From positions 310,001-374,000 of the forward strand of contig JBBPEB010000002.1 in NCBI GenBank assembly GCA_039096225.1: a stretch of 64,000 nt of DNA. Reading direction: 5' to 3'. The notes beneath the pieces are model-generated. The model saw only the letters and a list, made by a program, of their open reading frames with translations, was not told the DNA's origin and searched no databases. How positions within the stretch are numbered: position 1 is the stretch's first letter; the number at the start of each line of letters is the position of its first letter. The DNA is from Blastocystis sp. Blastoise. Lineage: Eukaryota > Protista > Bigyra: Opalinata. Shown in pieces: positions 1 to 64,000 of the stretch. The position numbers were made by a program, and so were the translations under genes.

Positions 1-1273
1 TATATTAAATATATTAATAATAATATATATATATATATATATACCCTCCCATGGCATTAGGAAGACCAGCATTTGGATAGCAATGTAAGCAGCATTCAGC
101 TATATGACTTAATCGTTCTAAAAATGGTTTCATAAGAGGAGCTCCAAGAGAACAATTGAGGCCTATAGCTATAGGATTACAGTGTTTTGTAGATATATAG
201 AATGCCTCAGGGGTCTGACCAGATAAATTACGACCTGATATATCGACTAAAGTACAGGATAATATTATAGGAGGCAAATAATCGTGGGAATCAGACCATT
301 TCTCAATAGCATAAAGAGCAGCTTTCGCATTTAATGTATCAAAAACAGTTTCAACCTACATATAATAATAAGCATATATTAATAATACTACTATATATAT
401 ATATATATACCATAAGTATATCTACTCCTCCTTCCATAAGGGTCTCAACTTGTTCATAATAAGCATCTACCTATATATATATAAACATATATATATATTA
501 CATATATATACATATAATATATATTACATATATATATAAACATATATATATAAACATATATATATAAACACATATAATATATATATATATATACTAGTTG
601 ATCAAAAGTGATATTTCTCTTCGACGGATCTTCAACATCAGGAGAGAGAGAAGCTGTCTTGTTCATGGGACCTATAGAACCAGCAGCAAAACGAGGACGA
701 GAAGGAGTTATTTGAGAATACTTCTTACATGCTATAGATATTTATTTAAGTAGTCATAAAATAACCAAGATACAAAAAAAAAACAAAAAAAAAAGGTATT
801 TCATACAAAAACAACTTCATATATCTATATAAACATCATGAAATACCTTCTTTGCAAGATCTAGCAGCTTTTAAGTTGATTTCACGAACATAACTTTCAG
901 TTCCATAATCAGATTGAGGAACTCTTGTTCCATTGAAAGTATTTGTTTCAATAATATCACTACCAGCTTCAAGATACATTTCATAAATATCACGAATAGC
1001 TTGAGGTTGTGTAAGATTCAAAAGCTCATTATTTCCTTTGACATTACATTTCCAGTCTTTGAATATCTCACCTCGATAGTCATCTTCAGTAAACTTGTTT
1101 TTCTAGAATAAAAAAATGTGAATTTAATACTTAAAAGATAGAATTCAAATAATTACTTGAATCATAGTTCCCATCGCACCATCAAAAAACATAATATGAT
1201 CACTCATTGCTTTTATGAGATAGTCTCGAGTAGACATCTCACCATTAAGATACTTTTTTGTTATTTCTTCCAT
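1..1273 (-). CDS. MTR: Cobalamin-dependent methionine synthase, N-terminal homocysteine-binding domain (spliced; continues off the left edge)
   Basis: GT-AG spliced exons give [105 protein letters not shown] and [12 protein letters not shown], all MetH motifs. Confidence 0.95.
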
Positions 1274-2032
1274 TTCTATATATAGAGATCACGATTCTAG
1301 ATTGTTTCGCAATATTAATTTATCAAAACAAGTACTTTACAGAAACCTTTGAGTCAATCAAAACGTTATCCTTTAAAACGGAAAATTACAACTTTTCCAG
1401 TATTTGAAACCATTAAACCACAATTCTAATTCTTTTTGCTAGAAGAGACAAATGACATACTTATAATACAATTGAATATATTCATATGAAAATCCATTAC
1501 TAGAAGCATCCAAACAAACGTTATTGAGACGAAATTAACAATATACGATGATCATAATTGCACTGTTATGTTACATAAGTATATTGGATATATGGTAAAT
1601 GGTAATTTATTAATGGATTCAATTGTTATAGCTCATTATGAACTGCTATTAAACATTTTCGCGTCAAAAGTCGATAGTTATTCTTCTTAAAATATCTTAC
1701 AAGTGTGTGTAATAATATATTAATGATACCAAGTAGGTTTAAAGAGTTATATATATTTATTTTATGAACTCATTAGGAAATAATCATGTCTTAGGGTTTT
1801 CTTTTTACGTTGTATGAGTGATAGATAACTTTTTAAAGCATGACGGATTATTTAACTACACTATTTTATAGACAAGAAAGTGTATTTCTCGGATTTCTTT
1901 GTCATTTTTTAATAGAGGCCATGAAGTATTTGCTAGAAACTCACTCCTATTTCATATATATTATTTTAGATGATTATGATGAATATAACAATAAATAATG
2001 AATGATTTAATAAATGGAAAAAATAAAAGAAT

Positions 2033-2116
2033 TGCCAGCTGTGGGGTTTGAACCCACGCATGCGTTCGCATAAGGGATCTTAAGTCCCCCTCCTTGGACC
2101 ACTCGGACAAACTGGC
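2033..2116 (-). tRNA. tRNA-Leu(TAA), 84 nt with long variable arm
   Basis: Reverse complement GCCAGTTTGTCCGAGTGGTCCAAGGAGGGGGACTTAAGATCCCTTATGCGAACGCATGCGTGGGTTCAAACCCCACAGCTGGCA; anticodon loop CT-TAA-GA, T-loop TTCAAAC. Confidence 0.95.
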
Positions 2117-4349
2117 TTGTTCTGTTTTTTGAATGATGTCTATTTGTATGAATTCATACTGGTTATCAAAAAATGTAAAAAGAATCACCAAGGGTTAGTC
2201 TCGACCTTTTGAACTTCTTAGAGGAAGTCACTGGTAAATTTAATACCTTTATTGTCAAGTTATACTAAATTGGCTTAAAGGATATTTTCTTTTTCTTCTA
2301 TTTAAGATGAATAAAAAGAGTTTCTTTATAATATTTCTTCCTTTTTCTTGTATAGTTTTCAAGCATATAAACTATTTAGTTGTTATAAAATTTATTATAT
2401 ATTATTTTCATATGAATATTAAGTTTTTTAATGATAATATAAACAATAACGTTGTCATAGGATCAAAATAATATATTAGATAAATAATAAACGCGTTTAA
2501 ACTAATTCTAAACTTTATCATATATTCAATATTAGTATTATATTATTGAACAAAGAGCAAATGCCTTCATTTCTAATTATTTATTTGGTAGATTTAGCTT
2601 GATTTAGTTATTTTTGAATGACAAAAATAGTATAGCAATATTTAATGCAATTATTTAAGATATTTACAGAAATAATAATTGAATTTTGTTAAAACTCTCT
2701 TGTTAATCAAGAATTAATTATTGATCACTATGGACATTTTGTGTTTTTTTGACCCTATTTCCCGTAAGAGAAACAACAAAATGACTGGGATTTTTTAATC
2801 AAAAATACGTTGGCCTAAACTCGAGAAAAGAGTGTCCGCCAACTTGTCAAGTTTCTCTCTTTTTGACGAGAAAAACTTAAAAATAACTCTACAAAATATA
2901 TTGTTTATTTATATAATCATAGACATTCTAAATATTGACTATTTTACAGTGTTTTATGATTTAAAATGACTGTTTAAAACCAAAAAGACTTTAATTTTTT
3001 CTCTGAAGTCTATAATTCAGGAATGGATTACATGAGTGACAAATTTTTTAAAGTTGTGTGTTCTCTGAGTGATGTATTATCATTTCAATCATTCTCGTCA
3101 AGTCCTTTTACAATAAAAACCATTATACAGCCTAAACCAAAACACACCTAAAAATTTCTTCTTTTTTATTTCCCAAGGAAAAAACAATAAAATGACTTGA
3201 CTTTTTTATTCATCATTTTTTAGCCTAAAGACGACAACATTTCTTTCAGCCAACTACCCTAGAAAGTCAAAACAATTAAAAATTCAAAAAAGAAAAGTAA
3301 AACGGAAGCTCTTGTTTTTGTTTATTGATTATCGTCATTAAACCTGTTTTTAAAAATATGACTTTAGAATATCATTCAGGACTTGATTTATAGTTCAGGG
3401 TATCGTTTTAAGGTTTAAAATAGCTTTTTTGAGAGAATTCATAATTATGTCCTAAACCAAGAGGAGTTGTGTGTTTTTATCATCTCTGTTGTTAGATATG
3501 TGTATACACAACATACTCAGCTTCACATAATTGTTTTTCTTGCTAGTCAAGATTTTTCACTCATTTTTAAATATTTGATTTTTAGTCTCAAAAGTGGTAT
3601 AGAGTCTCTATACATGCCTGTAAGAATCGTTTTTAATACTAAAAAGTCAAAAATATTAAAGAAAAGTGACAGTGAAAAAAGGAGGGAAAAAATACTTTTT
3701 TTGAGTTTCTTGATATTCCCGCAAAAATGATTTTTCTTTTAAGACCTGAATACACCCATACGCTATTGAGCCTATTAACTTAGAAAATATTTTCATTTGT
3801 TACTTATTTTCTTTATTTTTATTTTATTTTTATTAGCTGTTATTTTAAAAAATAGAAGTTGATTTTAACTTCAGATTATTCTCTTGTATGTATATTACTA
3901 TTTTTTATTCTTTATCAATATTAACATTCTCCCATTCTCTAGCATGTATAGGTTCCTGCTCGTCCATGGTTATAAGAGTCCTCTTCAGTCCATGTCAACA
4001 ACGTCTATGATGTCAAACTACTTTCAAAGTATATATGTATTTATTTATTTTTATAATTATCTCTAATTTTTTTCTTTGTTATATTTTTAAGTATTATATA
4101 ATAGAGTACTTATCGTATATTCATTCTATCTATTATTAGCTTTCTTTTTGTTTTTTCTTAAATTAGAATCTAATTCATTTTATTATTTATTTTCATTATT
4201 TTTATATTTTTATTTATTATTATTTATTTATTTAGGTTGTTTTCTACTGTTTCTGTTGGTTATCTTTCCCTATGACTCAACATCACCAAATTCATTTTTT
4301 TCTATTAGGTATGTTTATTTATTTATTTATTTATTTATTTATTATCTAG

Positions 4350-6359
4350 TTCTTCTTTATTTCTTCTTCTTACACAAAATGATTCCTTCTTCTCTCTTCT
4401 TCATTTTCTTCCTTCTACACTTTTATCTCCTTATTTCTTCATCTTCTTTCTTTATTACTTCTTCCTATGCCTTGTCTCCAGCCTATATCCTTGTCTCTCC
4501 CTTTGATTCATTATCTTCCTCAGATCTTCATTTTTCTTTTATTTTTTCTTCTATCTAAATTCCTTTATTTTTCTTTTTTTTAATTATACCTCTCTCTTAT
4601 CTTCGCTTCCCTTTTATATCACTCTTTCATTACTCTTTCTTAATCACTATTCTATTTACATTGTATTTCGTTATGTCTTTTTCTTTTATCCTGTTATCCT
4701 CTTCTCCTTATTCTATACTTCTTTTTCCTCGACATGTATTAGTGTATACCCTCCTTTTCTTCCTCTTCCTCTTCTTCTTCTTCTTCTTCTCCATATAATT
4801 CTTTGCTTTTTTCAGATCTTCATCTTCTTATTTATATTTATATCACTATTTATTATATATATAGTTCTCTTCTATTATTTGCCTTCCTCCTCTTCCTTCT
4901 TTCTATTCTTCTCATACTTCTTCTCTCCTCCTTCTGATTCCCTTTTTTTTACTGCCCTATTTTCCTTCTTTATCTTCCTTCTCTCCTCTTTCTGTATAAT
5001 TCTATCTCAATCTTCCTTCTCTCCCTCTCTATTCTCGTATCCATCTTTATCCTTATTCTTTTTCCATTTATTTCTCTCTGTCCCTGTCTATTTTATCTTA
5101 TATGTCTCTTTCTACCTTCTTGTTTCCTTTTATATTTCCTTCTATGTCTCCTTTTCCACTTTATATCTACTTTTTTTTCTCTCTCTCCTTCTCTCTATTA
5201 TTATATATTCTTATGTTCTAGTTATCTATTTTCTATTTTTATTTCTATCCTTTCATTCTCTATATTGTTATATCTACTTCTATTTTGTCTCTTTTCTTCT
5301 ATCTTAATCTTCTATTTAATCCTTTTATTTCTTTCTATATATCTATATCTTCTTGTCTCTAACTTCTTTCTTAATCTCTTTTATATCCTTCTATTTCTCC
5401 TTCTATCTCTCCTTCTTTCTCCTTTTCTATTTTCTTCTAACCATCTTTTTTCCTATTTTTCTCTTTCTATCCCTATTATCTCATTCTCTATCTTCTTCTA
5501 TATTCTTCTTCTTTCATCTTCTCTCCTTCTTCCTTCATCTTTCAATTTCCTTCTCTATCTTCCTTTTATCTCAGCTACTCCTTCTGTCTCAATCTTCAGT
5601 CTTTCCTTTTCTTTCTCTTTCAACATCATTCTATCTCTCTGTATTCCTATATTTCTCTTCATATTTCTCTATCCTTATCTATCTCATTCTACCTCATTTA
5701 TGTGTCTCAATCTCATTCTCTATTTCCTTCTATTTTCTCTTATCTACTTATATCTTCGTATATTTCCTTATATCTACGTATATCTACTTCTCTATCTTAT
5801 TATATCTCCTTCTAACTTAATTTACTTCCTCTTCTTCTTTTTCTCCTTCTATCTCCTCTTCTATCTCCTCTTTATTCTCCATCATCTTCTATCTACTTCT
5901 CTATTTCCATCTACATCCTTCCATCTTACTACATCTCAATCCGTTTTCTCTCCTTCTATATCCTTTTATATCCTTTTATCTCTCTTTCTCTCTTATCCTA
6001 TTTATTTTTCTTATTTCTATCCATTTCTATCTACTTTATCTTCTCTATCTCATTCTATTGTATCTATATCATTCTCTTATCTTTCTATCTCCTTCTATTT
6101 TTAATCTTTTCTATCTACTTCTCCTTCTCTATTTCCTTCTATTCACTTCTATATACATCTCATTCTTCAAATCATTCTATATTCTTCCCTTCTTCCTTTT
6201 AACTCTTGCTATTTGTTTTTATTTTAATCTACTTCTCTCTTCCCTCAATCGACTTTTATCTACTTCTCCTTCTCTGTTTGATTCTATCTCCTCTCTATCC
6301 ATATTTTCCTTTTTATTAATATTTATCTCCTTCTCTATATCTTTCGGTATTCTTCTATC

Positions 6360-6432
<73 letters not shown>

Positions 6433-8170
6433 ATATCTATCTATTTATTTATCTCAATCCCCTCTCCCCTTCTATATATTTTATTACCTTCTATGTCTCT
6501 ACCCTATTTCCCGTTTTCTTTCTGTCTCTTTCTTCTCTCATATACTATTGTTCTATCTTTTCTTTTTTTATTCTTCTTTTTTTCTTCTTTGTTTTTTCTA
6601 TTATACTTCTTTATCTTGCTTTGTCTCTCCTTCTCTCTATGTCATTCAAATTATAATTCTCTCTATCATTCCCTATCGTTTTCTTTGTATGTATTTTTCT
6701 TTCTAATTTTTTTCTATATAAATTTATCTTTCTTGATATTCACTTCCTGCTCCTTTTTTCTCCCTTCTTCGTCTCATCTTCTTTTCTTCGTCTTCCAATT
6801 CTATCTGTTTTCCTCCTCCTTCTCTATCCTTCTCAATTCCTCTCTACCTATCTTTATATTCTTTCTTTTTTATACACCTTCCCTACTCCTCTATTTCTCT
6901 TTTTATCTTTATTCTTGTATCTATTTTTATCTTATTCTCTATTTCATTTGATTTCTTTTGTATATCTCTCATTCTATATAGAATTCTATCTCTTTCTATC
7001 TAATTTCTTCTTTATGTCTCTCTTTTCTTCTTTCTTTCTATTCATCTATTAGTGTATCTATCTATTTATATCTTTGTATTTTTTTTTCTCTCTATCTATC
7101 TATCTATCTATCTATCTCTTTTATTTCTTTATATCTTTCTGTTTCTCTATATATGTTTCTTGTTTATTCTTCTTTTCTTTTCTTTCTCTTCTTCTTCATT
7201 TTCTTGTATATCTTCTTCCTATTCTTTATCTTACTTTTCTTTCTTTTTTTCACCTCCTTCCTTGTCTCTTCTTCACATTCATCCTCTTGTTCTCTTATTA
7301 ATCTATTTATTCTTTCTTATCATTATTCTATTTATTCTTCATCTTCTTGTTGTCATTATTCATTTCCTTCTTCTTATTCTTCCTTATCTTCCTTATCTTC
7401 TTATTCTTCTTCCTATTCTTCTTCTTCTTCCTTATCTTCTTCCTATTCTTCTTTTCTTCTTCTTCCTTATCTTCTTCTTATTCTTCCTTATCTTCCTTAT
7501 CTTCTTATTCTTCTTCCTATTCTTCTTCTTCTTCCTTATCTTCTTCCTATTCTTCTTTTCTTTTTCTTCTTCCTATTCTTCTTTTCTTCTTCTTCCTTAT
7601 CTTCTTCTTCTTCTTCCTTATCTTCCTTATCTTCTTCTTCTTCTTATTCTTCCTTTTCTTCTTATTCTTCTTCCTCTTCTTCTTCTTCTTCCTTTTCTTC
7701 TTCCTCTTCTTCTTTTCTTCTTCTTCCTTTTCTTCCTTATCTTCTTCCTATTCTTCTTTTCTTCTTCTTATTCTTCCTTATCTTCTTCTTATTCTTCCTT
7801 ATCTTCCTTATCTTCTTCCTTATCTTCTTCTTATTCTTCCTTATCTTCCTTATCTTCTTCCTTATCTTCCTTATCTTCTTCTTATTCTTTATCCTCTAAT
7901 CCTCTTCTCTTCTGCATTCCTTATTATTATAGATCTCTATATATCTATCTTTGTCATTTATTATAAATTATTTTTCATTTTTTTTATTAATCTCAATAAT
8001 TAAAGACCCTATCTCATTTACTTTATATTTCTTTCTCTTTTATTCTTTTTTACTTCTTTTCCCTTCTTCTAGCATCCTTTTTCACTTATACATATATAAA
8101 TATATCCTTACACATCATACTGACTCATTATTCCTACTATTTTACTTTCATTTATGTATTTTTATTCTAT
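4350..8170 (+). repeat. Polypyrimidine low-complexity tract, including (TCTA)n at ~6353-6440 and an imperfect (TTC)n/CTTATCTTC array at ~7365-7890
   Basis: Near absence of G on the + strand; overlapping F/L/S-rich ORFs in all three frames are compositional artefacts. Confidence 0.9.
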
Positions 8171-8175
8171 ATTAT

Positions 8176-8244
8176 CCTTAAGCTTATATTGGTAAGTATC
8201 TATCAGTTTATGATAGAAAACAGGTTCAATTCCTGTCTTAAGGT
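8176..8244 (+). ncRNA. tRNA-like (mascRNA-like) cloverleaf, 69 nt
   Basis: Acceptor CCTTAAG/CTTAAGG; D-arm CTTA-TATTGG-TAAG; arm CTATC-AGTTTAT-GATAG; T-arm ACAGG-TTCAATT-CCTGT; no nt 8-9 linker and no U33. Confidence 0.7.
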
Positions 8245-10084
8245 CAATTACATAACTAATTCTTTATATATAGGTATCAATAATTATATTATATTAATTT
8301 TTTCAAAAATTATCTATTCAAATAGATGAAGATAAATTAGATCAATTACTATTTTTTCTTTACATATGTATTTATTTCATCATTGAATGCATTGATAATA
8401 TATAGATCAATCAAAAATAGCATTCAAAATAATCTTTTTAACAAAAAGAGACACAATAACATTCAATTACTTCTTAAGTGTATTATAAAACAAAATAATC
8501 TTCTCAAAAGATTATTCAAGTCGTTTTATAATGAGTATATGTGAAAAATTAGTTTAGTTCAAAATAATAATTCTCATTTTTCAAAATTATATTATCAAAT
8601 GATTCTGCGTAATTTTTTTTTCATATAACCACTATACCCTTTTACACAAGAAAATAATCATTTAAATACATTTTTAAGTTGATAAACAATAAATTAAGAA
8701 TTTATTCTTGTTAAAAAACAAAATTCTTAGAAAATATTACTAGAATCATACAAATAATCAATGCAACTATTCAATTATACACCTTTAACGTGATTTAAGA
8801 CAAGTCATAAAAATGGAGATTCTCAATATTTTATATTTTTTAACTAATTGATATTTTAATAACTTTTAAACTTCATTTAAACACTAAATATGTAATATAA
8901 TATGTTTTTGTCATTTTCGAAATTAGAATATGTATTTCAAATAATTTTAGTTTTACTAAAAATCACTTAAAATGAATACACAGAGTTTGTAGACAATAAA
9001 TAAATTATGAATAAAACTATATATCGATATAAGACTTTTTTTGACAAAAAAGTGATTTTTGCATTTGTTTTATAATAAACTATCAACACGACTCCGACTA
9101 TTCAACTAAAAATATATAAAATATGATTTTTGTTTGTTTATACGTATATTTGATAATAGTAAGTCCTTGAATACTAGAAAAAGTTCTTGCTGAGTAATTA
9201 TAAAATACTATTTTGATTTGTTTTTGATATTATTTAAATGAAAAACACTATTTGCATGAAAAAATGCTTACTCTATGTATTTCAAGTCTATTTAAAGGTA
9301 TTAGAAGACTTTAACTTGATTCCAATTATTGCTTTAATTCACTTTTAAAATGTTTTTACCACTCTCTTTGTCATATTATGATAACAGATTAATAAAAAAT
9401 CGGGACAAATACATTAAAAAGATAATATTTCATAACATTTTTCGACTCTAGACCTTTTTATCTTCATTTTCTTTATTTTATAATTTTATTGAAGATATGT
9501 GATAAAACTGATTCTTTAAATAATGATTCAGGCAATCATTCTGGATTATATAAATGACTTTTATTCTGGAAATAGAAGTTTCAGAGTCTTCTCTATAAGT
9601 CTGTATTGTAACCTATATTTATTTTTTAAAAGACTTATACTTACTGAGTGATACTAAAAATAATTTTGACAATTAAGGATAAAAATCACTCTTCCATAGT
9701 CAAAACTGATTATAAAATGATATAATGATAAATAACTATATAATTCTTTAAAATAAAACAATTTTTGTATTACTTATGATAATTATGATAAATTGAAAAT
9801 AACAATAACAATATCCATTTTCCTCATAGAAATAAAATTTTTCTTTCTCTTTTATTCTTAACCATTCATTTTTCTTATGATGAAGATTCTCTATATTTAG
9901 TAGATATGAGATTATTCATGTTTATTTTCATTATTTCAGCTATATCTTCTAAATTCCTATTACACCCTTTTATAACAAAACAAAATGCTACATGACTTAT
10001 CACATATTTATTTTATTATATCTTATATGATTAATATGATATATTATTAAATTTTATTTTTATTTTATTATATATGATACTATT

Positions 10085-10760
10085 ATGATGGTAGGTGTTT
10101 GCTGTTTCTTTATATTTTATTTTTTCTACTCTATTCATTCATTTTCTATAGTAGCTGTCTCTGCTTGGTGTTTTGACACTTGCTGGTCTCCTTAAACGTT
10201 CTGGTCCTTCTTGTGTGTGGTCGTGGCTCTCTTATAGATGGGTTCTTTAGGTCTAGAATGGAAGGAATCAATGTTAAAAGAAGGTATATATCATCTATAT
10301 TATCTATTACATATTATATAACTAACCCCACTTTATATTTATATAGCATTAATGTATATATTTATATTTTATTATTCTATATTAATTTACTTTATTATAT
10401 ATTATTATATTATATAACTTACTCTATCTTTATATAGGTTTCCAGGGGTTCCGTTGCTGTCGTTGTTGTTAATTGGAGAGAATGGTTTATAAAAAGTATA
10501 TATATATATTTAATTATATTGTTTTATTCATTATACTATTTATCATATATCTTTTATAGGATGGTTCTTTGTCTTTGATTCCTTGCCTGTCTTGTAATGA
10601 TTAGAAAAGGTATATATTTTTTATTTTATTATTATTTTAAAATGTTATATATATATTATTATTAGTAATACTTAACTAATATCATCTCTTTATATAGGTT
10701 GGTTAGGCTTAAATGCAAATTAAAGACTGAAACTGTCCTGGTTGAAATATTATAAATTAA
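10085..10760 (+). ncRNA. Putative spliced non-coding or micropeptide transcript inside the CACTA element
   Basis: Four G-richer exon-like blocks separated by AT-rich GT..TAG introns (10091-10151/4, 10284-10437, 10496-10559, 10610-10697); no long spliced ORF. Confidence 0.45.
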
Positions 10761-11048
10761 ATATTATATATATTTTATTATATTATTTATTATATGTTTT
10801 ATTATCTTTTTTTTATATATTTATTATTATTGTTTTCTATTATTTGTTTTTATGATTATTTGATAATATTTAATTTGTTTGTTTTGTTATATCGTTTATT
10901 ATTACACCACAAAAAGAATAAAAAAAGCCAATAAATGAAAAAATAGAGAATATTTAAAACCATTTTTATTCGCCAATTATTGTTTTAAGGTGCGTCATAC
11001 TTTTGCACTGCTTTTCGATTTTATAAAATCACTGAAACTCTGACAAAA

Positions 11049-11260
11049 AATTTCACTGCTCACCACTGGGGAAACCAAAGCAAAAAAGTCGTTGGACCTT
11101 TTGTCAGCTACCCTTTAAAATTTTTTCACTGCTCCACCACTGGGGAAACCAAACAGAAAAATCAAATAACCTTTTGTCAGCTACATATTTAAAAATTTTC
11201 ACTGCTCACCACTGGGGAAACCAAAACAAAAAAGTCGTTGGACCTTTTGACAGAAACCTG
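11049..11260 (+). repeat. Three ~73-bp subterminal tandem repeats of the CACTA element
   Basis: Core TTTCACTGCTC(C)ACCACTGGGGAAACCAAA...CCTTTTG(T/A)CAG at ~11051, ~11124 and ~11197. Confidence 0.9.
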
Positions 11261-11522
11261 AAAAAATGTCCATAGTGGATGAGTATATATAAATGCATAG
11301 AATATATGTTTATTAAAAAACAAAGTTAGTAATATTGAAATAAAGGAAAAAAAACAATTAAATCTATTTATTATATAAATAATTTAATAAAAAAAAAGTT
11401 GTTTACACAGTATGTACTAACAGCACAAAAGTCCAAAATAAATATATTTTAGTATACAAAAAATAAATGAAAAAATAAATAAATAATACAATATTAGATA
11501 AAGAATTTCATATATAATAAAT

Positions 11523-11618
11523 TTATTCTTTGAATGCAGCTTTTAGAACATTTTTATATACTTTTTCTTCATCTTCATATATTTCTGTAAAGAATGTTTT
11601 CACTTGTTCTGGATCTCT

Positions 11619-11713
<95 letters not shown>

Positions 11714-13719
11714 TGAATAGCACTTAATTCTTCACGATAGAAACGACCTAATCGTTTTTTTACCTATATATATATATTATATATATATACATATATATAT
11801 ATATATACACTAATTCTATAGTTTTTATATTCTGTTTCATTATCTGTATCAATATAATATAATCTTAAAATATCATACACACGCTTTACTTGATCTACAG
11901 GGCATAATAATAAAGAAGCAGCTTGTTGATATTCTTCATTTGTTCGTTCTCCAGACCAGCCATTAGATATACCTTCTTCTTCTTTATATAAAATATGTTG
12001 TTCTTTCATTCTTCGAATATCATATATATCTCTTAACATAACGAAATCTTCACAAGGAGATTCAACAGTAACAATATAATTATTTAATTCTTTCGCTAAT
12101 TTATAAGTTTCATTCATCATTCTATATCCATGACCTTTATATATATATATAATAAGAATTATAGGCATAGTAAATAATATAATATACAAAGAATATACAT
12201 ATATTCATACTATTTAAAGTATAATATATACATAATGAACACATAATGAATACATATATATAATACTAACCAAAATAATATATATATATATATATACCTA
12301 GTTTTCTATAGGAAGGATAAACAAACATTTGGCAGATACGAATCGATTGTTGTGGTTTATGAAAGGGATTGGTAAATGTATATATAGATGTATATCCAAT
12401 AATATAAGGAGGACGAGAAGAATCAGAGGGAATATGATATATAAAGAGAATCTATATATATGTATATATATATATAGGAAAAGTAAAATATTTAGAAATG
12501 TGAATTGTATATATATTGTAATATTATATATATACACTCCACACAAATGGGTCTGCTTTCACTGCGGAGGCACTATCAACAAAGAATAATGATAATTTAT
12601 GGAACTATATAAATAAGAATAATAATAATATTAATAATATAAATGAAATAATAATACGATTAAAAATAAAACATACATAAATAAATAAAAATATATTTAT
12701 ATACCCTTTCAAAAAGATCTTTTTCTGTTTGAGATTCTAATTTGGAACTATACATATAGATATATACATATACATATATATATATATATATATATACATA
12801 TAAATATATATATATACTAAGTCATAATATATTTCTCATTATTTTTATCATTATATTCCAATCGCTTCTCTCCTACTATCTTATTATCAAATGACTATAT
12901 ATATATAGTAAACTATCATATCATAAATAAACATTAAAAACTAAATATTAATTGATTAAAAATTAATTAAATATTTATATAACAAAAATACATAATTACA
13001 AATAAATATATATATATATATAAATTACTTCATATTGATGTATAAAATCCTCCTTATTATTTGTTGATCCTTCGGGTAAATAGGTCGAAAAAATCTTTTT
13101 CATCAACTTACGTTCTATATAATAATAATAATAATTATTATTATTATAAATATATATATACAACATAAATATAAATATAATATATATACTTGTATTTGCT
13201 GTATCGATACCTTCATGTTTAAATGAATAAAAACACTATATATATTAATAACAATTAAGAAAAAATATATAATTACAAGAAGATTCGTGGCGCATATAGT
13301 AATATTAACAGCAGGATTCTTGTATCCTCTTAATATTTCATCTTCATCATAAATCTGATGAACATAATCAGGATGAAATTCTGAATCACGAAATCGATTA
13401 CCCTTTTTATCCTCACTTATATAAGGCACAACTATAAGCAAGCATAGTGAATATATCTATAAGATAATAAACATTATACCAAGCTTGAAAAGTGTACATT
13501 CTTTTCCTTTTGTCTCATATTCACCTTGAGGTTCTGGCTGCTCACCTTCTAAAGTTATACAAATAGTTTATAATATAATGAATGACTTTAGAGATTAGAA
13601 TACCTTCATAACGAATTCTCTTGGCTGGATACATTTCGTCCATCACCTCTTGAATTACTATAACAGTATAAACACATGATATTCCGTTGAAATATACAAG
13701 TTGAATCAATATAGTTCAT
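11523..13719 (-). CDS. HAT1: Histone acetyltransferase type B catalytic subunit (spliced)
   Basis: FHPDYVHQIYDEDEILRGYKNP (Hat1 N domain); LFFVDSAS; GNAT motif IRICQMFVYPSYRKLGHG; IVTVESPCEDFVMLRD. Confidence 0.88.
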
Positions 13720-14003
13720 TCTTTAGTCTCTTCTTAGAATATTTTAAAAAATGGAGGTTCGTTAAGGAAAATTCGCGGGATTTAAATGAGTTTATTTTGT
13801 TTTCCTAAAAAATGTATTCATTTACACACTTATAGTTGTGTATAATATTCTCTGTATGTCATCTACATGAGTACAACAATACTAAATGAAATAATGAACA
13901 TTATATATATAATTATTTTAAAAATGGATAAATGACTTGTAAAGGCACAGTTCTATGTAAAGAAATAAGAATAACTATATTTTATGGGATCATAGAATTG
14001 ATT

Positions 14004-16559
14004 TTATTCCTTTTTTGTATGATTTATAGTAAATTTAGATTTATTAACGAATTTTCTTCCAAAAGAAGTTCCTTTTTTAATTAAGACATAAGCAACAGTT
14101 CCAAAATAAATAATAAATTGACCTAAAGTAGTTGTTATTGGACAATCTATAAGAATTATAAAGAATTATTTAGAAGAAATAAATATATATATATAGATTT
14201 ATATTATTACTAAAAATATTGAAGTATTATAATAAAAATTTTTGATTTATGATACAAGTATATATACCTGAATGTGAGAAATAAGTAATAATTGAAGAAA
14301 TAAGAGCTATAGGCACAAGAATACCAAAAGCAAATTTATTAAAAGTTGAATAAGATTGTGTTTTCATGATTTGTTGGCAGTTAACATCTAATGAGGGTAT
14401 ATAATGACCGCACGTGACTTTGTAGCAATCAATAATATATCCATCGACAAAATTATTTAAATAATAACGAGTTATCGAACATTCTAAATCATCTATAGCA
14501 CCACGAGTTGTTCTCTTTCCTGTTCTATATATATATATTAACAATAATAAATAGAATCAAATCTATATATATATATATATATATATATAATTACCTGGTA
14601 AAATCAGTTTTTTGAGCATTAGTACCTGAATATTCACGGGAAAGTACATTCGCATTATCTGCCCATATATTCTTATATATAGTTTCAAAATCAGCAAAAG
14701 GAGAGTTAATAATAATATCTTCTAATTGATCATGAAGCCCGAGTTGAAGGAATATAATACGACGGGCATACAGAGATTGAACTACATTCGTTCCTATATA
14801 TATACATATATAATATAATTATTATATATAGTTATATATATATAGAGTGATATATATGTATATAATATACTATCAAGAGAATCGACGCAGTTTGTACGGA
14901 TAACACCCGTTTGAGTGTTAATAACACGACCTTCAGAAGTATACCCATAATAACTGTTATTCATAAAGAAATCAATAGTCTTTAGTACTAATTTGGACAA
15001 GTTCTGATATTTCATCTTTGCGCATTCATGATGGAAATCAAACCATTCAAAAGCAATACTATATATATATGGTTATATTATAATAAAGAGGATAATATAT
15101 ATATATAGTTAAATGCAATAAAGAGTATAATATATATATATGGTTATATGATAATAAAGAGGATAATATATATACTTAGCATTTTGTGACTTTAGAATGG
15201 CTCGTTCGTAGGCATCACCCAATCGTTGTTGAGTCTTCTTCTTATCAATTAAATTCACACATAACACACTTGTATATCTATATATATATATATATACCAT
15301 GTTTTAACATATAAAACCACATAAATTTATATACAAACAAATAAAGAATATATATATATATACCTATCCTTTAACATATCCATATGAGTTTTAAATAATA
15401 CATTATTCTATAGAGAATAATAATAATAATAATAATATATAATATACATTATCTTCAATAATATTGACTTTAGGGTCATATTTCAAGGTAGGTGTTTGAG
15501 TCCATTTTAAGGGGATACTACCTCTTATCTATTTATAATAATATATCATAAATATAATAATAATAATAATAATAAATATAATAATATATATAATAATAAT
15601 AATAAATATAATAACTATAACTATAATAATAACTATAATAATAAATATACTTGAACATAACTATACACTTCTTGGGATGATGTCACTAGAATCTGTTCTG
15701 TTTCCACGAAATTAGCTACATCACCATTCTCATCAATCCCGCGGGAATTAAAACGACGACCAATATTATGAATAGTTCTTCTACTAATAATAATAAGTCT
15801 AAATGAATGTCCATCGATGACGCACCCTGGCTCAATAGCAATAAAACCGTTAATAACCGTTAAAAGTAAATCATCATATAAAACAGAAGATAACGGCTTA
15901 AAACTCTCAATGACATTCGAATTAAACATAAAATATGTATCGACATCGTCGGGATATTTATGAGAAAACTCACGAATCTTAGGACCTTGATCTTGTAATT
16001 TTTTTGTAATATTTTCAGTATATGAAAAATAGTAATTATCTATTTTATAGATTGTATAGATCATTTCTACTAGTTGTTTATCGCAATCGTTATCTTCATC
16101 AACATAAATTGCATCCTTGCAAGGAATTGGAATCACATTCACTTTCATTATCTTCAATTATAGACATATAGTAAAATTATATATACTTATAAATTCACAA
16201 TATAATTAAATAAAAAAATTACCTTATAAATAGCTCCACCTTTAGCACCATTTCCGACAAGTTTAGCTTCTTCGACAAAAGCAAGATATAAACCTATAAA
16301 ATACATTCATAGAACAATAATGAATCGATTATTTGCCATATATAATGATGCTCATAATATACATACGATGAACAAATGAGTAAACTCCAAGAATACCCCA
16401 ACATTCCTTTTCAGTAGAAAAAACACTTCCATTATATTCCTGAGATTCAATATTAAGTTTCCCCTTCTCACTAGACAAAGAAAGCATTTGACCGGGTTGC
16501 TCATCATTCATGCTTATAGCAACTTGAGAACTCTTGATTCCAATAAGGAAATGACTCAT
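14004..16559 (-). CDS. SAC1: SAC1 phosphoinositide phosphatase with two C-terminal TM segments (spliced)
   Basis: [46 protein letters not shown], catalytic [39 protein letters not shown]. Confidence 0.93.
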
Positions 16560-18000
16560 TTTCTTTATTATAATCTTCAAAACAGTATAACTTTGTAAAT
16601 AAAAAATGTTTTTTATTTAAAAATCCAAAATGTTATTTTCTCACGGAAGAATCGAATCGAATACTGAAAATAAAAAATTATCTGGCTACATTTGAATAAG
16701 TGTTGTTTGTATTTTATTCTTATTAATTTAATTTTTTTATTAGATTAAATGTTCTTATTTATTTTCTTTAATGATGTTAACCATAATCTTACTTGAAAAA
16801 CCATTGAATTAAATAAATTATAAATATTTTGTAGGTAGATTCATCATTATCGGCTTGTATTATATAAAGGACGCAAATAGAATTTTGTACATATAAATAA
16901 ATGAGCCTGTATTTATAGAACTATAGAGTAATTTCTATATGAAAAAAATTATCATTCATACTTTTACTAAATAAAGTATTTAGAAACATATACAAGATCT
17001 TATAAATCAATTAAAATATGCTTCTTGCAAAAAAGTGTGTAGAACAAAACTGATTATTAGCTTTTTTTTTTATTAAGTTGTCTACACTTAGATTACACTC
17101 ATTTATAAAGGAGGCAATATGTGACAACTATAGGAACTTTGTATGGTATTCCAAATCCCTTTTTGGACTAATAAAAATAAAATATTATTTTTTTTACAGT
17201 AGTATCATTGTTATTTGAGTTCAATTGATTAACTACAATTCTGTAATGCCTAGTCCAACAACAATTCATTTGAAATCTTATATAAATATTATAAAACAAA
17301 TTCGTAATTCCAAGATAAAGTCTTCAATAATTTTATGTTTGATTAAAATAAATAGAGCATGATTATCTAAGATATACAAAACACATATTTATGACAAAAC
17401 AAGGAGATGACGTAATGACATTGCAAAAGTTCGTAAGTTGTTTGTCACCAAACTCTCTGCAAAGTGTATTCATCTTAGAGTATAATAAATAGGAGATTCA
17501 TACGGAGAATGAGTCATTAAAAAAATATATTTCTGTACATAAGCTGAAAGTAGATGATTTTTTTTGTTTTCTCGAATACAAAATTTTTCAGATTAAAGCT
17601 GAAATTAATATTACATATTTTATAAAAAAAATGAAATCCGCGGAATAATCAAGATATGTCTCTATAAAACAAATAATTTTCGTAAAAATATACAACTGTG
17701 AATTCCAAAGATTCCTTTAGAGAAAAAGCAGGTGTTTGTATTCGACAGTAGCAAATAAGTAATCACGGTTATTTGTCGATTCTCTCGGGAAGTAGACGAT
17801 TAAAAACCGGTTTTTCAGTAATTGTTGATGGAAAAAAAGGAAAATGAATAATCGTGACTATTCTAAAAGTATTCTCTGTGAAAAGAAAAATATTTGCGGT
17901 TTTTTTGTTGGAAAAGAAAAATGGCTTATTCTTATAAACAGAAAAATTAGGTTATTTTTGGTGACTTTTGTGAATCTCTTCCTATATTAGTTTTACCACA

Positions 18001-18612
18001 ATGGGTAGTGTTTTCTCTTCTATATTCTCTGCTCTCTTCGGTCCTAAGGAATTACGTATTCTTGTTCTCGGATTAGATAATGCTGGTAAAACTACCATCT
18101 TATATCGACTTCAGTTGAATGAACCTATTTCTACTGTTCCGACAATTGGGTTTAATGTTGAAACTATACAATATAAGAATCTTACATTCCAAGTTTGGGA
18201 TTTAGGTGGTCAAACAAGTATTCGTCCTTATTGGAGATGTTACTATCCTAATACTCAAGCTATTATTTTTGTGGTAGATAGTGCTGATACAAATAGAATC
18301 AATATCGTTAAAGCCGAATTAACAGCTATTCTTAATGTATGTTTATGTTTATTATACTTATAATGATTATTAGCTTTATTGTGTTTATGTTTATTATATT
18401 TTTGTATCTTATCTTTATGTTTATTATATTTTTGTTTCTCATCTTTATTATATTTATTATATTTTTGTTTGTTATTATTTTTAAATACATGTATTTGATG
18501 TATGATAAACTATATTATATATATATATATATAGGAAGAAGAGTTAAAAGGTGTCACTCTATTAATATTTGCCAATAAACAAGATGTTGAAGGTGCATTA
18601 ACAGCTCCTCAA

Positions 18613-18658
<46 letters not shown>

Positions 18659-18988
18659 TTTCTAATTATTATTCTTTAAATATTTAATGTTCTTATTCCT
18701 TAATAAATATTTCATTATTTTATTATATATATATATTATGTAGTTAACTGAGGCTTTAAATTTAAGTACAATTCGTGATAGAAAATGGACAATCGTCGCT
18801 GGTTCTGCTAAGAATGGTACTGGTGTTACTCAAGGATTTGATTGGTATACATATATATATAGTGATATTTTTATGATTTAGATATTATAATTACTTATTA
18901 TTTTATTTATTATTTTATTTATACAACTTAGTATACTACTATTTATTATCTATATAGGTTAGCTAATGAATTAGCTACAAAACATTAA
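18001..18988 (+). CDS. ARL1: ADP-ribosylation factor-like GTPase 1 (4 exons)
   Basis: MG myristoylation start, [25 protein letters not shown] (ARL1 signature), NKQD. Confidence 0.95.
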
Positions 18989-19673
18989 ACTATATTGTGC
19001 TATTATATGTCATGTTTTCTTTATTACATTTTTTTATTTCATTTAAATGTAATTAATATTTATCTATGTATGTATCTATTATAACTTTTTCTATAGTATT
19101 TGTTTTTTCTCTTTTTAAATATTATTCTTAATTACTCTTTTTTTCTCTTGGAATGTAATTTCATATGTAGGATATTCAATCCACTTTTCTCAATATATCT
19201 ATTGTTTATATATTATCATGATTTATAAAAATCATTTCTATTTTGTTAATAAAAACAATAATGTGTTCAAGAAAAAGCTAGAGTCATTTTAAAACCATTC
19301 AGTATGCTTTGTAGTACATTATTCTGATATTAACTAGTATCTAGACATCATATTCATGATATAATCATAAAAATTGTTTAAGAAACAGTAATTCTTTAAA
19401 AAGAGAGTTGTCATTGAGGTTTCTCTCTTTTTGATTTGAACAAAACAATAACCGTGGTTATTTGCATAATTTTCCAAAAAATATAATTATAATCACGATT
19501 TTATACCAAAGAATAATACTCAAAACAAACCAATCAAATCATGTATTTATGAAAATATATCATATTATTGGTCAATTATATAACTTTGGAAATATGGAGA
19601 AAAAATCTTTTTTGACTGTGTCTTAGTTCTGATTCACTTTTAGTAAAGAGTAGTTTTTTTTCATTGTTATAAA

Positions 19674-21755
<2,082 letters not shown>

Positions 21756-22141
21756 TAGTAGTTATATATATATACACTATATTTATTTTTTTGTGTACTC
21801 TATCCCTTTTTATTTTTATATCTTATATTAATATATATATAACTTTATTATGAATTATCTGTATTCTATTCTTTGCCATTTAATGTTTTCATTAGTTTTT
21901 ATTCGTTTTTTTATATAAAGAATAATTGAATTGTGATTACTACATGTTGCTTATATTATTTGTTTTTTGTTCAATTAATAAAATCAATTTTTTAATAATA
22001 TACTCTATAATCATAACAATAATATCTTGTCTATTAATCACCACTCCTTTATTAATAAAGCAAAGTTAAAGTTAAATAGTCAACTAATTATAAATAACAC
22101 AACAGAATCTAAACAACTATTTCTTTCTTCAATAATACTAC

Positions 22142-22710
22142 TTAATTCTTACCCATTTTTGTTTTTAAAAGCTCTGCAAATTCTTCAACTGTTTCTACCA
22201 TTATATTTTGCCTTTTCATTTGAGGTTCTTCTGAAGTCACATATCTGTATATATAATAATAATATAATATAGAATACAGAAAATAATATAGAAATATATT
22301 AGTATATATAGCATATATATAGTAGTATAGACAATTGATAGAGACGAGTAATAAATATTGAATAGAATATCTACTCTATATATATATATATATTCTATTT
22401 GTGAGTTAATACATGAAGCGTAATTATCAATTGATTGAATGTCAATTGGCTTCTTTTTGGCTTTCATTATATTGGGAAGTGTTGGATATCTACTCAAATA
22501 ATTATAATAGACTTATATATATATATATTTTTTTTTATAAATAAAGGTATAATAGAATAGAATCAATAATAGTATATATACCTTGGTTTATTAAGTCGTA
22601 AATCTGTTGTTAATACTGCAGGTAATTGTATATTTATAGATCGTAAACCTTCATCAACTTCTTCAACAATCTCTAAAGACTAATATAATTATAATATAAA
22701 CAATAATAAT

Positions 22711-22741
<31 letters not shown>

Positions 22742-23129
22742 TATAATAGAAGATGTAGTTATATATAAATATAAATACTCGATCTTGTTTAACAGTTAAT
22801 TTCGATATACACGAACCATGAGGCCAATCTAGCAATCCTGATAACATACTACCTATATAGTATTGATATTATAATTATTATTATACTTTTATTATTCTAT
22901 TGAATAGTATAACTATAGCTATTATATATTTTATATTATAACTATAGCTATTATATATTTTATATTATAACTATAGCTATTATTATTATATTCATTATTA
23001 TATTCATAATGACTACTATGAATGATATCATTAGAATTACTATTATTCTTTTACGAATCATATACCTGTCTGACTATTATCGGTATCAATCGATTGTTTT
23101 CCCATCAATACTAAGTCAATATTCTCCTA

Positions 23130-23208
<79 letters not shown>

Positions 23209-23615
23209 CATATTTACTTTAAGAACGATTTGTTGTAAAATCTTAGCTACCGATAAAGAAGATAAATCCTTATCAATTCTTAAATTAGTTTCAATTACAA
23301 TACCTATTTTAAAAGATAATAAAATTGTTAAGAACAAAATAATGTTAGTAATGCAATACCTTTGTCAACACCTAAAGCAAGAGCTTGACGAACTTGCTCA
23401 ATACATTGTTTTGGACCAATCGACACAGCTACAACTGAAGAACATAATTTCTTCTCCTTTAATCGAATAGCCTCTTCAAGAGCAATTTCACAAAAAGGAT
23501 TCATAACCATTTTCATGTTTTTCAAATCAACATATTTTTCTGGAGACTCAAATCGTACTTTGACAGCATGATCAAGTACTCTTTTCACTGGAACTAAAAT
23601 TCTAACTGGATTCAT
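22142..23615 (-). CDS. ETFB: Electron transfer flavoprotein beta subunit (7 exons)
   Basis: [72 protein letters not shown]; the last intron needs a non-GT donor. Confidence 0.93.
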
Positions 23616-24013
23616 TCAACTTTATAAGGTCATGAAAAAGAAAAAGAAAAAATGTCACTTTTGGAGTTGTTTTTCACTATTAGCATGAACGTTATTGACT
23701 CTATACCGAATTATAAAGTATATCTATTAATAAATAAACTGTTGTACATAAAATATGTATATAAAATGAGAAATCATTAACAATTAATCAACAAAGTCGT
23801 CTCATTATTAAAATTAATTTGCTTAATTTTGATATATAAAGATGGTTTATAGTATAGAATACATATTATCGTTCTACTAACTATATAGCATCACATAATC
23901 AAAATAAATTAAAAAAATAAAAAATGAAAGAAAACAGCTTCATATTTGAGAATAGTCCTGAATAAAAAGAAAAACTTCCAGAAAATAATTTGTTTGCTAT
24001 TACTCCTTCAATT

Positions 24014-28047
<4,034 letters not shown>

Positions 28048-29762
28048 TATATATATATATAAAGGACGGTTTGCATGTATATTAGTATTTATATTCTTGT
28101 TATTTTTATATATATTTATATTTTTAAAGAGTTATTAATTTTTTAATATATATTTTGTTTTTTTCGCATATATATATATATAATATTAATTTTCTATTAC
28201 AATATTCATAAATCGTGTTTCTGATTTACATACTCCTGACCTTTATTGAATATGCTTCTAAGTGACTTATTACAAATATATTCTAAATGGATATTTTTGA
28301 AATAATATATATATATATATAATATATTATTTATATTATCGTCATTCTTTGTGAATGATTTAAAAAGTATAATAAATAATATTTCACGATTTGAGTGAGA
28401 TTATACAACTAGTCTATTAAATAGAGAGTCAAAAACAGTTTAGTTAATTTTATATACATATAAGAAACTATTTGTAAGATATTATTAGCTATACTACATA
28501 AATAAATCTTTAATCAAACATTAGACTTTTTATTTTATAAATTTAAATATCCTGAAGCAATAAATACATTTGTAAGACTTCATTCAGACTAGTAATAACA
28601 AAAAATGGATATATTACCATGTGATTGTAAAAAGAAATGCACTTGTTTTACCGAATAAATTGCTTAATAATTGTATGTACACTTCTTAAACACTATCTAT
28701 AATAATTTAGTGAAGAAATTAAAAATAATAAAAAAAAAGTGTTGTAAAATGAAAACAAAAGTAAAAATTCGCGTATAAAATTTTTATTTAATCACCTAAA
28801 ACATAGTCACATTTTTTTAAATAGTTTTTAATTACGTTTTGTTTTCTTAACTAGCTATAATATACTTGTGAATAGTTGTCATTACAAAATGACAACTTAT
28901 AACAGCAATTCTCAAATTTTAGTGTGAATATAATTATTATTTTCGAAATATTACTTCATAAACAATGTAATATGTTTTAATCAATAAAAGTAAAAAGATA
29001 AAACATTAATAACCTATCAAGCTAACGACATTTGTTCTTCACTAATTTTCATTTAGTTTTTGAATGATATATTTTGATGTTTTATTGATATCTAGCTATA
29101 TTATAATGTTTAACAAAAACTTAACTATTATCAATCTTAAAAAAAATTACACTTGAAAAATTAGTCATATAGAAACAGTATGAACAACATACTCATCATT
29201 AAATCTATTTGTCAACCATTTCAGTGAATAATAAATTCTATTTTTTAACAGTAAAACCAATTTTATAATTTGTTTTGAATAGAAGCATCAATGGAAAACA
29301 TTTTTTACTTTTCTGTTATATTTAGAATAGCCTTTTAAGTATATTTCAATAAGTTTTAGCTTCTTTTAGTAATATTCAGTTAATTAAAACACATATTTTC
29401 AGAAGGTATTTAACATATCCAAGAAGACAAATATCACTTCTATGTAGTATTATAATTAATTTATAAAAATCACTATTTCAACTCCACTGAATGCTAAGAA
29501 TCTTCTTTATATATGAATATACTATCAACTTGCTAGTTATACCTTTTATGAATAATCCAGAAAAATGGCTAATCATCATAAATAACGTCTAGTTAACGTG
29601 AAAAATACAAAGAAGAAATGAATCAAAATTTTTTCTATATTCAGTCATAATAAGTCTTGTTGAAACGAGAGAATAAAACTGACACTTTAAAGTGAACTGT
29701 TTATGTTTTGACTTTTCACTTAAACGTAATACTGTAGTTGATCTGAATTATTATATGTTGAC

Positions 29763-30580
29763 ATGCTTGTTTGTATTATTCTCGATACGTCAGCATCGTT
29801 AAATCAATCAACATATTGTGGTCAGAGTTTATTTGATCTTTGTAAATGTGTTGTATGTGAATATTAGCTATATTACAATCTATTTTTGTAGTGTATAAGT
29901 ATAATCAAGCAAGCCACAAAGGGAGATCAGTTTATAATCTTCACTAATCGTACTAAAAGCTGTCCAAAATATCTAGAAGGCGAATCTGCAATTAAGGTAT
30001 ATATATTTCAAGAATTCAATTGCTCATTCGTTTAGTATGTGAATAATTTACAAGCTGTAGATGTTTCTAATTTTTCCAATCTTATTAATAACAGTCTGAA
30101 TGCTGTTAGTGCGCTAATTATGTCCATGAATTGTGACACATTTGTATGTTTCTCTAATAATTAGTTAATTATATATATAGGAATATGGTCGTGATTATCA
30201 GAAGTCATTTCCGACACAATTTATTATTATCACAAGCTATTCAAACATGTATGGAATTCTCTATATAAATATTTATTAAATATTTTTTTTATTTGTTACT
30301 ATATAGTACTGTCCCTCTAAAGATATATATTAAACCCTCTTCTGAGTATCTTGTATCCCCTATTCGATGGGATCAAATGATCTACAGTTTTCTACTTTAT
30401 TTCCCCGCGATTAAAGTCGACTTACCTACTCCAGCTATTAATGTATATATATATATTATCACAAACATAGCTCTATTATATAAATATATATTGAGTATTA
30501 TGATATTTATTCTATCAATTGATTATGTATATAATTAGAATATTTAAATTAGATATATATATATAATGGTATTCTTGTAT

Positions 30581-30615
<35 letters not shown>

Positions 30616-31036
30616 GTATTTTTCTACTATATATACTTATATATAGTCAGCTAGTGATCTTTATAAGTTATGTTCTCAGACTAATGGTAGTATTACTCTT
30701 ATTTCTACATTCCCGCAAATATTTGACTCCGTTTCTAAAGTATATCAGAAGAAGCCCGTCCCGCGGTTATCTTTATGTAATGAGAATAAGATTCAAGAGA
30801 CCTTCAGTTTATTATCTTTAAAACGATGTGGTCCTGCTCTCTCGAACTATATACCGCTCACAAACTCAATTCAGGAATATATACTTCCCTTCCCTGAAGG
30901 AGGAGAGAGAAGACAAATATATCCATTATTATTATTTGATGACTCTATTACAAATGATAACAAAATACCTTTCTATCTTGTATGTTATTATTATTATTAT
31001 GTTTATTTTTATTATGTTTATTATTATTATATTATG

Positions 31037-31075
<39 letters not shown>

Positions 31076-31611
31076 GTTTTTTTATTATTTTTATTATTAT
31101 TATTATTATTTATAATAATTATTAAATAAGTTTATTAATGAATTTATTGTGAATATTTCTTCTACTATTTTCCTCTATATATATAAATTATTACAATGTA
31201 TATGATATACTTATTCTACTTCTCTATATAGGAGAGACTAAAGACTTTAGATTTGCCTTATTCTATATACACAATAGAAGATGAAGACAGTATACTTCTT
31301 AAGAAGAAACAGTCTTTATTTCTATACTCATCATCAATTCCCGTGGGAATCTATACATATCCTAAACAAATTTACATTCTTCCCCCTGATTTTATGAATC
31401 TAATTGATATATTATCTAGTACTAGTACTTATATATATCGAAAAAATGATTTAATTAATAAACTCAGTCAATATTTAAGATCCATTCCACGCGAATATTA
31501 TGATATTATGGCCAGATATTTCAAAGAGTATGATGATTATTATTATATATATATATATATATATAGAAAGAATTATCAAATTACATCAACACGCCCTTAT
31601 TTTCATACTCC

Positions 31612-31653
<42 letters not shown>

Positions 31654-32198
31654 AGCCATGTGTGTTTCTACAAGTAGAATATCCCACTTGTCCTTCCTTA
31701 GTATCCATTGATACAAATAGTAAGAAAAAAATCAAGTTGTTATCCACAAAGAAAGAGTATATATATATATATCTATTTATTTATTAGATATAATTAAAGT
31801 GATTCTATATACATTTATAACATGAATTATAGTATATATATGTATATATAGACCATGTGCAAAGAACATTCGATGCCTCCATGACGGTAGTCACGTCATC
31901 TCTAAAACAGATCTTGAACATACTGTATAGATTATTATGATATTTATTATTATGTAATATATATTATATAATTTCATATTATAATATATATTTTATTACA
32001 TTCAATATAGATTAGTATTCATAAAATGTCTGATTTTGGTGCCTATTTGCGCGGGCATTCTCCTCTGAGGGATCCTACAACAGAAACAGGAGAGAGAATC
32101 GTGGAAGTGGCTGCTATGATATATAAACCGTGGAAAGGAAGAAATAAAGTATATATATATATATACTTATATATATATTAGTATTATTTTCTATATGA

Positions 32199-32229
<31 letters not shown>

Positions 32230-32726
32230 GAAAGGATTAAGTCATCAGCCAATTGATGAAGCTGATGACACACTACTTCAACCACAAGCTCATATTTCTG
32301 AAAAAACACTTCAAAAAACAAATAAGCAAAATGATATTATAAATCCTTCTTCTTCACAATTATATGATATATATATATCTATATATGAACAAATGATGAA
32401 TTATCCAAGAGATATTGATCTAGATAAAGTAAATATATAATATAATATAATATAATATAATATAATATAATATAATATAATATAATATAATATAATATAA
32501 TATAATATAATATAATATAATATAATATAATATATATATATGATATCTCTAGTTATTGAATGTTCAGCCAATTTCTATTCAGGAGAAACAATATTTATTT
32601 TATATACTTAATCAGAAAACACAGTCTTTTCAATTCTCCTATCATTCTATGCTCCAGGATATACCTATAAATGCAAACCAAGTTACTAATAATAATACTT
32701 TACAAAATAATACTAGTAGCAAATAA
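29763..32726 (+). CDS. INTS6: Integrator complex subunit 6-like (VWA domain), spliced
   Basis: MLVCIILDTSASLNQ (cf. LIDTSASMNQ), SEYLVSPIRWDQMIY (cf. SELTKEPFRWDQRLF), IHKMSDFGAYLRGHSPLRDP. Confidence 0.8.
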
Positions 32727-33166
32727 TATAGATACATATATCAGATATCTTTATATAAAAAAGTATTTTTTTTCCTTTTTATTGTTTCACTTTTTATTTT
32801 TCATTTTTCTGTTTTTTTGTTGTTTTATTATTTTTTTTTCTTTTATTGTGTACATATAAAATTAATAAACAGTAGTATAAAATACTAGATTTTTGTTTTA
32901 AACTATTCTATTTTTTATTTTATTAATAGTTACACTTATTTATACTCTTAAAAAATATTAAATTTTTAAATATAAATCGTTTATATAATTATAAATACTT
33001 ATGTTGTGACTGTATTTCTGTTCAAAACAAAACAAAAAGATGTTATTAAATAATTAACTTCACAATATCATAACAACATAATAATATTCATGTCCATATA
33101 TTTCTTAGCAATATATATATATAAAGACATAGTTATGTATATATAGGGAATACATATAAATATTGA

Positions 33167-34740
<1,574 letters not shown>

Positions 34741-35125
34741 CGCTTTTATACAAGTAAATATGAGAAATTTAGTAAAAACAAAAAATCTTCACTTCAAAAA
34801 AAAAAAAAAAGAATTCTATTTCCATGACTATTTTAAAATTTTTCTATTTTTTTTAAATATTAGTTAATATATAAAGAATAGAGTATAATAAAATAAATCA
34901 GTAGATTTGATTATAAGTTGTAGTGTTAAGGGAAACAAAACGAGATGACAGTTAATAAAAAAGTGAAAAAACATAGAAAACATAAACATAAAAATATTTT
35001 TCAAACGATTAAAGAGAGACTATGACAACTTAGTTTACACATAAAAGCGATACGTTGAAGATATAATAGAAGAAAGAAAAACGAAAAGATGAAAGAATGA
35101 AAGACAAAGAAAAACAACTACGTTA

Positions 35126-37042
35126 TTATAAATCATTAAGATCAATGACAGAATCGTATCTATTACGTAGATTATATGTATCTGGCATAACATCTTCAAG
35201 CATAGAAGGATCAACATCAGAATTATGTCTAGAAGAACCATTTTCATTTTCACTGTCAGAAACATGAGATCCCCAAGTAAGTTCAAGACTATCTTGTCTT
35301 TTACGACCTGCAATAGTATTTTTCATATCTTTAATTCTCTTCTTATAAGCAATTTCATCAAGATTATAAGTAAAAGCAAGACCGGCTTTAGAAGTTTCTC
35401 GAAGACTATCTTCAATATCTTGTCCAGTCATATACATAGTAAGTACACATTCATCAAACGAGACTATATGAGTACCATCATTCATAAGAGCATATTCAGC
35501 CGCATCAACAGCCCGACAAGCCGCCATAGCATTACGTTCAATACAAGGTATTTGTACAAGTCCTTTTACGGGGTCACAAGTTAATCCAAGATGATGTTCC
35601 ATAGCTATTTCAGCAGCATTTTCAACTTGAAGACTAGTGCCTCCATTAAGGAAGCAATAGGCACCTGCAGCCATAGCACAAGCAGTACCTATTTCTGCTT
35701 GACAACCAGCCTCAGCACCTGCAATAGAAGCATTAACTTTAGTAATATTACCAAGTATACCTGCAACACAAAGAGCATCAATAATATCATCATCAGTAAT
35801 ATGATCGATATGATGGCGACAATAATAGAGGACAGCTGGAAGTACACCACATGCACCACAAGTAGGGGCAGTGACCATGACTTCAGAAGCACTGGCGTTA
35901 TTCTCAGAAACAGCTAGAGCGTAAGCAAATAAAAATGAAACTCTCTATAGAATAACAATAATAGGAATAGTATATTTATATGTAGATTTATTTATCAAGA
36001 AATAAAATTATATAGAAAAACAAATATATATATAAATAATATAAATAATATAAATAAAATAATATAAATAAAATAATATAAATAATATAAATAATATAAA
36101 TAAAATAATATAAATAATATAAATAATATAAATAAAAAATATAATATAAAATAAATAATATAAAATAAATAAAATAAATAATATACTTGACTAAGAGGGG
36201 GAGATCGTTGAGCTTTCATAAATGTAGAATGAGCTTTTCTTGGAAGGTTTAAACCACCAGGAATAACGCCTCTTGTTTTAAGTCCAATTTCTAAACAATT
36301 AGACATTGTTTTCCAACAATCTTCTAAATATTCATGAATACCATTACCTTCAGAATCGTAAACATAATCACTTAATGTTTTGCCAGATCGAACACACCAT
36401 TTACAAATAGAGTTCATCGTAGATAGATTATATACTTGAGTGAATGTCTTTTGATATTCACCATTAATCTTTGATAAATCAGAAGCAATAACAATAGCAC
36501 CACCACCAACAGAATAATAGGTTTCAGAGGAAATCTTAACTTCGTCCTTATAGGATTCTAATGTCATACCATTGACATGGAAAAGAAGAACCTCATCTGG
36601 TTTCCAAACGAAATTAACAGGTAATGGTTTTAATGCTTTTTGTATAGCCACATCTGTTAAATGCCCTTTACCAGTAGCAGCAAGACTACCATATAATATG
36701 CAAGTAATTTTATTTGCTTCTTCACAATAATGCTCTTTGAAATGTTTAGCTGCATTATTTGGACCCATAGTATGAGAACTTGAAGGACCATATCCAATTC
36801 TGAATAATTCCTTTAACGAAGGCATACCAGGAGTTCTTGTTGAAGAAGAATAATAAATATGTGGATGACCCTATTTTCTAGTTAAAATGCTTACAGAGTA
36901 ATATATACAGATTTGTTGATAATTTTAATCTTGGAGTAATCCTAGATGACATGAGAAAGTGGCAAGATAATACAAATACCTTCTTAGAGTCTACTCTATA
37001 GAGTACAGGCTTCTTAGAAGACTCAACAATTTGTTCAGACAT
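35126..37042 (-). CDS. sdaA: Iron-sulfur-dependent L-serine dehydratase, single-chain bacterial type (spliced)
   Basis: SLKELFRIGYGPSSSHTMGP, LYGSLAATGKGHLTD, VTAPTCGACGVLP, GAEAGCQAE, EHHLGLTCDPVKGLVQIPCIERN. Confidence 0.95.
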
Positions 37043-38151
37043 TCTCAATTGATTATAAAATAAATATAAGAAAAGAATATAATCATATTCCTTTTCTATT
37101 TGCTCACAGCCTTTTTTAATCTAAAAAAAAAAAACAAAATGAATCGAAATATCCGTGATTATTAATGAGATTACGGTAGCAAATTAGTTTTTCCCGTTAT
37201 AATGGAATACACGAAAAGAACAAATAACGAAAAGGAGATATGAAACACAGAAAATGTCGATAATTTTTATGACCTTTCATTTGTCAAGTCCTCATTTGTG
37301 AATAAAATGAAAAAATAAGTAAGATTTCTTATGAGAACCGTGATTATAAATATTACTATGTAAACAACCAATCAATACTAATTATTTGAGAGTTGAGATT
37401 TCTCCAATGAAAAATGATGGATGAAAGATGATAACCAATAGAAGAAGGCATTGAGAAGTTATCAATATTTGATTGGATCAATCTCTTTTTTTAGATGATT
37501 CTCCATTAAAACAACTCTATTCAAATACTGAAAAGGACTCTAGGGAAAATATTAAAATAATCACGAATATTTGTTTTTATTTAGTAGTAGTTCTCTGGTT
37601 CTCTATATATACTTCTCTTTTTAAATGCTTTCATTCTCCACAGAAGATAAGACCATTCAATTGGTTACAAAAAATATGAAAAGTTCTTTAAGAACAAATG
37701 ATTATGATGTTTATTATTTAGAGTTGGTAATAGTATATTTCAATTGTATAAACTGATTGAAAAAGTGTATAAAAAGTTAAAAACCTGCTTATTGTAATGA
37801 ATATGTTATAGTATCACTATATAATGATTATTCAAAGACAGAAAAGAAAAAATTACTTCAATAAACAGACAATTGCAAAATGATTTTCTTTTATACTCGT
37901 TTTTAATTATTTATTTTGTTTAGACAACTTGCATACAATACTATTCAACTAAAATTAACAAGTATTAAGTCTTCAATGGAAATGGTAAAAAAGAATAGGT
38001 CAACAATATTTCATATTTATAGGATAGACGTCAATTTGTTGTTATTTTGACTATATTAGAAGCTTCTAATTAAAGTTGTTTAATGAATATTAATGAAAAT
38101 AGAAAAAAGAATAAAAGCCACATCAATTGCATACGTTTATACAGAAATAAA

Positions 38152-39874
38152 TTATTGTTCACTCATGATTTTATTTGCCAATTCAGGAATATGATCATTG
38201 ACCAATCGACGAATTTTTCTTTGTTTCTTAGCTCCTTGTTTTCCATCTGCATTCCTTCTTTTGATAGGTTTTTTGTCTTGAAATAATGCATTTGGAGATA
38301 AACCTTTATAATTATATATTATATTATTTAAATATTGATAGGAATATAATAATAATAATAATATATATATATATACCTGCTTCTTTGCATTTTTTTTCAA
38401 TTTCATCACCATCACATGGAATATCATTATCGTTTTGATTAAACCATAAATCACGTATATCATTAGATACACCTATATATGTATATAATGTTATTTATAT
38501 ATATGAAATCAATTGATAATTATAATAAAAATATATATGTATACCTTCTCTATATACAATAATTCCCTTATCTGTTTTCCCTTCATAAGAATGATCTAAG
38601 TAGATTCGAAAGGGCTCTAAAGGATAAACCCATCCGCCTTTTCTATAGAATAATCACGAAAGTGAGAATAACAAAGTATAAGAATAAAACTTATTTTTAT
38701 ATAAATAAATATATAATTAAAAAAAATACCTTTTTTGTTCATCAATAGATTTACTGATAGCACTGTCGGAAGCCACTGAAAAAGGAGTTTTTGCTGGCTG
38801 ATAATTGACTAAATACAGAAACATATAGAGAGAAAATAATTGTAAAACATACAATATAAATAATAATAGATATACATATATACCTCTATATATGAATTCA
38901 TTGATATGTATACAATCCCCATGTCTGATTTCGGCTGAAGTATTTTCAGTTCCTTCTATAAATAAACTACCTTGCTCCACTGAAAATAAACCACTCAATG
39001 GAGTCAAATAACTTTATATAAATTGATAATTATAAACATAAAGAATGAATTAAATATATATATATATATACTGATCTCCTCTGTAAAATAGTGTTTTGAT
39101 ATCATTTCTACTTTTATCTTCAGGTAAACCGATAATTATACCTTGTAAAGCTAAACTTTTGATATCTGATTCAATCTCATCATAACTATATAGTATTTAT
39201 AATTATATATTTATATAATAGAAAGCAGATAATAAATTATAAAATTAATTTAAACCATTATATATATAATTTTGAAAAAAAAAGAAATAAAAACAAAAAA
39301 ATAAATGAATATATATATATATATATACTTATCTTTTAAATCTTTCAATTCTATACCACTCTCATGACCTTTTAGAACATTTGCAATCTCATTTTTCGAT
39401 TTCACTGGATATTTAGGCTATTTAGAAATAGTAATTAATTATAAAATAATAGAAATAACAAAAATAATACATATAATATATTCAACTATAAGTTTACACA
39501 TAAACTAATAATACAAACAACTTACTTGATACCTAAATGTTGGAATTCGATTGACTTCCTCATAAACAACATATGTATTTTTCTTTAACGACTCTAAGAG
39601 ATCATATCGTACGTCCAAATCTATTTTTGTATCTCGTTTGATTTGTTCTTTTGATATTTTTGGAAATGATTTATCCTTACTCAAATACTGGATAACATCA
39701 TGTTGTAGTTGCACTAATCCATCATCAATAATAGATGGATTCTGCTCAACTATAGAGATAGAGAAAAGAATATACTTGAATCATAATTTGTACACAAATT
39801 ATTTCTCAAGTATATGTAAAAAACATACGGATAGATTGCTGAGCTAAGTTTTTCCAATGCTGCTGATTACTCAT
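38152..39874 (-). CDS. GTF2E2: Transcription factor IIE beta subunit with an internal ~95-aa insertion (spliced)
   Basis: FRYQPKYPVKSKNEIANVL, GIELKDLKDNY, TLFYR...VSNDIRDLW, basic tail RKIRRLVNDHIPEL. Confidence 0.75.
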
Positions 39875-40110
39875 ATGATTTATATATAATATTGACTGTT
39901 TAAGTTTAAAAACCTAGACTTGTCTTGAAAAACTAGGTAATCTTTTATTCCCGTTGATTTACGAGAGTTGGCGGGGATTAGCTTCCAGTTTTCAAAATAA
40001 TCAAAATATAGTAAAAACGATTACCCCTTTTAAAAAATTTTCTTTATATATTCTTATTCATTTATTCTTTTATTTGAAAGAATATTATATGTATATATAA
40101 ATATATATAG

Positions 40111-40540
40111 AGGAGATATGTATGGTGTACACGTAGGTCATGGTCATACTAATGATTATATAGTTAATTATGAAGGTATTGACCTAATATATGGACGTAA
40201 AACAGGTATAGGCTATTATGGCCCTTCTTCAGGGTATATATTATATATACAGTTATTTGAATTTTTCAATATATATTGTAATTATTAATATTTCTACAAT
40301 AAAAGTATTTTTTTTTATTATAAGTAAAAAGCAGATATAAATCTATATATAAAATATTATAACAATATGGTTTTCATTACATATGACCCTATATATTAAT
40401 AAACCTTTGTATAGAGTAAAAAAGGTGGTCGTATGATTGAGATTACTTGAAAATATCATAAAATATCTATTAGTAATTATATTGTTAATGAAAGAAAGAA
40501 ACACAATCTGAAAAAAATGGTATCACCGAAACACAATTGA
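40111..40540 (+). pseudogene. C-terminal fragment of a calcineurin-like metallophosphoesterase (DCR2/PAP29-like)
   Basis: VHVGHGHTNDY..GIDLIYGRKTGIGYYGP then KGGRMIEIT*; the splice junction is frameshifted, there is an early TGA, and N-terminal exons are missing. Confidence 0.65.
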
Positions 40541-40858
40541 AATGTTAATTGTAATTGTTTATAATATAGAATTTTTTTATTATATATATATATATATTAA
40601 CTCCTTTAAGTTATATATATATTCTATTGAAATATGATATTTATGAAATATATTCCTTTGTTAATTAGTTGTTCGTTATAAAAATATGTTTATAAAGTTA
40701 TCAACAATCTAAACACTACTATTGATAAGTATTTATATGTTTGTGACAATTAATATATATATATATATATATATACATAAAACAGTAGTTCAAAGTGTAA
40801 AAATTAAAAAAAATATATTTAAAAATTTTTTTTAATATAAATATACTTATTTACATGA

Positions 40859-41185
40859 TTAGAATGTACTTTTTGATTCATTTCCAAGTGCTGTCATCCA
40901 TTGAAGGAGATCCTCTTCCGTTTCACACTTTAAATAGTATAAACGAGCTGTTCCTTCCAACTATATATATATATGTAGTATATATAGTATAGTATAGACA
41001 AAAAAAATAAAAATATATATGAAATTACTAAAATATTGTAATATATTAAAGATGTATATTCTATATATATATATATACATACCTTAATAATATACTCATT
41101 ACTAGTCTTCATTTTTTCCTGCTTTGAAACCTCAAATAAACTGATATCCAAAGAATCAACCTTATTTCCATCCTGTATATATATA

Positions 41186-41227
<42 letters not shown>

Positions 41228-41362
41228 ATTCTATTATATGTATATATATATATATATATACGGGTGCAGTATACCATGTTAATATTTTTGATGATAATTG
41301 AAACCATAAGTTGGTACTAGTGCCATTTAATATATCTATATATATGTATATATAAATCTATA

Positions 41363-41416
<54 letters not shown>

Positions 41417-42917
41417 TAACAATAATTCTATATATATACTATACTTCTAAAATAATATATATATAAATATATATATATATATATCAATCTCATCAAGCCA
41501 ACCTGCTTTGATAATATACACATCTCTCACTGGATTTCCTGCTGTTGGATTTACCGCGGTTAAAGCAGGTAATTCTCTTTAGTGTAATAGAATAAGTATA
41601 ATAATAAGTATAATAAGTATAGCTGTATAATGAAATAATCATAATAAATAAACATATAATAACATATAATAATATTATATAGAACAATAAATAGAAGGAT
41701 AAATACATTAATAGTTATAAGAGAAATAATCATAATAAACAAATATTTAATAAACATATAATACTATACTCGGTATGAGGGGTTTTTACGTTATATAATT
41801 CTCCTTTTCCCTCGAAATGAAACGCTTCTTCCAAAAGACTATCGGCCTCATCTTCATAAATAACCGTGATTAATTTACGCTTTAATAATTCTTGACAAAA
41901 TGTAAAAGCCTTTATATATATATATAATATAATATTATAATATTATAATAAATAGAATATACTCCTTATATATATATACTTCATCTTCTGTTTTTACAAT
42001 TTCTCTATTCACCAGGAAAATAACTAATTCACTTCCAGCAATCGTATTCTTATAAACCTATATATATAATTGATTATAGTAATATATATTAAAGAGTATA
42101 TATGATAATTACTATTATATGTAATATATATATATACCTGATAATTATTATATGAAATATATATATATATATATACTTTGTCTTGTGATTTATTATCCTT
42201 AACCAGACCATAAACATATAATCGATGACAAACAGTAGTATATATATCTGTGTTTGTATGTGGAGATAAACCATCGGATGTAGGACTAAAAGGAGGCTAT
42301 ATATATATAAAATATAAATAAAAAAACAATCAACATATTATAAAAACAAAAATAAAAAATAATAATATACAGTTTTAATAAGACTATCTACAGTGAATTC
42401 AGGAGGGAAGAAAGTACCGCTGATTCTCATACTTGACACTCCTTTCTTATTTTGTAAAACTTCATTCGGATTATGATAAACATAAGTATCATTTCCAGTA
42501 CCAAATTTACGAATTAAGCTCTTCTTTTGAGAGAATCCACCATTTGATGTAGAATGACCCTTTTCTATATAATATTGGACAATATATATATGTATAAAAT
42601 CAAACTAATAATCGAAAGATAAATTATATAAAACAATGCATAAGAATATCATTATAATATTATTAGAAATGAAAAATAAAAATATATTTCGATATATATA
42701 TCATACCAGTAACAAAGAAAAGATCATGACAGTTCAAATGCCATTTTCTTGTGTGATCACTGACAAAATCATCACCTTCAACAATCTTACCACATCCAGG
42801 ACAATACATAGAGTGGATCATTTTCAAGCAAGTATCACATATATAGGCGCTCTTATCTGTAACTTCAGTTCGATCACAAAATGAACATTTGATTGCTTTC
42901 TTTTCCAATAAATTCAT
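40859..42917 (-). CDS. Zinc-finger (LIM-like) + DEP + PH domain signalling protein (spliced)
   Basis: CSFC..CDTC..CPGCGK..WHLNC; DEP YKNTIAGSELVIFLV..EDEAFTFCQELLKRKLI; PH IIKAGWL..LTWY..YYLKCETEEDLLQWMTAL. Confidence 0.75.
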
Positions 42918-43559
42918 AATCACCTATACTTTTTATATAAAAATAAACATAAATTATATTATAAAGAAGATAGTATATACTATTAAATTTAATTTACAAT
43001 ATTAATTAAAGGTTAACTTTTGAAAATAGAAAGAATTGAATCCAAATTTTCAACAAAAGTTTATTTTTTGAATTTTCATTTTGAGTCTATTTAGACAATA
43101 GACATTGAGAAATGATTTACTGTGATGTCTAAGGCACAAAAAGGCAAGAATATATTAGTTTTGAAAAAGTCTAAAGGATCAGTCAATTAGTCAGTTAAGA
43201 CTTGTTGGCTTTTAACTATACATTTATGTGTAGATTGTGATTTGTAATGTAAATGTTATCTCTATTATTCAAAATAAAATCACAAAAGTCGCAATTAAGT
43301 CAACTTATCGAGTATTTATTTTTTAGTGTTTATGCCATTATATTATTGTTTAAACTATCATTTTAAGTCTGATTGATAACTCTCTGAGTTTACACAGCAA
43401 TATTCGAGTCAAAATCAGAAGAATTTTTATTGTGTTATAAAATAAAAATTATCACATAAATGAGTCATGTATGATATGTATAAGCTATTTAAATAAAAAA
43501 AAAGTTCAAATAAATGAAAATATGTATAACTAAAAATTGAAAGAAAAAATGAAAGAACA

Positions 43560-44335
43560 GATTTTAAATCTCATATTCTATTTATCTTGTGTACCTGCAA
43601 GAAGTCGTCCTTTTGGTTTATTTCTGTATGTTACTTATCTATCTATTCTATATCTCGTAGTTGACTCATTTTTTAATCTTCTGATTTCTCAGATCGTCAA
43701 AATCTCAATTTCTGTCGAGGTTGGTCAAAACGTTCTGAAAGGTATATATTCTATATTATTTATATATTTATTATCATTTATTTATATTATATATATTTCT
43801 ATACAGTATTGATGATCAACAGAACGATGATTATTGTTTCCACTTCACTCTCTTCTTTTCTTCTTTAGCTTTCTAATGGTCCCTTTGACTCTTTTATGAT
43901 CTCCTGATGTTATTGAAATGGAATTAAATTATTTCTTACGTGTTTTAGGTATGTATATATATATGTTTTTTTCTTTTTAATTATATTTGTCTTTTTATGA
44001 TTCTATTATGAATTAATTTATTTTTATATATATTATTTTTCATTAATATATATATATTTGCTTATATATACATGTATATATATCTATATTATCTCTATAG
44101 CTCTTTATATATATATATTAATATCATTCTATTTTATTATCTATATGATAGCATTGATTATAGTATTAATTGTTCTATCTATTTATGTATATGATAATTC
44201 TTCAACTATAACTTTTACTCTTCTCTCTATTCACTCAATTATTAATATTCTTATTCATTATATTTAAGCTCCATAACGGATGGAAATATATATCTATATG
44301 TATATATATATAAAGGTTCAATTCCTGGCTTTTAT
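43560..44335 (+). ncRNA. Putative spliced non-coding transcript ending in a degenerate tRNA-like element (44266-44331)
   Basis: GT-AG intron-like segments 43626-43660, 43742-43806 and 43949-44100; no spliced ORF; TCCAT-AACGG-ATGGA hairpin plus AGG-TTCAATT-CCT T-arm. Confidence 0.4.
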
Positions 44336-45460
44336 TGTTTTGCTTTTTATATTTTATTATATTATATTATCTATTAATTCTATATATATATTATTTATTA
44401 TTATCTTACATTATTTCTTATAGTATACTTTATTATTATACTCTATATAATATTATGTTGTATTATATTTTTAAAAATCTATTCTATATTATCTATTCTA
44501 TTTGGTTATCTACTATTTATTTTATTATAATCTATTCTATATCTGCTTTATCTTGATTAGACTATGTTTATTCTATACTATTCGTTATATAGTAATATTT
44601 ATCTTTAGGATCAAATGACTACTTATTAGATTATACAATTTATTCTTATATGTAAATATTATGTATTTATATATATACTATTATTATACACATTATATGT
44701 TCTATTCATCTTTTGTATATTTTTTAATTACTGGTTGTATAGTATATTATCTTTTGTATTATCTTTTATAACTATGTTGCATTACATATTATAGTATATA
44801 TTGTATATAGATTATTTTCTTATTATTATTTATACGATATAGTACATAAAACCTATCTATTTACATAGAATATGATATTATCTGTTGTATACTATATTTT
44901 TTATTGATACGCCTATATAACATTATTCTTTAGAACATTTCAATCATAAACTAAAATGCTTATATCTCCATTAATAAACGATGTTGATGTATTATATTGT
45001 TTACTTTTTCTTTTTCATGATCCATAGAGATCAAAAGTAGTAATAAATTATGATATATAATAATCCACAGAATGATTGAATTCATTGTAGCTTTTATTTA
45101 TAAAATACTTTTTTTTCGCAGTTATAATATACTTAAATATGTAATATACATCTTTATAAATAGTTAAATAACTTAAACTATGACTATAAAGAGATTACGA
45201 AACTAATTTGTGAATTGATTAATTAATATTTATAAAAATACTTTTAATGACTCTTAATTGACCTTTTAAGCATACTCACACCATCTAAATAAGTAATCCT
45301 CTTTTAATCATGTAATCAAAACTTTCAATGCACTTATTTCCATAAACTCTAGTTACAAAAATGTTTATAGCAGTCATTTCACATTCATTAGTATAATTTT
45401 TACATTAAAAACAGTTATATGTAAAAAAATAAGCATAATATGTATTAATTCTCTAGAGTC

Positions 45461-46337
45461 TAGAGTTGGGCAAATGGAAGTCCATTTGTATGGAGGTCCA
45501 TCTAGGTCCAATTTTTGGGGTTGGAGCTCCAATTTGTAGCTCGTTTTTCTCCCTTTTTTCACGGGAAAAAAAAAACATTTTTTGGTGTGGTTTCAATCTT
45601 CAGTACAAGCTATTGTTGAGTCAAGATACCATGGGGTAATCAATGTATATGCTATAGCTATACCAACTTTGAAAAATAAAGCAATATTGAACGAGTATAA
45701 AATATAATTACAATTAGTAAAATGAAAATTAGAATTTGGTTCTTCTATTCAACTCTAGACACTATAGTCTATATAAATATATATCAATTACAACTTTGTA
45801 ATAAAGTTGAATCAAACAATTATTTTTTTGCATTATTTTATCCATAAGAATATCTAGTCATGTACGCCCCTTTATGTATATTCTTATTTATATAAAATAT
45901 CTGTATTTTTATAAACTATCGATTCATCTTTATTCATGTCAACTTTTCTAAATGTCATCATATCAGCTTTTTTGTATACAATAGACAGTTTATAACTCTT
46001 AATGATAGATTTTAGATTAAATTTACAAAATATAATGAATATGATGAATAAATATAATTGTATAAATGCCTTATTAATATTGAATAGAACATAAAATCTA
46101 TTTATAAAGTGGCATACTCTACAATTAAATAAGATAAATCACTTATAAAGTGAATTGCATCTAATTGTCATATATACTTAAAATCTCTCCTGTTCGAAGT
46201 GTGAACATAAGTATATAGAATACAAAAAATATATATAATTTAAAAAAATAAGTATTTTGATACTATTATACAAGAAAAGTCACTTTTAAAAGAAAATTTT
46301 GATACAAGTGAAACTTGATGGACTTCGCCCAACTCTA
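45461..46337. mobile_element. Non-autonomous TIR element (hAT-like MITE), ~877 bp
   Basis: TAGAGTTGGGC(AAATG)GAAGTCCAT at the left end versus ATGGACTTC-GCCCAACTCTA at the right; repeated subterminal (G/C)TCCA motifs; no clean 8-bp TSD. Confidence 0.6.
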
Positions 46338-46746
46338 TCTCTAGTGTTTTCTATATATCTCACAAAAAATGAAAAAATATAGAGAATAGAAGTTAATCCC
46401 GTAGACTCTCGTACGAAAACGGGGAAAACTGTTTGTTCCCCAAAATTTATTGAATAAACACGGATAAGCGACTATTTTTCTCATTTTTGAGTGAAATAAC
46501 GATTACCCACAATTTCCCAATAAATATATATTTAAAAAATGATTTCATTCGATATTTCTTTAATAAAAAATGCATTAACACAAAACAAAAGATATGTAAA
46601 ATCATATCTAAATTGTAAAAAATGCAATGATTTTAACTATTGAAACAATACAGAAAGCCGAAAAAGAAAAAACACACAGATTAAAATATAACGAAGTTTA
46701 AAGGAATTAAAAAAAATATGTATATAAAGTAATAAGAATAAATAGT

Positions 46747-47303
46747 TTAACCCATTTTCAATACACCCGCAGCAATAAGCATTCGAATCTTTTCAGCAAT
46801 ACCCGGATTAGAAAGATACTTTTGAGCACTCTTTGGGTCCGCCTCCATATCTTTCAATACCTTTTGAATAGCAGGATCCGTAATAACCGCCTGAATCTCA
46901 GGATCTTCGAGAGCGCGTTGACGCTGAACTGGATCATCAGGAGATGTCATTATCTATATATATATATTATAAGTAATGATATTATAAACTATTATAAACT
47001 ATTATAAAATATTATATTATAAAATATTATAATTAAAAGCAATAATAATAACTATATATACTTCATTAATCTTAAGAGAGCATTTATATAATCCATCAGA
47101 GCACCCTGCATCGTTATTATCAATCTCTAAACCCTTCTTAAAACACTGTTCAGCCTTCCAATACTTCTTTAAGGTCATATATATCGTTCCTTTTCTCCAA
47201 TAAGCCTTTATATACTTAGGATCTATCTTAAGAGCCTATAGAATCAATAATAATAATAATATTATAATAATAATAAATATGAAATATAATAAAATCAAAA
47301 ATC

Positions 47304-47337
<34 letters not shown>

Positions 47338-47772
47338 TATATACCTTTTCAATATCATCTAATGCTTGTCCCCAGTCCATGACTTTACATAAAGCAGACG
47401 CTCTATTTAAATAGAAAACTGGATTATTATTATCTCTTCGAATAGCTTCTTCATATTCATGAATACTCTCTACATATTTACCTTCATTAAATAATTCATT
47501 ACCTTTAGTTTTATGTTCTAAAGCTATTTCAGGATTATATAATGCTTTCTTTTCACATTCTTTCTTTAAGCTTTCAGCTTGTTTCAGCTTAGTCTTTAAA
47601 GTAGGTAAGGGGAATTCCATCTGGGCCTTCTCATAATACTCGATTGCATTCTTCCAATCATCTTGCTTATAATAAGCTGTTCCTATACGACAATAAGCCT
47701 ATAGATAATAATAATAATAATAATAATAACAATAATAATAAAAATAAAAATAAAAATAAAAATAAAAATAAA

Positions 47773-47833
<61 letters not shown>

Positions 47834-49145
47834 GCTATATCTATATATACCTTAGCAACATCTTCATAACTAGCCTTATAGTCATTTCTATTATCAATAA
47901 CTTTATTACAAGTAGCAATACAATCTTCAAAAGCTCCTTTCTCACATTGAGCAGCAGCAATATTATTTAATAAAACTACATTCTTATCATTCACAGATAA
48001 AGCTTCAGTATACTTGGCTATAGCTTCATCAAATTTCTTGCTCTTATATAAAGCATTACCTTCTTCTTTTAAGCTTTGAATCTTCTTTCTATATATATAT
48101 ATTTATATATATATAATTATATATTTAATATATATATATATATACTCTTCTTCACTTAATTCAGGTTCGGGCTATATATAAAAATAAATATAAAAACAAA
48201 TATATATAAATATAAATATATATAATTTTCTTAATAATATACTTGTTTTTCTTCTTTCTTAGGTTGTTGTTTCTTCGGTTCAGGAGTATAAGAAGGAGTA
48301 GGTTCAGGAACAGAAGCATTAGCAGCTCCCTCAGGGGGCATACCAAAACCAATACCTAAAGCTTTCTCCATCACTTTACTAAAACGTGGATCTTGTAATA
48401 CTATTCCTAAACTTTGAGAAGGATTAGTTTGTAACATGTGTAATTTAGCCATAAAATCAGCATCCTCTAAATAACTTCTTAGTTCAGGATCTTGTTGCAT
48501 CTTTGCAATTAAAGGAGGACCAAAAAGTTGTGAAAACATAGCATCTTGTTCAGCTTGACTGGGCATTCCTTGAGGCATTCCTTGAGGCATTCCTTGAGGT
48601 CTATTGGCATTCTCACGAGCTTTTATAGCATCATTTTTACCTTGTTCTAAAGAAGCAGTACCAGGACAAGCAGTTAAACCTATAGAAAGAAAGATTATTA
48701 GTTAAAATAGTATAAAAAATAAATCAAATGATATTCATACTACTTAGAATCATTTCAAAGATATATATTTATTATATTCATAAATTAAATATAAATAAAT
48801 GTTAAAAAAAGAATAAAAAATACCTTCATCATAAGCTTTAATGGATTCATCGTATTTCCCAAGAGCATGTAAAGCAGCACCTTTACGAGCATAACCTTTA
48901 GCCCAATCAGGCTTAACACGAACACAATCATTAGCATCTCTTAAAGCAAATTCTTTGTTACCCATACTCAAATAAGCAGCAGATCTGTTACTGTATAGAA
49001 TATGGTTATCGGGATCAAACTTCAAACCCTCAGTATACCATTGAATAGCTTCTTGATATTTCTTTTCACTTAAAAAGCTATTACCTTTATTCTTACATTC
49101 AAGAACTTGAGCAGCACGTTCTTCAGGACTACCAGCTCCAGACAT
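46747..49145 (-). CDS. STI1: Hsp70/Hsp90 organising protein STI1/HOP (spliced)
   Basis: TPR1 (KNKGN..LYSNRSAAY..PDWAKGYARKG), DP1, TPR2A, TPR2B and DP2 (DPEIQAVITDPAIQKVL..LIAAGVL). Confidence 0.95.
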
Positions 49146-50159
49146 TTATTCAATATTTATTAGTTAAATAGATACAAATACAAAAATGATATGTTTTCAT
49201 TTTTCATTTTTCTTTTGGAACTTTTCTGTTTATAGAAAATGAATAGAGTTTCTAGAATATAAATAAAAAATTAACATGATTATTTCCATAATTGCTATAT
49301 TATAAAATCAATAACCATGATTAACCAAAAACTAGGTAAAAAAGTGAAGAAACGAGAAGAAAGAAATAATCACGATTCATGCATAATCTGGAATTTTTAA
49401 AAACTTGATAGTTTTCTTTTTATAGAATAAAACAGTCCTTTTCTAATGTTGTTAGCATCTAATTTTGACAATAATTAATTGATATGAATTGAAATAAGCA
49501 GTTTATGTCTTTCTAAGTGAAATAAAAACCAGCAAATGAAAATGTTTGTATATATGTTTCATTTTGTAAGTTTTTTTTCTGAATTGATTTATATGTATGA
49601 TGTGTCATTATGTCAAAAATCACTTTCAATAGTTTTCCATATGTTTTGGGATTCTCATTCACGTTAGTTGCTTGTTTTGATAGTAAATAAGTGTTTATTT
49701 TTTTATTTGCTATTCTCGAATGATTATCAAACTTGATTCTCAAATCAATTATGTTAGAAAGCCTCTTTTATTAAGGATTATCTATTCTCACTCAAATAAT
49801 GACATTTTTACTGCTTCTCTCTTAAATAGTTTTTTAATCAATTTTCTTGACGTAATAAAATCCTTTGAATTACTCTTTGAAACAAATTAATGCTTCATCA
49901 TAGTTCTTTAATATGTTTTTATCATATTATTTTTCATATTTCTTTAGTTTTAATATATATATTAAGTAAACTGAATTTATATATTTTTATAAATAATAAA
50001 ATGGTTTCAATGAATTATTTTCTATAAAAATATGTTTATTGAAAAAGAATAAATTCAACATGAAATGAATTATTATATATATATCATTTTTAGAACAAAT
50101 AATACAATACAATGAATATATATATAAAGATAGAAATAATAATAAATCATAAGAAAATG

Positions 50160-55204
<5,045 letters not shown>

Positions 55205-56230
55205 TCTCTCTAGAACACAATGACATTAACTTATTTTAAATATACTTTATAATCAGAATGAAAACGTATAAATGTATCTTTCTTTACTTTTTGACTCATA
55301 ATACTGGAAGTTTTGCTTTTCATAGAAGTTTTTTCATATTTTTCTTTTTTGTATTTTTTTCATTGGTTTTAATGAATTGAAATAATTCTATTTATTTATT
55401 TTGATGCATATAAAAAGGAGAATGTCGCAGACAAAGAATGATATGATTTTTAGACAGATTATTAAATGAAAGAGAATTATTGCTACGCTTTATTGCTTTT
55501 TGAATGTTTTGAATGAAAAGAAAACGCTGAAAAATAGCGAAATCATTTATGTCGTATCATCTATGAACTTGCTCAAAGTGAAATCACGTTTTTTAATTAT
55601 GAAAATGATAAAGTTAACACATATCAGATATGTGTGGTTAGTAAGAGACATAATGATTAATTTATTTTTTTTTAAATAAATAATATTACCAGAAATAGAG
55701 AAAGAATAAATATTTTTTGTCAACAAATAAAAAAAATAAAAATGGCTTTGTTTTTCGTTTCATTTAGAATAATATATGTTTTAAGTGAGGTTACTATTGT
55801 ATCCATTTTTTATATAGTATATATAGGAGTACTCTGTGATAGACTGAAAGTCTCATTTCAGATATTTATTGCATTTAAATAATTCATTCTATACACCATC
55901 ACTATTACAACAGAATTACATTATTTATTATAGAAATAAAGAAAAAGAAAATTAATTGATAGCGTAAATACTTTTGTTATTCTTGAATAAAGTTGTTTTA
56001 TTGTTTACTGACAAGAAGAATATTCAGTGACAACATGTTTTATTATACAATAACAGTTATACATTGAAAAATATGGAAAAACAATACATGAAGAATAATT
56101 TATGGGAATTCTGTATTTGAGAAGCAAAATATAAATATAATCATAAATTTAACTTTTGTGCTCCCAGTTTAAAGCGAATTTGTTCCGAATAGAAGAAGAG
56201 CATTATTATTGTTTTTAAGGTCTTTTAACG

Positions 56231-57307
56231 ATGCTGACTGTAAAACAGATTATGCTTGGGCTGCTAACAGAGTTGTCTGAGCAAGTAGCAGAGGAAGAAG
56301 AAAAGTATCTTAACGGAGATGATGATTTCGAAGAACAATATCCATTTCCTTATAGTCATTTAGATTATCAAGAGGTATTTCGTATTATATACTATAAATG
56401 TGATTTATATCTATGTAAATTATAGCATGCCATGCCTTTATTCAGACTTGCTCTTCAATATCACTATAAGTTTAGAGATGGAATCACTTCAGGTAAGGTG
56501 GATCCTATCTGATATGATAAGTTACGTAATTTAATTTATATAGATAGGGCTCAATTGTTGATTAAAAGATATGGAAATAATTATTTCCCTGATATTGTGC
56601 CTCTCCAAGGAAATTCTGGTAATAAATACTCTTCATTTCCTCCACAGATATCTTTTTATCTAATATTTTTTTCTTTTATGTTTAATATCAGTATAAATGA
56701 TGTTTTAAAGAGAGCTAATAGAAAGTTTTCTTAATATAATATACAACGCCAAATGGTGGCAGAACGTATTAGAGAAATTAGATCCAAAATATAAAGTGAT
56801 TCGAGATAAGAAGTTGCAAACGATAAAAGCTCGTGATTTAGTTATTGGGGATATCATTTTACTTCAAGAAGGTATATATATTTATATTATTTTGATAACT
56901 ATATTATTATGAGTATTATTTTTGATTATTATTTTGATTATTATTTTGATAACTATATTATTATGATTATTATTTTGATAAATATATTATTATGATTATT
57001 ATTTTGATAAATATATTATTATGATTATTATTATATATATATATATTAAAGGTGATCATATTCCCGCGGATATTCGTGTATTATTAAGTGATGGATCTCC
57101 TCAAATTGATATGTCCTTTATAACACTAATAAATAATGATATTAAAACAATTACCATGAATTGTCTGCCCGATCCTATGTATATATATATATATATATTG
57201 ATTATATATATTGATTATATATGTATATATATATATAGGCGTAGCCCTAATCTTCTTCCTTGTGGTAGTTACTTGTTACAAGGAATTCTCTTTGGTGTTG
57301 TTGTTAA

Positions 57308-57348
<41 letters not shown>

Positions 57349-57859
57349 TATATATATATATATATAGAACAGGTTTGAATACTCTTTATGGTAAAACTGG
57401 ATTTAGAATCACAAATCCTCATCATTCTGTATATATATATATATATACTATTATATATATATATATACTATTATGTATATAGTTAGACCTTTATAATTGT
57501 CAAATAGAGCATAAGAAGGTTCGGTGTCTCTTTCAATCGTGTTGTGAGAATAGTATACTTCCAAAGAATATTAAAGTATATATATGCATCTATATATATA
57601 TATTGATTATTTGTCTATTTTTATTTTTCACTACTTATTATTATTTAATAAATATATATATAAATAGACTTTAGATAAATCAATTAATGTTAATTATATA
57701 TTTGTATCTCTACCTCCATCTATATGTACAATTCCAAGTTTATTTATTGAGAATATGAGAACACTTCAAATTAAAATATGTATACTAAGAGAACGAGAAG
57801 AAATAGCAGTCTCTCATGTATATATATATACATATATATATATGTTTATTATATATGTT

Positions 57860-57937
<78 letters not shown>

Positions 57938-58368
57938 TTATTATATGTTATATATATTATAAATATAATATATATATAGTTTACCTTAGATGTATCAGAC
58001 CCTGATTCCCGTGATATTACTTCTGATTCGAGGGAAAAAATCGAAAATGATTTTTTAGAATGGGATAGGAATCCAAATATATACTTAAAAAGTGTTATTA
58101 TTGACCCATCACAATATAAAGATCTATTTAATATTGTTCATAAAGCAAAGTAATATATATATTATAGTTTCTTTTCTTCTTATTTTCTTATTATACTTAT
58201 TATTATATATATTTATATTATTCTTTTTAAGCTATATATTATATATTGTATTCTTTCTACTATATATATATATATACTTCTATATCTAGTCGAACAATAC
58301 TCTATGTAGGTGGTTTATATATGACGAATATTGTACCTATTAAAGAAGCTGATATATCTATTTCCTAT

Positions 58369-58400
<32 letters not shown>

Positions 58401-58706
58401 TCTTATTATATACAATCCAAACATTTCTATATATATTTATATCATCATTATTTAATATATATGTATATTTTATACCTATATATAATATAATAATAATAAT
58501 CAACATAATAATAATAATACTAATAATAATAATATCTTTCTATATCTCTATATTATCCTTGATTCTTCTACATTTCCTATTTAGATGCTTTAGATTACTG
58601 TAAACTACATAGTGATGCTATTTTACTTACTCCTAATTATACGGGTATTACTACTTTATTACAGTTATCCTCTTCTATCCTATGTCAGTTATGCTGTATC
58701 TTATGA
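56231..58706 (+). CDS. Soluble P-type-ATPase-derived pseudoenzyme (N-terminal/A domain + P domain only) with C-terminal CaaX (CCIL); about 12 exons
   Basis: EHAMPL..GITSDRAQLLIKRYGNN, KVIRD..ARDLVIGDIILLQEGDHIPADIRVL, TGLNTLYGK, PIKEAD, DAILL; no TM helices and no TGES, DKTGT or GDGxND. Confidence 0.75.
56648..56744 (+). other. U12-type (minor spliceosome) AT-AC intron candidate
   Basis: CAG|ATATCTTT donor, TTTTCTTAAT branch-like motif about 10 nt before TAC|; removal keeps frame (FPPQ|NAKWW). Confidence 0.7.
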
Positions 58707-59542
58707 AATTATGTGATTTGTCCCAAATCGGCATACTCAAGACTGAAATCCATTCGTTTTATTACGTTTAAAACTGTTAGAAAACAAATTTACTGGAAAT
58801 ATAAAGATAAACGTGATCTGCCATTATTATCTTTTTATTTCTATATACTTATTCTTGTCTATACTATATATTATCTTATATATTATCTATATTTCACAAA
58901 ACATAATAAATGACTATATATAAAGTATATTTATATATATAGAATTGTATTCTATAATCATTCGCTTATTATTATGCTCTTTTCTCAGTTTAATTCTTTT
59001 TATCTATATATATATTCTTAACTCTTGGGTATTTTTATTTATACTTTTTATTCTATATATATTTGTAACTTATATATATATATATTTTAATTATTAGTAT
59101 TTTTTCTTTTCTTTTTTTGCATTATTCTGTTTGTTTCTTTTTATAGTATTTTATTTTTTTAATTTTTTTTCCCATTTTTCTAAAATTATAATAAAAATAA
59201 TATATGGATTATATTATAAAAAATGTCAATAGTAAATATTATTAATATGTATTGTTAGTGAGTATTAATCATTTCTATAAATACTACTATATATTTTTAT
59301 TTACATATGAATGCTGAATAAATGATAGTATTATTAAATAATAAGAATACTTGTTATTATAGATGATATATAGAATAGAGAATGAATAAATTGATAAACA
59401 AAACACCTATTCTAATAATAACAAGGATATATATATATAGTATAATAAAGAAATCTAAAACAATAAGTAATGAATACAAAAGATAGTATATATCTTCATA
59501 TATAAATATATATATATATAACTATAAATGATATTCTAGTTT

Positions 59543-60026
59543 TTAAGGTTTAATCATTTTTAAAGCCTTCATAGCAAAACGAGGAAGTACGAATGCGGCC
59601 TTATGCATTTCAGGAGTATAATATTTCAATTGAGATTGAAGTTCAGGAGAAATAGGACGATTTGGTTGATATAAAGGATATTTTCCATCATCAAGAGTAC
59701 CAATAATAAATCCGATTTGACCACATGGATAACTAGGAATAGAACAATAACCGTAATTAACGTTTTTAAACAGCTTGGATGCGTCATTCATCACTTTAGC
59801 AATTAAATCTAAATGAAGCCATTGACATTCACCCTATAGAATATATAATAAAATCAATAATAATAATAATAATAATATTAATAATAATAATAATATATAT
59901 ATATATATATATACTTGGGTACAAATGATACCTCCTTCTCTTAGAGCTTCCTTCATGGTCTTATAGAAATCAGAAGTATAAAGAGTCTCAGCAGGACCTT
60001 TATATAATAATAATATTAAATATAAC

Positions 60027-60061
<35 letters not shown>

Positions 60062-60613
60062 TAATAATATATAAAAAATATATTAAAAAAAAATAACAGC
60101 AATCATATATATACCCACTGGATCGGAGGAATCAACAATAATAACATCAAAGCGATTCTTTTGATTTTTAACATATTCAGCAGCATCCATAAATAATAAT
60201 TCTAATCTGGGATCATTAAAGGATACAGCAGTAGAGTTACTAAAGTATTTCTTAGCAACATTAACGACACCTTCATCAATTTCACATTGAACAATATGTT
60301 CAATACAATCATGACGAGCAATTTCTCTTAAAACACCACCATCACCACCTCCAACAATCAAAACTTCTTTTGGGTTAGGATGAGCAAAGAGAGGAAGATT
60401 GACGATCATCTCTTGATAAGAGAATTCATCCTTCTCTGTTATTTGAAATACACCATCTAAAGCAAGTACTCTTCCATATGATTCGGAATCAAAAACAAGA
60501 ATATCTTGATATTTTGATTTTTCATGATATAAAACGTCTTTAACTTTCACAGAGAACTTTTGACCGGGCCACATAGCTTCACATTCAGAAAACCAACCAT
60601 CAGCAATACTCAT
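59543..60613 (-). CDS. SRM: Spermidine synthase (3 exons)
   Basis: GWFSE..WPGQ, EKSKYQDI, VLIVGGGDGGVLRE, FDVIIVDSSDPVGPA, IPSYPCGQIGF, YYTPEMHKAAFVLP. Confidence 0.96.
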
Positions 60614-61465
60614 TTTGATTCTATGACAAAAATACGAAAAACAAAAGAAATAAATAAAAATGATAAAAAACAATGGTAGATTTTATTTTTTAGCTCCAAT
60701 TCCCTGTTTTTACCAAAAAAGTGACATAGACATTTTCACATCCTCTCTCTTTCAAATGATTCGATAATTATTTATAGAATCCAATCATAACTGAGAAGAC
60801 TCTTCTTTTTATTGTTCTTTTTTTCTCTTTATTTATTTTCTAAATAGGAATTCTTAGTATATTGAATAGTAGAGGAAAAACTCAAGATATTTATTTTATA
60901 TATGAAAAATAAAATACTGAAATAAAGTACTGATTCAATGAAAAAAATATTTTTTTGCTTATGGCACATTATTCAAGACTAACTGCTTTTTATTCATTCA
61001 CTTAAATACATTTATTTCAATACTGCTATTATCTTTCTTGAATTCAATCAAGAAAAAAGTTTTTTTGTAATTTTTTTTATTTAATAATATTTCTGCTTAA
61101 TAATTCATATTCTACTTCTTTTGTATATTAAATTAAAATAACATCCAAACAATATTTGATACAAATGAATCATGAGTTGTTTTATTCTTAGATATTCCAA
61201 TAAAGAAAACAGTTTTGATCACCCTCAATCAAGATTTAATACTAAAAACTCTAATATAAAACGTAAATATCATCGATTCTATGAATATAAAAAATATTTT
61301 CTGATTTGAAATAGCTCAATTCATACGATAAAGTATATTAACATTCATTGTATATAAATATATAGAATATATATGAATAAATATTTTGTTGTCATTCAAT
61401 TATTTGTAAAAAACAAAAAAACCGCTTTTCAACTTTTTTATTTTTAAAATGTTTCTGTATAAAAA

Positions 61466-63451
61466 ATGAATAACAAGGAGTATAATCAAGATCTAGTTCA
61501 TGTACAAGGTATATGCCATTTATCTATGCCATTAGTATTGTGATTAGTTGAGGTTTTAATAAAACCTGATTGCTATGAGAACTTAGAAAAGCTTGAAAGC
61601 GTTATCAAATCTTCTTTAGAATCGAATTATACTGTTTACTTTAACGGACCATTTGATTTCTCAAGTATTCCATATTTGGTATCTAATGTTCAAGAAATAT
61701 ATATTTGTGATATACCTGAGGAAGAACAAGGGATCTCATTCTGGAAGGCGACATTAGATATACATATTTATTCATTAAATTATGAAGGTCCTAGTGATGA
61801 AGTACTGGATAATTCAGCTGATGTGACTGCTTATCAGCAATGGAATCTTCCTTCTATTGAATTTCAACATATGTGGGATAGGTATATATGGAAGACTATA
61901 TGTATTTTTTTTTAATAGTTTTTTAAAACACATATTAAAAATAAATTAAATATCTATCTAGATTATTATATGACTCTGATATCAAACAAGATTTGATTAA
62001 TTATGCGTATACTGCATTACTCTTTGCCTCTTGTGGTGTGAACTCTCAAATAATATCTGTAAACCGTTTGATTCTTCTACATGGTCCTCCAGGAACAGGG
62101 AAAACATCTCTTTGTCGATCGTTAGCTCAAAAGTTATCTATACGTTTATGTGATGTATATGATAATATTCAATTAATAGAAATTAATGCACATTCGTTAT
62201 TCTCAAAATGGTTCAGTGAAAGTGGAAAATTAGTTATGAAGCTATTTGGATTTATACAAGAACTTTTAGAAGATAAACAATCACTGGTTATCGTTCTTAT
62301 TGATGAAGTAGAATCTTTAAGTTCTTCCCGCCAAGTAAGTATGGCGGGAAGTGAACCGTCTGACGCAGTACGTGTTGTCAATGCGCTTCTTACACAAGTA
62401 TATGCATATTTAATATTATATATATTATATTATATATACTATTATAAGTATATTTAAACTATAAAGTTAATAGTATTTATTTTAATTGAATAATTAAATA
62501 TTTCTATACATATTTTTGTATTCATAAAGAAATTATTATTCATAAATTGTATTATAATTTTGTTTTCATTAACTAAATAAATTAAATATTATTATAAATG
62601 AATAATATATATGATTCTTTCTAGATTGATAAGCTTCGTCGGTTTTCGAATATATTAATATTGACAACATCTAATATAACCTCAGCCATTGATAGTGCAT
62701 TTCTAGATAGGGCTGATTTAAAGAGATATATAGGTCCACCTGGAGTAAGAGGACGATATGAAATATTTAGGGAATGCATACAGGTATAGTTCTTATAAAT
62801 TGTAGTTATTATTTTTATTCAATGTTTTTGTTGTTGTTGAGAATATATAATATTTAATATATTTTTTATTATCTATCATTCTATATCTTCAATATAATAT
62901 ATTTTATCATTCTATATCTTCAATATAATATATTTTATCATTCTATATCTTTTATATAATATATTTTATCATTCTATATCTTTTATATAATATATTTTAT
63001 CATTCTATATTTTTAATATAATCTATTATTTTATATCTTCAATATAATCTATATAATAATAATATATAATAATAGGAATTAATTCGTGCTTCTATAATAG
63101 TGACTCCAATTGATATGCCTCATTATTCACAAGAAATACATTATTCACAAGTAACTCCTCAGAAACAAGAAACTAATGAAGATGATATGATCCTAGCTAA
63201 TTATCATACACAACTTGTAGAAATTGCAGAGCTTGCCGATGGACTTAGTGGACGATCTTTGCGAAAAATACCATTTCAAGCACATGCATGCTATCTAGCT
63301 AGTTCACGGTCAATATCGCTTGATGACTTCCTTGTCGCTCTCAAAAAAACCATTGAAGTATTCTATTCTAATATTTTCATTAGTTTCATTACATAATTCT
63401 ATTTAATATCATATACAGGACGAGCTGAAGGATAGAAGCATGCTAAAATAA
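61466..63451 (+). CDS. PCH2: AAA+ ATPase PCH2/TRIP13 (spliced)
   Basis: [78 protein letters not shown]. Confidence 0.95.
62858..63050 (+). repeat. Intronic ~31-bp minisatellite (about 5 copies) in PCH2
   Basis: Unit ATTTTATCATTCTATATCTT(C/T)(A/T)ATATAATAT repeated. Confidence 0.85.
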
Positions 63452-63766
63452 GAATAATGAACTCACATTTTGCTCATTATCTTCAAATTATAAAATTAAT
63501 TTTTCATTATATTGAAAGTGACATCTATACCGTATTCCACAAATTCCTATTTGTTTAGTTAAACTTAAAAAAAAGCCTTAATTTAAAATAAAACGAAAAG
63601 AAAAAAATATATAAACATTTTAGAAATATAAGCGATAAAGACTCTATCCCCGTGATTCTATTCTTTAATTCTTTTCTGCCTAGTTTTACGGTAATTACAA
63701 ACAAAGGATTTTTTTTTCTTATTTCATAATTATTATCTATATATTTGTAGTAAATTTGAGAAAGAG

Positions 63767-64000
63767 ATGTCTATTGTATATGTTTTTTATATGATAATAA
63801 TATACACTTATTATAGGCTCAAGATTTAGTGAATCCTAAGCCTTTTCTTCATTCTTTAATTGGCAAACCTGTTATTGTCAGACTGAAATGGAGAGCTGAA
63901 TATAAAGGCTACTTAGTGTCTGTAGATAATTATTTCAACATCCTTCTTGGAAATTGTGAAGAATACAGTGATGGTGCCTTCTCTTCTCGCTTAGGAGATG
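63767..64000 (+). CDS. SNRPF: Small nuclear ribonucleoprotein F (5' part; runs off the right edge)
   Basis: [45 protein letters not shown]....LGD. Confidence 0.9.

Follow-up and report, generated by a model that had tools for sequence, protein, structure and literature searches.

A CACTA transposon carries the locus

The window, a stretch of 64,000 nucleotides of Blastocystis DNA, contains a complete non-autonomous transposon of the CACTA (En/Spm) type, the features of which are listed in Table 1. Copies of this element are 99.7–99.85% identical across exactly 2726–11277 and the homology between them stops at 2726 and at about 11280. Its terminal inverted repeat (TIR) was found genome-wide in 33 forward and 33 reverse occurrences, paired at a spacing of 8.4–8.6 kb (about 17 pairs) or 8.83 kb (about 11 pairs), and the genome holds approximately 30 copies of the transposon in two main subfamilies. 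Target-site duplications (TSDs) of 3 bp flank this element (GAT) and two others (GCA/GCA and CAT/CAT). A segment of 121 bp around the cloverleaf is present in at least 38 genome copies, 18 of them identical, and every genome match of the second cassette falls within copies of the element family.

Table 1. Annotated features of the transposon and of a second locus, numbered by position in the window.
Feature	Position	Strand	Remarks
Non-autonomous CACTA transposon	2726–11277	+	8552 bp; span shared by near-identical copies
Target-site duplication GAT, 5' copy	2723–2725		identical 3 bases again at 11278–11280, past the element end
5' terminal inverted repeat CACTATGGACATTTT	2726–2740	+	15 bp
Exon/intron-like cassette	3855–4349	+	GT/AG boundaries read base by base; match the host intron signature
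Exon-like segments of cassette	3855–3885, 3943–4028, 4236–4308	+	
Intron-like segments of cassette	3886–3942, 4029–4235, 4309–4349	+	
Degenerate minisatellite tract	4350–7930	+	pyrimidine-rich (84% C+T, 2.3% G); composition, repeat analysis
AT-rich, G-poor spacer before cloverleaf	7931–8175	+	2.4% G; unstructured, poorly conserved
tRNA-like cloverleaf, linker-less	8176–8243	+	68 nt; folding, covariation, genome-wide family
First run of at least 5 T after cloverleaf	8298–8303	+	T6 at +55; read from sequence
Second exon/intron-like cassette	10085–10760	+	read from sequence
Three subterminal direct repeats	11049–11260	+	about 73 bp each; self-matches of the element
3' terminal inverted repeat	11263–11277	-	sequence read and genome-wide TIR pairing
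Second locus: exon/intron-like cassette, AT-rich tract, decayed cloverleaf	43560–44335	+	repeated in the genome, 70–93% identity

Outside the low-complexity tract, no open reading frames (ORFs) of 100 amino acids or more were found in the element. A relative of 15.5 kb (C23:362896–378401) encodes a 676-aa ORF with a match to Transposase_21 (E 1.3e-6) and a weak match to DUF4218, and has only 2726–2888 and 10765–11277 in common with our element, which is presumably moved in trans by it. Judged by this autonomous relative and by a 4.4-kb deletion derivative that has a TSD of its own, transposition requires neither the tract nor the tRNA mimic, since both are missing from the two. From its sequence, the interval 3850–8244 is internal non-coding cargo of the non-autonomous transposon. 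The element resembles the Pack-CACTA type (CACTA/En-Spm, CMC superfamily) in its CACTA termini, 3-bp TSD and subterminal direct repeats, and also in having only the ends in common with a transposase-encoding relative, the interior being unrelated non-coding or captured DNA. Unlike in that type, no host gene fragment can be recognised in the cargo and its tRNA mimic is common to other repeat families.

Splice-like cassette and pyrimidine-rich tract

The original prediction described three GTAT...TAG intervals with the intron signature of host genes, and the junctions lie exactly where it placed them (GT 3886/AG 3942, GT 4029/AG 4235 and GT 4309/AG 4349). Introns of an ODC-like host gene in the window likewise begin with GTAT(A/T)T and end with TATAG. 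The splice-like motifs are mostly retained in the element subfamilies, down to about 80% identity, and the MYRFLLVHG ORF has lost its ATG in three of them. None of the listed sequencing runs is recorded as RNA and a single one contains the element, no part of which was found in two sister runs. The contigs of this sole public run, itself not on record as RNA, are colinear with the genome: no spliced contig was seen, the sequence being unspliced over 3839–4180, and a continuous contig covers 7853–8366 at similar depth on either side of the cloverleaf.

The tract begins directly behind the third acceptor (AG 4349). As predicted, about 3.8 kb of C/U-rich sequence leads up to the cloverleaf on the same strand: 4350–8175 is composed of 14.7% A, 26.3% C, 2.4% G (90 G in 3826 nt) and 56.6% T, hence 83% pyrimidine, with a GC skew of -0.74 to -1.0 and a longest run without G of 562 nt. 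This G-poor state reaches 8175 and ends at the cloverleaf, with 8.4% G downstream and 11–12% in the remainder of the window. About half of the tract consists of degenerate tandem repeats with periods of 3, 4, 9, 10, 21 and 30. Its ORFs matched no Pfam family and its minus strand contains no ORF of 100 amino acids or more. Runs of five or more T are numerous inside the tract, so that an RNA reaching across it cannot be a Pol III product. The 220 nt upstream of the cloverleaf (7956–8175) are unstructured (fold z +0.43), this side of the cloverleaf is the least conserved segment of the element, and ATTAAA occurs in the spacer once, at 7999.

Structure and conservation of the cloverleaf

The cloverleaf predicted at 8176–8244 was confirmed on the same strand, with 8243 as its last position. 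It consists of an acceptor stem of 7 bp, a D stem of 4 bp with TGG in the loop, an anticodon-like stem of 7 bp whose loop varies, and a canonical T arm containing the core GGTTCAATTCC. Its minimum free energy is -20.8 kcal/mol (z -4.31) and none of 200 shuffled sequences was as stable. ARAGORN did not call it a tRNA and no mascRNA or tRNA match was found in Rfam.

At least 180 copies of the cloverleaf are present genome-wide, distributed over several unrelated repeat families with which the element has only this sequence in common; a strict pattern search gave 180 matches against none in the control, and a search with model R1 gave 150 among the matches listed. Across 20 variants, 96.9% of the stem cells were paired and 11 of the 23 pairs had changed on both sides, a result reached by none of 500 shuffles, with slid controls at 38–44%. 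Between subfamilies A and B the cloverleaf is 92.6% identical, against 73.7% upstream and 77.8% downstream, and the five changes in it amount to one compensatory pair and three unpaired positions. The A.A intermediate of that pair is found in the C11 copy. Identity between A and B is mosaic along the element, a sign of recombination, and purifying selection therefore does not account for all of the conservation.

The T loop and the D-loop GG, which form the tRNA elbow, show no variation; the anticodon loop drifts. By these comparisons the cloverleaf is a tRNA-like structure under selection, all four stems being kept by compensatory change, and it retains the features that tRNA-processing enzymes use, namely the acceptor/T-arm minihelix and the nucleotides of the elbow.

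Recurrence of the layout

The second locus in the window, proposed earlier as a repetition of the layout, has a similar order, but its cloverleaf (44280–44335) is recognisable only in decayed form (18.4 bits, E 0.04) and the locus is itself repeated DNA. The suggestion that the layout represents a class holds, with the qualification that the class is carried by transposons, because an unrelated repeat family has the same order of spliced-looking exons, CT-rich tract and cloverleaf. Its CT tract likewise begins at an AG acceptor. In Helitron-like tandem units, (TATATTA)n makes up the upstream tract over about 500 bp, and in one cloverleaf-bearing family a tract is not obvious. A link between tract and mimic is supported by the unrelated family with the same order and by the G depletion stopping at the mimic; the (TATATTA)n tract and the family without an obvious tract count against the explanation favoured below.

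Interpretation

We cautiously favour the view that the locus is transposon cargo with a selected tRNA mimic that would be processed by RNase P and RNase Z inside transposon transcripts. Four other explanations were weighed against it.

The T-runs downstream of most cloverleaves make an independent Pol III small-RNA gene a serious rival, possible and on balance rather unlikely. The cloverleaf would then resemble a tRNA gene or a SINE head, with its own internal A/B-box-like promoter and termination at a downstream T-run, and the G-poor, T-rich upstream tract would lie outside its RNA, as a DNA-level feature such as a nucleosome-free or TATA-rich upstream region, or as a repeat expansion at a polar fork barrier made by the Pol III complex. 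A run of at least five T lies within 25 nt downstream in six of nine lineages (background 13%), the D arm is similar to the A-box region of canonical tRNAs, and the copies examined show no variation in the B-box-like core GGTTCAAnnCC, even at loop positions unconstrained by pairing. The variation of tract composition by family (CT-rich or TA-rich) is also expected if only low complexity matters. However, T-runs are frequent anyway in such T-rich DNA, and the most successful subfamily, to which the present element belongs, has an interrupted nearby T-run. With the 8-9 linker absent, the A box is a poor one, and the far border of the tract is a splice-acceptor-like AG in two unrelated families. 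Tract apart, tRNA ancestry, the B-box-like core and the T-runs are shared with tRNA-derived SINE heads and Pol III type-2 genes. Unlike a SINE head, which forms the 5' end of a retroposed unit (with tail and variable TSDs) and usually decays, the cloverleaf sits inside DNA transposons, its upstream sequence is conserved in each family and its stems covary.

A function at the DNA level only is improbable. The B box would bind TFIIIC without productive transcription, as at ETC sites and tDNA barriers, the cloverleaf insulating the transposon or its neighbours against spreading chromatin states, and the tract would be H-DNA-forming or nucleosome-excluding DNA. The invariant B-box-like core suits this explanation, as does the long mirror-like purine/pyrimidine tract adjoining the cloverleaf, but protein binding to duplex DNA gives no selection for compensatory changes in four stems outside the B box, and in the plus-strand stems G.U is tolerated more than A.C (8 against 3).

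Very improbable is neutral debris, in which a tRNA (or organellar tRNA) pseudogene, captured and since decayed, and a runaway microsatellite are passively copied without function, the long plus-strand tract ORFs being meaningless or at most coding for a low-complexity peptide. Captured fragments are common in non-autonomous CACTA elements, tract and cloverleaf are dispensable for transposition, the tract ORFs lack a Pfam family, and the near-identity of copies is a result of recent spread rather than constraint. Against this stand the covariation across diverged families, the conserved island amid diverged flanks, the compensatory pair that arose within the element's own transposon lineage, and the elbow nucleotides kept in at least 180 copies.

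The original prediction of a host MALAT1/NEAT1-type nuclear lncRNA gene, whose stable 3' end would come from RNase P cleavage, independently of poly(A), and whose RNA would scaffold or sequester pyrimidine-binding proteins, is scarcely credible: cassette, tract and tRNA-like element do follow each other on the same strand and the layout recurs, but the locus belongs to a transposon with TIRs and TSDs that is present about 30 times, which already contradicts its identity as a host gene, no spliced contig was seen in the sole run with the element (not on record as RNA), and Rfam gave no mascRNA-menRNA or tRNA match. A host lncRNA gene at 3850–8244 was accordingly rejected in favour of multicopy non-autonomous CACTA cargo. 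MALAT1 membership was rejected as well, the ENE and the A-rich tract being absent (the latter as the prediction itself had cautioned), the upstream 220 nt unstructured and the locus multicopy. The sponge idea is weakened by the (TATATTA)n tract of other families, whose tracts are not pyrimidine-specific.

Comparison with known systems

Like MALAT1 and NEAT1_2 with their mascRNA and menRNA in vertebrates, the cargo has a long non-coding stretch followed by a non-decoding cloverleaf on the same strand, and this cloverleaf keeps the acceptor/T-arm and elbow to which RNase P, RNase Z and the CCA-adding enzyme respond. Unlike them, it is multicopy transposon cargo of a microbial eukaryote and lacks the ENE triple helix, the A-rich tract and an Rfam match. 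With the 220 nt before the cloverleaf unstructured and least conserved, a long RNA would be without MALAT1-type protection.

ENE triple-helix elements were reportedly described in RNAs of plant and fungal transposons by Tycowski and colleagues in 2016. Evade ENE is an ENE element in a transposon RNA (PMC12501189). Such ENEs are likewise structured RNA modules that follow lncRNA 3'-end logic and are carried by transposons, but they are U-rich stem-loops clamping a poly(A) or A-rich tail, whereas the module in Blastocystis is a tRNA mimic and an ENE is absent.

Plant mitochondrial t-elements and dicistronic tRNA-linked transcripts (tRNA-snoRNA) contain non-decoding tRNA-like signals for RNase P and RNase Z, which set the ends of neighbouring RNAs. 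The same mechanism is proposed for the Blastocystis mimic. These systems are organellar or belong to host genes; the mimic, with at least 180 copies, is nuclear and carried by transposons, and its processing is putative.

In the processing model that we favour, the cargo comprises the splice-like cassette, the 3.8-kb G-depleted minisatellite stack and the 68-nt tRNA mimic, the mimic being the selected part. That the product upstream of it would be a spliced Pol II transcript including the pyrimidine tract, as first proposed, is rather doubtful. Transcription of the plus strand would pass through the mimic, and RNase P and RNase Z, recognising its acceptor/T-arm minihelix, would cleave next to the mimic. 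Cleavage would set RNA ends within transposon transcripts and may free a small non-decoding tRNA-like RNA.

The predicted RNA gene is the cargo of a CACTA transposon

Positions 2726-11277 of the window form a non-autonomous CACTA element of 8552 bp, and all of the architecture for which a MALAT1/NEAT1-like long RNA gene had been predicted is internal cargo of this element. A sequence of 121 bp around the cloverleaf, the 68-nt tRNA-like structure of the original prediction, was present in at least 38 copies in the genome of 33.3 Mb, 18 of which were identical. Copies retrieved with their flanks showed 99.7-99.85% identity to the window, and the homology ended at 2726 and at approximately 11280, where terminal inverted repeats (TIRs) were located. 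Genome-wide, the TIR occurred 33 times in forward and 33 times in reverse orientation, against 0 and 3 occurrences for the controls. Approximately 17 pairs were spaced 8.4-8.6 kb apart (subfamily A, to which the window copy belongs) and about 11 pairs 8.83 kb apart, the latter representing a subfamily of about 87% identity; one further element each of 4.4, 15.5 and 22 kb was found. The target site duplication (TSD) of 3 bp varied among three elements, with GAT for the window copy and GCA and CAT for the others. Assignment to the non-autonomous CACTA/En-Spm (CMC) elements is thus based on CACTA TIRs and a copy-specific 3-bp TSD, both of which were found, and less strongly on a transposase-carrying relative with the same ends, of which the Transposase_21 score is borderline.

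Features of the window and of related elements (plain numbers are window positions; G000 is this genome, C-numbers are its contigs)
Feature	Location	Strand	Remarks
tRNA-Leu(TAA) gene	2033-2116	-	Bona fide, Rfam 53.8 bits; ~610 bp beyond the transposon 5′ end; unrelated to the cloverleaf family
Terminal inverted repeats	2726-2740 and 11263-11277		Begin with CACTA; perfect over 15 bp
Pyrimidine-rich tract	4350-8175
Cloverleaf	8176-8243	+
snoR21-like C/D-box match	8314-8390	-	Weak: 19 bits, gathering score 45, E 5; follows the cloverleaf closely, on the opposite strand; probably chance
Second splice-like cassette	10085-10760	+	Several GC-richer segments with clean GTATAT...TAG boundaries; no real ORF
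15.5-kb relative (L027+L028)	G000:C23:362896-378401		TSD CAT; 62 bp from a subfamily B copy
4.4-kb deletion derivative (L029)	G000:C22:28677-33114		Ends intact; own TSD GCA
22-kb element	G000:C24:351410-373427		Subfamily B cloverleaf between the TIRs; probable nested insertion in a CACTA copy
Tandem repeat L047	G000:C4:1501900-1511899		Units of ~3165 bp

The 15.5-kb relative has only 2726-2888 and 10765-11277 in common with the window element. It encodes an ORF of 676 aa with a Transposase_21 match of 28.2 bits at the protein level and 30.8 bits in the genome scan (cut-off 28.6) and a weak match to DUF4218. A second ORF of 271 aa matched the piggyBac-type DDE_Tnp_1_7 with 24.3 bits, and the relative may carry a nested or captured fragment of a second transposase. 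The deletion in the 4.4-kb derivative corresponds to window positions 4639-8581, which comprise most of the tract and the cloverleaf. Since both of these elements lack the tract and the cloverleaf, the cargo is dispensable for transposition.

Identity between subfamily A and subfamily B, the second main CACTA subfamily, is a mosaic of at least 99.4% over 4236-6700 and 10761-11277 and of 74-85% over 6701-10084. This pattern indicates recombination or gene conversion between the subfamilies, and the high identity within the tract is therefore no evidence of constraint.

The pyrimidine-rich tract and the splice-like cassettes

As a description of the sequence the original prediction was accurate. 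Base-by-base reading placed the GT and AG of its three introns at exactly the predicted positions, and the GTAT(G/A)T...TAG form of these intervals is that of the introns of a host gene in the same window. The tract consists of 83% pyrimidines, and G accounts for 90 of its 3826 nt (2.4%) against 11-12% in the remainder of the window; GC skew ranges from -0.74 to -1.0. The last G-depleted base is the one directly before the cloverleaf (8175). Degenerate tandem repeats, their periods being 3, 4, 9, 10, 21 and 30 nt, can be recognised in about half of the tract.

A coding function was rejected. Plus-strand ORFs in the tract reach 304 aa without belonging to any Pfam family, and owe their existence solely to the purine requirement of stop codons. 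The spliced ORF starting MYRFLLVHG has lost its ATG in three diverged subfamilies, minus-strand ORFs of at least 100 aa are absent, and the element contains no ORF of this length outside low-complexity sequence. Most splice-like motifs of the cassette are retained in subfamilies with identities as low as about 80%. The second cassette of the element has an A/B identity of 93%, and its genome matches all lie within element-family copies. A host parent of both exon cassettes was sought in the genome with 3560-4350 and 10060-10770; the best 40 candidates scored were element-family copies only, but a diverged parent could escape this search.

The cloverleaf belongs to a family of tRNA mimics

The predicted cloverleaf was substantiated by folding, the sequence of 8176-8243 having a free energy of -20.8 kcal/mol and a z-score of -4.31. 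The structure has no linker between acceptor and D-stem, a 7-bp anticodon-like stem with a 5-nt loop, a variable region of 2 nt and a canonical T arm. A canonical tRNA gene was rejected, as ARAGORN and Rfam called only the tRNA-Leu gene in the window, the 8-9 linker is missing, and the loop on the anticodon-like stem is variable in sequence and has 5 nt versus the standard 7. Among 15 sampled cloverleaf loci, a single one was called as tRNA by ARAGORN. Dense clusters of high-scoring tRNA genes on contigs C9 and C12, mirrored between both, suggest that the assembly includes organellar DNA in duplicate. An organellar tRNA is one conceivable source of the AT-rich cloverleaf.

With a covariance model of four variants at least 150 genome matches were obtained, only 38 of those listed lying in this transposon family, and a strict pattern gave 180 matches against 0 for the reversed control. 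Across 20 distinct variants, 96.9% of the stem cells contained standard pairs, and both-sided changes were observed in 11 of 23 pairs, distributed over all four stems. None of 500 shuffles reached any of these measures, and slid partners paired in 38-44%. The GG of the D-loop and the core of the T arm, corresponding to the tRNA elbow and the acceptor/T minihelix, are invariant, while the anticodon loop varies. The A/B identity of the cloverleaf is 92.6%, versus 73.7% and 77.8% for its flanks; the five differences comprise one compensatory exchange of U-A to A-U and three unpaired positions, and a copy on contig 11 represents the A.A intermediate of this exchange. By BLAST, the cloverleaf was the sole sequence common to the window element and five other cloverleaf-bearing repeat families.

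On this comparative evidence the cloverleaf is a selected structure, and the cloverleaves constitute a new and well-supported family of transposon-borne tRNA mimics. Neutral debris would explain neither the covariation nor the conserved island that the cloverleaf forms. A purely DNA-level role as a TFIIIC site leaves the covariation of the stems unaccounted for. A weak hint that plus-strand RNA is what selection acts on comes from the excess of G.U over A.C on this strand (8 versus 3). A tRNA-derived SINE was also rejected: within subfamilies the upstream flanks share homology, and the cloverleaf is located 5.4 kb inside a CACTA element. No relatives of the mimic turned up in metagenomes scanned with the majority pattern of the cloverleaf. 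Full-text literature searches yielded no description of tRNA-like elements in transposons of the CACTA, Helitron or MULE type, which is no proof of novelty.

Recurrence of the layout

The original prediction had proposed a class of such loci, and the same order of parts was indeed found in an unrelated repeat family, L048. Here, GC-richer segments with GTATGT...TAG bounds are followed by a CT-rich tract of 2 kb, again starting right after an AG, then by approximately 300 nt of AT-rich sequence, the cloverleaf and a T-run. The second locus put forward as an example of the class, at 43.5-44.3 kb of the window, does contain the layout, but in a decayed and repeated form. All of the 15 cloverleaves sampled first had G-poor, T-rich low-complexity sequence upstream. 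In Helitron-like tandem units of 3.16 kb the tract is a (TATATTA)n repeat of about 500 bp, and practically no upstream tract is seen in one cloverleaf family. Because of the TA-type tracts in some families, the common denominator is G-poor and T-rich sequence rather than pyrimidines only.

The tandem repeat L047 on C4 contains five cloverleaves at a spacing of about 3.16 kb, in two runs. Each unit consists of a GC-rich palindromic hairpin, the (TATATTA)n sequence of about 500 bp and the cloverleaf, a layout that looks Helitron-like.

Public sequencing runs

Three public runs from one study (X1-X3), none of which is on record as RNA, were compared with the window over 3600-8500 (4901 nt). In X1, 62% of the words of the element were present. 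One gapless contig (3839-4180) was unspliced across intron 1 and the intron 2 donor, another (7853-8366) ran straight through the cloverleaf, and the only joints reported were low-complexity artefacts. The element was absent from X2 and X3 over the same range. If X1 is DNA it is uninformative on expression, and if it is RNA it contradicts both predictions, splicing and a cloverleaf-defined end. Expression is neither shown nor excluded by these data.

Comparison with MALAT1 and NEAT1

Processing signals resembling tRNAs on long nuclear RNAs have so far been described only for vertebrate MALAT1 and NEAT1 (PMC12941219). The window locus does not belong to this type. Rfam 15 gave no mascRNA-menRNA or tRNA match up to E 10 over 7500-8400 and seven other cloverleaf loci, and reading of the sequence upstream of the cloverleaf confirmed the lack of an A-rich tract for a triple helix, which the original prediction had itself conceded; an ENE is likewise absent. 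The last 220 nt before the cloverleaf (7956-8175) fold with -2.9 kcal/mol (z +0.43) into an unpaired centroid, and the segment before the cloverleaf has, at 73.7%, the lowest A/B identity in the element. Nor is there a single host locus: approximately 30 transposon copies with TIRs and TSDs take the place of one conserved lncRNA gene. The architecture exists in the sequence, but its annotation as a gene is wrong: it is one copy of a multicopy non-autonomous CACTA transposon.

A MALAT1-like mechanism is nevertheless a reasonable reading, in our analysis, of how the cargo might act. The features conserved in the mimic are exactly those read by RNase P, RNase Z and the CCA-adding enzyme. T-runs are numerous inside the tract, so any RNA spanning it must be a Pol II product. 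The main rival is that the cloverleaf is an autonomous Pol III gene, for which the invariant B-box-like core and a run of at least five T within 25 nt downstream in six of nine lineages (13% in the background) can be cited, but in the window subfamily the first T6 appears only at +55. We consider it somewhat probable that the mimic has some production-and-processing role. That a Pol II RNA ends at the cloverleaf is a tentative proposal, with the odds leaning against it. Still more doubtful is the full reading, in which Pol II RNAs that are transposon-borne, spliced, pyrimidine-rich and free of G would form a class, RNase P would cut their 3′ ends at a non-decoding tRNA mimic with covarying stems, and the module would be common to CACTA and other DNA-transposon families.

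Significance

DNA transposons of this genome carry a tRNA mimic that does not decode but has kept its structure, in 180 copies or more; in two or more unrelated families it is preceded by a splice-like cassette and a G-free tract on the kilobase scale. Should the mimic be a Pol III unit, this would be a genome in which Pol III genes or TFIIIC sites are dispersed by DNA transposons. If it is processed, the transposons would be shaping their own RNAs via the tRNA-maturation machinery, with end formation, escape from polyadenylation-linked surveillance or RNAi, and small-RNA production as possible uses. If the Pol II/RNase P reading is true, it would represent a first case outside vertebrates of a MALAT1-like maturation pathway, spread by transposons in a microbial eukaryote.
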